Made by a program: the position numbers and the translations under genes. Positions 1 through 32,000 of a stretch of DNA of 32,000 nt are shown piece by piece. The DNA is taken from NCBI GenBank assembly GCA_020160975.1, contig JAIUPJ010000001.1:330001-362000 (forward strand), read 5' to 3'. This stretch comes from Candidatus Saccharimonadota bacterium. Lineage in GTDB: Bacteria; Patescibacteriota; Saccharimonadia; Saccharimonadales; Saccharimonadaceae. How positions within the stretch are numbered: the stretch's first letter is position 1; every line of letters starts with the position of its first letter. The notes beneath the pieces are model-generated. The model saw only the letters and a list, made by a program, of their open reading frames with translations. It was not told the origin of the DNA and did not search any database.

Positions 1-33
1 ACGAGATGCTCTAGCCAACTGAGCTAATCACCC
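1..33 (-). tRNA. tRNA, 5' half only (cut by window start); isotype undetermined
   Basis: Reverse complement reads GGGTGAT-TA-GCTC-AGTTGGCTA-GAGC-A-TCTCG: acceptor 5' strand, D-arm and the start of the anticodon stem. Confidence 0.7.
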
Positions 34-69
34 ACAATGATATAAGACTAAATTATTAAGATACTTTTT

Positions 70-194
70 CTCTGGGCTCGACCCACCTTCGGCGGGCCCG
101 CGATTTCACGATTGAAAGCATAGGTTTTATCGGAAAGTCGCCTTGCGAACTGCTACCAGCAGTTCTCACTCTAGCCAACTGAGCTAAGCGCCCA
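70..194 (-). ncRNA. Candidate chimeric element copy A: tRNA 5'-half look-alike fused to a conserved 69-nt core
   Basis: The reverse complement starts GGGCGCTTAGCTCAGTTGGCTAGAG, which resembles an acceptor strand plus D-arm. It then runs into the core at 102-170, shared with 20820-20888. There is no anticodon arm and no complementary 3' acceptor strand. Strand and ends are not established. Confidence 0.4.
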
Positions 195-211
195 ATGTGG
201 GCTGGAAGATT

Positions 212-248
212 TGGTGGAGTAGCAACGGATTTTCACCCGAGCTACCCC
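212..248 (-). other. tRNA-Ala-like acceptor/T-arm minihelix ending in CCA (tRNA remnant or minihelix RNA)
   Basis: Reverse complement is GGGGTAG-CTC-GGGTGAAAATCC-GTTG-CTACTCC-ACCA. It has a 7-bp acceptor stem with a G3:T70 wobble, discriminator A and an encoded CCA. D and anticodon arms are absent. Confidence 0.45.
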
Positions 249-447
249 ATAGTGGGAAGGTACTGTCCCTGAGGCACAGGGACATCGGCGACACGTCGCC
301 TCCTTCGCTCGCTCACGAAAAGATAGAACTACATTTTCGTTTCACTCGCTGCGCCAAACCCTTTTTGCTTTGCAAAAAACGGGTTTGAGGCACTGGGATT
401 CCCCAGAATATTTGTCCCACCACCCCAGGGTGGTGCGGCAAATATTC

Positions 448-524
448 TGGTGGAGGCACAGGGACTCAAACCCTGGACCCCCTGCTTGCAAAGCAGGTGC
501 TCTAATCAACTGAGCTATGCCCCC
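448..524 (-). tRNA. tRNA-Ala (anticodon UGC), CCA encoded
   Basis: Reverse complement is GGGGGCA TA GCTC AGTTGATTA GAGC A CCTGC TTTGCAA GCAGG GGGTC CAGGG TTTGAGT CCCTG TGCCTCC ACCA. The cloverleaf is complete and G3:U70 is present. Confidence 0.95.
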
Positions 525-559
525 AAATCTGAAAAGTGCTTCACAAGAAGACTTTCACC

Positions 560-588
560 ATTCTACCCTATTACATGAGCTCTGACAA
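560..588 (-). promoter_or_regulatory. Putative sigma70-type promoter for the tRNA-Ala array
   Basis: Minus strand reads TTGTCA (583-588), a 17-nt spacer, then TAGAAT (560-565), about 35 nt upstream of the tRNA-Ala 5' end. Confidence 0.5.
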
Positions 589-604
589 GTGTATACTAAA
601 GCAT

Positions 605-844
605 ATGGATTACACATTTAGTTGGTCATGGTTTGGAATTGGCATACTAGTATTACTAGCGGGCGTTGCACTCACGATTTGGTATCGGCAAATCGCAGAC
701 ATGTTTGGTAGCGGTGTAAGTAGCTACGAACGCTTTCGTATGTGGGGGCTTATCGGCTGTCTGCTCGGGTTTGTTGTCATGCTCAATATCCACACGCTTC
801 TGCTTGGCTGGTTCTTCAGCCTGCTCTTCGGTGGTCAACAATAG
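605..844 (+). CDS. Small hypothetical membrane protein (79 aa)
   Basis: This is the downstream part of track ORF 536..844, with two hydrophobic segments (GIGILVLLAGVALTIW, GLIGCLLGFVVML). I prefer ATG 605 because 536-604 overlaps the divergent tRNA-Ala promoter and TATACT (592-597) lies 7 nt upstream of ATG 605. The start is uncertain. Confidence 0.45.
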   Translation: MDYTFSWSWFGIGILVLLAGVALTIWYRQIADMFGSGVSSYERFRMWGLIGCLLGFVVMLNIHTLLLGWFFSLLFGGQQ

Positions 845-852
845 AGGCCAAG

Positions 853-1461
853 ATGAAAACTACACAAACAGTCGACTGGCTAGGACGGCCCTATGAAGGC
901 TACGTCGTCAACACAACCTTTTCTCCCAAGAATATAGAGATTATCAGTGATTGTATCAGTAAAATTGACAAGGAGTATGGCAGCGCGGTGTTTTGTATGC
1001 CACCAAGTTCACTGCATATTACTCTTCTCGACTGGATTGCTCCTCTCGTGCATTATGACGGAAGAAATAAGCAAGAACTATTTAGAAAACTATCACCAAG
1101 CTATTGCGCCGCGCTCAAACAAATATTAAAAGACCAGAAAAAAATATCAGTCACTTTTGATACCATCAACGTATCCTCTACGACGATCTATTTAACCGGT
1201 CATGATAACGGTGAGTTCCAAACAATACGAAAAAAATTTCTTGACACGGTTGTTCTGCTGCCAGGAACCAAACAACCACCGACTATCATTCACTGCTCAC
1301 TTGCTCGATTCACACAGCCGCTTGATCTGAATGATGTCAAGGACTTTATCCTCCAAGAATCGATATGTTTTACACAAGAAGTTGAGTCGTTTCATCTCGT
1401 GCACAGCATGAGAGAGCCTATGCTAGAGTTTGAGGTACTAAAAAAATTCTCTCTTGAGTAG
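853..1461 (+). CDS. 2H phosphoesterase superfamily protein (LigT / 2'-5' RNA ligase-like)
   Basis: Two H-x-T/S-x motifs are present (LHITLL and IHCSLA), spaced as in 2H enzymes. I chose the internal ATG 853 of track ORF 742..1461 because GAGG lies 7 nt upstream and the upstream part overlaps the preceding ORF. Confidence 0.65.
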   Translation: MKTTQTVDWLGRPYEGYVVNTTFSPKNIEIISDCISKIDKEYGSAVFCMPPSSLHITLLDWIAPLVHYDGRNKQELFRKLSPSYCAALKQILKDQKKISVTFDTINVSSTTIYLTGHDNGEFQTIRKKFLDTVVLLPGTKQPPTIIHCSLARFTQPLDLNDVKDFILQESICFTQEVESFHLVHSMREPMLEFEVLKKFSLE

Positions 1462-1465
1462 CACT

Positions 1466-1493
1466 AAAAAGAAGCCCCTTAGGGCTTCTTTTT
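1466..1493 (+). terminator. Rho-independent terminator
   Basis: AAAAAGAAGCCC-CTTA-GGGCTTCTTTTT hairpin followed by a T-run, just after the stop at 1461. Confidence 0.7.
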
Positions 1494-1659
1494 GTTTAAC
1501 AATCTGGTTGTGCAATATCATCCGTCTTTTTTCGAGATTTTTTTCGAACTTCGTCTTGTCCGTATAAATACGGCTACTTTGTTATGTAAGCTCAGCATAA
1601 CAATCAAGACCGACCTAGCTACTAACAGTGATTACTCGACTGTTAGGCGTAACTCCCTA

Positions 1660-3137
<1,478 letters not shown>

Positions 3138-3437
3138 GATAGATAAGGGGTGAACCCCTTACGCACGGTGCGAGCGAGTAAATCGCTCGTAACCGGCTAT
3201 CCCCCTAAAGCGCGACAGCAGAGCTGTACGTGCCTTCGGCAGATAATCCATCTAGTTTTATAGTTAACTACATCACTGAAGTGATAGTACATTTCCATAA
3301 AGTGTTTCTAGTCTCCTAGAAACGTCTACTCAAAATAGACTGACGATGATTATTGCACAACCAAATTGTTAAATTACAATCACATTCAAACCGCGCTAAT
3401 AGATCAATTTCTCCTCTCGCAATTTGGACTGTTGTCC

Positions 3438-3466
3438 ATTGTATAGGATAGTTGAGATCTGGTCAA
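3438..3466 (-). promoter_or_regulatory. Putative 16S rRNA promoter
   Basis: Minus strand reads TTGACC (3461-3466), a 17-nt spacer, then TACAAT (3438-3443), about 300 nt upstream of the mature 16S 5' end. Confidence 0.5.
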
Positions 3467-3479
3467 CACCTTTTTGAAT

Positions 3480-3914
3480 CTATATTGTAGCTATAAAGAC
3501 AACATATCCAATAAGTACGCCGAGTATGCCGCCCACTACTACTTCAAGCGGTGTATGGCCCTTCGCCGCGCGCGGTATCACCACGCGCTCATTGTTTTTT
3601 GCAGCCCGTATGAGCTCTTGCAAAGCAAGGCCCTGCTCGCCGACTGAACGCCTCACCATGACTGCATCGTACATCACTACCCCTGCCACCATAATGGCTA
3701 CACCAAAGAGCGCCGAATCCCATCCATTCTTGAGGCCAACAATAGTCGCCATGGACATTACTGTGGCGCTATGCGCGCTCGGCATATTACCAGAGAGGTA
3801 GAGTTGTCTCAGGTGATCAAAATTGCGATTTTTGATGGCAACTATGACGTATTTTGCGCCTTGCGCGACCACCCAGCTGAGTACAATTGTTAGTAAATAC
3901 GGCGAGAATACCAT
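3480..3914 (-). CDS. Divergent PAP2 / DUF212 family membrane protein (acid phosphatase/vanadium-haloperoxidase-related)
   Basis: 144 aa and multi-TM. Motifs GNMPSAHSA and YDA..VRR are typical of the YuiD/DUF212 family as I recall it. Confidence 0.75.
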   Translation of the reverse strand: MVFSPYLLTIVLSWVVAQGAKYVIVAIKNRNFDHLRQLYLSGNMPSAHSATVMSMATIVGLKNGWDSALFGVAIMVAGVVMYDAVMVRRSVGEQGLALQELIRAAKNNERVVIPRAAKGHTPLEVVVGGILGVLIGYVVFIATI

Positions 3915-3918
3915 AACC

Positions 3919-6444
3919 CTACTTCGCTACGCCCTCTCCCGCATCTTCTTCTTTTGGCTGCGATTCCATCAAACCGATTGAGGATACGCTGTCACCACCC
4001 GATAATCGCATAATCGTCACTCCTTGTGTCGTTCGCCCAAGCATCTTAATGTCATCGAGACTGAGACGAATCGTTTGTCCATTCTTTGACACGAGCAATG
4101 CCTCGTCCATCGCAGGCTCGATAGTCTGTACGGAGATAATAGGCCCCGTTTTAGCAGTAACAATCGCTGCCTTGATGCCTACACCGCCACGCTTGTGGCT
4201 CGGGAAGTTCTCAACCTTGGTCTTTTTGCCGAATCCTTTTTCACTAATCACGAGAAGTGTCTGGTTATCGCTGGTAACAATATCCATCCCTACTACCCAG
4301 TCATTTGGCCTAAGACGCACGCCGCGAACACCGCGAGCAGCCCGACCCATTGGACGAGTCTCCGTTTCATTGAATCGAACCGCCTGACCTGCAGATGTTG
4401 ATATAATCACATCGTTATTCCCGGCTGTCTGTTTGATCCACCTCAACTCGTCGCCATCATCAAGATTGATGGTGATCAGCCCGTTTGTTCGAATATTTGC
4501 ATAATCCTTCAATGGCGTCTTCTTAACTGTACCCTTGGTAGTCGCCATAAAGAGATATCCCTCATCACTCGCATCTTTCGCATGGTTAATGATAGAGGTG
4601 ATCTTCTCTTCAGGCTGCAATTGCAATAAGTTTACTGCCGCTACACCCTTGGCCGCAAGACTTGCAGCAGGCACCTCATAGGCCTTCAGGCGGAAGACTC
4701 GTCCCTTGTTCGTAAAGAACAGCAGCCAGTCATGAGTACTTGCAGGAATAATTTGGTCGATCACGTCCTCTTCTTTAGTGGTCATACCTCGCTTACCTTT
4801 GCCGCCACGATGCTGGCGCCGATATTCGCTGACCAGCGTACGCTTGATGTAATTCTCTGTTGTGAGGAGAATCACCGTATCCTCTTCTGGTATGAGCTCT
4901 TCGTCACTAAACTTACCTAATTCATGATTATACATCTTCGTTCGACGCTCATCGCCGTAGCGCTCCTTCATTTCAAGCAGCTCAGTCTTGATGATAGCGA
5001 GGATCTCTTGCTCATCGGCCAATATCTCTTCATAGCGCCTGATCGCTTTAAGCAGCTCGTTTAGCTCATTCTCAATCGTTTCGCGCTCGAGACCAGTCAG
5101 GCGTCGCAACTGCATAGCGAGGATTGCCTTTGCCTGAATTTCACTCAACGTAAATTGCTTGATAAGTGCTTTCTCAGCGATATCCTGTGTCTTGCTTGCG
5201 CGGATCGTTTTGATTACTTCATCGATATTGTCGAGGGCGATCTTGTAGCCTTCGAGGATGTGGGCTCGCTCACGTGCTTTCTTGAGTTCAAACTCAGTAC
5301 GACGTCGCACCACACTCTGTCGATGCTTCACAAACTCGCTAAGCATTTCATGCAATCCAAGAATACGAGGCTGAATTCCATCGATAAGTGAAAGCATGTT
5401 GTAATTAAAGCTACTCTGCAGTGCAGTTAGTTTATACAGCTGGTTCAGCACCTTCTTTGGGTAGCCATCTTTCTTTACCTCAATAACAATACGGACCTTA
5501 CCTCTGGAGCTTTCATCACGCAGGTCGCTAATGCTAATCTTCTTTTCCTTATATAGCTCAGCGATTTTCTCAACAAGTGATGCTTTATTTACACCATATG
5601 GTATCTCTGTGACGATAATCTGGTGGCGACCCTTCTTCGTCTCTTGAATCTCAGCTACCGCACGCATCATCACACTACCGCGGCCCGTTTGATACGCCTG
5701 CTTCATCGGTGCCCCACCATAGGCAACTGCGCCTGTTGGAAAGTCAGGGCCCTTAACGTGCTTTAATAGATCATCAATTGTTGCGTGCTCGTTATCAATC
5801 AGTTCAATTGTTGCATCAACAAGCTCACCGAGGTTATGCGGTGGAATATTCGTTGCCATGCCCACTGCAATACCAATCTGGCCATTGAGCAGAAGATTTG
5901 GCACTTTTGCGGGCAATACGACCGGCTCTTGCTCGGAGCCATCATAGTTATCACGAAAGTCTACTGTCTGTTTTTCGATATCGGCGAGAAGTTCATCCGA
6001 AAAACGCTGCAACCTAGCCTCAGTGTAGCGGCTCGCTGCCGCAGGGTCGCCATCCATTGAACCGAAATTACCCTGCCCCTGGACTAACGGATAGCGTAGT
6101 GACCATGGCTGAGCAAGACGAACCATCGAGTCATAGATAGCAGAATCACCGTGCGGGTGATATTTACCCATAACATCACCGACAATGCGTGCGCTTTTTA
6201 CAAACTTTGCATTACTACGGTTCCCGTTCACATTCATCGAGTGTAGAATACGGCGATGCACCGGCTTCAACCCATCACGAACATCCGGAAGTGCACGATC
6301 TATAATTACACTCATGGAATAGCGGAAGAAGCTATCTTCCATGACATTTTCGATTGTACGTTGTTCGATACCTTGTATCTCAGGGTTCAGAACCTCTCCC
6401 TCAAGTGGTGTATCTTCATTTGGTTGTATCATTTCTTCATTCAT
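3919..6444 (-). CDS. gyrA: DNA gyrase subunit A
   Basis: 841 aa. The N-terminus contains [18 protein letters not shown] and [10 protein letters not shown], and beta-pinwheel repeats lie in the C-terminal region. Confidence 0.97.
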
Positions 6445-6460
6445 AGCAGTGCACTATCTC

Positions 6461-8467
<2,007 letters not shown>

Positions 8468-8481
8468 TTACAATACGTTTC

Positions 8482-8490
8482 ATTATACCA
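8482..8490 (-). promoter_or_regulatory. Extended -10 promoter element for gyrB-gyrA
   Basis: Minus strand reads TGGTATAAT about 45 nt upstream of the gyrB ATG. GAGGGAG (Shine-Dalgarno) lies just before the start. Confidence 0.45.
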
Positions 8491-8589
8491 TAAAAAAATT
8501 TGTTCATTCAAGCACTTGCCATGAACATATTTCTTATGCTAAAATCACGCCTGAGAGGTATCATTCAAATAACAAAAACAGGTAGCGCT

Positions 8590-10242
8590 ATGTTCAAAAA
8601 ACTAGTATCAAATCTTGCGTTTAGCCCGGCACTTGTTGGCCAACTTGGCTTTTACGCACATCGCTTAAAGAAAGAGGAGGCGACACGTCGTGTGGGGCTT
8701 ATTTTCACTGCCCTTGCTCTGGTTGTTCAATCTTTTGCTGTCTTCTCCCCCCCAGAGGCGGCCAATGCTTCAAGTCCAAACGACTTCATATATGGTGGTG
8801 CCTATACTATCGATGCTTACCTCAGTAATTACGATGCTAACACCAACAATATCCGCGACCTCTTCAATGCTGTCGGAATCTCACGCAGTAATATTGCCGC
8901 TGCCACCAAGACCCAAATTAACTCCAAGGACGGCTTCTACTCATGGGGACTAAACCCTCACTTTAGTGCTTCTCAAGGCGAAAAGTCCTATACAGTCGCC
9001 GCTTCAGGCGGCGGTACTCGTACTTTTTACATGCGGCCTCTTCGCAATTGGGACGGTGGCTCGACACTTACGACAGGATCTTACTACTACGCGTTTCGCG
9101 GTGTATCTACGCAAGGCATGGAGTTTTGGCTGATGCTCAATTGCGGTAACCTTGCGCTGAAACAAATGCCGCCAGCTCACACCTGTGCTGAGAGTGGTAA
9201 AGTTGGCGACTATCCCAACTGTACAACCCCTCAATGCCCTGCGGGTCAAGTCGGCACCTATCCAAACTGCCAGGTATCACCAGTTGCAAAATGCGAGAGC
9301 TTGAAAATTACAAAGCTGCTTGATAATTACCAGCTACAGGCCTCTGCCTCTGTAGCGGGCAGCGCGAAAGTGACCGGATATACTTATGTCGTCAAAAAAG
9401 ACGGAAAAGAAGTCAAAACAATCAAACAGGTATCTTCAGCACTTACCGACTCTGCAACGTACAGTCAGTCTCAGCAAGGTACCTACGAAGTCAGTCTCAC
9501 GGTCGAAACAACGCTAGGCCCACAGACCAGCCCAAGTTGTGTAAAAACGTTCTCAATTGCCCCTCCTGCAGTATGCCCTGTCAATCCTAAACTACCTGCT
9601 ACGAGTCCAGAGTGCCAACCCTGCCCAGGTGACTCAACTCTCTGGATCAAGGATGACAAATGCGCTGCTAAGATTCTCGAGACAAAATCAGCCAAAAACA
9701 TCACTCAAGGAGATGTTGATGCAACAAAAACAACAGCCAAGGCAGGAGATAAGGTAATCTATACTCTCACCATACAAAATGTTGGTAAAACAACAACAGA
9801 TGTTTCAATTACCGAACAACTTGCAGACGTGTTGGAGTATGCAACAGTTGTCGACAATGGTGGCGGCACCTTTGATGAAACTGCTAAAACCCTCTCATGG
9901 CCAAAAGTTGCTGTCGACGGGGGCAAATCGATCACTCGCATGTTTACAGTCCAACTGCTCGAAACGATTCCAGCAATGGGACAAGGAGTGAGCGATAAAA
10001 CATCGTATGACTGCACGATGACCAACACGTTTGGCAACTCCGTCGCCATCGGCGTTGACTGCCCTGTTCAGAAACTTGTTGTTGAGCAAACAGTCAACGA
10101 GCTGCCTCACACGGGTCCGCGCGAAAATATGATCTTTGCTGGTGTTGTACTTTCCATCGTTGCCTACTTCTACGCGCGTGCGCGACAAGTTAAGAAAGAA
10201 GTGCGCTTGATTCGTCGCGACCTAAACGCTGGGACAATATAA
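8590..10242 (+). CDS. LPXTG-anchored cell-surface protein with a Cys-rich segment and a DUF11-like repeat domain
   Basis: The C-terminus has LPHTG, a hydrophobic stretch and a basic tail (ARARQVKKE), which is a sortase signal. An N-terminal TM segment is present. The block GDKVIYTLTIQNVG...LSWP is DUF11-like. I prefer ATG 8590 over the track TTG at 8500. Confidence 0.8.
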   Translation: MFKKLVSNLAFSPALVGQLGFYAHRLKKEEATRRVGLIFTALALVVQSFAVFSPPEAANASSPNDFIYGGAYTIDAYLSNYDANTNNIRDLFNAVGISRSNIAAATKTQINSKDGFYSWGLNPHFSASQGEKSYTVAASGGGTRTFYMRPLRNWDGGSTLTTGSYYYAFRGVSTQGMEFWLMLNCGNLALKQMPPAHTCAESGKVGDYPNCTTPQCPAGQVGTYPNCQVSPVAKCESLKITKLLDNYQLQASASVAGSAKVTGYTYVVKKDGKEVKTIKQVSSALTDSATYSQSQQGTYEVSLTVETTLGPQTSPSCVKTFSIAPPAVCPVNPKLPATSPECQPCPGDSTLWIKDDKCAAKILETKSAKNITQGDVDATKTTAKAGDKVIYTLTIQNVGKTTTDVSITEQLADVLEYATVVDNGGGTFDETAKTLSWPKVAVDGGKSITRMFTVQLLETIPAMGQGVSDKTSYDCTMTNTFGNSVAIGVDCPVQKLVVEQTVNELPHTGPRENMIFAGVVLSIVAYFYARARQVKKEVRLIRRDLNAGTI

Positions 10243-10276
10243 CTAACCGTTGTTACAAAATATATAAGGGGTGGAT

Positions 10277-10846
10277 ATGAGTGATAAAGAACGACTAAAC
10301 GCTGGACCTGAAGCATACGATGCGAAGGCGCTTGCAGAGGCAGGCAAAGAGCACCAAGAGCGGCTCCGCGAGAACCGTGAACGCGCTGCGGAAAAGGGTC
10401 ATGAGAACGCGGCCGAAGCAGCGCGTCACGAAGCACTTGAACAAGCCTCCCGCATCGAGAGGGAAAGTAGGTCACACGAAAAGCGTGAGGAATCGCCTGC
10501 AGAACGCCGTGGCCCGGCTTCAAAGCGCGAGCGTGACGCAAGCTATGATCGCACAATGCGCGAAGTGCGCTCTCAAATGTCTGCGCCGAGCCGCGTATTT
10601 AGTTCTGTTATTCATAATCCTGTTGTTGAAAAAATCAGTGACGTAGTTGGCGGCACCATCGCGCGGCCCAATGCCATCGCTTCTGGCGCACTCTTTGCAT
10701 TTGGCTTCACACTTGCGATTTATCTGATTGCTCACTTCAATGGCTACCCTCTCTCTGGCACCGAATCGATCGCATCATTTGTCGTCGGCTGGCTGCTTGG
10801 CCTCGTCTACGACTACTTCAAGCTTCTGATTACCGGCAAGAAATAA
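10277..10846 (+). CDS. Hypothetical membrane protein with a highly charged Glu/Arg/Ala-rich N-terminal half and 2 C-terminal TM helices
   Basis: Track ORF 10271..10846. ATG 10277 is preceded by AAGGGGTGG. No family recognised. Confidence 0.6.
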   Translation: MSDKERLNAGPEAYDAKALAEAGKEHQERLRENRERAAEKGHENAAEAARHEALEQASRIERESRSHEKREESPAERRGPASKRERDASYDRTMREVRSQMSAPSRVFSSVIHNPVVEKISDVVGGTIARPNAIASGALFAFGFTLAIYLIAHFNGYPLSGTESIASFVVGWLLGLVYDYFKLLITGKK

Positions 10847-10865
10847 GTTCTCCTACCTCTACCGG

Positions 10866-10890
10866 AAACTGCGCATACCTAGCGCAGTTT
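10866..10890. terminator. Bidirectional hairpin between convergent genes
   Basis: AAACTGCGC-ATACCTA-GCGCAGTTT. It overlaps the stop codon of the 957-aa ORF. Confidence 0.55.
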
Positions 10891-13752
10891 TATATGTACT
10901 TCATCATCAGAGGCAGCCTGAAGGTGCAGTTCATCTGCGGGCGGCAGTGTAGCCGCAGACGTCTCCCCGCTTTTTTGTGCAGGCGCTGTGCTAGCAGCAT
11001 CGTTCGATGCAGGGGTAAACGATATAACCTCGGACGGCTGAGTGCCGAGTGGTGCTGAAGAGAAAGGAGTTGCCTGTGGCATTGCTGCACTAAGAGGAAC
11101 AGCCGCTGGTGGTGTGGACGTTGTTTGACGAGGCGCTGGCATCGCTGCTGAAGGCACCGGCGAGCTCCCCCCGCCTGCCGTCATCTGCTTGCGCTTGGCC
11201 AGCCATTCATCCAGGAACGACGAGCCCGAGGGCTTTATTGATGAAGCGCTCGCTGGAGATCCGGGCAGGCTTGCACCAGCCGGCGTCTCTTTCTTGACAC
11301 TGAGACGAGCAAATATTTCTTGCTCGACCTGGGCTCGTGGCCGGCCAAACTTAGCAGCAGATAGTCGCTTCAAGGCATCGCTCAGTTGCTGGTTGGACTG
11401 CCCCATTGGCGGCACCCAACTCATACTAAACGGTGCCGATGGCACTCCTTGGATCTGCGCCACACAAACTGACTGATAATTTGGTAACTTTGTCAGGTCT
11501 TCGGCGTCAAAGACGGGGGTATAGCGCTTGACCATAATCTCCGCATCCGTGATACCGATTCGCCCCGTAATCGTAGTACCGACGTTACCAATAATCGCCT
11601 CGCGAAGTTCTTCCTTCAGCTGAGTCATGAACTGATTACCTAGCGTCAAACTAAGACGGTACTTACGAGCCTCAGAGAGAATGGTCTCAAAGCTGTCTGT
11701 TGCAAAGTTCTGGAACTCATCCACATAGAGAGTAAAGTCTTTGCGCTCTTCCTCTGGCATGTTTGCGCGCGCCATTGCCGCTGCCTGGAACTTCATCACG
11801 AAGATAATACCAAGCAAGCGTGAGTTGAGATCGCCCATCTTACCTTTCGACAAGTTCACAAGGAGGATTTTGTTATTGTTCATGATGTCAGAGAAATTGA
11901 AGCCGCTTTTTGTCTGCCCGATGATATTGCGCATTGCGTCGTTGCTAATAAATGGCCCAAATTTTGAGACCACCCAGCTAATCACCTCGCCAGCCTCACT
12001 GGAGCGCTGCGAAGCAGGAAACTCCTTGGTCCAAAAGTCCAATACATTTTGATCCGTCACATGCTTGAGCTTGCTCTTCATGAACTCTTCATCGATCAAC
12101 AGTTTTGGAATGTCAATAAAGGTACCGCCCGCGGGATCACTCATCAGCAAAAGTGCGCAGTTGCGGAAGATATGCTCGAGCCGAGGGCCCACAATACCCG
12201 TATGCCCTGGATCATATAGACCATAGAGCATGCTAATCGCCTCCTGGACGAGGAAGTCCTTTTGGTCAGGATGATCGAACTCAAACATGTTGAGCCCCGC
12301 AGGGTGTGCCATGTCGCTCGGATTAAAGTAGACAACGTCCTCAACTCGCTCCTTAGGAACCTTAGACAGCAAAGCTTCAACTGAATCGCCATGTGGGTCA
12401 ACAAAGGCAAAGCCACGGCCATCCATCATATCTTGATACGCTAGGTTCTCCTGTAGCACTGATTTACCGACACCTGTCTGACCGATAATATGGATATGAC
12501 GTCGCCGATCCTTATCGCCCAAGCGAATTGGTTTTTTGACGCCACGAAACTCGTTATAGCCAAGCAAGAGCCCCTCTTCCATGATTTGCGTTGGCCCATC
12601 CACCTGCTTGCTCATCTGACGTTCAACTTGCGAAGTAGGAATACTATTTTGATCAGGCAGGTGAAAAATCGAGGCTAACTCTATGCTATTGAGTATGTTG
12701 GCTCGTACTGCCTGTGGGAAGAATCGAAAGATAAACGAGGAAGCAAGTTCATCAACATTTTTGGAGAGCGTAAATCTGAATCCATTGTTGCTTGGCGAGT
12801 CAAACAGAGCAAACGCCGACACAACATTTTTGAGTAGAGACTGCGCTTGTCCAGATGTATTCGACGAAACAACGATGCGGATCAATGTTTCGAACCCAGG
12901 GTATCTGGTTTTCTCGTCGATCGCTTCAATCATTTGCTGCTCGACTGAAGTCAATTGCGTATCGACAGAATGCTCTGTCTGTTGGTGTTCTGCAGGATTC
13001 GGTGGTCGCCACAGAGCTTCGGTGATATCCCGCACCGCAAACATGCTGCCATGAGATGCCTTACCCGTCGCACGATCTTTCTTGATCTTTTCCACTGCTT
13101 TACGTGACGCGTGCACCCAGCCTTCTGGCGCTGGGCGAATCAATATTTGAATCCCAATCCCATCTTCTCGACCGGCAGCCGAGAGCGCATTGAGAAGTGC
13201 TCGCGAGGCGTCGCGCTTTGTTTCGGCGTAGGTAGCGATTGGTTTTGAAAAGTGCTTCTTGAGTGTCAGCTCGCCACCGATTGTTCCGCTCAATTTACCT
13301 ACTTCACTAAACACCGTGTGTTCAGTCACCTCTTCGAGCCGAGACGATGGGTACGCCGCTGCTACCGCTTGGCGCACTGCGTCAGTTAGCACAGTAGGGA
13401 CAACAGCATAGTAGTGAACCAGCCCGCCCTTGGCAACAATCTCAAACGCCATATGTCTTTGGCCATACACTTTGCTTTTAAACCCTTTGGTGATCGTACT
13501 GGCAATAATGTTATACATGACACTCGCCTGCGACAATGCCTCCTCTGTCACATCGCGTTTATCGCGGCTATTGACTTCGATATCGTCAGTAGCAGGAGGC
13601 AGATGAATGAGAATCGGCACCATTTTTAGACCCCGCTCATAATTCTTTGCTTCCCGAAGGGTCCGACGGTAGACCAAAAACGCTCCCACAGCCGTCGCAA
13701 TCACAACAACAGCGAATCCAAACAAGCTAACAAAAACAGCTGCAGTATTCAT
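10879..13752 (-). CDS. VirD4/TraG/TraD-like type IV secretion coupling-protein-family ATPase, with an N-terminal TM and a Pro/Ala/Ser-rich tail
   Basis: 957 aa. Walker A is IIGQTGVGKS and Walker B is LYVDEFQNF, followed by ARKYRLSLTLGNQF, which is typical of the TraG-D_C / T4SS DNA-transfer ATPase family. The roughly 170-aa C-terminus is low complexity. Confidence 0.75.
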   Translation of the reverse strand: MNTAAVFVSLFGFAVVVIATAVGAFLVYRRTLREAKNYERGLKMVPILIHLPPATDDIEVNSRDKRDVTEEALSQASVMYNIIASTITKGFKSKVYGQRHMAFEIVAKGGLVHYYAVVPTVLTDAVRQAVAAAYPSSRLEEVTEHTVFSEVGKLSGTIGGELTLKKHFSKPIATYAETKRDASRALLNALSAAGREDGIGIQILIRPAPEGWVHASRKAVEKIKKDRATGKASHGSMFAVRDITEALWRPPNPAEHQQTEHSVDTQLTSVEQQMIEAIDEKTRYPGFETLIRIVVSSNTSGQAQSLLKNVVSAFALFDSPSNNGFRFTLSKNVDELASSFIFRFFPQAVRANILNSIELASIFHLPDQNSIPTSQVERQMSKQVDGPTQIMEEGLLLGYNEFRGVKKPIRLGDKDRRRHIHIIGQTGVGKSVLQENLAYQDMMDGRGFAFVDPHGDSVEALLSKVPKERVEDVVYFNPSDMAHPAGLNMFEFDHPDQKDFLVQEAISMLYGLYDPGHTGIVGPRLEHIFRNCALLLMSDPAGGTFIDIPKLLIDEEFMKSKLKHVTDQNVLDFWTKEFPASQRSSEAGEVISWVVSKFGPFISNDAMRNIIGQTKSGFNFSDIMNNNKILLVNLSKGKMGDLNSRLLGIIFVMKFQAAAMARANMPEEERKDFTLYVDEFQNFATDSFETILSEARKYRLSLTLGNQFMTQLKEELREAIIGNVGTTITGRIGITDAEIMVKRYTPVFDAEDLTKLPNYQSVCVAQIQGVPSAPFSMSWVPPMGQSNQQLSDALKRLSAAKFGRPRAQVEQEIFARLSVKKETPAGASLPGSPASASSIKPSGSSFLDEWLAKRKQMTAGGGSSPVPSAAMPAPRQTTSTPPAAVPLSAAMPQATPFSSAPLGTQPSEVISFTPASNDAASTAPAQKSGETSAATLPPADELHLQAASDDEVHIKLR

Positions 13753-14162
13753 CAGTCGCCCGCGTCACCAATCACACGCCCGTACCGTTTACGTACATAT
13801 TCTATTTGAAGTTTGCTGATCTCACGCTCGCGTCGATAAGGGTCATCACGCGTCTCGGCAATAATCTTCTTTGCCTTATCCACCCATTCCTTCTCGATCA
13901 AATCAACGTCAGCCGCTGTCTGATCGTCGTTCGTGAGCGAAGATACAGGGTCTGGTGCAGTTGTAATAATAGGAGTAGGCAGCGCGGGCATCGCTACTTG
14001 AGCCGCCTCAGCCTGAACTACACCTAGTTCTGGGCGTTTCTCAGGTGCGACCTCTGGGTTATGTCCTGCCAACTGTTCAGGCATGAGAGCAGGAGAAATC
14101 TCGCCGACAGGCATCGGCATTCGTTCAACATTCCCTCCCCCTCCAGATTGTCTTGGCTCCAT
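13752..14162 (-). CDS. Hypothetical protein (136 aa)
   Basis: Its stop overlaps the downstream ATG (ATGA at 13750-13754), which suggests translational coupling with the ATPase gene. No family recognised. Confidence 0.55.
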   Translation of the reverse strand: MEPRQSGGGGNVERMPMPVGEISPALMPEQLAGHNPEVAPEKRPELGVVQAEAAQVAMPALPTPIITTAPDPVSSLTNDDQTAADVDLIEKEWVDKAKKIIAETRDDPYRREREISKLQIEYVRKRYGRVIGDAGD

Positions 14163-14206
14163 ATTCTCATAAATTATAGCATAACTGTTGTCGTGTGCGA
14201 ACTAGC

Positions 14207-14572
14207 TTAGCGACGTTTCATGACGTAAAAACAAGCAATAATTTCAAACAAAATCACCAGCGCCACATCCTGCAGTCCACTATGCCCTATTGAGCGCATA
14301 CCGACAATCATCACTGGAGCAAGCGCAAGTACCGAGGCATAATAGTACAGCTGCTGGAGGCGAATCTCCTGCTTTTTGCGACGAAACGCATTGAGTGCTC
14401 TGGCAATTCCGTACATAAAAAAAGTTAGCACTCCTAGTGACAACAGATAAAATAATACAAAAACCAAAAGAATCCCAAGAGGGTGAATTGTCGACGGAGA
14501 AGTCGACTGCAACAGCGCGGACAACAAGACAAACGCGCCAAGGGTAATGAGTGCTAATACTTTCCCAAGCAT
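14207..14572 (-). CDS. Hypothetical integral membrane protein (121 aa, 4 predicted TM), apparently leaderless
   Basis: Strongly hydrophobic. It is the first gene of the minus-strand operon, and an extended -10 lies 6 nt upstream of the ATG. Confidence 0.6.
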   Translation of the reverse strand: MLGKVLALITLGAFVLLSALLQSTSPSTIHPLGILLVFVLFYLLSLGVLTFFMYGIARALNAFRRKKQEIRLQQLYYYASVLALAPVMIVGMRSIGHSGLQDVALVILFEIIACFYVMKRR

Positions 14573-14578
14573 GACACT

Positions 14579-14587
14579 ATCATACCA
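14579..14587 (-). promoter_or_regulatory. Extended -10 (TGGTATGAT) positioned for a leaderless transcript
   Basis: Minus strand reads TGGTATGAT-agtgtc-ATG. No Shine-Dalgarno sequence is possible in the 6-nt gap. Confidence 0.5.
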
Positions 14588-15789
14588 CTAAAGGTAAAAG
14601 AGAGCCCAGAGCGAAAGAGCAAAGCATACTGCTGTAACGACCTGCTAATAAATAACTATTCAGGTGTCAGCTCAATCGCTCATAGGGCTACTGACCGCTC
14701 CACATAGTGGAGCATAGGTCCTTTGCGATACGTTCCACTTCACGCTTGGTGGTCTCGCTGCTTCTCACCTGGTAGTGGAGAAACAAGGATTTACCAAGCG
14801 CGAGGTACTAATACCATCCGCTACAACGCCAAGATAAATTGCTTTCTCGATCGGCGGAGCATAGGCAGCGCCACATAAATGGTACATATAATGTGCGTGG
14901 TGTTCGACGCGAGTCAATCACCAATGTTATACCAGTGCCGTTGCCTACTTTCCGTCTATGGGTGCGGAAAGGCTCATTGGTCAGTATGTAAATTGTTAAG
15001 GATTTGTGGTGGCTTCTGACATTTTTGTTTTTGTAAAAGCTTAGATTTATACTAGCATAAACAATTTAATTATGCAAGCGTTTGCGATGACTATAACGTT
15101 GTTATAAATACATCTAGTTGTATTTAACACCTTATATTGCTATTTGTTGTACAAAATACTCATATAATTTCTGTTGTATTATTGTGCTATTTACGCCAAT
15201 AGCGTGTCGTCTGTCTTACTCTTTCGGCTATAGCCAAGCCAAAAAAATCGATACAAAGGACAACGCCCATGCAACCTCACGATTATTCGCAGGCATACGC
15301 TTTGTCAGCTACTGTCGTTCACACGAGCAGCTCCACGACAAACAACTCCTAATACATTTTTGCCAAAATTAGAAATACGAGTCCGCGCATTAATTCACAC
15401 ACAGGCTGACGGTCAATTTGTTGAAAAACCCGCACTACCATGCTTCAGCCGTCCTGCGGATACCCCACCGCACGATGCACAGCAAAAAGTTGTTCAATTC
15501 ATGGGCTCTCCAAATTGTCAGCATGCAACTCTTACTAAATCACGTGATGCTTCGAGCTTCCTTGCCTGCAATCCCGACATACTACGAACTAGAACGTACC
15601 GAAAAAATCATTTTTCCTGGGTTCGGTCTACAGTCCACATTCGCGCCACCGCCTTCCCTTCACATACCTATGGCCTGCCAGTGACGTAACGCAACGTGAA
15701 CCATCCGCGCAAAAATTATATCCACTTTTTTCTATTCTAATACGCGGCAAGCGTAGTATTTTTTACTGAGAAAATCTTCTAGAAAGTTA

Positions 15790-15818
15790 TTGACATTAGC
15801 GCTTTAGAAGCATATTAT
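15790..15818 (+). promoter_or_regulatory. Near-consensus sigma70 promoter with no downstream ORF
   Basis: TTGACA (15790-15795), a 17-nt spacer, then TATTAT (15813-15818). Confidence 0.55.
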
Positions 15819-15824
15819 AGGGGT

Positions 15825-15917
15825 AGTCCTGAGCAAATAAATTGTACAGGGACCAAAAATAAAAATATTCGAAAAACTCCACGAAAACAAGCACTACTCG
15901 CAGGTGCTTGTTTTTTT
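15825..15917 (+). ncRNA. Candidate small RNA (about 90 nt) between an orphan promoter and an intrinsic terminator
   Basis: The predicted TSS is near 15825. There is an internal hairpin GTCCTG...CAGGGAC and a terminator ACAAGCAC-TACTCGCAG-GTGCTTGT plus T7 (15887-15917). No ATG-initiated ORF is present. Confidence 0.4.
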
Positions 15918-15977
15918 CTTACGCTAAATCAGCTATTTTCAACGAAATAGTCCGAGGCTTTGGTCAGATTATTTTGT

Positions 15978-15994
15978 TGGTGGAGCTGCCGGGT
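15978..15994 (-). repeat. 17-nt exact copy of the ssrA 3' end (att-like)
   Basis: tggtggagctgccgggt is identical to 16173-16189 and lies 195 bp downstream of the real tmRNA terminus. Confidence 0.9.
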
Positions 15995-16172
15995 GAGGGT
16001 TGCCCGTGTGGAGCCGCACGGCAGGAGACGGATTTAAAGCTGTGCTTCAAGTACAGTGAGGCGAGGTTGCGCACATTTGTGCAAACAAATGATGTGCTGC
16101 CTACACCCAGGCGGGCATACAGTAAACGTACGCGAAATAGAAAAGGCTCCATGATACATGAAGCCCTTTCTT

Positions 16173-16549
16173 TGGTGGAGCTGCCGGGTACTGCCCCCGG
16201 GTCCATAAGGTAACCTGCTATACGTCTACGCACATAGTCCTATTCTGAAATTATCGCAGGCCTGCTCGAAATAGAACAAACATACAGACACTTGCGAGCT
16301 GTGAAAAATTTAAATTACGAATGACACAGCAGCATTCGCTATCGATCCTGCTAAATATGACACACTCTAGCTATAGCAGAAATCTGGCAGAGTGCGGCTT
16401 CGCAACTTAAGCGAAAGCTGGCGCTTTTTGCAATGGAGCAAAAAGCTGTGCAAGACGATTGTTTGCAACTATTGATTCTGATTACGTCAGAGGTCGATGC
16501 GCGGTAATAGCCTGTTAAAGTCCTCATGTCGATAGCGTATTTCAGCCCC
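16173..16549 (-). ncRNA. ssrA: tmRNA (transfer-messenger RNA)
   Basis: The reverse complement starts GGGGCTGAAATACGCTATCGAC and ends CCGGG-GGCAGTA-CCCGG-CAGCTCC-ACCA, giving an acceptor stem GGGGCTG/CAGCTCC with G3:U. The internal sequence AATAGTT-GCAAAC... resembles the E. coli resume region. Confidence 0.9.
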
Positions 16550-16610
16550 TACACGGTTACAGCTTATGATTATACCATAGTTTACAATCAAATGCCAGCG
16601 TGCTTTACTA

Positions 16611-18137
16611 GTGCTAGCTATGGGAAATGTTGCGAAAGTTATCACTGTTGCGCCGATTGGTTTTGACGGCCATATCATCGAGGTTGAGAGTGACATGACA
16701 AAAGGCCTTCCCTCTCTCCAGATTGTGGGCCTAGCCAACAAATCGATTGATGAAGCCAAGGAGCGGGTCAAAAGTGCCATAGCCAACACATTGCTGGAAT
16801 ACCCTCCGCGCCGTCTTACTGTTAACCTTGCCCCAGCAGAACTACCCAAAGACGGTACGCACTACGACCTGCCGATCGCTCTTGCTGTCCTTACCTCAAG
16901 CGGACAATTGCGCCAGAGTGAACTTGCCCACTCAGCCTTTGCTGGTGAGCTCGCACTCGACGGCACCGTGCGACCTATCTCTGGAGTAATTACCATCGCT
17001 GAGACAGCCCGTAGCGCTGGTCTCACGACACTCTTTCTCCCAACTGCGAATGTCGCTCAAGCGCATCTGATCAAAGATATTGATATTATCGGTGTCGACA
17101 GCCTAAAGTCCCTCTACCTGCATCTCAAGGGTGAAGTTAAGCTTCTTCCAACGACAATCACCAGCAAAGAAGAAACGTCCAAACGCAAGTCTAGCCCCTT
17201 ACTCGACGATATCTATGGTCAAGAGCAGGCCAAACGAGCCCTGACTATCGCTGCAGCGGGTCACCACAATATCCTCTTTACCGGCACACCTGGCGCTGGC
17301 AAAACCATGCTCGCCAAGACGATTGTCGGTCTTCTACCCCCACTCTCCCCCGAAGAACAGCTCGAGGCTACCAAGCTTCACAGCCTCGCTGGTACACTAA
17401 TCGACGACGTGGTACGACATCGGCCATTTCGATCACCGCACCATACCTCTAGCCAGATCTCACTTGTTGGCGGCGGCGTAAAGCCTCGCCCAGGAGAAAT
17501 TAGTCTGGCCCACCACGGTGTATTGTTCCTCGATGAAATCCCCGAATACCCCCGCAACGTTCTAGAGTCCCTCCGCCAGCCGTTGGAAGATCACGTCATT
17601 TCTGTTGCTCGAGTGAGCGGACGAGCCAACTACCCTGCCCATTTCATGCTCGTCGCCACAATGAACCCTTGTCCTTGTGGTTACTATGGCGATCCAGAGC
17701 ACGAATGTTCCTGCTCGACAATACAGATTATCAATTACCAAAAACGCTTATCGGGGCCGCTCCTTGATCGAATCGATATGGTGATTCCTGTCTCACGCAT
17801 CCCGAATGAGCTCTTGCTCGACAAAAAATCGATGTCCTCAAAACAACATGATGAAGCGCAAAATGCTATTGCTTTAGCCAAGCAAAAACAACTTAACAGA
17901 TATAAAAGTAGTATGAAAAACAACAGTTCTCTATCAAGTAGCGATATCAAAAAACTAATTCCCCTCAGCGACGAAACGAAATCGTTCCTTGATTCTGCGG
18001 CGACCAAACTAAAACTTAGTGCCCGCGGTTACTTCAAGGTTATCAAGGTCGCTCGTACCATTGCTGACCTCACCGGCGATGAACAGGTGGCCATCCCTCA
18101 TCTTGCTGAAGCCCTCCAATACCGCGGCAACTCTTGA
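16611..18137 (+). CDS. comM: YifB/ComM family Mg-chelatase-like ATPase
   Basis: 508 aa. It has an N-terminal Lon-protease-like domain, Walker A FTGTPGAGKT, LFLDEIPE and a conserved C-terminus. The start could be GTG 16611 or ATG 16620. Confidence 0.85.
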   Translation: MLAMGNVAKVITVAPIGFDGHIIEVESDMTKGLPSLQIVGLANKSIDEAKERVKSAIANTLLEYPPRRLTVNLAPAELPKDGTHYDLPIALAVLTSSGQLRQSELAHSAFAGELALDGTVRPISGVITIAETARSAGLTTLFLPTANVAQAHLIKDIDIIGVDSLKSLYLHLKGEVKLLPTTITSKEETSKRKSSPLLDDIYGQEQAKRALTIAAAGHHNILFTGTPGAGKTMLAKTIVGLLPPLSPEEQLEATKLHSLAGTLIDDVVRHRPFRSPHHTSSQISLVGGGVKPRPGEISLAHHGVLFLDEIPEYPRNVLESLRQPLEDHVISVARVSGRANYPAHFMLVATMNPCPCGYYGDPEHECSCSTIQIINYQKRLSGPLLDRIDMVIPVSRIPNELLLDKKSMSSKQHDEAQNAIALAKQKQLNRYKSSMKNNSSLSSSDIKKLIPLSDETKSFLDSAATKLKLSARGYFKVIKVARTIADLTGDEQVAIPHLAEALQYRGNS

Positions 18138-18215
18138 ATCTCCGTGCCGTATCTGTTAAAATAGTCGATGAGTAATCGCTAAATTTTAAGAGCAGCTCGA
18201 GTAAAGGAGAGTAGC

Positions 18216-18722
18216 ATCAATACATCAACTCGTATCAACGAGGCGATCCGCGCGCGGGAGCTTCGGGTGATTGGTACAGACGGAGAACAGCTTGGTATCA
18301 TGACACGTGCCGAGGCACTCAAGGTAGCCGAAGAGGCCGGAGTGGATTTGGTTGAGATTTCACCAAACGCCGACCCACCTGTCGCTAAAGTCGTAGACTG
18401 GGGCAAGTTCCAGTACCAGAAGATGAAAGAACAGCAAAAGAACCGCCGTAGCAACAAGGCGTCTGAGCTGAAACAGATGCGCTTTGGGCTCAAGATCGGC
18501 ACCAACGATCTCGAGATAAAACTTCGCAAGATACGTGAGTTTCTCAGCGAAGGCCACAAAGTCAAAATCCTTATCTTCTTTCGTGGCCGTGAAATGGCCC
18601 ACAAAGAGCTCGGCTATGTCCTTATCGACAAAGTTATGAGTCACCTCGAAGAAGACGCGATCCTCGAACAGAAACCATTGATGGCCGGACGCAATCTGTC
18701 CATCGTAATAAGGAGCAAGTAA
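18216..18722 (+). CDS. infC: Translation initiation factor IF-3, probable non-AUG (ATC) start
   Basis: The conserved N-terminus INEAIRARELRVIGTDGEQLG lies upstream of the first Met/Val of the track ORF. The frame is open back to the TAA at 18180. AAGGAG (18204-18209) sits 6 nt before the in-frame ATC at 18216. Confidence 0.8.
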   Translation: MNTSTRINEAIRARELRVIGTDGEQLGIMTRAEALKVAEEAGVDLVEISPNADPPVAKVVDWGKFQYQKMKEQQKNRRSNKASELKQMRFGLKIGTNDLEIKLRKIREFLSEGHKVKILIFFRGREMAHKELGYVLIDKVMSHLEEDAILEQKPLMAGRNLSIVIRSK

Positions 18723-18916
18723 TGCCAAAAATGAAGACCCACAAGGGCACTGCTAAGCGAATCAAGCTAACCAGTACCGGCAAACTTACCCGTCGCCGAG
18801 CGTTCGGGAACCATATGCTTTCCAAGAAAAGCAAATCGCGCAAGCGAAATATCAACACCACTGCAGTTGTAAAAGGCAGTATGGCAAAAAACGTTAAGCG
18901 AGCGTTAGGAGTCTAG
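18722..18916 (+). CDS. rpmI: 50S ribosomal protein L35
   Basis: 64 aa starting [13 protein letters not shown]. The TAATG overlap with the infC stop is present. Confidence 0.92.
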
Positions 18917-18917
18917 T

Positions 18918-19262
18918 ATGCGAGTAAAACGAGGAGTCCCGGCACGAGCTCGGCACAATAAAATTCTCAAAGCCGCAAAAGGTATGCAGCACAACCGCAC
19001 ACGTAGCTACCGTCTTGCCAAGCAAGCGGTTGTCCGCGCCCTTCAGTACGCCTATCGTGACCGTCGCAACAAGAAGCGCGATCTCCGAGCACTCTGGATT
19101 ACGCGCATCAACGCAGCTGCACGGGAAAATGGCACCACTTACGGTGTGTTTATCTCGAACTTGAAGAAAGCTGGCATCGAGCTTGACCGCAAGGTGCTTG
19201 CCGAACTGGCTGTGAGCGATCCGAAAGCCTTTGCTGCTATCGTCAAAGAAGTAACGAAATAG
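18918..19262 (+). CDS. rplT: 50S ribosomal protein L20
   Basis: 114 aa starting [18 protein letters not shown]. It follows the conserved infC-rpmI-rplT order. Confidence 0.95.
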
Positions 19263-19423
19263 GCACCCCGCCTGGCGGGCGGCGCGCATGGTTTTTTCCT
19301 GACCATTGACAATCAGCGCTGATATCCAAGAGATTTCAGTCTTGCCCTAGATTCTCGAGGATGTCACGATGGTACGAAAAAGATATGCAAACTCGCCCTG
19401 CCACCGATCTTTATGTTCAATCT

Positions 19424-19450
19424 AAAAACTCCGCTCTATGCGGAGTTTTT
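19424..19450. terminator. Bidirectional intrinsic terminator
   Basis: AAAAACTCCGC-TCTAT-GCGGAGTTTTT. It lies between the rplT operon (+) and the rnpB 3' end (-). Confidence 0.6.
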
Positions 19451-19454
19451 AGAT

Positions 19455-19818
19455 GGCAGTTGATCTATAAGCCGGGTTCTGTACGAATAAATCCGTGATA
19501 ATCATCTATCTACGCCGAACGTTGCCGATCGGCTCTAGCGGGTATCGACATGCGGACGGATCGCCCTTTATGCACATCTCCTTGCAGCAGACAGGGTTTA
19601 CCCCCTCCGCATGTTACCATGCGTCGCTGTAGTCTCTTACACTACTCGTTTCACCCTTACCTTCGCGAGCTCCGAAGAGTCGGGATAGTGAAGGCGGTAT
19701 TAGTTTCTGTGGCACTTTCCCTAAGGTTGCCCCCGGCCGCCGTTAGCGGCTGTCTTATCCTATGCTGCCCGGACTTTCCTCTCGCCTTTTACGGCCAGCG
19801 ATTATCCAATTAACTGCC
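19455..19818 (-). ncRNA. rnpB: RNase P RNA, bacterial type A-like
   Basis: The reverse complement contains GAGAGGAAAGTCCGGGC, AGGGAAAGTGCCACAGAAA, GGTAAGGGTGAAA, GGTAAACCC and ACAGAACCCGGCTTAT. The P1 stem pairs GGCAGTT with AACTGCC at the ends. Confidence 0.92.
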
Positions 19819-19895
19819 AAGGATTATTATAGCAAACTATAAGTAGCCGAGCTTCTCAAAGAGGATTCGTGATCAGAGCTGCTATTCAGCTACTC

Positions 19896-20567
19896 TTATG
19901 TCTTTTTTCTATTTATAACTACGTCGGAAACTTCAATATTTTTGGGTAGATCCAAAATCTGCTTGGCAAATATAGCGATATCCCTCGGATCCATCCAGTA
20001 CAAACCGTCATCAGTTGGATCATAATTTAGCTCTTTCTCAAATAATTTTGTCTTCATGCCGCCAGGATAAAATGCGATAACCCTGGATGAAGTATCTTTT
20101 AGCTCGGCCTGCAATGCCTCGGTATAGCCGCGCTGTGCCCACTTAGAGGCGGCATAGACCGCATGGCTAGGATTACCTTTTCGCCCTGCTGTCGATATGA
20201 CACTTAAAATGTCCGTGCCATCTTGTTTGATGCGGTCGATGAGGAAGGATGTCAGCAGAATATTTGATTCCACATTCGTCGCCATCAGACGCTTTACTTC
20301 ATCTTTAGTAATACTCCTGATCGGTTGTTCGCTGTATACACCAGCGTTGTTGATGAGTATCTCTAGGGGCTCATCGAGCGCGAGTATCTCTTGAGCAGCA
20401 GCCTCTACGTCCTTACCTACAGCTAAGTCATGGAGAAAGTTGTAGTCTGCGACTGGACATTCACGTCGAGATACATTGACGACAATTTTACCAGCATCTT
20501 TGTATAGTTTTGCTAGCTGGTAGCCTAGCCCGTCACTCGCTCCAGTAATGATTATCATTAAAATCAT
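19896..20567 (-). CDS. Short-chain dehydrogenase/reductase (SDR) family oxidoreductase
   Basis: TGASDGLG Rossmann motif, NNAG, and the catalytic YAASK (YxxxK). Confidence 0.85.
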   Translation of the reverse strand: MILMIIITGASDGLGYQLAKLYKDAGKIVVNVSRRECPVADYNFLHDLAVGKDVEAAAQEILALDEPLEILINNAGVYSEQPIRSITKDEVKRLMATNVESNILLTSFLIDRIKQDGTDILSVISTAGRKGNPSHAVYAASKWAQRGYTEALQAELKDTSSRVIAFYPGGMKTKLFEKELNYDPTDDGLYWMDPRDIAIFAKQILDLPKNIEVSDVVINRKKT

Positions 20568-20655
20568 TATATCAGTTATTATCTCTTTTTGTTTGGGCGC
20601 GAAACACTGACGGCTATGATATCCAAATGGATGATAATCCTAGGACTTTCGAATT

Positions 20656-20731
20656 TGGTCGGGATGACAAGACTTGAACTTGCGACCTCGCCACCCCCAG
20701 CGGCGCGCGCTACCAACTGCGCCACATCCCG
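20656..20731 (-). tRNA. tRNA-Pro (anticodon GGG), CCA encoded
   Basis: Reverse complement is CGGGATG TG GCGC AGTTGGTA GCGC G CGCCG CTGGGGG TGGCG AGGTC GCAAG TTCAAGT CTTGT CATCCCG A CCA. Confidence 0.93.
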
Positions 20732-20788
20732 ATATCTTATTATTTTACCACTTGCTGAACGTATACCTAGGGTGGCTCGGCCCTCGCC
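20728..20788. repeat. 61-bp perfect direct repeat, copy 1 (promoter plus first bases of tRNA-Pro)
   Basis: 61/61 identical to 20906-20966. On the minus strand it contains the extended -10 TGGTAAAAT (20742-20750). Confidence 0.95.
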
Positions 20789-20910
20789 CCAGCGGCGCGG
20801 TCACGTTCCGCGACCCCCAGATTTCACGATTGAAAGCATAGCTTTCATCGGAAAGTCTGTTTCCGAACTGCCACTGGCAGTTCTCACTACCAACAGCGCG
20901 CTCGTCCCGA
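20789..20910 (-). ncRNA. Candidate chimeric element copy B: tRNA-Pro 5'-half look-alike, 69-nt core and anticodon-loop-like fragments
   Basis: The reverse complement is TCGGGACGAGCGCGCTGTTGGTAG, then the core (20820-20888), then CTGGGGGTCGCGGAACGTGACCGCGCCGCTGGGG. No T-arm or matching 3' acceptor strand is present. It has its own copy of the tRNA-Pro promoter. Confidence 0.4.
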
Positions 20911-20966
20911 TATCTTATTATTTTACCACTTGCTGAACGTATACCTAGGGTGGCTCGGCCCTCGCC
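20906..20966. repeat. 61-bp perfect direct repeat, copy 2
   Basis: Identical to 20728-20788, offset by 178 bp. Confidence 0.95.
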
Positions 20967-21424
20967 GTCATACTACTATTCTCACATCTCTCCATTATCT
21001 AGAAACCCTGTAGCAAAGTCACGACGGCCGTCACAATTTTGTTACAAATGACGACGCCCTTTTCTCGGAGGTTGACTGAAGTTATGAGAAACATGCCGGG
21101 CCAAAAACGACTCTATTTCGATCCGCCGGGAGACGTGACAATACACAATCCAGTGATTCTATAACGCCGGATCCGAAAATCTCAGACTAAAAAAATAAGC
21201 TTCTCGATGTGAAGCTATAGAAAAATGCAGTTTGTCTCTTGTCTCGAGGCACATGTAAGTCCCAGCCATAGGTCGGACGCTAGATATTCCCCGCATAAAT
21301 GCAAGGTGGGTTCTCTCACATCACCCCAATAGTGGTGATAAATATTGAGATCCCGAATGTATGATGTTAGGAAAATCATACACGTCCTAAATGTCTGGGA
21401 CTACTTTTATTATACTCCTAGTCG

Positions 21425-22075
21425 TCAAGACATGCCAAATATTGCGCTGAATAACTGTATACACCACGAGATAACACTCGTCATATATGCCCCAAGCAGC
21501 GTACCCGAGAACATCACAATGATGAACACAAGTATGAGACCATACCGCTCCATTGCATCCATTCCTCGGCGCACAAAATCAGGGGCAAGTGCATACATGA
21601 CTCGGGAGCCATCCAGAGGCGGCAGTGGCAAGATGTTGAAGGCGAAGAACCCGAGATTTACCAATACACTTGTCTCAGCAACCATACCGAACACACCAGC
21701 CTCTGCACCGCCAATCGCAACCAGTACGCCAAAGCTCAAAAATGCCAACATGAAATTTGTCAGTGGGCCGGCAATTGCCATTAACGCAATCCCCCACTCG
21801 TCATGATTGATACGAGCCGGATTGAACGGCACGGGCTTTGCACCACCAAAAATAGGTGTGTGCACCCCTGTCAATGCATTTGAGATGACGATGAGCAGCG
21901 GCAGCAGAACAGTCAAAAATGGGTCAATATGCTTCAATGGGTTGAGCGTCAATCGACCCAACAGCCGTGCCGTCTCGTCTCCAAGGCGATACGCAACAAG
22001 CCCATGCATCACTTCGTGAAGTGTCATCGAAACAAAAATTACCCCAAGCACCGTTACAATATAGCCGATATCCAT
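21425..22075 (-). CDS. Site-2 protease family (peptidase M50) membrane metalloprotease
   Basis: HEVMH zinc motif in TM1, a later NILPLPPLDG motif, and a multi-TM profile. Confidence 0.85.
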   Translation of the reverse strand: MDIGYIVTVLGVIFVSMTLHEVMHGLVAYRLGDETARLLGRLTLNPLKHIDPFLTVLLPLLIVISNALTGVHTPIFGGAKPVPFNPARINHDEWGIALMAIAGPLTNFMLAFLSFGVLVAIGGAEAGVFGMVAETSVLVNLGFFAFNILPLPPLDGSRVMYALAPDFVRRGMDAMERYGLILVFIIVMFSGTLLGAYMTSVISWCIQLFSAIFGMS

Positions 22076-22111
22076 ATAGCTTCAGTATAGCATGCTACCT
22101 CTTGACGAGAC

Positions 22112-22140
22112 TAGCTCCGACCTGTATACTAGAACAGATT
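22112..22140 (+). promoter_or_regulatory. Putative rpmB promoter
   Basis: TTGACG (22112-22117), a 17-nt spacer, then TATACT (22135-22140). Confidence 0.55.
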
Positions 22141-22167
22141 GTTTAATATAAGTGGAGTACTCCAACA

Positions 22168-22371
22168 ATGGCAGCACGCTGTGAACTTACCGGTAAAGGT
22201 AAACAATTTGGCCACAATGTGAGCTTCTCTTTGCGTCGCACAAAGCGAGTCTTTAGGCCTAACCTACAGAAGAAAACTTTTGTCGTGGACGGCCAAAAAG
22301 TCACTATGGTGCTTTCAACTCAGGCGATTCGTACGCTCAAGAAAAAAGGCATCCTTGCGACCAGCAAGTAG
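22168..22371 (+). CDS. rpmB: 50S ribosomal protein L28
   Basis: 67 aa starting [34 protein letters not shown]. Confidence 0.92.
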
Positions 22372-22390
22372 CTCTCGGCTAAACTATACA

Positions 22391-22423
22391 AAATCACCCC
22401 TATCTAATCAGGGGTGATTTTTT
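22391..22423 (+). terminator. Rho-independent terminator
   Basis: AAAATCACCCC-TATCTAATCA-GGGGTGATTTTTT. Confidence 0.7.
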
Positions 22424-22440
22424 AGCATCTCTGTATAGCC

Positions 22441-23076
22441 TTAGCTCCGTGAGACTTCAACAACTGTCATGGTTGGCGGCAAGCCGGCCGATGATTTCAG
22501 CTTGTACTTTGTGATCGACTCGACCGGGACGCTCAGCTCCTGCGTAAACACCTCGAGTGTGTCCTGTGGCACTTCGTAGCGCAATCCGCTATCGGCATAA
22601 TGAACGGGTATCACAACTTTTGGTTCAACTTGCCGCACAATTGCTACCGCACTTGTGGCATCGAGCGTATACCCCCCACCTCCAACTGGCAACACCAGGA
22701 TGTCGACCATTCCAATTGCCTCAAGCTGCTCTTCATCGAGCACAGGAGCAACATTGCCAATCACAGCAATCTTGACATCGCTGCATTCTACGCGATAGAT
22801 TGTCGACAACTTCTCTTGCTCGGCTGTATCAATATGCCTAGTAGCGGCAACACCGCGGATGGTGAAATCACCTACTTCGTACTCACCAGGGCTGTCAATG
22901 ATAATACGAGCATCAGAGTTTTCAACGCGGAACCGCACTTCTGTCGCTAGTTCAACTTCGTCTTTCGTTTTGATGTCTTTTAGTCCCACAAGTGACAGCT
23001 TTGGGTCGATGTTTAGCACAGCTTTTTTGGACGAGACCACTATACCATTACCGCCTTTGTATTCAATTTCAAACAT
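22441..23076 (-). CDS. MBL-fold hydrolase-like protein (COG2220-like)
   Basis: 211 aa. The overall pattern (LNIDP..., VLPVGGGYTLD, VIPVHY) resembles Zn-dependent hydrolases of the beta-lactamase fold. I do not see the canonical HxHxDH motif. Confidence 0.5.
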   Translation of the reverse strand: MFEIEYKGGNGIVVSSKKAVLNIDPKLSLVGLKDIKTKDEVELATEVRFRVENSDARIIIDSPGEYEVGDFTIRGVAATRHIDTAEQEKLSTIYRVECSDVKIAVIGNVAPVLDEEQLEAIGMVDILVLPVGGGGYTLDATSAVAIVRQVEPKVVIPVHYADSGLRYEVPQDTLEVFTQELSVPVESITKYKLKSSAGLPPTMTVVEVSRS

Positions 23077-23095
23077 TTGTTATTCTCCTCTCTGG

Positions 23096-23692
23096 TTACT
23101 GTCGTTTTAGGATTTCTTCTGTATCAACAAGCACGACGTGCTTGCTTGAAAGAACTGAGGTAATAAATTTATCGCGTACACTCAACCGGTAGTAAAATTC
23201 ATCATACGAAAGCTTACTGAATGTAATATCTCTTCCTTGGCTTGTTTCAAGATTGGTAATGAGCACCGTTAGTTTCTTGGTAGGAATATCACCAACCAGT
23301 AACAGATCCACTTGGCTGGCTGATCCTGGGACAAGTACGCCCGCCGCCACCGCCACTCGGATACCGCCGAGATTCTTGACAGCCTTTTGCCAAGCGGCAT
23401 CAACCACTTTTGCATCAGTCACCACAGAAGCGACTTTTTGGTCAGCAAAAATAGCACGCAGTGGCACATAGTGTTCATATCTCTGATTAATCTCGTAATA
23501 CAGCTTGTTGTCAGTGTTTTTACTAGTGATAATGCCAACTTCTAGCATATTCGATAGCTCGCGACGAACAGAATTAATTTGTTCATCGATCAAACGCGTG
23601 ATCTCGCGTACATAAAATGCTTTGCCGGGATTGTTCAAAAACAAATGAAGAAGCTTTACCCGAGTTTTTGAGCCAAATAGTGCGTCAATCAT
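23096..23692 (-). CDS. Winged-helix (ArsR/MarR-like) DNA-binding protein with an uncharacterised C-terminal domain
   Basis: The N-terminus SKTRVKLLHLFLNNPGKAFYVREITRLIDEQINSVRRELSNMLEVGII fits a wHTH pattern. Confidence 0.55.
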   Translation of the reverse strand: MIDALFGSKTRVKLLHLFLNNPGKAFYVREITRLIDEQINSVRRELSNMLEVGIITSKNTDNKLYYEINQRYEHYVPLRAIFADQKVASVVTDAKVVDAAWQKAVKNLGGIRVAVAAGVLVPGSASQVDLLLVGDIPTKKLTVLITNLETSQGRDITFSKLSYDEFYYRLSVRDKFITSVLSSKHVVLVDTEEILKRQ

Positions 23693-23727
23693 TGTCTTCC
23701 CTATTATATTTACTACTCATCATGATA

Positions 23728-24606
23728 TCATCTTTTACTCAGCTGGGCGAGCTGCCGAGCAAGATACGTATACGCGGCCTCTAGATCAAGCCACTCAATG
23801 TGTTCATTACGCTTCAGCCACGTCAACTGGCGCTTGGCGAGACGCCAGTCCAAAGTAACAGACTTCTCTTTTGCTTGCTCAATTGTCATGTCTCCCTCAA
23901 AGTAGCGTCGTAATAGTGGGTAGATATTGCCCGTCATCGCCTCATTGTCCCAACCATATTTTTCGGCTGCGCGCATCGCCTCTTCATACATCGGAGGAGC
24001 AAAGATTTGCTCGGCACGAGTACTGATTCTCTTGCGCAATGTTTCATTTTCCGTTGTTATTCCGACTACAATAGTATTTGGCAAGATAGCCTTATTCCTC
24101 TTATGTTTACTATCTTTTCGTAAAATCGCGTTTATCACGTACCGCTTATTTTTATAATTCTCTGGCAACTCGATGTTGTGCTGGTCACAATACTCATATA
24201 GGTCTTCGATCGACTTTTGTTCGAGCTGTTGTCGCTGCTTATTATCGTTTGCGCCTGTCGAAAATTCAAAGTTATACAGCACAGCGTCGATATAGAGTCC
24301 AGTCCCTCCAACTAAAAACGGTACGTTATCGCGCGTCCGAATGTATTCAATTTTTTGCTCTGCATAGGATTTAAAATCAGCTACCGTATAGCGCTCATTC
24401 GGCTCAACCAGATCAATCCCCCAATGGGGCACAGCTTGCTGCTCCTCAAGACTCGGTTTCGCAGTACCGATATCAAGACCCTTATAAACAGCTCTCGAGT
24501 CTGCAGAAATAATCTCTCCTCCAAACTCTTTCGCAAGTCGTACTGCCAGGCCAGTCTTGCCGCTCGCTGTCGGACCAACAATCACAATGAGGGGCAACTT
24601 CTTCAC
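23728..24606 (-). CDS. miaA: tRNA dimethylallyltransferase
   Basis: P-loop GPTASGKT, SADSRAVYKGLDIGTAKP and a conserved C-terminal helical region. Confidence 0.9.
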   Translation of the reverse strand: MKKLPLIVIVGPTASGKTGLAVRLAKEFGGEIISADSRAVYKGLDIGTAKPSLEEQQAVPHWGIDLVEPNERYTVADFKSYAEQKIEYIRTRDNVPFLVGGTGLYIDAVLYNFEFSTGANDNKQRQQLEQKSIEDLYEYCDQHNIELPENYKNKRYVINAILRKDSKHKRNKAILPNTIVVGITTENETLRKRISTRAEQIFAPPMYEEAMRAAEKYGWDNEAMTGNIYPLLRRYFEGDMTIEQAKEKSVTLDWRLAKRQLTWLKRNEHIEWLDLEAAYTYLARQLAQLSKR

Positions 24607-24917
24607 AGAGGCCTCCAGCGTATTTCATCAAAATTGACAACGATGTAATTTTCACTTTTAACCCCTTCTTGTTCGAGGAGCTGTTCTTGAGCCTCTCGTC
24701 CACCAGGGAATCCGCTCGCTAGCCCTCCAAAGCGGTTGACGAGCCGATGCCACGGCAAATCGCGATCACCAAAATGCGCAATACCTCCGACAACACGTGC
24801 TGCATGCGCGTGGCCTGCCATGGCAGCTAGGTCCCCAAAAGTTGTTACCTGACCTAATGGCACCTGCGCCATAAGGTTTTCAATGCTCCTTCGAAACTCA
24901 CTATCCGGCGAACTCAC
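24603..24917 (-). CDS. Alkyltransferase-like (ATL) protein, MGMT DNA-binding fold without the acceptor cysteine
   Basis: 104 aa. It has LPWHRLV where active MGMT has PCHRV, plus the helix-turn-helix GQVTTFGDLA. It overlaps the miaA start by 4 nt. Confidence 0.7.
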   Translation of the reverse strand: MSSPDSEFRRSIENLMAQVPLGQVTTFGDLAAMAGHAHAARVVGGIAHFGDRDLPWHRLVNRFGGLASGFPGGREAQEQLLEQEGVKSENYIVVNFDEIRWRPL

Positions 24918-25482
24918 TTATCATCCTCTCTGCAGCAATCCAATCACCGGCTCTTTCTATATGCTCATTAAACTCCTGCGAGGTCTGCCATGGATAATCG
25001 CCGAACCATATCGCGAGCTCTACTCCGTGTTCGAGAGCATCAAAAAGATGCTTGCTGTTGTCATCGACCAACACCTGAGCACCGATGAACTCACACACTT
25101 CGCCTTTTGAGTTATCAGGCCCAACATGATGAATGCCCTTGAAGTATCCACCAAAATAGGTAGCGACCATACTCTCTGTCACCCCCATAATAACCGCGTC
25201 CCGAGCAGTCACCAGGTGAAGATCGTGATAAGCGGCCAATCTCTTTATCGATTCAATAGCATCAGATCGAGGTGGTATCGCCGCAAAACCCTCTCCTTGC
25301 TGTATATCATGCAAGCGCCTAAATACTTCGGTACGATCGGCTTGCCAGGCAGGATTACCTGATGAATGTGCCGTCTCAAGCTGAACATTGGTGCCGTACA
25401 GCTGATTGTAGGTCATCACGATATATTCTGACGCATTAATAAGTACGTCGTCGCAATCAATCGCGATAACCAGCTTTTTCAT
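24901..25482 (-). CDS. HAD-superfamily hydrolase, 5'(3')-deoxyribonucleotidase-like
   Basis: The N-terminal IAIDCDDVL (DxD nucleophile motif) and the size (193 aa) are consistent with the NT5C-like family. Confidence 0.6.
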   Translation of the reverse strand: MKKLVIAIDCDDVLINASEYIVMTYNQLYGTNVQLETAHSSGNPAWQADRTEVFRRLHDIQQGEGFAAIPPRSDAIESIKRLAAYHDLHLVTARDAVIMGVTESMVATYFGGYFKGIHHVGPDNSKGEVCEFIGAQVLVDDNSKHLFDALEHGVELAIWFGDYPWQTSQEFNEHIERAGDWIAAERMISEFAG

Positions 25483-25485
25483 ATA

Positions 25486-27297
25486 CTACAGCTCCTTAAG
25501 GTATGTAGACAGATTGTCGAGTGGAACTTTCTGCTCACCTTCTTGAGTACGCACACTTACTTCCCTGGCTTCAACATCTTTAGGGCCAACGATAAGCTGC
25601 ACTGGTATTTTCCATGCCGTTGCTTCGCGAATCTTCTTGCCTAATGATTCATTACGACTATCGATACTGTATCGTACTTCATTGAATTTTACTGGCTTCA
25701 TCCCAACAGTAGCATCAAGTACCTTTGTGATTTCGCTAACATACTCCATGACTTGGTCATTGATAGTCAAGACTCTGACCTGTTCAGGTGCAATCCAAAA
25801 CGGAAACCATCCGCCAGTGTGCTCAATGTAGACACTTAAGAATCGCTCGAGAGAGCCAAGAGTTGCCGAGTGGAGCATGATTGGACGGGCTGCATTTCCC
25901 TCTTCGTCCGTGTACGTGAGCCCAAAACGCTCAGGCTGCACGAAGTCCAGCTGGACCGTGGCAAGTTGATGCTCTCGGCCAATTGCATCTGTTGCCATGA
26001 AGTCTATCTTTGGCCCATAAAATGCTGCTTCACCATCTTGCTCAAAGTACTCAAGCCCACTCGCGAGCACTGCTTCTTTTAGCTGCGCCTGAGCACTATC
26101 CCATAGTTCACGCTCACCGAGGTACGCGTCAGAATCGTCACGATAGCTCAAACGAACACGAAGTTTCATGTCGAGAGTGCCGTATAGCTCGCGCGCACAA
26201 TCAAGTAGGCCATTCACCTCAGCTCCGATTTGTTCAGGACGGCAGAAGACATGACTGTCATCTTGAGTCAGAGAGCGAACACGGTTGAGACCGCCCAGCT
26301 CGCCAGTCTTTTCATCTCGATAATCTGTCGTCGTCTCAAGGTATCTCACTGGCATATCTCGGTAGCTGCGAGGCTGAGAGGCGTAAATTTGTGTATGATG
26401 GGGGCAATTCATTGGCTTGAGCGCCATTTCGTCGCTCGTCTCCTGACTCTTGACGAGAAAGAGTTCATCACCAAATTTCGCCCAGTGGCCACTTGTCTCA
26501 TAGAGATCTTTCTTGGTGATGTTTGGGGTCCACACCATTTCAAAACCGCGATTTTTTCGAAGTTGGTTTGAGAGCTGTGCCGCTTTTTCACGTAGTATCG
26601 TACCACGCGGCGTAAACATTGGCAGTCCGACCCCTACTAGTGGTGATGTCGTATAGAGGTCCAGGTCTTTACCGAGCTTTCGGTGGTCACGCTTCTTTGC
26701 CTCTTCAAGCATAGTAAGATGCTGGTCGAGCTGCTCCTGAGTCGCAAACGCTACACCATAGAGTCGCTGCATCTGCGGATTCGTCTCTTTGCCACGCCAG
26801 TATGCACCGGCTACTCGCATGAGCTTAAAAGCGCCAACTTTTCCAGTGCTCTCCGCATGTGGCCCTCGACAAAGGTCAGTGAAATCGCCGTCTGTATAAA
26901 AAGAGACTGTGTCGACTGCAGCGTCACCTTCGGCGATTGTCCCCATCTCTGACGCATCAAGGTCTTTGGCAACAGTAGTGCCCGCGCGCTTTAAGTCATT
27001 CAGTAGCTCGACTTTGTAGGGCTGACGCGCCTCTTCGGCCCAGCCGATACCTTCATCGACCGACTTCTCACTTCGCTCAAAAGGATAATCTTTGTTGATG
27101 ATGGTCCGCATCTCTTTCTCGATACGCTTGAAATCACCTTCAGATATTTTGGTCTCTCCAAGATCTATATCATAATAAAAGCCGTTTTCGACGACTGGCC
27201 CCACGCCAAATTTCGCATCTGGCCACAAGTGCTGGACTGCCTGAGCAGTGATATGCGCAAGACTATGGCGCATTGCGTACAGTTGATCTTCGTTCAT
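25486..27297 (-). CDS. thrS: Threonine--tRNA ligase (starts at the editing domain; no N-terminal TGS domain evident)
   Basis: Class II motifs, HSLAH editing motif, and an anticodon-binding C-terminus. I chose ATG 27297 (MNEDQLYAMRHSLAH), which is preceded by AAAAAGGAGCGAAC, rather than the longer track ORF. Confidence 0.93.
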   Translation of the reverse strand: MNEDQLYAMRHSLAHITAQAVQHLWPDAKFGVGPVVENGFYYDIDLGETKISEGDFKRIEKEMRTIINKDYPFERSEKSVDEGIGWAEEARQPYKVELLNDLKRAGTTVAKDLDASEMGTIAEGDAAVDTVSFYTDGDFTDLCRGPHAESTGKVGAFKLMRVAGAYWRGKETNPQMQRLYGVAFATQEQLDQHLTMLEEAKKRDHRKLGKDLDLYTTSPLVGVGLPMFTPRGTILREKAAQLSNQLRKNRGFEMVWTPNITKKDLYETSGHWAKFGDELFLVKSQETSDEMALKPMNCPHHTQIYASQPRSYRDMPVRYLETTTDYRDEKTGELGGLNRVRSLTQDDSHVFCRPEQIGAEVNGLLDCARELYGTLDMKLRVRLSYRDDSDAYLGERELWDSAQAQLKEAVLASGLEYFEQDGEAAFYGPKIDFMATDAIGREHQLATVQLDFVQPERFGLTYTDEEGNAARPIMLHSATLGSLERFLSVYIEHTGGWFPFWIAPEQVRVLTINDQVMEYVSEITKVLDATVGMKPVKFNEVRYSIDSRNESLGKKIREATAWKIPVQLIVGPKDVEAREVSVRTQEGEQKVPLDNLSTYLKEL

Positions 27298-27314
27298 GTT
27301 CGCTCCTTTTTTAT

Positions 27315-27404
27315 AAATAAAAAACATGCGGTGAATAGATTTCATCAAGTGCAATCTATATATCGCATGTCTCGGTCCACATATGTGCTGTGGAGGTTCC
27401 ACCG
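27315..27404 (-). promoter_or_regulatory. thrS leader: T-box-like antiterminator motif plus intrinsic terminator
   Basis: The minus strand reads CGG-UGGAACC-UCCACA-gcacaua-UGUGGA-CCG (27373-27404), a helix with a 7-nt UGGNACC bulge. This is followed by the terminator CATGCG..ATAGATT-loop-AATCTAT..CGCATG plus T6 (27315-27369), directly before the Shine-Dalgarno sequence. Confidence 0.4.
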
Positions 27405-27648
27405 AAAACTTTTACTCTTTGAGTTGCGTTGACGCACGCATCTCGCTACCCGGCGAAGCTCCAGAGGTGGTTAGACTCCTTCATTGCTTGTATTTATACT
27501 AGCAAATCTGCAGATAATTGCAACTTCCGCCTCTGTTTGCTATAGTGTATGAAGTTCTTTTGTAGCTGAAGGAAAAAGAGCAGACCGAGCGAAAACCACG
27601 CTTTTCGCCCGGTGCGATGAGAAAAAACGAAGTTTTGTCTCCATTTCA

Positions 27649-27725
27649 GGGCGATTAGCTCATTTGGCTAGAGCGCGACATTGACGTTGTCGAGGTGAGA
27701 GGTTCGAATCCTCTATCGCCCACCA
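27649..27725 (+). tRNA. tRNA-Val (anticodon GAC), CCA encoded
   Basis: GGGCGAT TA GCTC ATTTGGCTA GAGC G CGACA TTGACGT TGTCG AGGTG AGAGG TTCGAAT CCTCT ATCGCCC A CCA. Confidence 0.95.
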
Positions 27726-27729
27726 AGAT

Positions 27730-27760
27730 AAAAATACCGCCATTATGGCGGTATTTTTAT
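27730..27760 (+). terminator. Rho-independent terminator after tRNA-Val
   Basis: AAAAATACCGCC-ATTAT-GGCGGTATTTTT. Confidence 0.7.
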
Positions 27761-27916
27761 TTCGGTGCGGTGCGTTTATACAACGAAGTCCGAACTTATT
27801 TTGAGCGTGAGGACTGAGCGAAGCTCGCCCCACCAGAAAAACTAATTCTTTGATTATCTTTTTTGAATTTCCCCGCCGAGATTTTTTGCAACTGAAAAAA
27901 ATTAGTCTTTCTGGAC

Positions 27917-27957
27917 GGTGCGACTACTGATGGCGAGCTGTGGGATTGGAAAAAACA
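27917..27957. repeat. 41-bp terminal inverted repeat, left
   Basis: The reverse complement of ggtgcgactactgatggcgagctgtgggattggaaaaaaca matches 28937-28977 at 40/41 positions. Confidence 0.92.
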
Positions 27958-27976
27958 ATCATAACAGATGCGATTA

Positions 27977-28005
27977 TTGACATATTATATGTTTTGTTCT
28001 ATAAT
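27977..28005 (+). promoter_or_regulatory. Consensus sigma70 promoter inside the cassette
   Basis: TTGACA (27977-27982), a 17-nt spacer, then TATAAT (28000-28005). Confidence 0.6.
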
Positions 28006-28164
28006 TAAATATGTGTATCGAGGGAGTTTGATTTAACCTCGCTCGCGTACATTTACAAGTCCTCTGTTAATACAGGGTCTTGGTTGAGGTTTTATATCGA
28101 TGAACTATCGTCTATATACATCCTCAACTGAGGAAACCCAGCAACCGAGTGAATGGAGTGAGCC

Positions 28165-28812
28165 ATGCTGGAGCTCGAACACGGCGTCGTGAAGTTCTTC
28201 GACGACCGAGACGGCAAGAAGTTCGGCTTCCTGAAGGTCCTCAACGAGGACGACCAGGAGACGGGCGAGGAAATCTTCTTCCACTTCAACGACGGCCAGT
28301 TCGTCGACATCGTGGGAGGAGACGAGATTCAGTTCGTCGGGCGCGTCTTTGCGGAGAATGGGCTGCACATGTGGCACCCCAAGATCGGCGACAAGATCGC
28401 TTTTGACGTGACGGCCGGCAAGAATGGCCGCGACAAGGCATGTCCGTGGACGTATGCTGAGGGGTACGACAACCGTGTGCGCAAGCTCACGGAGCCGTAC
28501 TACCGCGTCACCAAGGTGACCAAGCTCGGCTACGGCGGACCTGGCGACACGTCAGATGTGATCTGGGAGGGTCAGGGTTCGGACGAGTTGTCGGGTGAGT
28601 ACCCCATTCGGGTGCTGGACGGCAAGCTCGATGACCCGCTGGCTCGTTCGGTCAACTTCGCTGCTGGCAGCACCACGCGCTACGTCTTCGAGGTGTACGT
28701 CGACGATGACATCGTCGACGGCACCTACGGTGGCAGTGTCGTGGTTCCGGGTGGATGGGTGGAGTGCGAAGACCCGCGCTTCCGCGCCGAGCTGGCTCGC
28801 GAGCTGAGGTAG
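28165..28812 (+). CDS. Cold-shock-domain (CSD)-like N-terminus fused to an uncharacterised ~140-aa acidic C-terminal region; probably horizontally acquired
   Basis: GVVKFFDDRDGKKFGFLKV...EEIFFHFND resembles the CspA RNP1/RNP2 motifs (KGFGFI, VFVHF). GGAG lies 6 nt upstream of the ATG. GC3 is 18/20 in the first 20 codons, against 9/20 for comM. Confidence 0.7.
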   Translation: MLELEHGVVKFFDDRDGKKFGFLKVLNEDDQETGEEIFFHFNDGQFVDIVGGDEIQFVGRVFAENGLHMWHPKIGDKIAFDVTAGKNGRDKACPWTYAEGYDNRVRKLTEPYYRVTKVTKLGYGGPGDTSDVIWEGQGSDELSGEYPIRVLDGKLDDPLARSVNFAAGSTTRYVFEVYVDDDIVDGTYGGSVVVPGGWVECEDPRFRAELARELR

Positions 28813-28936
28813 TCTCCTCGCGGCAACAGAGGACTTCCAGGAGAGAGGGAAAAGACTTGAGTGCATTTTTGCTCTCGTCCAATCTCTTTCTCCTGGCAGT
28901 TCCCAAAATCATTAAGAAAGTAGTGATTTTAGAAAC

Positions 28937-28977
28937 TGTTTTTTCCAATCCCACAGCTCACCATCAGTAGTCGCACC
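28937..28977. repeat. 41-bp terminal inverted repeat, right
   Basis: tgttttttccaatcccacagctcaccatcagtagtcgcacc is the partner of 27917-27957. Confidence 0.92.
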
Positions 28978-29043
28978 AAAAGAAAGGGTCCGGCATTTAT
29001 GTCGGTTCTTTTCTTTTTTGAATAGCGCGATAAACTTAAACAT

Positions 29044-29097
29044 ATCGCCTACCATACAAAGAGGACCCGACAGGGTCTTTTTTGTATGGTAGGCGAT
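29044..29097. other. Long near-perfect hairpin (about 26 bp stem, GACA loop)
   Basis: ATCGCCTACCATACAAAGAGGACCC-GACA-GGGTCTTTTTTGTATGGTAGGCGAT. The 17 outer base pairs are perfect. Confidence 0.8.
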
Positions 29098-29235
29098 TCA
29101 TTAATTTTAAGAAGTATCGCTTTGACGTATTCCTTTCTTATTTTTCCCACACCACCAAATACTTTTCCACATCATTATTTCCATATTTTCATCTTTAATA
29201 TTCACCTCATGATATATGATAATCATCCCGTAGAC

Positions 29236-29264
29236 TTGACATTTTTTGCTGCTTGTGCTAATAT
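29236..29264 (+). promoter_or_regulatory. Near-consensus promoter positioned for a leaderless mRNA
   Basis: TTGACA (29236-29241), a 17-nt spacer, TAATAT (29259-29264), then 6 nt to the ATG at 29271. Confidence 0.55.
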
Positions 29265-29270
29265 GTAACC

Positions 29271-29393
29271 ATGAGTAAAATCTCAACTAAATCCATAAAA
29301 ACATCCGCACTCGACTCCTTTAGCCTTTCCTTCGAGTACGACATGAGTTGGCACGAAGCAAAGAAGTCGATCAAGCTCCGCTCTGCCTCATAA
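29271..29393 (+). CDS. Candidate 40-aa small protein (MSKISTKSIKTSALDSFSLSFEYDMSWHEAKKSIKLRSAS)
   Basis: It is below the ORF-track cutoff. It is framed by a strong promoter and a terminator, and the TAA stop is at 29391-29393. Confidence 0.45.
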   Translation: MSKISTKSIKTSALDSFSLSFEYDMSWHEAKKSIKLRSAS

Positions 29394-29418
29394 ATTGAAG
29401 CAGAGCTCCCCATCAATC

Positions 29419-29452
29419 AAAAAGCCGCCCTTTCTGTGATCGGGCGGTTTTT
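29419..29452 (+). terminator. Rho-independent terminator
   Basis: AAAAAGCCGCCC-loop-GGGCGGTTTTT. Confidence 0.6.
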
Positions 29453-29511
29453 GCTGTATTTTTTCATTTTATCTAATCCCTTTTACAACCTCTCCCCACT
29501 TCAAGAAACTT

Positions 29512-31158
29512 CTATTTCGATGTCTTGGCACGCTCGCGCGAGGCCAGCGTGGCTTTGTCTGTCACATCAAACTTGTCGAGGTATTTGCCGAGCATTAGGT
29601 GCGTTTGGGCGTTGAACGAGGCAAGCGCACTGTAACAGATGGAAGTAATTGGCATCAATAGCCACTGCAGGACCATCCCAATTGTTCGACGGCGCTTGTA
29701 TCGAGCTGGACGCGGCGGCAACATCTTGAGCATGAGAAGTATTGTGATAAAGAGGCCGACGGTGGCAACCCGTTGAATCACGCTAATCACCTCTGGCAGC
29801 GCATGAGCGGCGATATTCCGTGAGGCTTCGGGATTCAACAAGAGTGGCACCCATCCTCCAAAGGTCACAAGCACTGCCATGGTCGCGAGGGTCACATGAC
29901 CATCGACCAGCCGTACAAAGCGTGCAAAACCCTCAAAAAACGGTACATTGCGCCTGCGCGTAAAGAGCCGGGTGGCAACATACGGAATATCCGATACGCC
30001 ATAGCCCCACCGTCGCAACTGCTTGAACTGCGCGATCAGGGTTTGTTTGAGGGTATTTGCCATCACCGCGTCTTGGTAAATCGGTACGTGAATCGGGATG
30101 ACTGAGTAGTTGCCGCCAAAGTAGAAGTAGCTGCGCCAGTACTGATGGCCGTCCTCGACGATGCTACGCTTGCTCCAGTACCCCATTTCGCTTAGTGCAT
30201 CCATTGGCTGGCTATGGGCCGCAAAGTTACGCAGTGTGTGCGGACGCATACTGCTAATAATTGTCCAAAATGAGTTACCGGTAGCGATTACCCTCATCGG
30301 GGCCGGCGCATCCCAAATATTACCGAAGTAGAGTGCAATCGGCTGATACGACAGATGTTTGCGGTCAGGCTGCACAATGTATTCATATGCCACGTAATCA
30401 AAATAGGTTGGATGCGGACGGTTATCAGAGTCGAGTGTCGTGATCATGACGTTTTTGTACTCGATTTCCTGCTGATCGCACCATGTTTCCATCACCTGGG
30501 CGGCGTAGGTGATGTTGGGGCCCTTGCCGACGAGCTCATCAGGAAGATCAGCCGGATGTTTGATGATCTGAAATGTCTTAAATGTATCGTTATACTCCTC
30601 TTTCAGGCGCTGAGCAGTTTTCTCAATCTGCTTGCCCCCGCGCTCTTCGTACGCCAGGCAAAGAATAATCTGCTTGTTATTGTAGGTTGTGTCTCTAACT
30701 GACTCGATGGTCGGCTGGATGACATCATAGTCCTCGTTGTAGGCGGCAATGAACACCATCTGGTACAGCTGCGATGGTTTTGGGTAATTGTCTGCATCCG
30801 CTGCAATCAGGCGCAAATTCTCCTGGTGCGCCTTGTAGCCAAAGCCAGACGACTGCTGGTGGCTTAGTTTTTCATAGCTATCAATCGGATCCTCGAGGTC
30901 CTCTAGCCGCCGATGCCAATCAACACGCTGAGCCTTCACCAGATAACCATGACCACGGATGGTGTGAAATGCGATCCCAATTGATTTGATAAATAGCGTT
31001 AGGATAAGGAGCAAGAGATAAATTGCCGCAACAAATGGACTTACTATTGAAAGAATAATTAATACCGCGATCATGCCATAGCTGAGCGCACCAGGAACAA
31101 TTTCAAAAAAACGGTAGAGCCTGGAGCGTTTCTTGAGCGGCAGCTCAAGATCAATCAT
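29512..31158 (-). CDS. Family 2 glycosyltransferase, processive (cellulose/chitin-synthase-like) membrane enzyme
   Basis: AAYNED, TLDSDN, EDGHQYWR and the QxxRW motif (QLRRWGYG), flanked by TM helices. I prefer ATG 31158 (MIDLELPLKK), which forms an ATGA overlap with the upstream stop. Confidence 0.8.
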   Translation of the reverse strand: MIDLELPLKKRSRLYRFFEIVPGALSYGMIAVLIILSIVSPFVAAIYLLLLILTLFIKSIGIAFHTIRGHGYLVKAQRVDWHRRLEDLEDPIDSYEKLSHQQSSGFGYKAHQENLRLIAADADNYPKPSQLYQMVFIAAYNEDYDVIQPTIESVRDTTYNNKQIILCLAYEERGGKQIEKTAQRLKEEYNDTFKTFQIIKHPADLPDELVGKGPNITYAAQVMETWCDQQEIEYKNVMITTLDSDNRPHPTYFDYVAYEYIVQPDRKHLSYQPIALYFGNIWDAPAPMRVIATGNSFWTIISSMRPHTLRNFAAHSQPMDALSEMGYWSKRSIVEDGHQYWRSYFYFGGNYSVIPIHVPIYQDAVMANTLKQTLIAQFKQLRRWGYGVSDIPYVATRLFTRRRNVPFFEGFARFVRLVDGHVTLATMAVLVTFGGWVPLLLNPEASRNIAAHALPEVISVIQRVATVGLFITILLMLKMLPPRPARYKRRRTIGMVLQWLLMPITSICYSALASFNAQTHLMLGKYLDKFDVTDKATLASRERAKTSK

Positions 31159-31535
31159 ACACTTCGCCCGAGCTGCATCACCGCAAGCGCATACGATATC
31201 GCAATCATCAGCATAGTTAGCCCCATCCAACCGATGATAACAGCTGTTTGGCGCCGCTCAAGATTGTGAAACTTCACCATGAGCGAAAGGTGTGTCGCAA
31301 CGACAATAACACCAAAGAGCACGAATGTTAGAAGATACTGCCAGTGCGCTTTATAGAAATGCGCTTCGCCAAACGCCGTGTACCGGTTATATACCGTTAC
31401 ATCGCTGGTGTGAATATTGAGACCAACCACAATCAAGTAAATAACTCCCATCATGACAAGCCCTGCCATCAAAAACAAAAAAGGTCGGTCGGTAAACACA
31501 CGTTTCATAGATAACTGAATTGCTTCTTTGTTCAT
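31155..31535 (-). CDS. Hypothetical membrane protein (126 aa, 3-4 TM)
   Basis: Hydrophobic profile, and translationally coupled (ATGA) to the GT2 gene. Confidence 0.6.
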   Translation of the reverse strand: MNKEAIQLSMKRVFTDRPFLFLMAGLVMMGVIYLIVVGLNIHTSDVTVYNRYTAFGEAHFYKAHWQYLLTFVLFGVIVVATHLSLMVKFHNLERRQTAVIIGWMGLTMLMIAISYALAVMQLGRSV

Positions 31536-31550
31536 AGCGCTCCTTCTTTA

Positions 31551-31626
31551 TGGAGCCGTCTGCCGGGATCGAACCGGCGACCTGCACGTTACGAATGTGC
31601 TGCTCTACCAACTGAGCTAAGACGGC
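31551..31626 (-). tRNA. tRNA-Thr (anticodon CGU), discriminator U, CCA encoded
   Basis: Reverse complement is GCCGTCT TA GCTC AGTTGGTA GAGC A GCACA TTCGTAA CGTGC AGGTC GCCGG TTCGATC CCGGC AGACGGC T CCA. Confidence 0.94.
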
Positions 31627-31875
31627 ATCATTTATTGATTGATTATAGCAAACTACTAGTGGTGGTGCTAGATGAGAGTAAAATTGACTCAGGTCAATAA
31701 GTATCGACCGGATATCGGCTAAAACTCCACCTCGACGATTTGAGTCCAACTGCGCGCCCGACCGAATGCACTCAAGATGATAGCGCTATACTAGCGCCAT
31801 CATCAACTAAAAGCCGTCAAACCATAGATCATGACAGTATTCGACGCGACAATTTGAATCATCGTGTGCAATATC

Positions 31876-31917
31876 TCGAAAAAGAAATATACCCACCTTC
31901 AGGTGGGTATATTTCTT
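31876..31917 (-). terminator. Intrinsic terminator after tRNA-Asp
   Basis: Perfect 17-bp stem AAAGAAATATACCCACC / GGTGGGTATATTTCTTT with a 4-nt loop, followed by a T-run on the minus strand. Confidence 0.7.
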
Positions 31918-31995
31918 TGGCGCGCCCGACCGGATTCGAACCGGCGATCTCCTCCGTGACAGGGAGGCGTGATAGACCAGCTTCACTACGAGCGC
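31918..31995 (-). tRNA. tRNA-Asp (anticodon GUC), CCA encoded
   Basis: Reverse complement is GCGCTCG TA GTGA AGCTGGTCTA TCAC G CCTCC CTGTCAC GGAGG AGATC GCCGG TTCGAAT CCGGT CGGGCGC G CCA. Confidence 0.93.
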
Positions 31996-32000
31996 AGACG

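Follow-up and report, generated by a model that had tools for sequence, protein, structure and literature searches.

The window, the whole stretch of 32,000 nucleotides analyzed here, comes from a Candidatus Saccharimonadota bacterium; its L20 protein is 100% identical to one assigned to Candidatus Saccharimonas. Its minus strand carries the genes for 16S rRNA, tRNA-Ala, RNase P RNA, tmRNA, tRNA-Pro(GGG) and further tRNAs. On the same strand we found two copies of a non-coding unit of roughly 90 nucleotides, composed of three hairpins, which we call element E. Copies A and B are 79% identical, and each is embedded in remnants of a tRNA gene. The features are listed in Table 1; names beginning with L denote sequences used for comparison.

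Table 1. Positions of element E and associated features in the window
Feature	Position	Strand	Basis or remark
tRNA-Val(TAC), 5' part of the intact gene, which continues beyond the window start	1-34	minus	Rfam partial tRNA match; ARAGORN on L092-L094
GAGCCC, match to tRNA-Val T-loop 3' part and start of the T stem (suggestive)	74-79	minus	directly 3' of copy A; L092 tRNA-Val ...GGGGGTTCGAGCCCCTC...
Element E, copy A	80-168	minus	H1 147-165, H2 100-141, H3 80-98; covariance model 97.7 bits
Copy of tRNA-Val(TAC) positions 1-25 (acceptor 5' strand and D arm)	169-193	minus	directly 5' of copy A; 23/25 identical; full tRNA-Val from L092
Insertion of about 72 nt in the T-loop of a partial third tRNA-Ala copy, probably a degenerate E relative	284-358	minus	TGA, hairpin, GCGAAGG linker, GGCGAC..GTCGCC stem
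tRNA-Pro(GGG), intact working gene adjoining copy B	20656-20731	minus	ARAGORN, Rfam
GCGCCGCTGG, tRNA-Pro relic (position 26, anticodon-stem 5' strand, start of anticodon loop)	20789-20798	minus	directly after copy B
Element E, copy B	20799-20886	minus	H1 20865-20883, H2 20818-20859, H3 20799-20815; covariance model 109.7 bits
Diverged copy of tRNA-Pro(GGG) positions 1-22	20887-20909	minus	sequence; the fragment in strain L088 equals the real tRNA
62-nt perfect direct repeat, upstream copy	20905-20966	minus	partner at 20727-20788; repeat search: 2 copies, 100% identical, spacing 178

Contigs of the same species that reach past the window start identified the tRNA at its edge as tRNA-Val(TAC). 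On one of them, L092, the rRNA operon has the order 16S, tRNA-Ala, tRNA-Val, tRNA-Ile, a 178-aa ORF, 23S and 5S. The ORF between tRNA-Ile and 23S has no Pfam match. The 23S rRNA match (L092:17746-21128) spans 3383 nt, compared to 2925 positions in the model. The gene thus probably contains an insertion of about 450 nt, of the sort reported for rRNA genes of CPR bacteria. In the window, an ORF antisense to the rRNA operon is located between the 16S rRNA and tRNA-Ala genes (742-1461, plus strand). It has a borderline Pfam match to the 2'-5' RNA ligase/2H phosphoesterase superfamily (28 bits, cut-off 27), and an enzyme of the RNA-end-healing type is a curious find within an rRNA spacer rich in broken tRNA copies. 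This LigT-like gene by copy A was considered as a recurring partner of E and rejected, as no homologue is found near E in other loci.

The initial annotation described a conserved unit of 69 nt at both loci. Its core is real: the 22-mer CTATGCTTTCAATCGTGAAATC (minus-strand sense) is present at two places only, 102-123 and 20820-20841, and the other shared blocks were confirmed. In 100 shuffles the 22-mer was not expected at all, even with three mismatches allowed. The length had to be revised to about 89 nt, since the unit also includes a third hairpin, whose loop is GAA. This hairpin is formed by GGCCCGCC-GAA-GGTGGGTC in copy A and by GGTCGCG-GAA-CGTGACC in copy B; the stems differ in sequence with the pairing kept. 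The compensatory change reported earlier in the first hairpin, GAACTGCT/AGCAGTTC in copy A and GAACTGCC/GGCAGTTC in copy B, was also confirmed. Copy B folds into the three consensus hairpins at -41.1 kcal/mol (z -5.9). Copy A folds at -36 kcal/mol (z -3.95) and carries two disruptive changes in the apex of H2, AAAACC as compared to GAAAGC in the other copies, which leave the apex unpaired. A covariance-model search of the window returned only these two copies, even with filters off.

The fold was defined by alignment of 19 copies. Element E begins with U/C-G-A, followed by H1 (7-8 bp), a GNRA-type linker (GCAAGG, GGAAAC or GUAAGG), H2, which is a long bulged hairpin with a nearly invariant apex, GG, and H3 with its GAA loop, and measures about 89-93 nt. 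The three hairpins comprise 33 pairs. Across the alignment 97.8% of the cells are paired, and 18 pairs have changed on both sides. These statistics were matched by none of 500 shuffles, and controls with slid partners were only 32-45% paired. RNAalifold independently returned the identical three hairpins. At columns 82-90, in the third hairpin, each of the 19 copies has a G·U pair, and elsewhere pairs alternate with G·U. Such pairs become A·C mismatches when the opposite strand is read, and folding indicated that H3 does not form on the plus strand. The fold is therefore that of the tRNA-sense strand, either as RNA or as single-stranded DNA. One possibility raised initially, a plus-strand RNA ending in a tail complementary to the 5' halves of tRNAs, was rejected on these grounds. 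The linker between H1 and H2 reads G-N-A-A in 18 of the 19 copies (GCAA, GGAA, GUAA), a pattern typical of RNA tertiary motifs; the resemblance is only suggestive.

Extending the search to relatives with a covariance model had been proposed as a check. About 35 further copies of E were found across Saccharibacteria genomes and metagenomes, in genome fragments only. When one genome per species was scanned for an 18-mer, 54 matches were obtained, of which six are true copies, in five Saccharibacteria or unclassified genomes, and the remainder are due to chance. Scanning metagenomes with a degenerate pattern added 15 more distinct loci. The covariance model (built from 19 copies) then detected further, more diverged copies in these loci. 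Against 449 kb of unrelated DNA the model produced a single partial match of 29 nt, which is the seed word itself. Three pattern scans of viral contigs gave no copy, and blastn found no match in phage and plasmid collections.

Element E had been thought to belong to no described family, and this view is upheld. Rfam 15 searched at E-value ≤10 over either copy gave only a chance match to RAGATH-30 (17 bits, compared to a gathering score of 59.5). A search of the window at gathering scores reported nothing other than tRNAs at the E loci, and nothing was found at E-value ≤0.1 over L056, L068 and L071. Rfam models of hammerhead, twister, pistol, hatchet and HDV ribozymes and of group I and II introns do not match E. 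A full-text literature search, with the core sequence itself included as a query, found no description. As far as we could find in Rfam and the literature, E is undescribed.

Each window copy interrupts a partial copy of the tRNA gene that it adjoins. Directly upstream of copy A, 23 of 25 positions match the 5' part of a tRNA. The initial annotation recognized this resemblance and assigned the neighbor as tRNA-Ile; the adjoining tRNA is in fact tRNA-Val(TAC). Immediately downstream, six nucleotides could be a relic of the tRNA-Val T-loop, although so short a match is only suggestive. Copy B is located between the first 22 positions of tRNA-Pro(GGG) and GCGCCGCTGG, which continues into GGCGAGG, a microhomology of 7 nt at a duplication junction. 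The remnants had been judged too partial to form a tRNA. This is correct, with the amendment that copy B retains more of the tRNA than was recognized. ARAGORN and Rfam made no tRNA call at 70-194 or 20789-20910, and removal of E restores a tRNA at neither locus, so copies A and B are not tRNAs.

Copy B lies in a tandem unit of 178 nt defined by the 62-nt perfect repeat and the GGCGAGG microhomology. The repeat holds the upstream region of tRNA-Pro, the first 5 nt of the tRNA and an extended -10-like motif, TGGTAAAAT, which was read by eye and not called by a consensus scan. Across strains, the promoter-region duplicate upstream of copy B is kept, and the tRNA-Pro 5' fragment equals the real gene in one strain and has four clustered differences in others. 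This pattern shows gene conversion between the tandem tRNA-Pro copies. A 9-mer, GGACGAGCG, common to the 5' flanks of copy B and of the copy at L017 was judged compatible with chance given the many comparisons made.

The same relationship holds throughout the family. Every copy of E is co-oriented with the neighboring tRNA and has collinear sequence of that tRNA on both flanks. The host is a partial tRNA copy adjoining an intact gene of the same identity, except that the 9.7-kb L068 locus contains no intact copy of its tRNA-Gln(CTG). The distance between fragment and gene is about 150-190 nt. Insertion occurred at tRNA positions 5/6, 22-25, 37/38, about 46 and 54-56. The T-loop is the commonest site, the 3' side of the D arm is that of both window copies, and the acceptor stem and variable region were each seen once. 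The junction of D arm and anticodon stem, initially proposed as the site of insertion, is thus one site among several that also include 37/38 and the element's own H3. At L034, L056, L068 and L071, one E is nested in another, having entered H3 of the outer copy at GGGGT^CGCG, a sequence that resembles the T-arm target GGGTT^CGA. At L073 the flanks of E come from two different tRNAs. L078 and L073 agree in E and in the sequence 3' of it but not in the 5' flank. In L078 this flank is formed by an ORF (L078:1-1800) that ends just upstream of E and apparently replaced the original flank; by eye, the C-terminal motif of the ORF (…NVIESVNGVLRELTRRHRG…) is transposase-like.

Two arrangements are found. 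In the upstream arrangement, the 5' part of a tRNA is followed by E, a relic of the next tRNA sequence, a spacer and the intact tRNA. E is located at 22-25 in copies A and B and at L022, L030, L034, L063, L071 and L075, and at 37/38 at L024 and L034:1590. In the downstream arrangement, the intact tRNA is followed by a terminator-like hairpin and an inverted, uninterrupted copy of the tRNA 3' part. The variable region and T-stem 5' strand then follow in direct orientation, interrupted by E before the T-loop 3' part continues to CCA and the native downstream sequence. This arrangement is found at L017, L034, L059, L067, L069, L070, L072, L076 and L077, and at tRNA-Ile in same-species contigs. 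Inverted, uninterrupted tRNA pieces are located upstream of T-loop copies in at least eight loci, and also beside the tRNA-Ile and tRNA-Ala of the window species.

The tRNA-Ala gene of the window shows a similar layout at 195-447. A direct piece of the T arm 3' part (271-283) adjoins the insertion at 284-358, and an inverted copy of the tRNA-Ala 3' part is found at 381-447 (inverted T arm at 381-395), so that the region is organized as direct-inverted-direct, as at E sites. The insertion was not detected by the covariance model. On the minus strand, 3' of tRNA-Ala, the region begins with a long palindrome at the CCA end of the tRNA and contains more tRNA-like scraps, ending in CTCCACCA. A third, variant copy of E in the same species (copy C; 76 bits, with a different second hairpin) is located just past the window start, at L092:16595-16790. 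Its site is the T-loop of an incomplete tRNA-Ile copy, with an inverted tRNA-Ile 3' part before it.

The junctions of E are unlike those produced by classical transposases. Compared to the intact neighbor, 0-4 target nucleotides are missing, with 1-2 nt of microhomology. No target-site duplication was found; the longest direct word shared by the 15-nt flanks is 2-5 nt. Terminal inverted repeats are also absent: when the first 20 nt were compared with the last 20 nt in 17 copies, no inverted word exceeded 2-6 nt. The two ends do not pair with each other and lie in separate hairpins, H1 and H3. The trinucleotides and tetranucleotides preceding E (TAG, GAG, GCG, AGG, GGG, GGGG) share only a near-constant terminal G, and the fixed tetra- or pentanucleotide that IS200/IS605 elements require directly 5' of their left end is absent.

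Such junctions, together with the inverted triplications centered on hairpins, would also be produced if E were a passive filler, a block of hairpins copied from elsewhere into a breakpoint by template switching at fragile, hairpin-rich tRNA genes and devoid of mobility machinery. The tRNA-Ala relic, whose T-loop is interrupted at the same position by a different insertion that the model does not detect, is in line with this. However, random templated insertions would show variable ends and no covariation, whereas about 35 copies in many genomes have the same ends, and their three hairpins and H2 apex are kept by selection. Moreover, copy B resides in a simple tandem duplication, and in one otherwise intact tRNA-Gln the site of insertion shows no rearrangement. 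We consider passive filling quite unlikely.

The copy in tRNA-Gln(CTG) at L068 raises the alternative that E is a tRNA intron, self-spliced or spliced by an enzyme, and that truncated copies are dead by-products of intron homing. This gene is otherwise perfect. E occupies its T-loop, its acceptor and anticodon stems are perfectly paired with compensatory changes relative to L057, and the locus has no intact copy to replace it. Two other copies are at the canonical position 37/38, nested copies resemble twintrons, and by eye the 5' GUGAG and 3' AC recall group II boundaries. On the other hand, when E was removed in silico using 121 boundary combinations for each of 25 copies, a tRNA was restored in one only, the rest having no 5' or no 3' half. 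Group I and II cores and known small ribozymes are absent at Rfam E-value ≤10, and inspection of the junctions revealed no bulge-helix-bulge motif. The intron was therefore rejected as a general explanation, and we regard this reading as very unlikely. Where tRNA-Gln(UUG) is present, tRNA-Gln(CTG) may not be required. The L068 copy is either a recent insertion into a dispensable gene or a true intron.

A partial tRNA beside an intact one is the classic footprint of integration into tRNA genes. The fragments could accordingly be attachment-site scars of integrase-driven integrative elements, with E as the conserved end of elements since deleted. The region 3' of tRNA-Pro is island-like and differs between strains, and an archaeal precedent combines a tRNA 5' fragment with a recombinase-bearing element (PMC3293823). 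This explanation is most improbable in our assessment. E does not abut the tRNA fragment but lies inside it, between stretches of collinear tRNA sequence. The 5' fragments are duplicated along with promoter regions, only about 150-190 nt separate fragment and gene, no integrase is found near any copy, and E is absent from the viral, phage and plasmid collections.

The search for machinery was extended to the genes around E. No integrase, transposase or reverse transcriptase is encoded among the 20 flanking genes at 12 loci, whose Pfam matches are to housekeeping families, and TnpA and TnpB are likewise absent from the 20 flanking genes in the genome fragments. Retron features were not found, as there is neither an adjacent reverse-transcriptase gene nor a1/a2-like inverted termini. 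An all-against-all comparison of ORFs from 21 loci yielded only a spurious ORF running through E itself. As the loci share no gene family, E appears to be non-autonomous or to spread without a dedicated protein.

Comparison of orthologous sites provides evidence for mobility. In the identity matrix, E copies group by subfamily and not by locus. The most informative site is the orthologous tRNA-Pro(GGG), located between rplT and an M50 peptidase gene. L063 shares about 12 kb of synteny with the window (protein identity 41-82%) and carries E at the same place upstream of this tRNA. The two copies are only 85% identical to each other. Copy B shares 94% identity with a copy at a tRNA-Leu gene of another genome, and the L063 copy shares 95% with one that is associated with tRNA-Lys in its own sample. 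At the same locus, L099 and L103/L104 have neither E nor a partial tRNA duplicate, and other relatives lack such a tRNA altogether. Vertical orthology of the two copies was first favored and then weakened by the subfamily identities and the empty sites in closer relatives. These findings, together with the tRNA lacking in others, make independent insertion at the same tRNA-Pro site more likely. Within the species of the window, copy B is present in four of four strains and copy A in three of three; all same-species contigs carry the copies, and neither filled/empty polymorphism nor a transposition intermediate was observed.

A host function could also account for conservation of E. The initial annotation had considered a small RNA that borrows tRNA promoters. 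In this explanation, E would be useful to the host, expressed from duplicated tRNA promoters or the rRNA operon and released by tRNA-processing enzymes such as RNase P, with the tRNA pieces serving as an expression cassette. The strong covariation, the GNRA-type linker and the invariant sense-strand G·U pair are in its favor, as are the perfect promoter-region duplicate with TGGTAAAAT kept upstream of copy B and the location of copies A and C inside the rRNA operon. Between the window and L063, E is as conserved as tRNA-Pro itself, although the intergenic DNA is unalignable. The distribution is patchy, however: the exact 18-mer is found in only five species-level genomes, and E is absent at syntenic loci of relatives. 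Many copies lie behind terminator-like hairpins, nesting destroys the outer copy, copy A and the relic at 284-358 are degenerate, and positional counterparts belong to different subfamilies. Overall, a host function appears unlikely.

Taken together, we favor, with somewhat better than even confidence, that E is a non-autonomous mobile element, with a single-strand fold under selection, that targets tRNA genes and survives in spare partial copies of them. Among the possibilities raised initially, a miniature element inserting into tRNA genes is the best supported: about 35 more copies, nesting, grouping by subfamily across loci and orthologous sites that are empty all point to it. We infer from these that E moves, as RNA or as single-stranded DNA. 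A GNRA-type linker, an invariant wobble pair and tRNA-like conservation would also be expected of a host-selected RNA.

The proposed mechanism is as follows. E would insert into tRNA genes 3' of a G or a run of G, always in the orientation of the tRNA, replacing 0-4 nt. It would favor the T-loop (54-56) and the 3' side of the D arm (22-26) and enter at 37/38 less frequently. Because insertion into a single-copy tRNA gene would normally be lethal, persisting copies would be those in spare partial tRNA copies; such lethality presumably filters the insertions that survive. The spare copy may arise by tandem duplication at short microhomology, as suggested for copy B, or by direct-inverted-direct triplication, as through template switching at hairpins. 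It would then decay or be partly homogenized through gene conversion. Decay is seen in copy A, with its broken H2 apex, and in the degenerate relative at 284-358. E is probably transcribed from such sites, copy B from the duplicated tRNA promoter and copy A within the rRNA operon. The link to inverted triplications may mean that rearrangement and insertion are a single replication-error event, and not transposition followed by selection.

In a more specific version, which we hold to be unlikely, E would be an RNA-based mobile element. A structured RNA of about 90 nt, possibly catalytic, would enter exposed tRNA loops (T-loop, D-arm region, anticodon loop) and be fixed in the genome by copying. 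In some genes, such as tRNA-Gln at L068, it would act as an intron, at a position not canonical for tRNA introns and in a bacterium, that has to be removed from the transcript.

The nearest analogues of E are found in Archaea. Mobile tRNA introns at non-canonical positions in Thermoproteales are covered by two reviews (PMC4090602, PMC4033280), and in Caldiarchaeum a tRNA gene is disrupted, with a tRNA 5' fragment and a recombinase-bearing element (PMC3293823). Similar to E, the archaeal introns consist of related short sequences at several positions (D arm, anticodon loop, T arm) of different tRNA genes. In these systems, too, a tRNA 5' fragment may sit upstream of the gene, and transposition-like spread has been inferred. 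E lacks their defining features. The archaeal introns have a bulge-helix-bulge cut by the splicing endonuclease and reside in complete, functional genes, whereas E is bacterial, has no bulge-helix-bulge, and 24 of 25 host copies are truncated.

Several other systems share part of these properties. Bacterial miniature non-autonomous elements include MITEs as well as the palindromic elements of Rickettsia, whose insertion sites lie in genes for proteins and RNAs. Like E, they are about 100 nt long, non-coding, hairpin-rich, multicopy and tolerated inside genes. Unlike MITEs, E has no terminal inverted repeats or target-site duplication, is restricted to tRNA genes in sense orientation and is accompanied by a partial duplicate of its target. 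Palindrome-associated transposable elements derived from IS200/IS605 enter next to a fixed target of 4-5 nt, on its 3' side, with no loss of target bases. They resemble E in their strand-specific, bulged, imperfect hairpins and lack of target duplication, and depend on an enzyme in trans. E follows only a G or a G-run, with 0-4 nt of the target replaced, and neither TnpA nor TnpB is encoded by its flanking genes. Eukaryotic tRNA-derived SINEs are multicopy and non-autonomous, with a tRNA-like 5' head fused to a conserved core, all of which recalls E. In E, however, the tRNA part is copied locally from the neighboring gene at each site, and there is no tail. We know of no reverse-transcriptase partner for E.

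The rearrangements at E sites have a counterpart in the tandem inversion duplications of bacteria, for which a model has reportedly been developed by the Roth lab. Similarities include the direct-inverted-direct order, junctions centered on hairpins (a terminator hairpin, tRNA arms) and remodeling by later deletion. Template switching at quasipalindromes has been described in bacteria (PMC7202029). These processes account for the spare tRNA copy, but not for the conserved element inside it.

If E is mobile, its niche would consist of tRNA genes only, in a genome of about 1 Mb, with a partial duplicate of the target wherever the element persists. This would explain the tRNA fragments, inverted tRNA pieces and scrambled order in rRNA and tRNA loci of Saccharibacteria, and would provide a natural system for how essential single-copy RNA genes survive insertion, through template-switch duplication and gene conversion. 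The covariance model allows annotators to recognize and mask such regions. The GNRA-type linker, invariant wobble pair and strict sense orientation leave room for RNA-mediated insertion or for a non-canonical bacterial tRNA intron. If the RNA-element reading is true, E would be a bacterial counterpart of the archaeal mobile tRNA introns that uses a different chemistry. Cultivated strains of Saccharibacteria make both readings directly testable.

Two observations were made near tRNA-Pro(GGG). The DNA directly 3' of this gene (19896-20655 in the window, and the equivalents in L085-L088) is wholly different from strain to strain within the species, with a gene for a short-chain dehydrogenase in the window and unrelated small ORFs in other strains. 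As the adjoining DNA differs in this way, the 3' end of tRNA-Pro looks like a hotspot of integration or replacement. In addition, several relatives contain a conserved stretch of about 110 nt 3' of the M50 peptidase gene (…GTATGATTTTCCTAACATCATA…GTGAGAAGACCCACCTTGCA…GCGGGGAAT…), on the minus strands of L099:7000-7250, L103:6880-7060, L097:6750-6980 and L063 (about 12450-12600). The window has no obvious counterpart of this stretch, which may be another structured RNA.

What the first reader, a model, noticed from the sequence alone, without database searches (positions are those of the whole stretch)
212..248. tRNA-Ala-like minihelix with G3:U70, discriminator A and encoded CCA
The minus strand reads GGGGTAG-CTC-GGGTGAAAATCC-GTTG-CTACTCC-ACCA. 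This gives a 7-bp acceptor stem containing the G3:U70 wobble, a short T-arm-like hairpin and ACCA, with no D or anticodon arms. Work on alanyl-tRNA synthetase has established that G3:U70-bearing minihelices are sufficient substrates for alanylation. If this 37-nt unit is released from the tRNA-Ala array transcript, it could be chargeable. It sits 17 nt upstream of chimeric element copy A and at the 3' end of a 200-nt hairpin-rich spacer. It may simply be a deletion derivative of a second tRNA-Ala gene. Even so, retaining a perfect acceptor stem and CCA in a streamlined genome is notable.
Basis: partly seen in the sequence, partly recalled or inferred. Interest (0 to 1): 0.6.

Follow-up and report, generated by a model that had tools for sequence, protein, structure and literature searches.

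The report
Conserved anticodon-less alanine mini-tRNA gene
A 37-base hairpin next to the alanine tRNA gene is a conserved gene in Saccharibacteria that keeps only the alanine-accepting end of a tRNA, so it probably carries alanine for a job other than reading codons, a kind of RNA so far known only as a laboratory construct.

Summary
The 37-nt hairpin at 248->212 (minus strand) is real and is not debris. It folds as 8 bp, a bulged U and 5 bp capped by GAAA, followed by ACCA.

Conservation:
- In the genus, 39 of the 41 genomes with an assembled tRNA-Ala(UGC) locus carry one 36-37-nt homologue at the same place, between tRNA-Ala and tRNA-Ile/Val.
- Eight of 14 pairs show compensatory changes. 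G1:C72, G2:C71, G3.U70, G4:C69, A73 and CCA never vary, as in the neighbouring genuine tRNA-Ala genes.
- It occurs in several Saccharibacteria families. I did not find it in about 144 other Patescibacteria, in Rfam, or in the papers I could search.
- In other families the same kind of RNA (a 35-37-nt hairpin or a 59-63-nt three-hairpin form) lies beside a murF-like ligase / hydrolase / aminotransferase / FemAB operon.

Best reading: a gene for an anticodon-less alanine acceptor RNA. It would be matured like a tRNA, charged by AlaRS and used outside decoding, probably by Fem-type transferases. Charging and use are inferred, not shown.

This scan had already noted the same kind of RNA in other Saccharibacteria genomes. 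I re-tested those leads on different genomes and they held.

The parts
212..248 (-). Minihelix gene: 37-nt tRNA-Ala acceptor-arm mimic (G1 at 248, A76 at 212)
   Evidence: Sequence and fold. Covariance model R1 scores 43.9 bits, E 4e-8, and this is the only hit in the genome.
241..248 (-). 5' strand of the acceptor-like stem (G1 G2 G3 G4 U5 A6 G7 C8; G3 at 246)
   Evidence: Pairs 1-4 are invariant in all homologues. Pairs 6 and 7 carry compensatory changes relative to most relatives.
216..223 (-). 3' strand of the acceptor-like stem (U70 equivalent at 218)
226..239 (-). Distal 5-bp stem with GAAA tetraloop (loop at 231-234). It contains a second invariant G:C plus G.U step.
212..215 (-). Discriminator A73 and encoded CCA
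   Evidence: Invariant in all homologues.
448..524 (-). tRNA-Ala(UGC), the upstream neighbour in the same orientation. This is the conserved synteny partner.
560..588 (-). Promoter-like site (10 of 12 consensus matches) upstream of tRNA-Ala. It is the likely start of a transcript that would also cover the minihelix.
   Evidence: No terminator-like site was found on the minus strand between it and the minihelix.
249..447 (-). Lineage-specific 199-nt hairpin-rich insert between tRNA-Ala and the minihelix. It is built from tRNA-Ala fragments. Relatives have 3-130 nt here.
70..194 (-). Lineage-specific insert between the minihelix and tRNA-Val: a tRNA 5' fragment plus a ~90-nt three-hairpin repeat element (copy A)
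1..33 (-). 5' part of tRNA-Val(UAC), the downstream neighbour. tRNA-Ile(GAU) follows outside the window.

Best explanation
The 37-nt element is a functional small-RNA gene, a natural 'minihelix-Ala'.

Shown:
- It is conserved as a single copy at a fixed place in the tRNA-Ala/Ile/Val cluster.
- Its helix is kept by compensatory substitutions.
- The never-varying positions are G1:C72, G2:C71, G3.U70, G4:C69, A73 and CCA. Genuine tRNA-Ala genes of the same genomes show the same pattern.
- The strand is fixed, because G.U pairs would be mismatches on the other strand.
- In other Saccharibacteria families the same kind of RNA lies beside a murF-like / FemAB cell-wall-type operon.

Inferred:
- It is co-transcribed with tRNA-Ala(UGC). 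RNase P cuts it at G1 (U at -1 in 27 of 29 variants), and it is trimmed to its encoded CCA.
- The single AlaRS, which here lacks the elbow-binding C-Ala domain, alanylates it through G3.U70 and A73.
- With no anticodon arm and no elbow it cannot decode. Ala-minihelix would therefore act outside the ribosome.
- The most likely use is as alanine donor for Fem-family aminoacyl-tRNA transferases; G000 has two Fem-family ORFs. This last step is the least certain.
For: Synteny: 28 of 30 retrieved tRNA-Ala(UGC) loci of the genus carry a 36-37-nt homologue before tRNA-Ile/Val. These loci were chosen by the tRNA and the neighbouring ORF, not by the hairpin.

Genus table: tRNA-Ala(UGC) is assembled in 41 of 104 genomes. 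The minihelix is in 39 of those 41 and in none of the other 63, always as one copy.

Covariation:
- 9 sequences: 7 of 14 pairs change on both sides.
- 15 distinct sequences: 8 of 14 pairs, 91.9% of cells paired against 39-51% when the partner is slid.
- 29 distinct sequences: 59 double-change cells against 18 in shuffles.
- Pairs 1-4 and ACCA are invariant.

Comparison with the real tRNA: neighbouring tRNA-Ala genes show the same pattern (GGGG fixed, pairs 5-7 free). They never share pairs 5-7 with the minihelix of the same genome, so gene conversion does not explain the conservation.

Controls on 29 variants:
- The acceptor pairing survives in the MFE fold with +-30 nt of flank in 29 of 29.
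- A T-run follows in only 2 of 29.
- The opposite strand always folds worse.
- U is at -1 in 27 of 29.

Stand-alone copies exist, one followed by a classic terminator.

Link to cell-wall genes:
- Stand-alone copies in G188, G025, G247 and G120 flank a murF-like ligase / alpha-beta hydrolase / DegT / FemAB cluster.
- Of 27 order genomes with that ligase, 12 have an Ala-type acceptor mini-RNA within 700 nt upstream, against about 1.5 expected by chance. Two more have one within 1.6 kb.
- All of these have G4:C69 and A73, although the search did not require them.

G000 itself has two Fem-family ORFs and a 632-aa AlaRS without C-Ala.

Precedent: tRNA-Ala minihelices, a microhelix and a bare acceptor duplex all worked in a coupled AlaRS-FemX assay (PMC2175331). 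FemX reads G1:C72 and G2:C71 (PMC2655667, PMC2175331).
Against: - There are no expression, end-mapping or charging data of any kind.
- In G000 no promoter-like site lies directly upstream. A very strong hairpin-rich 199-nt insert lies between tRNA-Ala and the minihelix.
- G042 and G047 lack the minihelix but keep Fem-family genes, so it is dispensable and Fem presence does not track it.
- Most families of the order have no detectable copy: 8 of 151 sampled genomes with model R2.
- G000 has no orthologue of the murF-like/Fem operon that the RNA accompanies elsewhere. Its two Fem-family ORFs are only 23-25% identical to that Fem and score far below NCBIfam's FemX cut-off.
- Part of the invariance in the wider sets was imposed by my search pattern, descriptor or model. 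The unbiased set is the synteny set.
- A hairpin without T-loop and elbow is expected to be a poorer substrate for RNase P and AlaRS than a tRNA (own knowledge).
Confidence: 0.5

Rival explanations
1. It is a processing or stability element of the tRNA operon. A tRNA-like hairpin would serve only as an RNase P / 3'-end processing signal or as a protective structure between tRNAs, and is never charged.
For: - It usually sits 3-130 nt after tRNA-Ala and 3-40 nt before the next tRNA.
- U at -1 and an encoded CCA fit RNase P recognition (own knowledge).
- tRNA-like punctuation elements are known elsewhere, such as plant mitochondrial t-elements (own knowledge).
Against: - RNase P and 3' processing do not need G2:C71, G3.U70 and G4:C69. 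A U-to-C change at position 70 would strengthen the helix, yet it never occurs although pairs 5-7 turn over freely.
- Copies outside tRNA operons exist, one with its own terminator and some on the strand opposite to the neighbouring operon.
- G042 and G047 process the same tRNA cluster without it.
Confidence: 0.2
2. It is a protein-binding mimic or regulator. The RNA would bind AlaRS, EF-Tu, a Fem-type enzyme or a toxin that attacks the tRNA-Ala acceptor end. It would act as a decoy, sink or sensor (charged or not) rather than as a stoichiometric alanine donor.
For: - The conserved positions are protein-recognition positions of tRNA-Ala.
- It is often placed 46-97 nt upstream of the murF-like gene on the same strand, which could suit regulation.
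- Pair 8 is non-canonical in 20 of 29 variants. A second invariant G.U lies in the distal stem of this subfamily. Neither is explained by AlaRS.
Against: - There is no candidate partner beyond AlaRS and Fem.
- In several genomes it lies on the opposite strand, or is separated by a terminator, so it is not a cis leader.
- The distal part is free to change shape (hairpin or three hairpins) across families.
Confidence: 0.15
3. It is a decaying remnant of a second tRNA-Ala gene with no function.
For: - It lies among many tRNA fragments in G000.
- Its acceptor stem matches real tRNA-Ala acceptor stems of other Saccharibacteria, for example G193, so it did descend from a tRNA-Ala.
Against: - It is kept in 39 of 41 genus genomes. 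The neighbouring ORF in those genomes is only 69-78% identical in DNA.
- It has compensatory changes and a constant length of 36-37 nt.
- In G000 it survived intact between two lineage-specific insertions.
Confidence: 0.03
4. It is an intrinsic terminator or attenuator hairpin.
For: It is a G+C-rich hairpin. In one clade of the genus a T7 run starts 5 nt after the stem.
Against: - A T-run of 5 or more lies within 14 nt in only 2 of 29 variants.
- None follows in G000, and the terminator scan found nothing there.
- tRNA genes follow within a few bases in many genomes.
Confidence: 0.02

Closest known systems
Synthetic minihelix-Ala and microhelix-Ala, substrates of AlaRS (Francklyn and Schimmel 1989, cited as ref. 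110 in PMC9976931); also the minihelices used with FemX (PMC2175331)
   Same: - A single hairpin made of the tRNA-Ala acceptor stem stacked on a second short stem, followed by ACCA, with G3.U70 and A73.
- About 35-37 nt long.
- Such RNAs are charged by AlaRS, and Ala-minihelix is used by FemX in vitro.
   Different: - Those are laboratory constructs cut out of a tRNA, with a T-loop. This one is genome-encoded, conserved and capped by a tetraloop.
- It often has a non-canonical pair at position 8.
- Its charging is untested.
tRNA-like domain of tmRNA
   Same: A non-decoding RNA with a tRNA-Ala acceptor stem (G3.U70, ACCA). It is matured by RNase P and alanylated by AlaRS (PMC3985003 abstract).
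   Different: - tmRNA keeps a T-arm and carries a large mRNA-like domain. It works on the ribosome with SmpB.
- G000 has a normal one-piece tmRNA elsewhere in the window (16173-16549). Its acceptor stem differs in pairs 5-7.
Non-proteinogenic tRNA-Gly isoacceptors of Staphylococcus aureus, donors for FemX/A/B (PMC7826273)
   Same: Dedicated aminoacyl carriers that feed Fem transferases for cell-wall synthesis rather than the ribosome. This is the same logic I propose here.
   Different: Those are full cloverleaf tRNAs with anticodons. They are kept off the ribosome by weakened EF-Tu binding. Here the whole decoding half is missing, and the amino acid would be alanine.
tRNA-like processing signals and tRNA-like small RNAs (plant mitochondrial t-elements, mascRNA; own knowledge; Rfam RF01684)
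   Same: Small tRNA-like structures cut by tRNA-processing enzymes.
   Different: - Those keep a cloverleaf-like fold and are not defined by an aminoacylation identity set.
- RF01684 did not match the minihelix. It gave only a weak match to the real tRNA-Ala.
Armless mitochondrial tRNAs of enoplean nematodes (cited in PMC7609411)
   Same: Extreme reduction of tRNA architecture to about 40-45 nt.
   Different: They keep the anticodon arm and still decode. The minihelix keeps the other half.

Membership tests
Canonical tRNA (Rfam RF00005 / ARAGORN) | Cloverleaf with D, anticodon and T arms | tested here: not met
   No tRNA was called at 212-248 by ARAGORN or by Rfam, even at E<=10. The fold is a single hairpin.
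Canonical tRNA (Rfam RF00005 / ARAGORN) | 7-bp acceptor stem, discriminator base, 3' CCA | tested here: met
Substrates of bacterial AlaRS (tRNA-Ala identity set) | G3.U70 wobble pair in the acceptor stem | tested here: met
   Present in G000. Invariant in 9, 15 and 29 distinct homologues and in the pattern-free synteny set.
Substrates of bacterial AlaRS (tRNA-Ala identity set) | A73 with G1:C72, G2:C71 and G4:C69 | tested here: met
   Invariant. The pattern is the same in genuine tRNA-Ala genes of the same loci.
Substrates of bacterial AlaRS (tRNA-Ala identity set) | Is actually alanylated | not testable with these tools
   Needs an in vitro charging assay or an in vivo charge assay.
Minihelix-Ala type RNA (acceptor stem stacked on a T-stem-like helix) | One continuous stack of about 12-14 bp, a loop, then a single-stranded NCCA | tested here: met
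   13 bp plus one bulge in G000. There are 14 model pairs in the family.
Minihelix-Ala type RNA (acceptor stem stacked on a T-stem-like helix) | T-loop (7 nt, T54-Psi55-C56 type) | tested here: not met
   The loop is GAAA in G000. Relatives have UUCG, UUAC, UUUU or GAAA.
Saccharibacterial Ala-type acceptor mini-RNA (models R1/R2 built here) | Scores with the covariance model, one copy per genome | tested here: met
   43.9 bits, E 4e-8, the only hit in G000. G000 was one of the 9 sequences R1 was built from, so it matches in part by construction.
Saccharibacterial Ala-type acceptor mini-RNA (models R1/R2 built here) | Lies directly after tRNA-Ala(UGC) in the Ala/Ile/Val cluster, or beside the murF-like/Fem operon | tested here: met
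   G000 has the first context, widened by two insertions. It does not have the second context.
Intrinsic terminator | G+C-rich hairpin followed at once by a U-tract | tested here: not met
   There is no T-run after 212 and no hit in the scan. Only 2 of 29 homologues have one.
tmRNA | tRNA-like domain joined to an mRNA-like tag region | tested here: not met
   A complete tmRNA lies elsewhere. The minihelix is self-contained, with as little as 3 nt to each neighbouring tRNA in public records.
Non-proteinogenic aminoacyl carrier for Fem transferases | A Fem-family transferase is encoded in the genome | tested here: met
   Two ORFs score 101-109 bits against Pfam FemAB. Against NCBIfam's FemX alanyltransferase they score only 53-85 bits, with a cut-off of 500.
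Non-proteinogenic aminoacyl carrier for Fem transferases | The charged RNA is used as donor by the transferase | not testable with these tools
   The only support is genomic linkage in other families and the in vitro precedent of PMC2175331.

The most novel reading that the evidence does not exclude
Saccharibacteria encode a natural minihelix-Ala, an anticodon-less RNA that AlaRS charges through the acceptor-stem 'operational code' alone. It would serve as a dedicated, ribosome-invisible alanine carrier for Fem-type cell-wall transferases. This would be the first natural aminoacyl carrier RNA that consists only of the acceptor half of a tRNA.
Probability: 0.38. Interest if true: 0.9.

Novelty: new variant of a known kind. 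Interest (0 to 1): 0.8.

Why it matters
Minihelix-Ala has been the textbook laboratory model for the idea that tRNA charging is specified by the acceptor stem alone, and that tRNA arose from such hairpins. A genome-encoded hairpin, kept by selection, that retains exactly that identity set would show that cells use such a molecule today.

If it is charged, it gives a very clean separation between protein synthesis and tRNA-dependent cell-wall or other transfer reactions, because the carrier cannot enter decoding at all.

It would also add an unannotated RNA gene to Saccharibacteria, including human oral TM7 lineages (public records of oral taxa 350 and 352). Some of these can be cultivated with their hosts, so the question is directly testable.

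Tried and rejected
**Searches that missed the homologues**
- BLAST of the spacer, minihelix and element region against 40 relatives found only the ~90-nt repeat element and nothing for the minihelix. The hairpin is too short and its stem covaries.
- An exact-pattern search with G000's own acceptor stem found no second copy in 103 genus genomes, for the same reason. At that stage I read the hairpin as debris. The synteny comparison overturned that.

**Tests that did not discriminate**
- A generic scan for 7-bp hairpins plus NCCA in G000 gives 342 hits against about 270 in shuffles.
- Fem presence does not discriminate. All five complete genus genomes tested have Fem-family ORFs, including the two without the minihelix.
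- The MprF-type aminoacyl-lipid synthase domain scores only a sub-threshold 21.9 bits, inside a Fem ORF.

**Noisy or empty results**
Outside Saccharibacteria it returned G+C-rich chance matches, so it cannot show absence elsewhere.
- Covariance-model hits of about 22 bits turned out to be the 3' part of real tRNA-Ala genes or coding sequence.
- The consensus promoter scan found nothing directly upstream of the stand-alone copies. It also missed the obvious terminator after the G247 copy, because the T-run pairs with an A-run in the stem.
- The tmRNA acceptor stem does not match the minihelix.
- Only mechanical ORFs of 63 aa or fewer overlap the site.

**Literature**
Searches for 'minihelix' or 'tRNA-like' with Saccharibacteria, Patescibacteria or FemX returned nothing relevant. 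The library is open-access only.

Full report
**1. The observation**

The window is positions 330001-362000 of a single-contig genome of 971,550 bp.

On the minus strand the gene order is as follows:
- 16S rRNA, then ORFs;
- tRNA-Ala(UGC) at 524->448;
- a 199-nt hairpin-rich spacer;
- the 37-nt element at 248->212;
- 17-18 nt, then a tRNA 5' fragment fused to a ~90-nt repeat element;
- tRNA-Val(UAC) and tRNA-Ile(GAU);
- and, after another ORF, 23S rRNA.

It folds into one dominant structure:
- 8 bp including G3.U70, a bulged U, and 5 bp closed by a GAAA tetraloop, then ACCA;
- -20.7 kcal/mol, z = -4.6.

The inner hairpin is therefore not T-arm-like. ARAGORN and Rfam see no tRNA and no other family there, even at E<=10.

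**2. Is one such hairpin beyond chance? No.**

- A 7-bp hairpin followed by NCCA occurs 342 times in this genome, against 251-282 in shuffles.
- By my arithmetic the stricter alanine-type descriptor is expected about once per genome. A second example exists at genome position 404862.
- BLAST against 40 relatives and an exact search with G000's own acceptor stem in 103 genus genomes found nothing.
- The surroundings are full of tRNA fragments. At that point I read the hairpin as debris.

**3. Synteny overturns that reading**

I fetched tRNA-Ala(UGC) loci of the genus by the tRNA and its neighbouring ORF, not by the hairpin.
- The ORF is only 69-78% identical in DNA, so these species are well diverged.
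- In 28 of 30 loci, a 36-37-nt hairpin of the same design lies between tRNA-Ala and the next tRNA.
- The design is GGGG, three variable pairs, usually a non-canonical position, a 5-6-bp distal stem, a tetraloop (UUCG, UUAC, UUUU or GAAA), the complementary strand ending in CUCC, then ACCA.
- The two exceptions, G042 and G047, have tRNA-Ile 8 nt after tRNA-Ala.
- G000's stem differs from most relatives at pairs 6 and 7 by compensatory changes. That is why the sequence searches failed.

**4. Covariation**

| Set | Pairs changed on both sides | Other measures |
|---|---|---|
| 9 distinct sequences | 7 of 14 | |
| 15 distinct | 8 of 14 | 91.9% of cells paired, against 39-51% when the 3' partner is slid |
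| 29 distinct | | 59 double-change cells, against 18 +- 4 in shuffles |

Invariant positions are G1:C72, G2:C71, G3.U70, G4:C69 and A73-C-C-A. In this subfamily a distal G:C plus G.U step is also invariant.

The larger sets were gathered with a pattern or a model that favours those positions. The unbiased evidence is the synteny set.

Genuine tRNA-Ala(UGC) genes of the same loci show the same rule: GGGG and CUCC-ACCA are fixed and pairs 5-7 are free. They never share pairs 5-7 with the minihelix next to them. So the minihelix evolves under tRNA-Ala-like acceptor constraints of its own, and it is not corrected by gene conversion.

**5. Distribution**

- Model R1 finds exactly one hit in each of 39 of 104 genus genomes, with no intermediate scores.
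- The tRNA-Ala(UGC) anticodon arm is present in 41 of the 104. The 39 are a subset of those 41. The other 63 assemblies lack the whole locus.
- In an even sample of the order, 7-8 of 151 genomes have it. One of these, G136, is an unpublished genome. It enters only these counts and was not used in any alignment or model.
- In a phylum-wide sample nothing was found outside the order.
- A truncated scan of all species genomes returned convincing members only from records named Candidatus Saccharibacteria, TM7, Saccharimonadales or unclassified Patescibacteria. These include oral taxa 350 and 352.

**6. Controls against the usual explanations for hairpins in tRNA operons**

All of these were run on 29 variants:
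- The acceptor pairing is kept in the MFE fold with 30 nt of flank on each side in 29 of 29.
- A T-run of 5 or more follows in 2 of 29.
- The reverse strand always folds worse. The two G.U pairs would be C-A mismatches there.
- The base at -1 is U in 27 of 29.

Some copies stand alone, and the G247 copy is followed by a textbook A-tract/hairpin/T-tract terminator. In public records the spacers to the flanking tRNAs can be as short as 3 nt, so the RNA is self-contained.

**7. Functional context**

This part followed a lead from earlier notes of this scan. I tested it on other genomes.
- The four copies that are not in the tRNA-Ala(UGC)/Ile/Val cluster (G188, G025, G247, G120) all lie next to a murF-like ligase and an alpha/beta hydrolase.
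  - In G188 and G120 a DegT-type aminotransferase and a FemAB-family protein (135-147 bits) follow.
  - In G247 the contig ends in the DegT gene.
  - In G025 D-Ala-D-Ala ligase follows instead.
- The murF-like protein has orthologues in 27 of 151 order genomes.
- A neutral descriptor (G1:C72, G2:C71, G3.U70, at least 6 of 7 pairs, NCCA) finds an RNA within 700 nt upstream in 12 of the 27. About 1.5 would be expected by chance (my arithmetic). G163 has one at 1.4 kb and G247 one beyond an inserted ORF.
- These RNAs come in two shapes: a 35-37-nt hairpin and a 59-63-nt form with three small hairpins inside the acceptor stem. All have G4:C69 and A73, which the descriptor did not require.
- So family-wide, only the alanine-type acceptor end is conserved, and everything distal is free.

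**8. G000 itself**

- It has one AlaRS of 632 aa, with the catalytic and editing (tRNA_SAD) domains but no C-terminal C-Ala/DHHA1 domain.
- It has two Fem-family ORFs of 334 and 349 aa near a Mur ligase. Their nearest NCBIfam model is the FemX alanyltransferase, far below its cut-off.
- It has no orthologue of the murF-like operon. Its Fem ORFs are 23-25% identical to the operon-linked Fem.
- A promoter-like site lies upstream of tRNA-Ala (588->560). No terminator-like site lies before the minihelix on that strand.
- Compared with the nearest public relative of this minihelix (L155: tRNA-Ala, 95 nt, minihelix, 14 nt, tRNA-Val), G000 has gained insertions on both sides while the minihelix stayed intact.

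**9. Interpretation**

Shown: a conserved, strand-specific, single-copy small-RNA gene descended from tRNA-Ala. Its constrained positions are the AlaRS acceptor identity set plus CCA. It is linked either to tRNA-Ala or to a Fem-containing cell-wall-type operon.

Inferred: maturation by RNase P and 3' trimming, alanylation by AlaRS, and use as a non-decoding alanine carrier, most plausibly for Fem-family transferases.

In vitro precedent:
- tRNA-Ala minihelices, a microhelix and a bare acceptor duplex all supported the coupled AlaRS-FemX reaction (PMC2175331).
- FemX reads G1:C72 and G2:C71 (PMC2175331, PMC2655667).
- Staphylococcus aureus partitions tRNA-Gly isoacceptors between the ribosome and Fem enzymes (PMC7826273).

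My odds:
- functional RNA gene, about 0.93;
- alanylated in vivo, about 0.6;
- Fem donor, about 0.35-0.4.

**10. Novelty**

- Rfam 15 has no matching family.
- Reviews of tRNA identity and of non-canonical natural tRNAs mention minihelices only as constructs, or not at all.
- Full-text searches gave nothing. The library covers open-access papers only.
- Within this scan the same kind of RNA had already been noted in other Saccharibacteria genomes. Those notes were leads, and the tests here are my own.

Noticed in passing
window 70-194 and 20802-20888; G000:C1 329670-329772, 811950-812040, 812869-812975; relatives L010-L018, L027, L028: A ~90-nt three-hairpin element with clear covariation in its long middle helix. 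It is always nested in partial copies of tRNA genes next to the intact gene, in one of two layouts. In one, it follows tRNA position ~24 and comes with a duplicated promoter. In the other, it sits in the T-loop of a 3' fragment that follows a CCA-containing terminator hairpin and an inverted T-arm copy. It is widespread in the genus and the order.
   Followed up: partly
window 249-447: The 199-nt spacer after tRNA-Ala has the same T-loop layout. It holds an inverted and a direct copy of the tRNA-Ala T-stem region forming a hairpin, a ~70-nt insert that may be a degenerate version of the repeat element, then a 13-nt copy of tRNA-Ala positions ~60-72. Relatives have 3-130 nt here.
   Followed up: partly
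G000:C1 776750-778648 (L250:1489-3387): The only AlaRS is 632 aa and ends right after the tRNA_SAD editing motif. The C-Ala (DHHA1) domain, which binds the tRNA elbow in other bacteria, is missing. Recognition may therefore rest on the acceptor stem alone.
   Followed up: partly
window 249-265; L155:1825-1841; L091:922-938; L046:1750-1765: In lineages with a long spacer, about 15 nt directly upstream of the minihelix are conserved: a C/U-rich motif that ends in AUAU or ACUAU before G1. I have no explanation for it. It could be a leader for processing or a promoter remnant.
   Followed up: no
L262, L264, L265, L267, L268, L272 (order relatives): A 59-63-nt form of the alanine-type acceptor RNA. 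Three small hairpins are enclosed by the 7-bp acceptor stem and there is no 7-nt anticodon loop. It lies next to the murF-like ligase gene, on either strand.
   Followed up: partly
G000:C1 404862-404904 (+): A second hairpin in this genome with G1, G2, G3.U70, A73 and CCA. I did not examine it further. It is about what chance predicts.
   Followed up: no
window 1-524 and L001: The gene order is Ala-Val-Ile in G000, G019, G115 and L155, but Ala-Ile-Val in most of the genus. 16S and 23S are about 3.5 kb apart, with ORFs and these tRNAs between them.
   Followed up: no
window 403-450; L001:1300-1351; G000:C1 812789-812835: tRNA genes are followed by long hairpins whose stem pairs the tRNA's own 3' CCA with a downstream UGG. 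The hairpins after tRNA-Ile and tRNA-Leu also have an A-tract/T-tract pair and look like bidirectional terminators; the one after tRNA-Ala has no T-run.
   Followed up: no

What the first reader, a model, noticed from the sequence alone, without database searches (positions are those of the whole stretch)
20728..20966. Perfect 61-bp promoter duplication drives both tRNA-Pro and the chimeric element
20728-20788 and 20906-20966 are 61/61 identical and 178 bp apart. On the minus strand each copy carries an extended -10 (TGGTAAAAT) and ends with TCGGG, the first bases of tRNA-Pro. Downstream of one copy lies a normal tRNA-Pro(GGG). Downstream of the other lies the diverged chimeric element, which also contains two anticodon-loop-like CTGGGG(G) fragments. 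Perfect identity of the promoter next to strong divergence of the transcribed part is not what neutral decay of a tandem duplication would produce. It suggests recent gene conversion, or selection to co-express the chimeric RNA with the tRNA.
Basis: seen in the sequence. Interest (0 to 1): 0.7.

Follow-up and report, generated by a model that had tools for sequence, protein, structure and literature searches.

The report
tRNA-loop insertion element beside tRNA-Pro
The perfect repeat is real, but the "chimeric element" is a cut-off spare copy of tRNA-Pro carrying an 87-base folded insertion from a large, apparently undescribed family that sits beside intact tRNA genes in Saccharibacteria.

Summary
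The repeat is confirmed as 62/62 nt, 178 nt apart. Three independent assemblies carry the same locus, so it is not an assembly artefact.

The transcribed part did not decay. It is a tRNA-Pro 5' fragment (positions 1-22) with an 87-nt three-hairpin element ("E") in its D-arm, followed by tRNA positions 25-37.

E belongs to a family with more than 110 copies in the fetched metagenome contigs. 23 of its 33 base pairs show compensatory changes. Nothing in Rfam 15, the phage or plasmid collections, IMG/VR or the literature library matched it.

In most loci where tRNAs could be called, E lies in a truncated tRNA copy next to an intact same-strand tRNA. It sits in the D-arm, anticodon loop or T-loop and replaces two nucleotides between G and C. 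Copies can be nested or arrayed, and no recombinase gene accompanies them.

The repeated "promoter" is composite. It holds tRNA positions 39-46 (the 3' flank of an older anticodon-loop insertion), a fold-back antisense stretch, and a conserved extended -10 promoter. An orthologous array exists in a relative whose neighbouring peptidase is 77% identical; three others have a single tRNA-Pro.

Best reading: a non-autonomous, structure-dependent insertion element that builds arrays at tRNA genes, homogenised here by recent recombination. How it moves and what it does are unresolved.

The parts
20656..20731 (-). Intact tRNA-Pro(GGG) with encoded CCA.
   Evidence: ARAGORN. Rfam tRNA 59.2 bits. 76/76 identical to the L227 tRNA-Pro.
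20727..20788 (-). Repeat copy 1 ('P'). On the minus strand it reads GGCGAGG (tRNA 39-46; 20788-20782), then turn plus antisense GCCGAGCCACCCTAGG (20781-20766), then the promoter region with extended -10 TGGTAAAAT (20750-20742), then the first 5 nt of the tRNA.
   Evidence: Orthologous P' in L227 is about 82% identical, while the neighbouring intergenic DNA cannot be aligned. The reverse complement of the antisense part (CCTAGGGTGG) matches the 5' flank of the L033 unit.
20789..20799 (-). 3' flank of the D-arm insertion: CGCGCCGCTGG, which is tRNA-Pro positions 25 to about 36. Together with the first bases of P it reads CTGGGGCGAGG, against CTGGGGGTGGCGAGG in the intact tRNA (4 nt missing at the 37/38 site).
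   Evidence: Read directly from the sequence. Flank mapping to the intact tRNA.
20800..20886 (-). Element E, 87 nt: 5'-TGAGAAC...CGTGAC-3'. P1 pairs 20883-20876 with 20872-20865. P2 spans 20859-20818. P3 pairs 20815-20809 with 20805-20799.
   Evidence: Covariance model R1 scores 105.2 bits, E 8.7e-21. Family alignment and covariation.
20887..20909 (-). Displaced tRNA-Pro 5' fragment CGGGACGAGCGCGCTGTTGGTAG (positions 1-22). Its acceptor and D-stem differ from the intact tRNA.
   Evidence: The variant is shared with L227 unit 1, CGGGACGAACGCGCAGTTGGTAG. Relatives without units have the CGGGATGTGGCGCAG form.
20905..20966 (-). Repeat copy 2 ('P'), with the same composition as copy 1. Its extended -10 is at 20928-20920 and is the presumed promoter of the E-bearing unit.
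20967..20984 (-). Probable internally deleted E remnant, TGAGAATAGTAGTATGAC. It abuts GGCGAGG exactly where L227 has a full long-type E at the 37/38 site.
   Evidence: Inferred. The model did not detect it.
82..168 (-). Second E copy in the window. It lies between the 5' fragment GGGCGCTTAGCTCAGTTGGCTAGAG (193-169) and a promoter spacer. The intact tRNA GGGTGATTAGCTCAGTTGGCTAGAGC... starts at 33 and runs off the window.
   Evidence: R1 scores 90.2 bits, E 1.2e-17. Sequence.

Best explanation
The 'chimeric element' is a redundant, 3'-truncated copy of tRNA-Pro that hosts a discrete non-coding insertion element, E.

What E looks like:
- It is 87 nt here and up to about 200 nt elsewhere.
- It reads 5'-U GA [P1: GAACUGCC-AGU-GGCAGUUC] GSAAR [P2: long, variable hairpin] GGG [P3: a 7-bp stem with a conserved G.U pair] -3'.

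How E sits in genomes:
- It occupies the 5' side of hairpin loops of tRNA genes and of the tmRNA gene, after a G (usually GG or AG).
- It replaces exactly two nucleotides between a G and a C.
- In this data set it is never found in a sole intact gene. It lies in a partial copy next to an intact copy.
- In one layout a displaced 5' fragment carries E and is followed by a short flank, a promoter and the intact tRNA.
- In the other layout the intact tRNA and its terminator are followed by an antisense stretch, a short sense flank, E and a displaced 3' fragment.

Repeated events produce arrays and nested copies. The window locus is such an array:
1. An old insertion at the anticodon-loop 37/38 site, now an 18-nt remnant.
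2. Its 3' module P, which holds tRNA positions 39-46, a fold-back antisense stretch and the promoter for the next copy.
3. A unit with E in the D-arm.
4. A second P.
5. The intact tRNA.

The two P copies are identical because of a recent unequal crossover or gene conversion between units. GGCGAGG occurs both at the start of P and inside the tRNA, which offers a junction.

Shown here: the anatomy, the family, the covariation, the strand specificity, the exact boundaries, the orthology with L227 and the absence of linked recombinase genes.

Inferred: that E is or was mobile at the DNA level with help from a factor encoded elsewhere, that the units are transcribed from P, and the order of events.
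For: Family and structure:
- Model R1 finds 111 hits at E<=1e-3 in 100 loci, many with 2-4 copies.
- It finds two copies in the window, at 105 and 90 bits.
- 97% of cells are paired against 80% in shuffles. 266 cells show changes on both sides against 62 in shuffles, with 0 of 500 shuffles as high. Sliding the partners gives 25-40% paired.
- The G.U pair in P3 is present in 48 of 52 copies, so the fold exists only on the strand given.

Association with tRNAs:
- Most copies lie about 80 nt after an intact same-strand tRNA, or 40-60 nt before one.
- The flanks map back onto the neighbouring tRNA at the T-loop (54/55), the D-arm (22-25) or the anticodon loop (37/38).

Discrete mobility:
- L113 gives an empty site and a filled site in neighbouring units. 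The empty site reads GAGGCGGG-GT-CGCAG. The filled site reads GAGGCGGG-[TGAAAATC...ACGTGAC]-CGCAG.
- L141 has two E copies in one displaced tRNA-Glu. L142 has two successive units, each with its own terminator copy.

DNA-level targeting: the tmRNA-linked copy lies on the strand antisense to tmRNA, where the GGGT motif occurs.

Fold-back: flank-to-neighbour duplex energies average -19.05 against -15.57 kcal/mol in controls (Mann-Whitney p=2.5e-6).

Locus history:
- L227 carries promoter0, an old fragment (1-37), a long E at 37/38, GGCGAGG-P', a fragment (1-22), E in the D-arm, CGCGCCGCT, another promoter, and an identical tRNA-Pro.
- L098, L226 and L229 have a single tRNA-Pro.

No linked genes:
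- No neighbour family recurs in more than 6 of 107 loci.
- Pfam on 145 neighbouring ORFs gives housekeeping families, with Resolvase in 2 of 145.

Real locus: identical in three assemblies.
Against: - No mechanism or trans-acting enzyme was identified. No transposase, integrase or reverse transcriptase is linked.
- Copies within one genome are diverged. The orthologous copies in the window and L227 differ by many compensatory changes. This fits long-term selection on an RNA as well as it fits a parasite.
- The strong fold-back is clear in only about a quarter of units.
- The window unit lacks a D-arm antisense stretch.
- The 18-nt 'remnant' is an inference.
- Transcription from P is not demonstrated. 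The -35 is weak, and the consensus scan did not call P a promoter.
- Sampling was biased by a P1-anchored search pattern.
Confidence: 0.5

Rival explanations
1. Domesticated functional small RNA. Each unit is an expressed, stable structured RNA with a cellular role tied to its neighbouring tRNA, such as processing, regulation, a decoy or repair. The unit consists of the tRNA-derived helix plus E. The tRNA-derived parts only reflect its origin, and mobility is ancient or irrelevant.
For: - Strong strand-specific covariation and a conserved G.U pair.
- Orthologous units in the window and L227 keep structure, promoter (P is about 82% identical) and even the variant 5' fragment, while flanking DNA cannot be aligned.
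- Antisense strands tolerate G.U pairs.
- The units use tRNA promoters and terminators.
- P1 variants are shared by the copies on one contig, for example both L121 copies have GAAUUGCC.
Against: - The distribution among close relatives is patchy. Three of the four relatives at 77-80% peptidase identity lack any unit at tRNA-Pro.
- The insertion sites in the same tRNA vary.
- Nested insertions and arrays look like accumulation rather than design.
- No function can be named.
Confidence: 0.27
2. Scars of larger tRNA-targeting integrative elements (phage or island with a serine or tyrosine recombinase). E would be a module at the element's end, and the units are what remains after the cargo was deleted.
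For: - A displaced tRNA fragment beside a restored intact tRNA is the hallmark of integrative elements.
- L227/L231 has a 575-aa large serine recombinase island abutting the same tRNA-Pro.
- Other tRNAs in the window are followed by displaced 3' fragments without E.
Against: - In about 85 loci the spacing between the intact tRNA and E is constant and tiny. None holds cargo.
- Recombinases are not enriched.
- No E lies at the far end of the L231 island.
- No E was found in IMG/VR, the phage collection or the plasmid collection.
- E also inserts into E.
Confidence: 0.1
3. A tRNA intron or split-tRNA system. E would be removed from a pre-tRNA, by itself or by an enzyme, to give a functional tRNA-Pro paralogue.
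For: The insertion sites include the canonical 37/38 position as well as the D-, variable- and T-loop positions known for archaeal introns.
Against: - Excising E at any offset never yields a tRNA, except by joining to the neighbouring intact gene.
- The E-bearing copies lack the acceptor 3' or 5' strand.
- No Rfam group I or group II intron hit.
- One copy is antisense to tmRNA.
Confidence: 0.03
4. An ordinary tandem duplication followed by neutral decay and gene conversion, or an assembly artefact, with no special element involved.
For: - The two repeat copies are identical.
- GGCGAGG microhomology could mediate a duplication.
Against: - The 'diverged' part is a member of a family with more than 110 copies and covarying structure.
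- The locus is identical in three assemblies.
Confidence: 0.02

Closest known systems
tRNA-gene-targeting integrative elements (phage, ICE or genomic-island att sites)
   Same: - They target the dyad-symmetric arms of tRNA and tmRNA genes.
- They leave a displaced partial tRNA next to a restored intact gene.
- Repeated events give tandem arrays.
   Different: - There is no integrase or cargo, and the whole unit is about 150-250 bp.
- Either 5' or 3' fragments can be displaced.
- The inserted module is a covarying three-hairpin structure.
- Exactly 2 nt are replaced, and there is a fold-back antisense stretch.
Archaeal tRNA introns at canonical and non-canonical positions, and split tRNAs
   Same: They are small structured insertions at the D-loop, 37/38, variable-loop and T-loop positions. 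They have been proposed to transpose between tRNAs.
   Different: - The host is bacterial.
- No bulge-helix-bulge motif was identified.
- The E-bearing copies are truncated pseudogenes, not functional genes.
- Removing E does not restore a tRNA.
Bacterial group I introns in tRNA anticodon loops
   Same: They are RNA-structured insertions in a bacterial tRNA anticodon loop.
   Different: - E is 87 nt, whereas group I introns are about 200 nt or more (general knowledge, not tested here).
- E has no recognisable P3-P9 core.
- No Rfam hit.
- E is not found in intact genes.
Miniature non-autonomous elements built from hairpins (MITEs, IS200/IS605-derived PATEs, REP)
   Same: They are short, non-coding, multi-copy, hairpin-rich and lack their own enzyme.
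   Different: - E has no terminal inverted repeats and no target-site duplication; 2 nt are lost instead.
- The hairpins at the two ends are dissimilar.
- E is strictly linked to tRNA and tmRNA gene copies.
Folded single-strand recombination sites (integron attC, CTX-phi attP)
   Same: - Structure is conserved more than sequence.
- The fold is strand-specific.
- An inverted copy of the target site lies next to the insertion.
   Different: - E has no R/L box consensus.
- E sits as a bulge in the middle of the fold-back helix, not as its loop.
- No integrase or Xer link was tested.

Membership tests
tRNA (Rfam RF00005), applied to the chimeric element | A cloverleaf scoring at or above the gathering score | tested here: not met
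   Only 20659-20731 scores (59.2 bits). Nothing is found in 20789-20909, even at E<=10.
tRNA intron (bulge-helix-bulge or self-splicing) | Removing the insertion restores a complete tRNA gene | tested here: not met
   All excision offsets were tried for 116 copies. tRNAs appeared only when the 5' fragment was joined to the neighbouring intact gene, at offsets above 145 nt. One locus, L189, gave spurious calls at short offsets of 50-56 nt.
Group I / group II intron | A match to the Rfam intron models and a conserved catalytic core | tested here: not met
   No hit on the window unit or on nine other units. At 87 nt, E is far below the sizes known to me for these introns.
Integrative element (att site plus recombinase) | Partial duplication of the target tRNA beside a restored gene | tested here: met
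Integrative element (att site plus recombinase) | A recombinase gene and cargo between the att sites or adjacent to them | tested here: not met
   No neighbour family recurs in more than 6 of 107 loci. Resolvase appears in 2 of 145 ORFs and Phage_integrase is not among the 25 families listed. The spacing is too short for cargo.
MITE / DDE-transposon derivative | Terminal inverted repeats and a target-site duplication | tested here: not met
   The ends are TGAGAA... and ...CGTGAC, with no inverted repeat. The empty-versus-filled comparison shows a 2-nt loss, not a duplication.
Sigma-70-type promoter (for P) | A -35 and -10 at consensus spacing, or an extended -10 | tested here: inconclusive
   The consensus scan did not call P, because its -35 is weak. 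TGGTAAAAT (TGn plus 5 of 6 of TATAAT) lies 10 nt before +1 and is conserved in L227 P'. L098 has TGGTTATAAT at the same place. No transcript data are available.
RAGATH-30 (RF03055) | A score at or above the gathering score of 59.5 | tested here: not met
   17 bits, E=2.2 on the window only. The hit was not reproduced on five other units.
Structured RNA (generic) | Compensatory base changes supporting the helices, on one strand only | tested here: met
   23 of 33 pairs show changes on both sides, 0 of 500 shuffles score as high, and the G.U pair is kept in 48 of 52 copies.

The most novel reading that the evidence does not exclude
E is a new class of RNA-structure-dependent mobile element. It is possibly catalytic, or guided by the antisense stretch that accompanies it. 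It writes itself into hairpin loops of tRNA and tmRNA genes by replacing exactly two nucleotides. At the same time it creates a spare partial gene copy, so the essential gene survives.
Probability: 0.3. Interest if true: 0.9.

Novelty: categorically new. Interest (0 to 1): 0.8.

Why it matters
If the reading holds, Saccharibacteria carry an abundant and so far unannotated family of about 90-200-nt structured elements that remodel tRNA and tmRNA loci.

- **A new kind of element.** It has defined ends, a two-nucleotide replacement and no linked enzyme. It would be a new kind of non-coding mobile or domesticated RNA, and its trans-acting machinery would be worth finding.
- **Annotation.** It would explain many tRNA "pseudogenes", tandem tRNA fragments and contig breaks in candidate-phyla-radiation assemblies.
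- **tRNA gene evolution.** It offers a bacterial counterpart to the long debate on how tRNA genes become interrupted or split.
- **For this finding.** It replaces "odd promoter duplication" with a concrete, testable anatomy.

Tried and rejected
- **Rfam.** Gathering and E-value modes on the window and on 22 loci gave no family for E. The RAGATH-30 hit (17 bits) was chance.
- **Phage and plasmid BLAST.** No hit in the phage collection. One 21-nt chance match turned up in a Streptomyces plasmid.
- **IMG/VR.** Two pattern scans found only coding or chance matches, and the model found no hit in the 56 loci from the second scan.
- **Intron hypothesis.** Brute-force excision with ARAGORN was negative.
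- **Linked protein.** All-against-all clustering of 442 neighbouring ORFs and a Pfam scan of 145 found nothing recurrent.
- **Serine-recombinase island in L231.** No E and no displaced tRNA fragment at its far end.
- **First fold-back test.** Pair counting that allowed G.U had too high a background and was uninformative. It was replaced by duplex energies.
- **Kink-turn, HDV-like, hammerhead and hairpin-ribozyme readings of E.** I considered these by inspection and dropped them, because they conflict with the covarying P1 and P3 helices.
- **Single-sequence folds.** The predicted folds of the whole units were not informative.
- **Literature.** Eight searches, including two sequence strings, found no description of the element.

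Full report
**1. The observation**

The repeat is real and one base longer than reported. 20727-20788 equals 20905-20966 (62/62 identical, spacing 178), and no match is expected by chance.

tRNA-Pro(GGG) lies at 20656-20731 on the minus strand. On that strand each repeat copy ends with CGGGA, the first bases of the tRNA. Each copy carries TGGTAAAAT 10 nt upstream of that point.

The window comes from a Saccharibacteria-type genome. It holds 16S rRNA, RNase P RNA, tmRNA and five tRNAs, and its nearest named relatives are Saccharibacteria assemblies.

The same 6-kb locus is 100% identical in two JGI metagenome assemblies and 99.985% identical in GCA_036745295.1. Logan unitigs break inside the repeat. 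An assembly artefact is therefore very unlikely.

**2. What the "chimeric element" is**

Read on the minus strand, the locus is laid out as follows:

| Order | Feature | Coordinates |
|---|---|---|
| 1 | P copy 2 | 20966-20905 |
| 2 | 5' fragment CGGGACGAGCGCGCTGTTGGTAG (tRNA positions 1-22) | 20909-20887 |
| 3 | 87-nt block E | 20886-20800 |
| 4 | CGCGCCGCTGG (tRNA positions 25 to about 36) | 20799-20789 |
| 5 | P copy 1 | 20788-20727 |
| 6 | intact tRNA-Pro | 20731-20656 |

The same junction, GGTAG followed by TGAGAACTGCCAGTGGCAGTTCG, occurs upstream of tRNA-Pro in a distant Saccharibacterium, L004. In L033 the block sits in the anticodon loop of a tRNA-Pro fragment.

**3. E is a conserved structured element**

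I aligned 52 short-type copies. They fold into three hairpins:
- P1 has 8 bp and is nearly invariant.
- P2 is long and variable.
- P3 has 7 bp.

The support for this fold is strong:
- 23 of the 33 pairs show compensatory changes.
- 97% of cells are paired, against 80% in shuffles.
- 266 cells show changes on both sides, against 62 in shuffles, and 0 of 500 shuffles score as high.
- Sliding the partners gives only 25-40% paired.
- A G.U pair in P3 is kept in 48 of 52 copies, so the fold exists only on the strand given.

The covariance model built from this alignment finds the following:
- the window copy at 105 bits
- a second window copy at 76-173 on the minus strand, at 90 bits
- 111 hits in 100 metagenome loci, many with two to four copies

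Nothing known matched E. Rfam 15 has no family for it. The phage collection, the plasmid collection and IMG/VR hold no copy. The literature library returned nothing relevant.

Every E-bearing contig that could be assigned to a taxon looks like Saccharibacteria. L033 is the exception in name only: its record is labelled Parcubacteria.

**4. The rules of its placement**

In most loci where a tRNA could be called, E lies beside an intact tRNA on the same strand. The tmRNA-linked copies described below are an exception. There are two layouts.

*Layout A:*
- The intact tRNA and its terminator are followed, about 80 nt later, by E.
- E is followed by a displaced 3' fragment running from the T-loop 3' half to CCA.
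- E is preceded by the T-stem 5' strand and, before that, by an antisense copy of the variable and T-arm region.

*Layout B (the window's layout):*
- A displaced 5' fragment is followed by E and then by 8-20 nt of continuing tRNA.
- Often an antisense stretch comes next.
- A promoter spacer and the intact tRNA follow, 40-60 nt after E.

Mapping the flanks back onto the intact tRNA places E mostly in the T-loop (54/55). It also lies in the D-arm (22-25) and the anticodon loop (37/38).

The predicted flank-to-neighbour duplexes are more stable than mismatched controls (mean -19.05 against -15.57 kcal/mol, p=2.5e-6). The effect is strong in only about a quarter of units.

Excising E never restores a tRNA on its own. 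E is therefore not an intron in a working gene.

No protein family recurs next to E. A Pfam scan of 145 neighbouring ORFs shows housekeeping genes, with a resolvase domain in only 2.

**5. Evidence that E is a discrete insertion**

In L113, three tandem units precede tRNA-Gln. Unit 2 reads GAGGCGGG-GT-CGCAG. Unit 3 reads GAGGCGGG-[TGAAAATCGCC...CGGAACGTGAC]-CGCAG. This is a full E nested inside another E, and it replaces exactly GT.

The same pattern fits the tRNA sites: a G, two lost nucleotides, then a C, with E running from T to C (TT, CG or GC is replaced).

L141 has one displaced tRNA-Glu copy carrying two E copies. L142 has two successive layout-A units, each with its own copy of the terminator.

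Next to the tmRNA gene, in both the window and L098, a variant E is fused to a duplicated piece of the tmRNA 3' end. It lies on the strand antisense to tmRNA, where the GGGT motif occurs. This points to targeting at the DNA level rather than insertion into the RNA.

**6. What the repeated "promoter" is**

L227 is a relative whose neighbouring M50 peptidase is 77% identical to the window's. It carries the orthologous array, in this order:
1. a promoter
2. CGGGACGAACGCGCAGTTGGTAGCGCGTACGCTGGGG (tRNA positions 1-37)
3. a long-type E at the 37/38 site
4. GGCGAGG followed by P'
5. AGGGATGTGGCGCAGTTGGTAG
6. E in the D-arm
7. CGCGCCGCT
8. a different TATAAT spacer
9. a tRNA-Pro identical to the window's

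From this comparison, P has three parts:
- GGCGAGG, which is tRNA positions 39-46 and the 3' flank of an anticodon-loop insertion.
- A turn plus an antisense stretch. The reverse complement of GCCACCCTAGG is CCTAGGGTGGC, which matches the 5' flank in L033.
- An extended -10 promoter.

P and P' are about 82% identical, while the surrounding intergenic DNA cannot be aligned. P is therefore old and under constraint.

Just upstream of window P copy 2 lies TGAGAATAGTAGTATGAC. I read this as an internally deleted E at the position where L227 has its long E. This is an inference, and the model does not detect it.

The window's odd 5' fragment (CGGGACGAGCGCGC) matches the L227 unit-1 fragment (CGGGACGAACGCGC). 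Relatives without units have the CGGGATGTGGCGCAG form found in the intact gene. The fragment is therefore an old variant, not recent decay.

Three other relatives at 77-80% identity (L098, L226, L229) have a single tRNA-Pro and no E there.

**7. Why the two P copies are identical**

P is about 18% diverged between the window and L227, so two copies that had evolved independently within one genome should differ. Their identity requires a recent unequal crossover or gene conversion. GGCGAGG occurs both at the start of P and inside the tRNA (positions 40-46), which offers a junction.

The exact order of events could not be reconstructed.

**8. Mechanism and confidence**

I commit to the following reading, at about 0.5:
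- E is a non-autonomous, structure-dependent insertion element of Saccharibacteria.
- It targets the G-rich 5' side of hairpin loops in tRNA and tmRNA genes.
- It is tolerated only in redundant partial copies.
- It accumulates in arrays.
- The units are probably transcribed from the tRNA-type promoters they carry.

The main rival, at about 0.27, is that the units are domesticated functional RNAs. Long-term conservation of structure between orthologous copies supports that view.

Three other readings are largely excluded: scars of larger integrative elements, introns, and plain duplication.

Not shown here: transcription, any catalytic activity, the enzyme involved, and how the partial duplication and the antisense stretch arise.

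**9. Verdict**

The feature belongs to a family I could not match to any described kind. Interest is high.

Noticed in passing
window 33-193 (-): A second complete unit. It holds the 5' fragment GGGCGCTTAGCTCAGTTGGCTAGAG, then E (90 bits), then CGAGCCCAGAG (a T-loop-type 3' flank), then a promoter spacer. The intact tRNA GGGTGATTAGCTCAG... follows and runs off the window start. As at tRNA-Pro, the displaced fragment differs from the intact gene in the acceptor stem.
   Followed up: partly
window 15979-16100 (+); orthologue in L098 10125-10223 (-): A variant E with a different P1 is fused to a duplicated 18-nt piece of the tmRNA 3' end. It lies on the strand antisense to tmRNA (tmRNA is at 16173-16549 on the minus strand).
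   Followed up: partly
window about 21258-21403 (-): A conserved small RNA with its own TATAAT promoter lies between the M50 peptidase gene and the tRNA-Pro locus. It is present in all Saccharibacteria relatives examined. Its orthologues give weak 6S RNA hits (L227 27.5 bits, E 0.047; L125 20 bits). It is probably a divergent 6S RNA that falls below Rfam's threshold.
   Followed up: partly
window about 260-440 (-): After tRNA-Ala there is an antisense T-arm stretch, then a sense GGGTTTGG, then an unrelated insert of about 75 nt, then a displaced GTCCCTGTGCCTC fragment. The layout is the same as a layout-A unit, but the inserted sequence is different. It may be a second element class.
   Followed up: no
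window 27790-27840 (+) and 31750-31765 (-): tRNA-Val and tRNA-Asp are each followed, after their terminator, by a displaced copy of their acceptor 3' end (CTCGCCCCACCA and GGTCGGGCGCGC) without E. tRNA loci in this genome appear to have been rearranged repeatedly.
   Followed up: no
L227 3849-5576 / L231 11349-14618: In the 77% relative, a 575-aa large serine recombinase (Resolvase plus Recombinase domains) and two small ORFs replace the SDR gene directly after tRNA-Pro. The recombinase gene overlaps the tRNA 3' end. This looks like a small integrated island at the same tRNA.
   Followed up: partly
L113 480-1250; L141 5150-5950 (-); L142 5430-6120: These loci hold arrays of units. L113 has three tandem units with one E nested in another. 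L141 has two E copies in one displaced tRNA-Glu. L142 has two successive units, each with its own terminator copy. A further P1 subclass also appears (CGAAAACTGCCACGTCGGCAGTTTGAGAG).
   Followed up: partly
window 20589-20936 (+): A 115-aa ORF is listed across the tRNA-Pro and the unit on the opposite strand. It is almost certainly spurious, because it overlaps RNA genes.
   Followed up: no

What the first reader, a model, noticed from the sequence alone, without database searches (positions are those of the whole stretch)
27917..28977. IR-bounded, transposase-less cassette carrying a GC3-rich cold-shock-domain fusion gene next to tRNA-Val
41-bp inverted repeats (40/41 match) at 27917-27957 and 28937-28977 enclose a single 215-aa ORF. 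Its codon usage is foreign to this genome: 18 of the first 20 codons end in G/C, against 9 of 20 for comM, and spurious antisense ORFs are typical of high-GC DNA. The protein has a CspA-like N-terminus (KKFGFLKV, IFFHF) fused to an acidic ~140-aa region that I cannot place. The architecture (IS-like ends, passenger gene, no transposase) matches what have been called mobile insertion cassettes. The location is the usual island site beside a tRNA. Saccharibacteria live on high-GC Actinobacteria, so the host is an obvious candidate donor. That would make this a host-to-episymbiont gene transfer packaged in a mobilisable cassette. No clean target-site duplication is visible; the flanks are ...tctttctggac / aaaagaaaggg....
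Basis: partly seen in the sequence, partly recalled or inferred. Interest (0 to 1): 0.8.

Follow-up and report, generated by a model that had tools for sequence, protein, structure and literature searches.

The report
Repeat-flanked GC-rich cold-shock-domain gene unit
The inverted repeats and the GC-rich gene are real, but the gene is an old, native gene of these tiny bacteria that carries its own promoter, structured RNA leader and terminator; it was not borrowed from the actinobacterial host, and I found no evidence that the repeats are working transposon ends.

Summary
Observation confirmed. The 41-nt inverted repeat (40/41), the single 215-aa ORF, its GC3 of 0.83 (other window ORFs 0.37-0.63) and tRNA-Val 192 nt upstream are all there.

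The interpretation mostly fails.
- The protein is a divergent cold-shock domain plus a beta-rich C-domain with no known relative. Its family was found only in CPR bacteria, with no actinobacterial, phage or plasmid hit.
- The GC3 excess is a family trait. It appears in 23 of 23 loci from several CPR phyla (mean +0.21) and persists at dS of about 1. It stops at the start and stop codons.
- The unit is a complete transcription unit: a 12/12 sigma-70 promoter, a roughly 150-nt leader with a covarying hairpin that is not in Rfam, the CDS, a conserved 3'UTR and a terminator.
- Arms in close relatives share the inner boundary but run from 0 to about 170 nt with unrelated sequences. The window's left arm is the end of an intergenic repeat, X, and the right arm is an inverted partial copy of it.
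- I found no second copy, no empty site and no cognate transposase. The IS30 elements in relatives are independent insertions inside the leader.

A decayed insertion-cassette origin is not excluded (about 0.25). Interest is moderate.

The parts
27649..27725 (+). tRNA-Val(GAC)
   Evidence: ARAGORN; Rfam tRNA at 62.9 bits.
27721..27767 (+). Hairpin plus T-run directly after the tRNA, a likely tRNA terminator
   Evidence: Inverted repeat I3, 23-nt arms, 91% complementary. The sequence is followed by TTTTTATTT.
27776..27916 (+). X, a member of a dispersed intergenic repeat family of this Saccharimonadia clade
   Evidence: Homologous copies lie upstream of the unit in L008. They lie in inverted orientation downstream of it in L044 and L048. 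A copy lies downstream in L005, and there are two copies without any CSD gene in L056. Between species X is 80-90% identical.
27917..27957 (+). Left arm of the 41-nt inverted repeat. The outer 15 nt (27917-27931) continue repeat X. The inner 26 nt (27932-27957) end in the A-tract 20 nt upstream of the -35 box.
   Evidence: L056 X copies continue GGTGCGCC / GGTTCGAC plus a small hairpin. The inner ~24-26 nt are recognisable in L044, L048, L008 and L005.
27977..28005 (+). Sigma-70 promoter TTGACA-17-TATAAT
   Evidence: 12/12 match to consensus. The -35 and -10 boxes align in 8 divergent loci.
28020..28022 (.). GAG trinucleotide used as insertion target by two different IS30-family elements in relatives. 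It is uninterrupted in the window.
   Evidence: L001/L002 carry a 1.07-kb insert and L006/L007 a 1.12-kb insert at this nucleotide. The two transposases are 32% identical. The L001 copy matches NCBIfam IS30.
28045..28138 (+). Conserved part of the 5' leader: a GTACATTTACAAG box and a 23-bp hairpin (about 28079-28133) with an invariant base, GGUUGAGG...CCUCAACYGAGGAA
   Evidence: Covariance model R1 scores 88 bits here and hits all Saccharibacteria family loci. On 13 sequences, 91.9% of cells pair and 11 pairs show compensatory changes; 0/500 shuffles reach this and slid controls pair at about 42%. RNAalifold agrees. Leader fold z = -3.8. Nothing in Rfam at E<=1.
28165..28812 (+). CDS, 215 aa: divergent cold-shock domain (about residues 1-100) plus a beta-rich C-terminal domain with no known relative. 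GC3 0.83.
   Evidence: AF2 pLDDT 91.7. Foldseek matches only the N-terminal part, to Lin28/CspB CSDs. Profile against PDB gives CSD hits at E 3e-4 to 0.1 on residues 4-65. dN/dS 0.11-0.44.
28813..28894 (+). 3'UTR with a conserved CCAGGAGAGAG...CTCTTTCTCCTGG segment
   Evidence: The sequence is conserved down to L014, which shares only 38% aa identity (read). Not analysed further.
28895..28945 (+). Intrinsic terminator: hairpin GGCAGTTCCCAAAATCA...TGATTTTAGAAACTGT followed by a T-run
   Evidence: RNA fold -14.4 kcal/mol, z -3.1. The homologous hairpin is seen in L048 (-29.4), L060, L014 and L023. The last stem bases and the T-run are the inner end of the right repeat arm.
28937..28977 (-). Right arm of the inverted repeat, an inverted copy of 27917-27957 with one mismatch (T for C)
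   Evidence: The same mismatch is fixed in all contigs of the species. In L044 and L048 the corresponding right flank continues into a full inverted X copy.

Best explanation
The 1,061-bp segment is a self-contained, single-gene transcription unit: a consensus promoter, a ~150-nt structured leader, a 215-aa cold-shock-domain fusion protein, a conserved 3'UTR and an intrinsic terminator.

The gene belongs to an uncharacterised protein family that I found only in CPR/Patescibacteria. Its GC-rich third codon positions are a long-standing property of this gene family. They are kept up at the codon or mRNA level in every lineage examined. They do not mark a foreign donor.

The 41-bp inverted repeat is most likely not the end of an insertion sequence. 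Its left arm is the end of the neighbouring intergenic repeat X plus the A-tract region in front of the promoter. Its right arm, which begins in the terminator's T-run, is the surviving inner end of an inverted second copy of that same flank. The common ancestor of this subclade most likely had X-arm-unit-arm'-X'. The window keeps the whole left copy and only 41 nt of the right one.

The two arms have probably been kept nearly identical by gene conversion between them. The repeat has no demonstrated role in expressing the gene.

Inferred function (not shown): the protein binds single-stranded RNA through the conserved RNP1- and RNP2-like surface (KFGFL, IFFHF). The leader hairpin, whose CCUC strand can pair with any of three GAGG/GGAG motifs, sets translation, possibly as autoregulation.
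For: Complete unit:
- Promoter is a 12/12 match.
- Leader hairpin has 11 compensatory pairs, and 0/500 shuffles reach the observed values.
- Terminator hairpin plus T-run.
- Promoter, leader and 3'UTR are alignable across loci whose proteins share 42-60% identity with the window's.

Native family:
- 39 clusters, the only one carrying an organism name being Candidatus Saccharimonas sp..
- 5 of 6 genome loci are in Saccharimonadales, Moranii-, Levyi- and Woesebacteria and WWE3.
- 887 representative clusters in the 50%-identity library.
- Nothing in phage or plasmid collections.
- dN/dS 0.11-0.44.

GC3 as a family trait:
- 23/23 loci exceed their neighbours, mean +0.21, Wilcoxon p 2e-7. Gene GC3 tracks host GC3, r 0.66.
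- GC3 stays at 0.74-0.87 while dS reaches about 1.
- The enrichment is limited to the CDS.
- A-ending codons make up 5%. infC in the same window shows only a C-over-T preference.

Repeat as flank duplication:
- Arms are 41 nt (window), 26 nt (L048), 14 nt (L008), about 170 nt of unrelated sequence (L005/L006) and none (L045, L060, L019-L024), all with the same inner boundary.
- The X+arm and the L005 arm are not similar beyond chance.
- In L044 and L048 the right flank is the reverse complement of the window's left flank over 174-182 nt.
- X exists without the gene in L056.
- The window arms differ at 1/41, while the L044 arm differs from them at several positions.
Against: - The inner ~24-26 nt of the arms share a consensus, GGYGRGCTG..GGGATTKGWAAAA, across lineages whose outer flanks differ on both sides. 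That is also what transposon ends would look like.
- Removing the unit plus one AT restores a perfect 28-bp palindrome, GGTGCGACTACTGATCAGTAGTCGCACC. It starts exactly where X copies in L056 begin their terminal hairpin. This fits an insertion into a palindrome.
- The unit lies in both orientations relative to X and in unrelated gene neighbourhoods.
- The ancestral X-arm-unit-arm'-X' state is inferred by parsimony from five incomplete contigs, and L044's left flank is not known.
- The cause of the GC3 excess is not identified.
- Nothing about the protein's function or the leader's role has been tested.
Confidence: 0.5

Rival explanations
1. It is, or recently was, a non-autonomous terminal-inverted-repeat element, i.e. 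a mobile insertion cassette. About 26-bp ends bracket the promoter-gene-terminator unit. It was inserted by a transposase supplied in trans into the centre of the small palindrome that ends repeat X. This would give a 15+26 = 41-bp apparent repeat and a 2-bp AT duplication. That signature is described for IS30-type insertion at nearly palindromic hot spots (PMC9333248).
For: - Inner boundaries are conserved while flanks differ on both sides.
- The repeat tips share a consensus in window, L044, L048 and L008.
- The outer 15 nt begin where L056 X copies begin their terminal hairpin, and the reconstructed target is a perfect 28-bp palindrome.
- The unit lies in both orientations relative to X.
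- In L048 a tRNA terminator abuts the repeat tip exactly.
- The gene is patchily distributed and absent from this site in the species whose GT2 is 83% identical.
- IS30-family elements are active in these genomes.
- Insertion sequences that target extragenic palindromes are known (PMC1525189).
Against: - No second copy in the window, in 383 kb of related loci or in two collection scans.
- All 17 contigs of the species have it in the same place and orientation.
- AT is its own reverse complement, so the '2-bp duplication' cannot be told from a 2-nt longer repeat.
- The ends resemble neither of the two IS30 elements seen.
- The ~170-nt arms in L005 and the full inverted X in L044/L048 need extra events.
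- The more distant relatives carry the same transcription unit with no terminal repeats.
Confidence: 0.25
2. It is a recent gene transfer from a high-GC actinobacterial host into the episymbiont, with GC3 as the donor's signature.
For: - GC3 of 0.83 is far outside the window's range.
- Other GC3-rich genes, some with Ala-rich signal peptides, are scattered in related Saccharibacteria contigs, so some high-GC imports may exist in these genomes.
Against: - No homologue outside CPR-type contigs.
- The GC3 excess is present in 23/23 loci, including phyla with GC3 backgrounds of 0.29-0.38, and it scales with the host.
- It persists at dS of about 1.
- GC2 is only 0.37, and the UTRs inside the cassette are AT-rich.
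- The promoter, leader and terminator are conserved within Saccharibacteria.
Confidence: 0.03
3. It is a programmed invertible segment (inverton) flipped by a recombinase acting on the repeats.
For: - Inverted repeats bracket the unit.
- The unit is found in both orientations relative to X in different species.
- The near-identity of the arms suggests recombination between them.
- A resolvase-family fragment lies 0.8 kb upstream of the copy in L045.
Against: - The unit has its own promoter and terminator, so flipping would not switch it.
- No invertase gene lies next to it in the window or in L001.
- The only nearby recombinase is a Xer-like integrase about 6 kb away.
- 17 contigs of the species show one orientation only.
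- L045 has no repeats at all.
Confidence: 0.05

Closest known systems
Mobile insertion cassettes (MIC231 of Bacillus cereus; TnXax1-derived MICs of Xanthomonas, PMC4337579)
   Same: One or a few passenger genes between short inverted repeats, with no transposase inside.
   Different: Known MICs carry the ends of an identified insertion sequence or transposon present in the same genomes. They are delimited by target-site duplications and occur in several copies or sites. Here the ends match no insertion sequence seen, no unambiguous duplication exists, only one copy is known, and the repeat length and sequence change between close relatives.
IS30-family insertion at nearly palindromic hot spots, and insertion sequences that target REP palindromes (PMC9333248, PMC1525189)
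   Same: The reconstructed site without the unit is a perfect palindrome, with a possible 2-bp duplication at its centre. The palindrome belongs to a dispersed extragenic repeat.
   Different: The unit encodes no transposase. Its ends are unlike those of the two IS30 elements found in relatives, and those elements instead insert inside the unit's leader with 3-bp GAG duplications.
cspA-type cold-shock genes with long regulatory 5'UTRs (Rfam cspA thermoregulator, recalled as RF01766; established knowledge of E. coli cspA)
   Same: A cold-shock-domain protein gene with a strong promoter and a conserved, structured leader of about 150 nt.
   Different: There is no Rfam match at E<=1. The leader is a single long hairpin with a conserved GAGG/CCUC base. 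The protein is three times longer and has an extra C-terminal domain. The CSD falls below Pfam's cut-off.
Quasipalindrome / template-switch inverted duplications (my own recollection of the Ripley and Lovett work; not checked in the paper library)
   Same: A short pre-existing inverted repeat (the A-tract before the promoter and the T-run of the terminator) could seed copying of one flank in inverted orientation onto the other side. That would give arms of arbitrary length with a fixed inner boundary.
   Different: The loop here is about 1 kb, much longer than in the classical cases. The mechanism is inferred from end-products only.

Membership tests
Mobile insertion cassette (MIC) | Passenger gene(s) between inverted repeats, with no transposase inside | tested here: met
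   41-nt repeat and a single 215-aa ORF with no transposase domain.
Mobile insertion cassette (MIC) | Ends related to those of an insertion sequence or transposon present in the same or related genomes | tested here: not met
   The ends of the two IS30 elements in L001 and L006 are unrelated to the arms. No other occurrence of the arms in 383 kb of loci. Only a limited set of sequence could be searched.
Mobile insertion cassette (MIC) | Target-site duplication | tested here: inconclusive
   None at the 41-nt boundary. At the 26-nt boundary, AT/AT is possible, but AT is self-complementary and so cannot be told from repeat extension.
Mobile insertion cassette (MIC) | Several copies, or presence/absence polymorphism with an empty site | tested here: not met
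   One copy in the window. All 17 contigs of the species carry it. The related species lacks synteny, so there is no clean empty site. Collection scans found 0 matches.
Mobile insertion cassette (MIC) | Mobilisation in trans by a cognate transposase | not testable with these tools
   This needs an experiment, or read-level evidence of excision or insertion.
Cold-shock domain proteins (Pfam PF00313) | Score above the Pfam gathering threshold | tested here: not met
   15.4 bits against a cut-off of 27, E 0.018. Two distant family members do carry a precomputed PF00313 hit.
Cold-shock domain proteins (Pfam PF00313) | Five-stranded OB-fold barrel with RNP1- and RNP2-like aromatic motifs | tested here: met
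   AF2 model at pLDDT 91.7 with beta strands 5-59. Best structural matches are Lin28, CspB and CRHSP-24 CSDs at weak E-values. Profile hits to CSD chains. G21, F22, F38, F39 and H40 are invariant or nearly invariant.
tRNA-linked genomic island (integrase-mediated) | Integrase gene plus a direct repeat of the tRNA 3' end at the far boundary | tested here: not met
   No integrase between thrS and GT2. No direct repeat of the tRNA end. The unit starts 192 nt after the tRNA, beyond the tRNA's terminator and repeat X.
Inverton (recombinase-flipped segment) | Adjacent invertase, and both orientations within a population | tested here: not met
   No invertase next to it. A single orientation in 17 contigs of the species. 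Read-level data were not available.
Rfam RNA families (including cspA thermoregulator) | Covariance-model match to the leader | tested here: not met
   No relevant match at E<=1 across 27000-29500.
IS30 family (the inserts in L001/L002 and L006/L007, not in the window) | IS30-type transposase, terminal inverted repeats of about 20-30 bp, and a 2-3-bp duplication | tested here: met
   NCBIfam NF033563 at 176.5 bits against a cut-off of 80. HTH_38 plus rve domains. Terminal repeats of about 21-28 nt and a GAG duplication, read.

The most novel reading that the evidence does not exclude
The unit is a codon-recoded, self-contained stress or RNA-chaperone module that spreads among CPR genomes as a discrete cassette and lands in extragenic palindromes, often just after tRNA genes. 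In this reading, selection holds its G/C-ending codons in place in every host. Possible reasons are that its mRNA then escapes binding by its own A/U-preferring cold-shock domain, or escapes an A/U-specific RNase. The covarying leader hairpin, shared with at least one other GC3-rich gene (L023 7067-7756), would define a small post-transcriptional regulon.
Probability: 0.15. Interest if true: 0.7.

Novelty: new variant of a known kind. Interest (0 to 1): 0.4.

Why it matters
The attractive claim was a host gene packaged in a mobilisable cassette inside an episymbiont. It does not hold, and that matters. A GC3 outlier beside a tRNA and between inverted repeats is a textbook picture of a recent import, yet here it is a false positive for horizontal transfer.

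What remains is still useful.
- A large uncharacterised CPR protein family (887 clusters at 50% identity) combines a cold-shock domain with an unknown beta domain.
- Every sampled member out-scores its genome in GC3, across several CPR phyla. Mutation bias or amelioration cannot produce that pattern, so it points to codon- or mRNA-level selection in organisms that cannot yet be manipulated genetically.
- A new, well-supported structured leader RNA is a candidate cis-regulator for these organisms.
- The locus gives a compact natural series for studying how inverted repeats grow and decay around a gene. Arms run from 0 to about 170 nt, the unit lies in both orientations, and two different IS30 elements hit the same trinucleotide.

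Tried and rejected
- Rfam at E<=1 over 27000-29500 found only the tRNA.
- PADLOC, PHROGs and NCBIfam gave no hit for the protein.
- tblastn against phage and plasmid collections found nothing.
- An exact-pattern scan for the repeat, GGTGCGACYACTGAYGGYGRGCTG, found 0 hits in JGI metagenome contigs and IMG/VR. Even L001's own JGI contig was not returned, so that collection is incomplete for this purpose.
- I tested whether the IS30 transposase in L001 is the cognate transposase. Rejected: it has its own ends and a GAG duplication, and it interrupts the leader.
- I tested whether the window-type flank (X+arm) and the L005-type arm are diverged copies of one long terminal repeat. Rejected: the local alignment score lies within shuffles.
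- I tested whether the leader occurs in front of the other GC3-rich genes or in other CPR phyla. It was found only at L023 6913-7002.
- Empty-site search through GT2 orthologues: the same species always carries the unit, and the species at 83% identity has different neighbours.
- RNA-level pairing of the two arms in the mRNA is unlikely, because the promoter lies downstream of the left arm.
- Ordinary translational selection as the sole cause of the GC3 excess does not fit. infC, rpmI and rplT reach only 0.55-0.60 and keep A-ending codons.
- Literature searches for GC3-outlier genes or cold-shock-domain fusions in CPR found nothing relevant.
Full report
1. The observation

The repeat is real. 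Arms at 27917-27957 and 28937-28977 are 41 nt long, 40/41 complementary and 979 nt apart. A 33-nt core occurs only at these two places in the window, with none in 100 shuffles. Between the arms lies one credible ORF, 28165-28812 (+), 215 aa, plus overlapping spurious ORFs.

Its GC3 is 0.83. Every other ORF of at least 120 aa in the window has GC3 of 0.37-0.63, and the ORF's GC2 is an ordinary 0.37. GC of 0.60-0.65 is confined to the CDS. The non-coding DNA inside the repeats is 0.38-0.46. tRNA-Val(GAC) lies at 27649-27725 on the same strand. The immediate flanks carry no direct repeat.

2. What lies between the repeats

The segment is a complete transcription unit with these parts:
- A perfect sigma-70 promoter, TTGACA-17-TATAAT, at 27977-28005 (12/12).
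- A leader of about 150 nt.
- The CDS.
- A conserved 3'UTR.
- A terminator hairpin at 28895-28940 followed by a T-run.

The T-run and the last stem bases form the inner end of the right arm. The matching A-tract of the left arm sits 20 nt upstream of the -35 box.

3. The protein

- Pfam gives only a sub-threshold CSD match.
- An AlphaFold model built on 31 homologues is confident (pLDDT 91.7).
- Its N-terminal ~100 residues match Lin28, CspB and CRHSP-24 cold-shock domains at weak E-values. A family profile hits CSD chains in PDB on residues 4-65.
- The RNP1- and RNP2-like residues G21, F22, F38, F39 and H40 are invariant or nearly so.
- The beta-rich C-terminal half matches nothing in PDB, BFVD, Pfam, NCBIfam, PHROGs or PADLOC.
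- dN/dS against seven relatives is 0.11-0.44, so the gene is under purifying selection.

4. Who has it

- A search of 5.8 billion proteins found 39 clusters. The only one that carries an organism name is Candidatus Saccharimonas sp..
- A scan of one genome for each of 185,579 species found six loci. Five are in Saccharimonadales, Moraniibacteriota, Levyibacteriota, Woesebacteria and WWE3. The sixth is a low-GC bin labelled Gammaproteobacteria.
- A metagenome scan added 19 more distant loci.
- A profile search of 1.84 billion representatives found 887 clusters, most with the same two-domain length.
- No phage or plasmid record holds it, and no actinobacterial relative appeared anywhere.

5. The GC3 anomaly is a family trait

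In 23 independent loci the gene's GC3 exceeds the mean of its neighbours every time. The mean excess is +0.21 (Wilcoxon p 2e-7), and gene GC3 tracks the host background (r 0.66). In Saccharibacteria the gene sits at 0.74-0.87 against 0.39-0.68. In other phyla it sits at 0.41-0.63 against 0.29-0.49.

GC3 stays high while synonymous divergence reaches about 1. In the window's gene, A-ending codons make up 5% of codons, with 12/12 Lys as AAG and 4/4 Gln as CAG. infC, rpmI and rplT in the same window reach only 0.55-0.60. infC prefers C over T but keeps A-ending codons.

Three things argue against a recent import and for a codon- or mRNA-level constraint: the sharp limits at start and stop codons, the ordinary GC2, and the AT-rich, Saccharibacteria-conserved promoter, leader and 3'UTR. 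The cause of the constraint is not identified.

6. A conserved structured leader

The promoter and leader align across loci whose proteins share 42-60% identity with the window's. RNAalifold predicts a long hairpin (window about 28079-28133) with 11 of 21 pairs showing compensatory changes.

A covariance model built from nine sequences finds the element upstream of the gene in every Saccharibacteria locus. It also finds it upstream of one other GC3-rich gene (L023 6913-7002), but not in other phyla.

On 13 sequences, 91.9% of cells pair and 11 pairs have double changes. No shuffle of 500 reaches the observed values, and slid controls pair at about 42%. Rfam has nothing there.

The invariant base of the stem pairs GGUUGAGG with CCUCAACC and is followed by GAGGAA. 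The Shine-Dalgarno GGAG lies about 35 nt further on. A switch in which CCUC pairs alternatively with one of these motifs is my inference only.

7. The transposase seen in relatives is not the cassette's

In L001/L002 (same species, protein 99% identical) a 1.07-kb IS30-family element lies inside the unit at window 28020-22. It has its own ~28-nt ends and a GAG duplication.

In L006/L007 (unit about 86% identical) a different IS30 member interrupts the same trinucleotide. Its transposase is 32% identical to the first. This is a hot spot just after the promoter. The ends of both elements are unrelated to the 41-nt arms.

8. How the arms behave in relatives

Close relatives share the inner boundaries of the unit but not the arms.

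| Locus | Arm length | Note |
|---|---|---|
| window, L001-L004 | 41 nt | left arm continues repeat X |
| L048 | 26 nt, 22/26 complementary | left end abuts a tRNA terminator |
| L008 | 14 nt | left flank like the window, right flank like L005 |
| L005, L006 | about 170 nt | 54 nt at 91% plus 116 nt at 79%; sequence unrelated to the window's |
| L045-47, L060, L019, L021, L023, L024, other phyla | none | same transcription unit |

The window's left flank, X (27776-27916), belongs to a dispersed intergenic repeat family. L056, from a species whose GT2 is 83% identical, has two copies and no CSD gene. Those copies continue GGTGCGCC or GGTTCGAC plus a small hairpin, exactly where the window's arm begins with GGTGCGAC.

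In L044 and L048 the right flank of the unit is the reverse complement of the window's X+arm over 174-182 nt. In L048 the left end abuts a tRNA 3' end and its terminator.

Taking the relationships of the units into account, the simplest ancestor is X-arm-unit-arm'-X'. The window keeps the full left copy and 41 nt of the right copy.

The window's arms differ at one position, which is fixed in the species. They differ from the L044 arm at several positions. I infer that the arms are being homogenised by gene conversion.

9. Tests of mobility

- There are no further copies of the 26- or 41-nt ends in the window, in 383 kb of fetched loci, or in scans of JGI metagenome contigs and IMG/VR. The JGI collection evidently lacks even L001's contig.
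- All 17 contigs that encode the identical GT2 carry the unit in the same place and orientation.
- In the species at 83% GT2 identity, a 293-aa gene of ordinary GC3 lies beside GT2, and thrS and tRNA-Val are not adjacent. No clean empty site was obtained.

Some observations favour past relocation as a unit:
- The inner ~24-26 nt of the arms share a consensus across lineages.
- The unit lies in both orientations relative to X and in unrelated neighbourhoods.
- Deleting it together with one AT leaves a perfect 28-bp palindrome. Insertion at nearly palindromic hot spots with a 2-bp duplication is described for IS30 (PMC9333248). Insertion sequences that target extragenic palindromes are also known (PMC1525189).

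AT is self-complementary, however, so this 'duplication' proves nothing. By the published description of MICs (passenger genes between IS-related repeats, delimited by target duplications, activated by a cognate transposase; PMC4337579), only the bare architecture is met.

10. Verdict

The cassette reading is unproven, and I put it at about 0.25.

My best account, at 0.5, is a native, accessory, self-contained cold-shock-domain gene unit lying between inverted copies of an intergenic repeat, the right copy now reduced to 41 nt.

The features worth carrying forward are the family-wide GC3 excess, the new leader RNA, and the IS30 hot spot.

Noticed in passing
window 28020-28022; L001 4788-5855; L006 414-1536: Two IS30-family elements whose transposases are only 32% identical are inserted at the same GAG trinucleotide, about 15 nt after the -10 box of the unit's promoter. 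They occur in two lineages, each with a GAG duplication. The window reads GAGGGAG where L005 reads GAG, which may be an excision footprint.
   Followed up: partly
window 27776-27916; L056 1-200 (reverse strand) and 6900-7110: X is a dispersed intergenic repeat of this Saccharimonadia clade. In the window, L056 copy 2, L005 and L008 it lies upstream of a gene in the same orientation, and it ends in GGTGCGMC plus a small hairpin. Between species it is 80-90% identical, more than the synonymous sites of the neighbouring CDS. It may be functional (regulatory DNA or a small RNA).
   Followed up: partly
L019 3530-3646(-), 5371-5754, 6855-7619, 8866-9168, 9999-11015; L021 7108-7923(-); L023 7067-7756: Related Saccharibacteria contigs hold a class of other genes with GC3 of 0.76-0.89 interspersed among genes at about 0.5. 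Two of them have Ala-rich signal peptides. The L023 gene shares the CSD gene's promoter and leader.
   Followed up: partly
window 27649-27725; L048 1-40; L021 5665-5741; L013 5752-5824: In four independent contexts a tRNA gene lies directly upstream of the unit on the same strand, followed by a terminator where the sequence was read (window, L048). The identified tRNAs differ (Val, Pro, Gln); the one in L048 is cut off at the contig end and unidentified. By a rough estimate this is more often than chance would give.
   Followed up: partly
window 28813-28894: The 3'UTR (CCAGGAGAGAG...GACTTGAGTGCATTT...CTCTTTCTCCTGG) is conserved down to L014, whose protein is only 38% identical. It looks like a second structured element before the terminator.
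   Followed up: no
window 29236-29393: A 40-aa ORF (29271-29393) lies behind a TTGACA-17-TAATAT promoter with almost no leader. The region is about 70% identical in L056.
   Followed up: no
window 29044-29097: A 25-nt-arm hairpin (92% complementary) has T-runs on both sides, between the unit and the convergent GT2 gene. It is probably a bidirectional terminator.
   Followed up: no
L045 113-412: A resolvase-family (PF00239) gene fragment lies 0.8 kb upstream of a repeat-less copy of the unit.
   Followed up: no
contig lengths; L011, L012: Many Logan contigs holding close homologues are 984-1078 bp long. L011 (1055 bp) begins and ends with the same 30 nt in inverted orientation. These look like assembly unitigs cut at inverted repeats of at least 31 nt, so such repeats are probably present in several more lineages.
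   Followed up: partly
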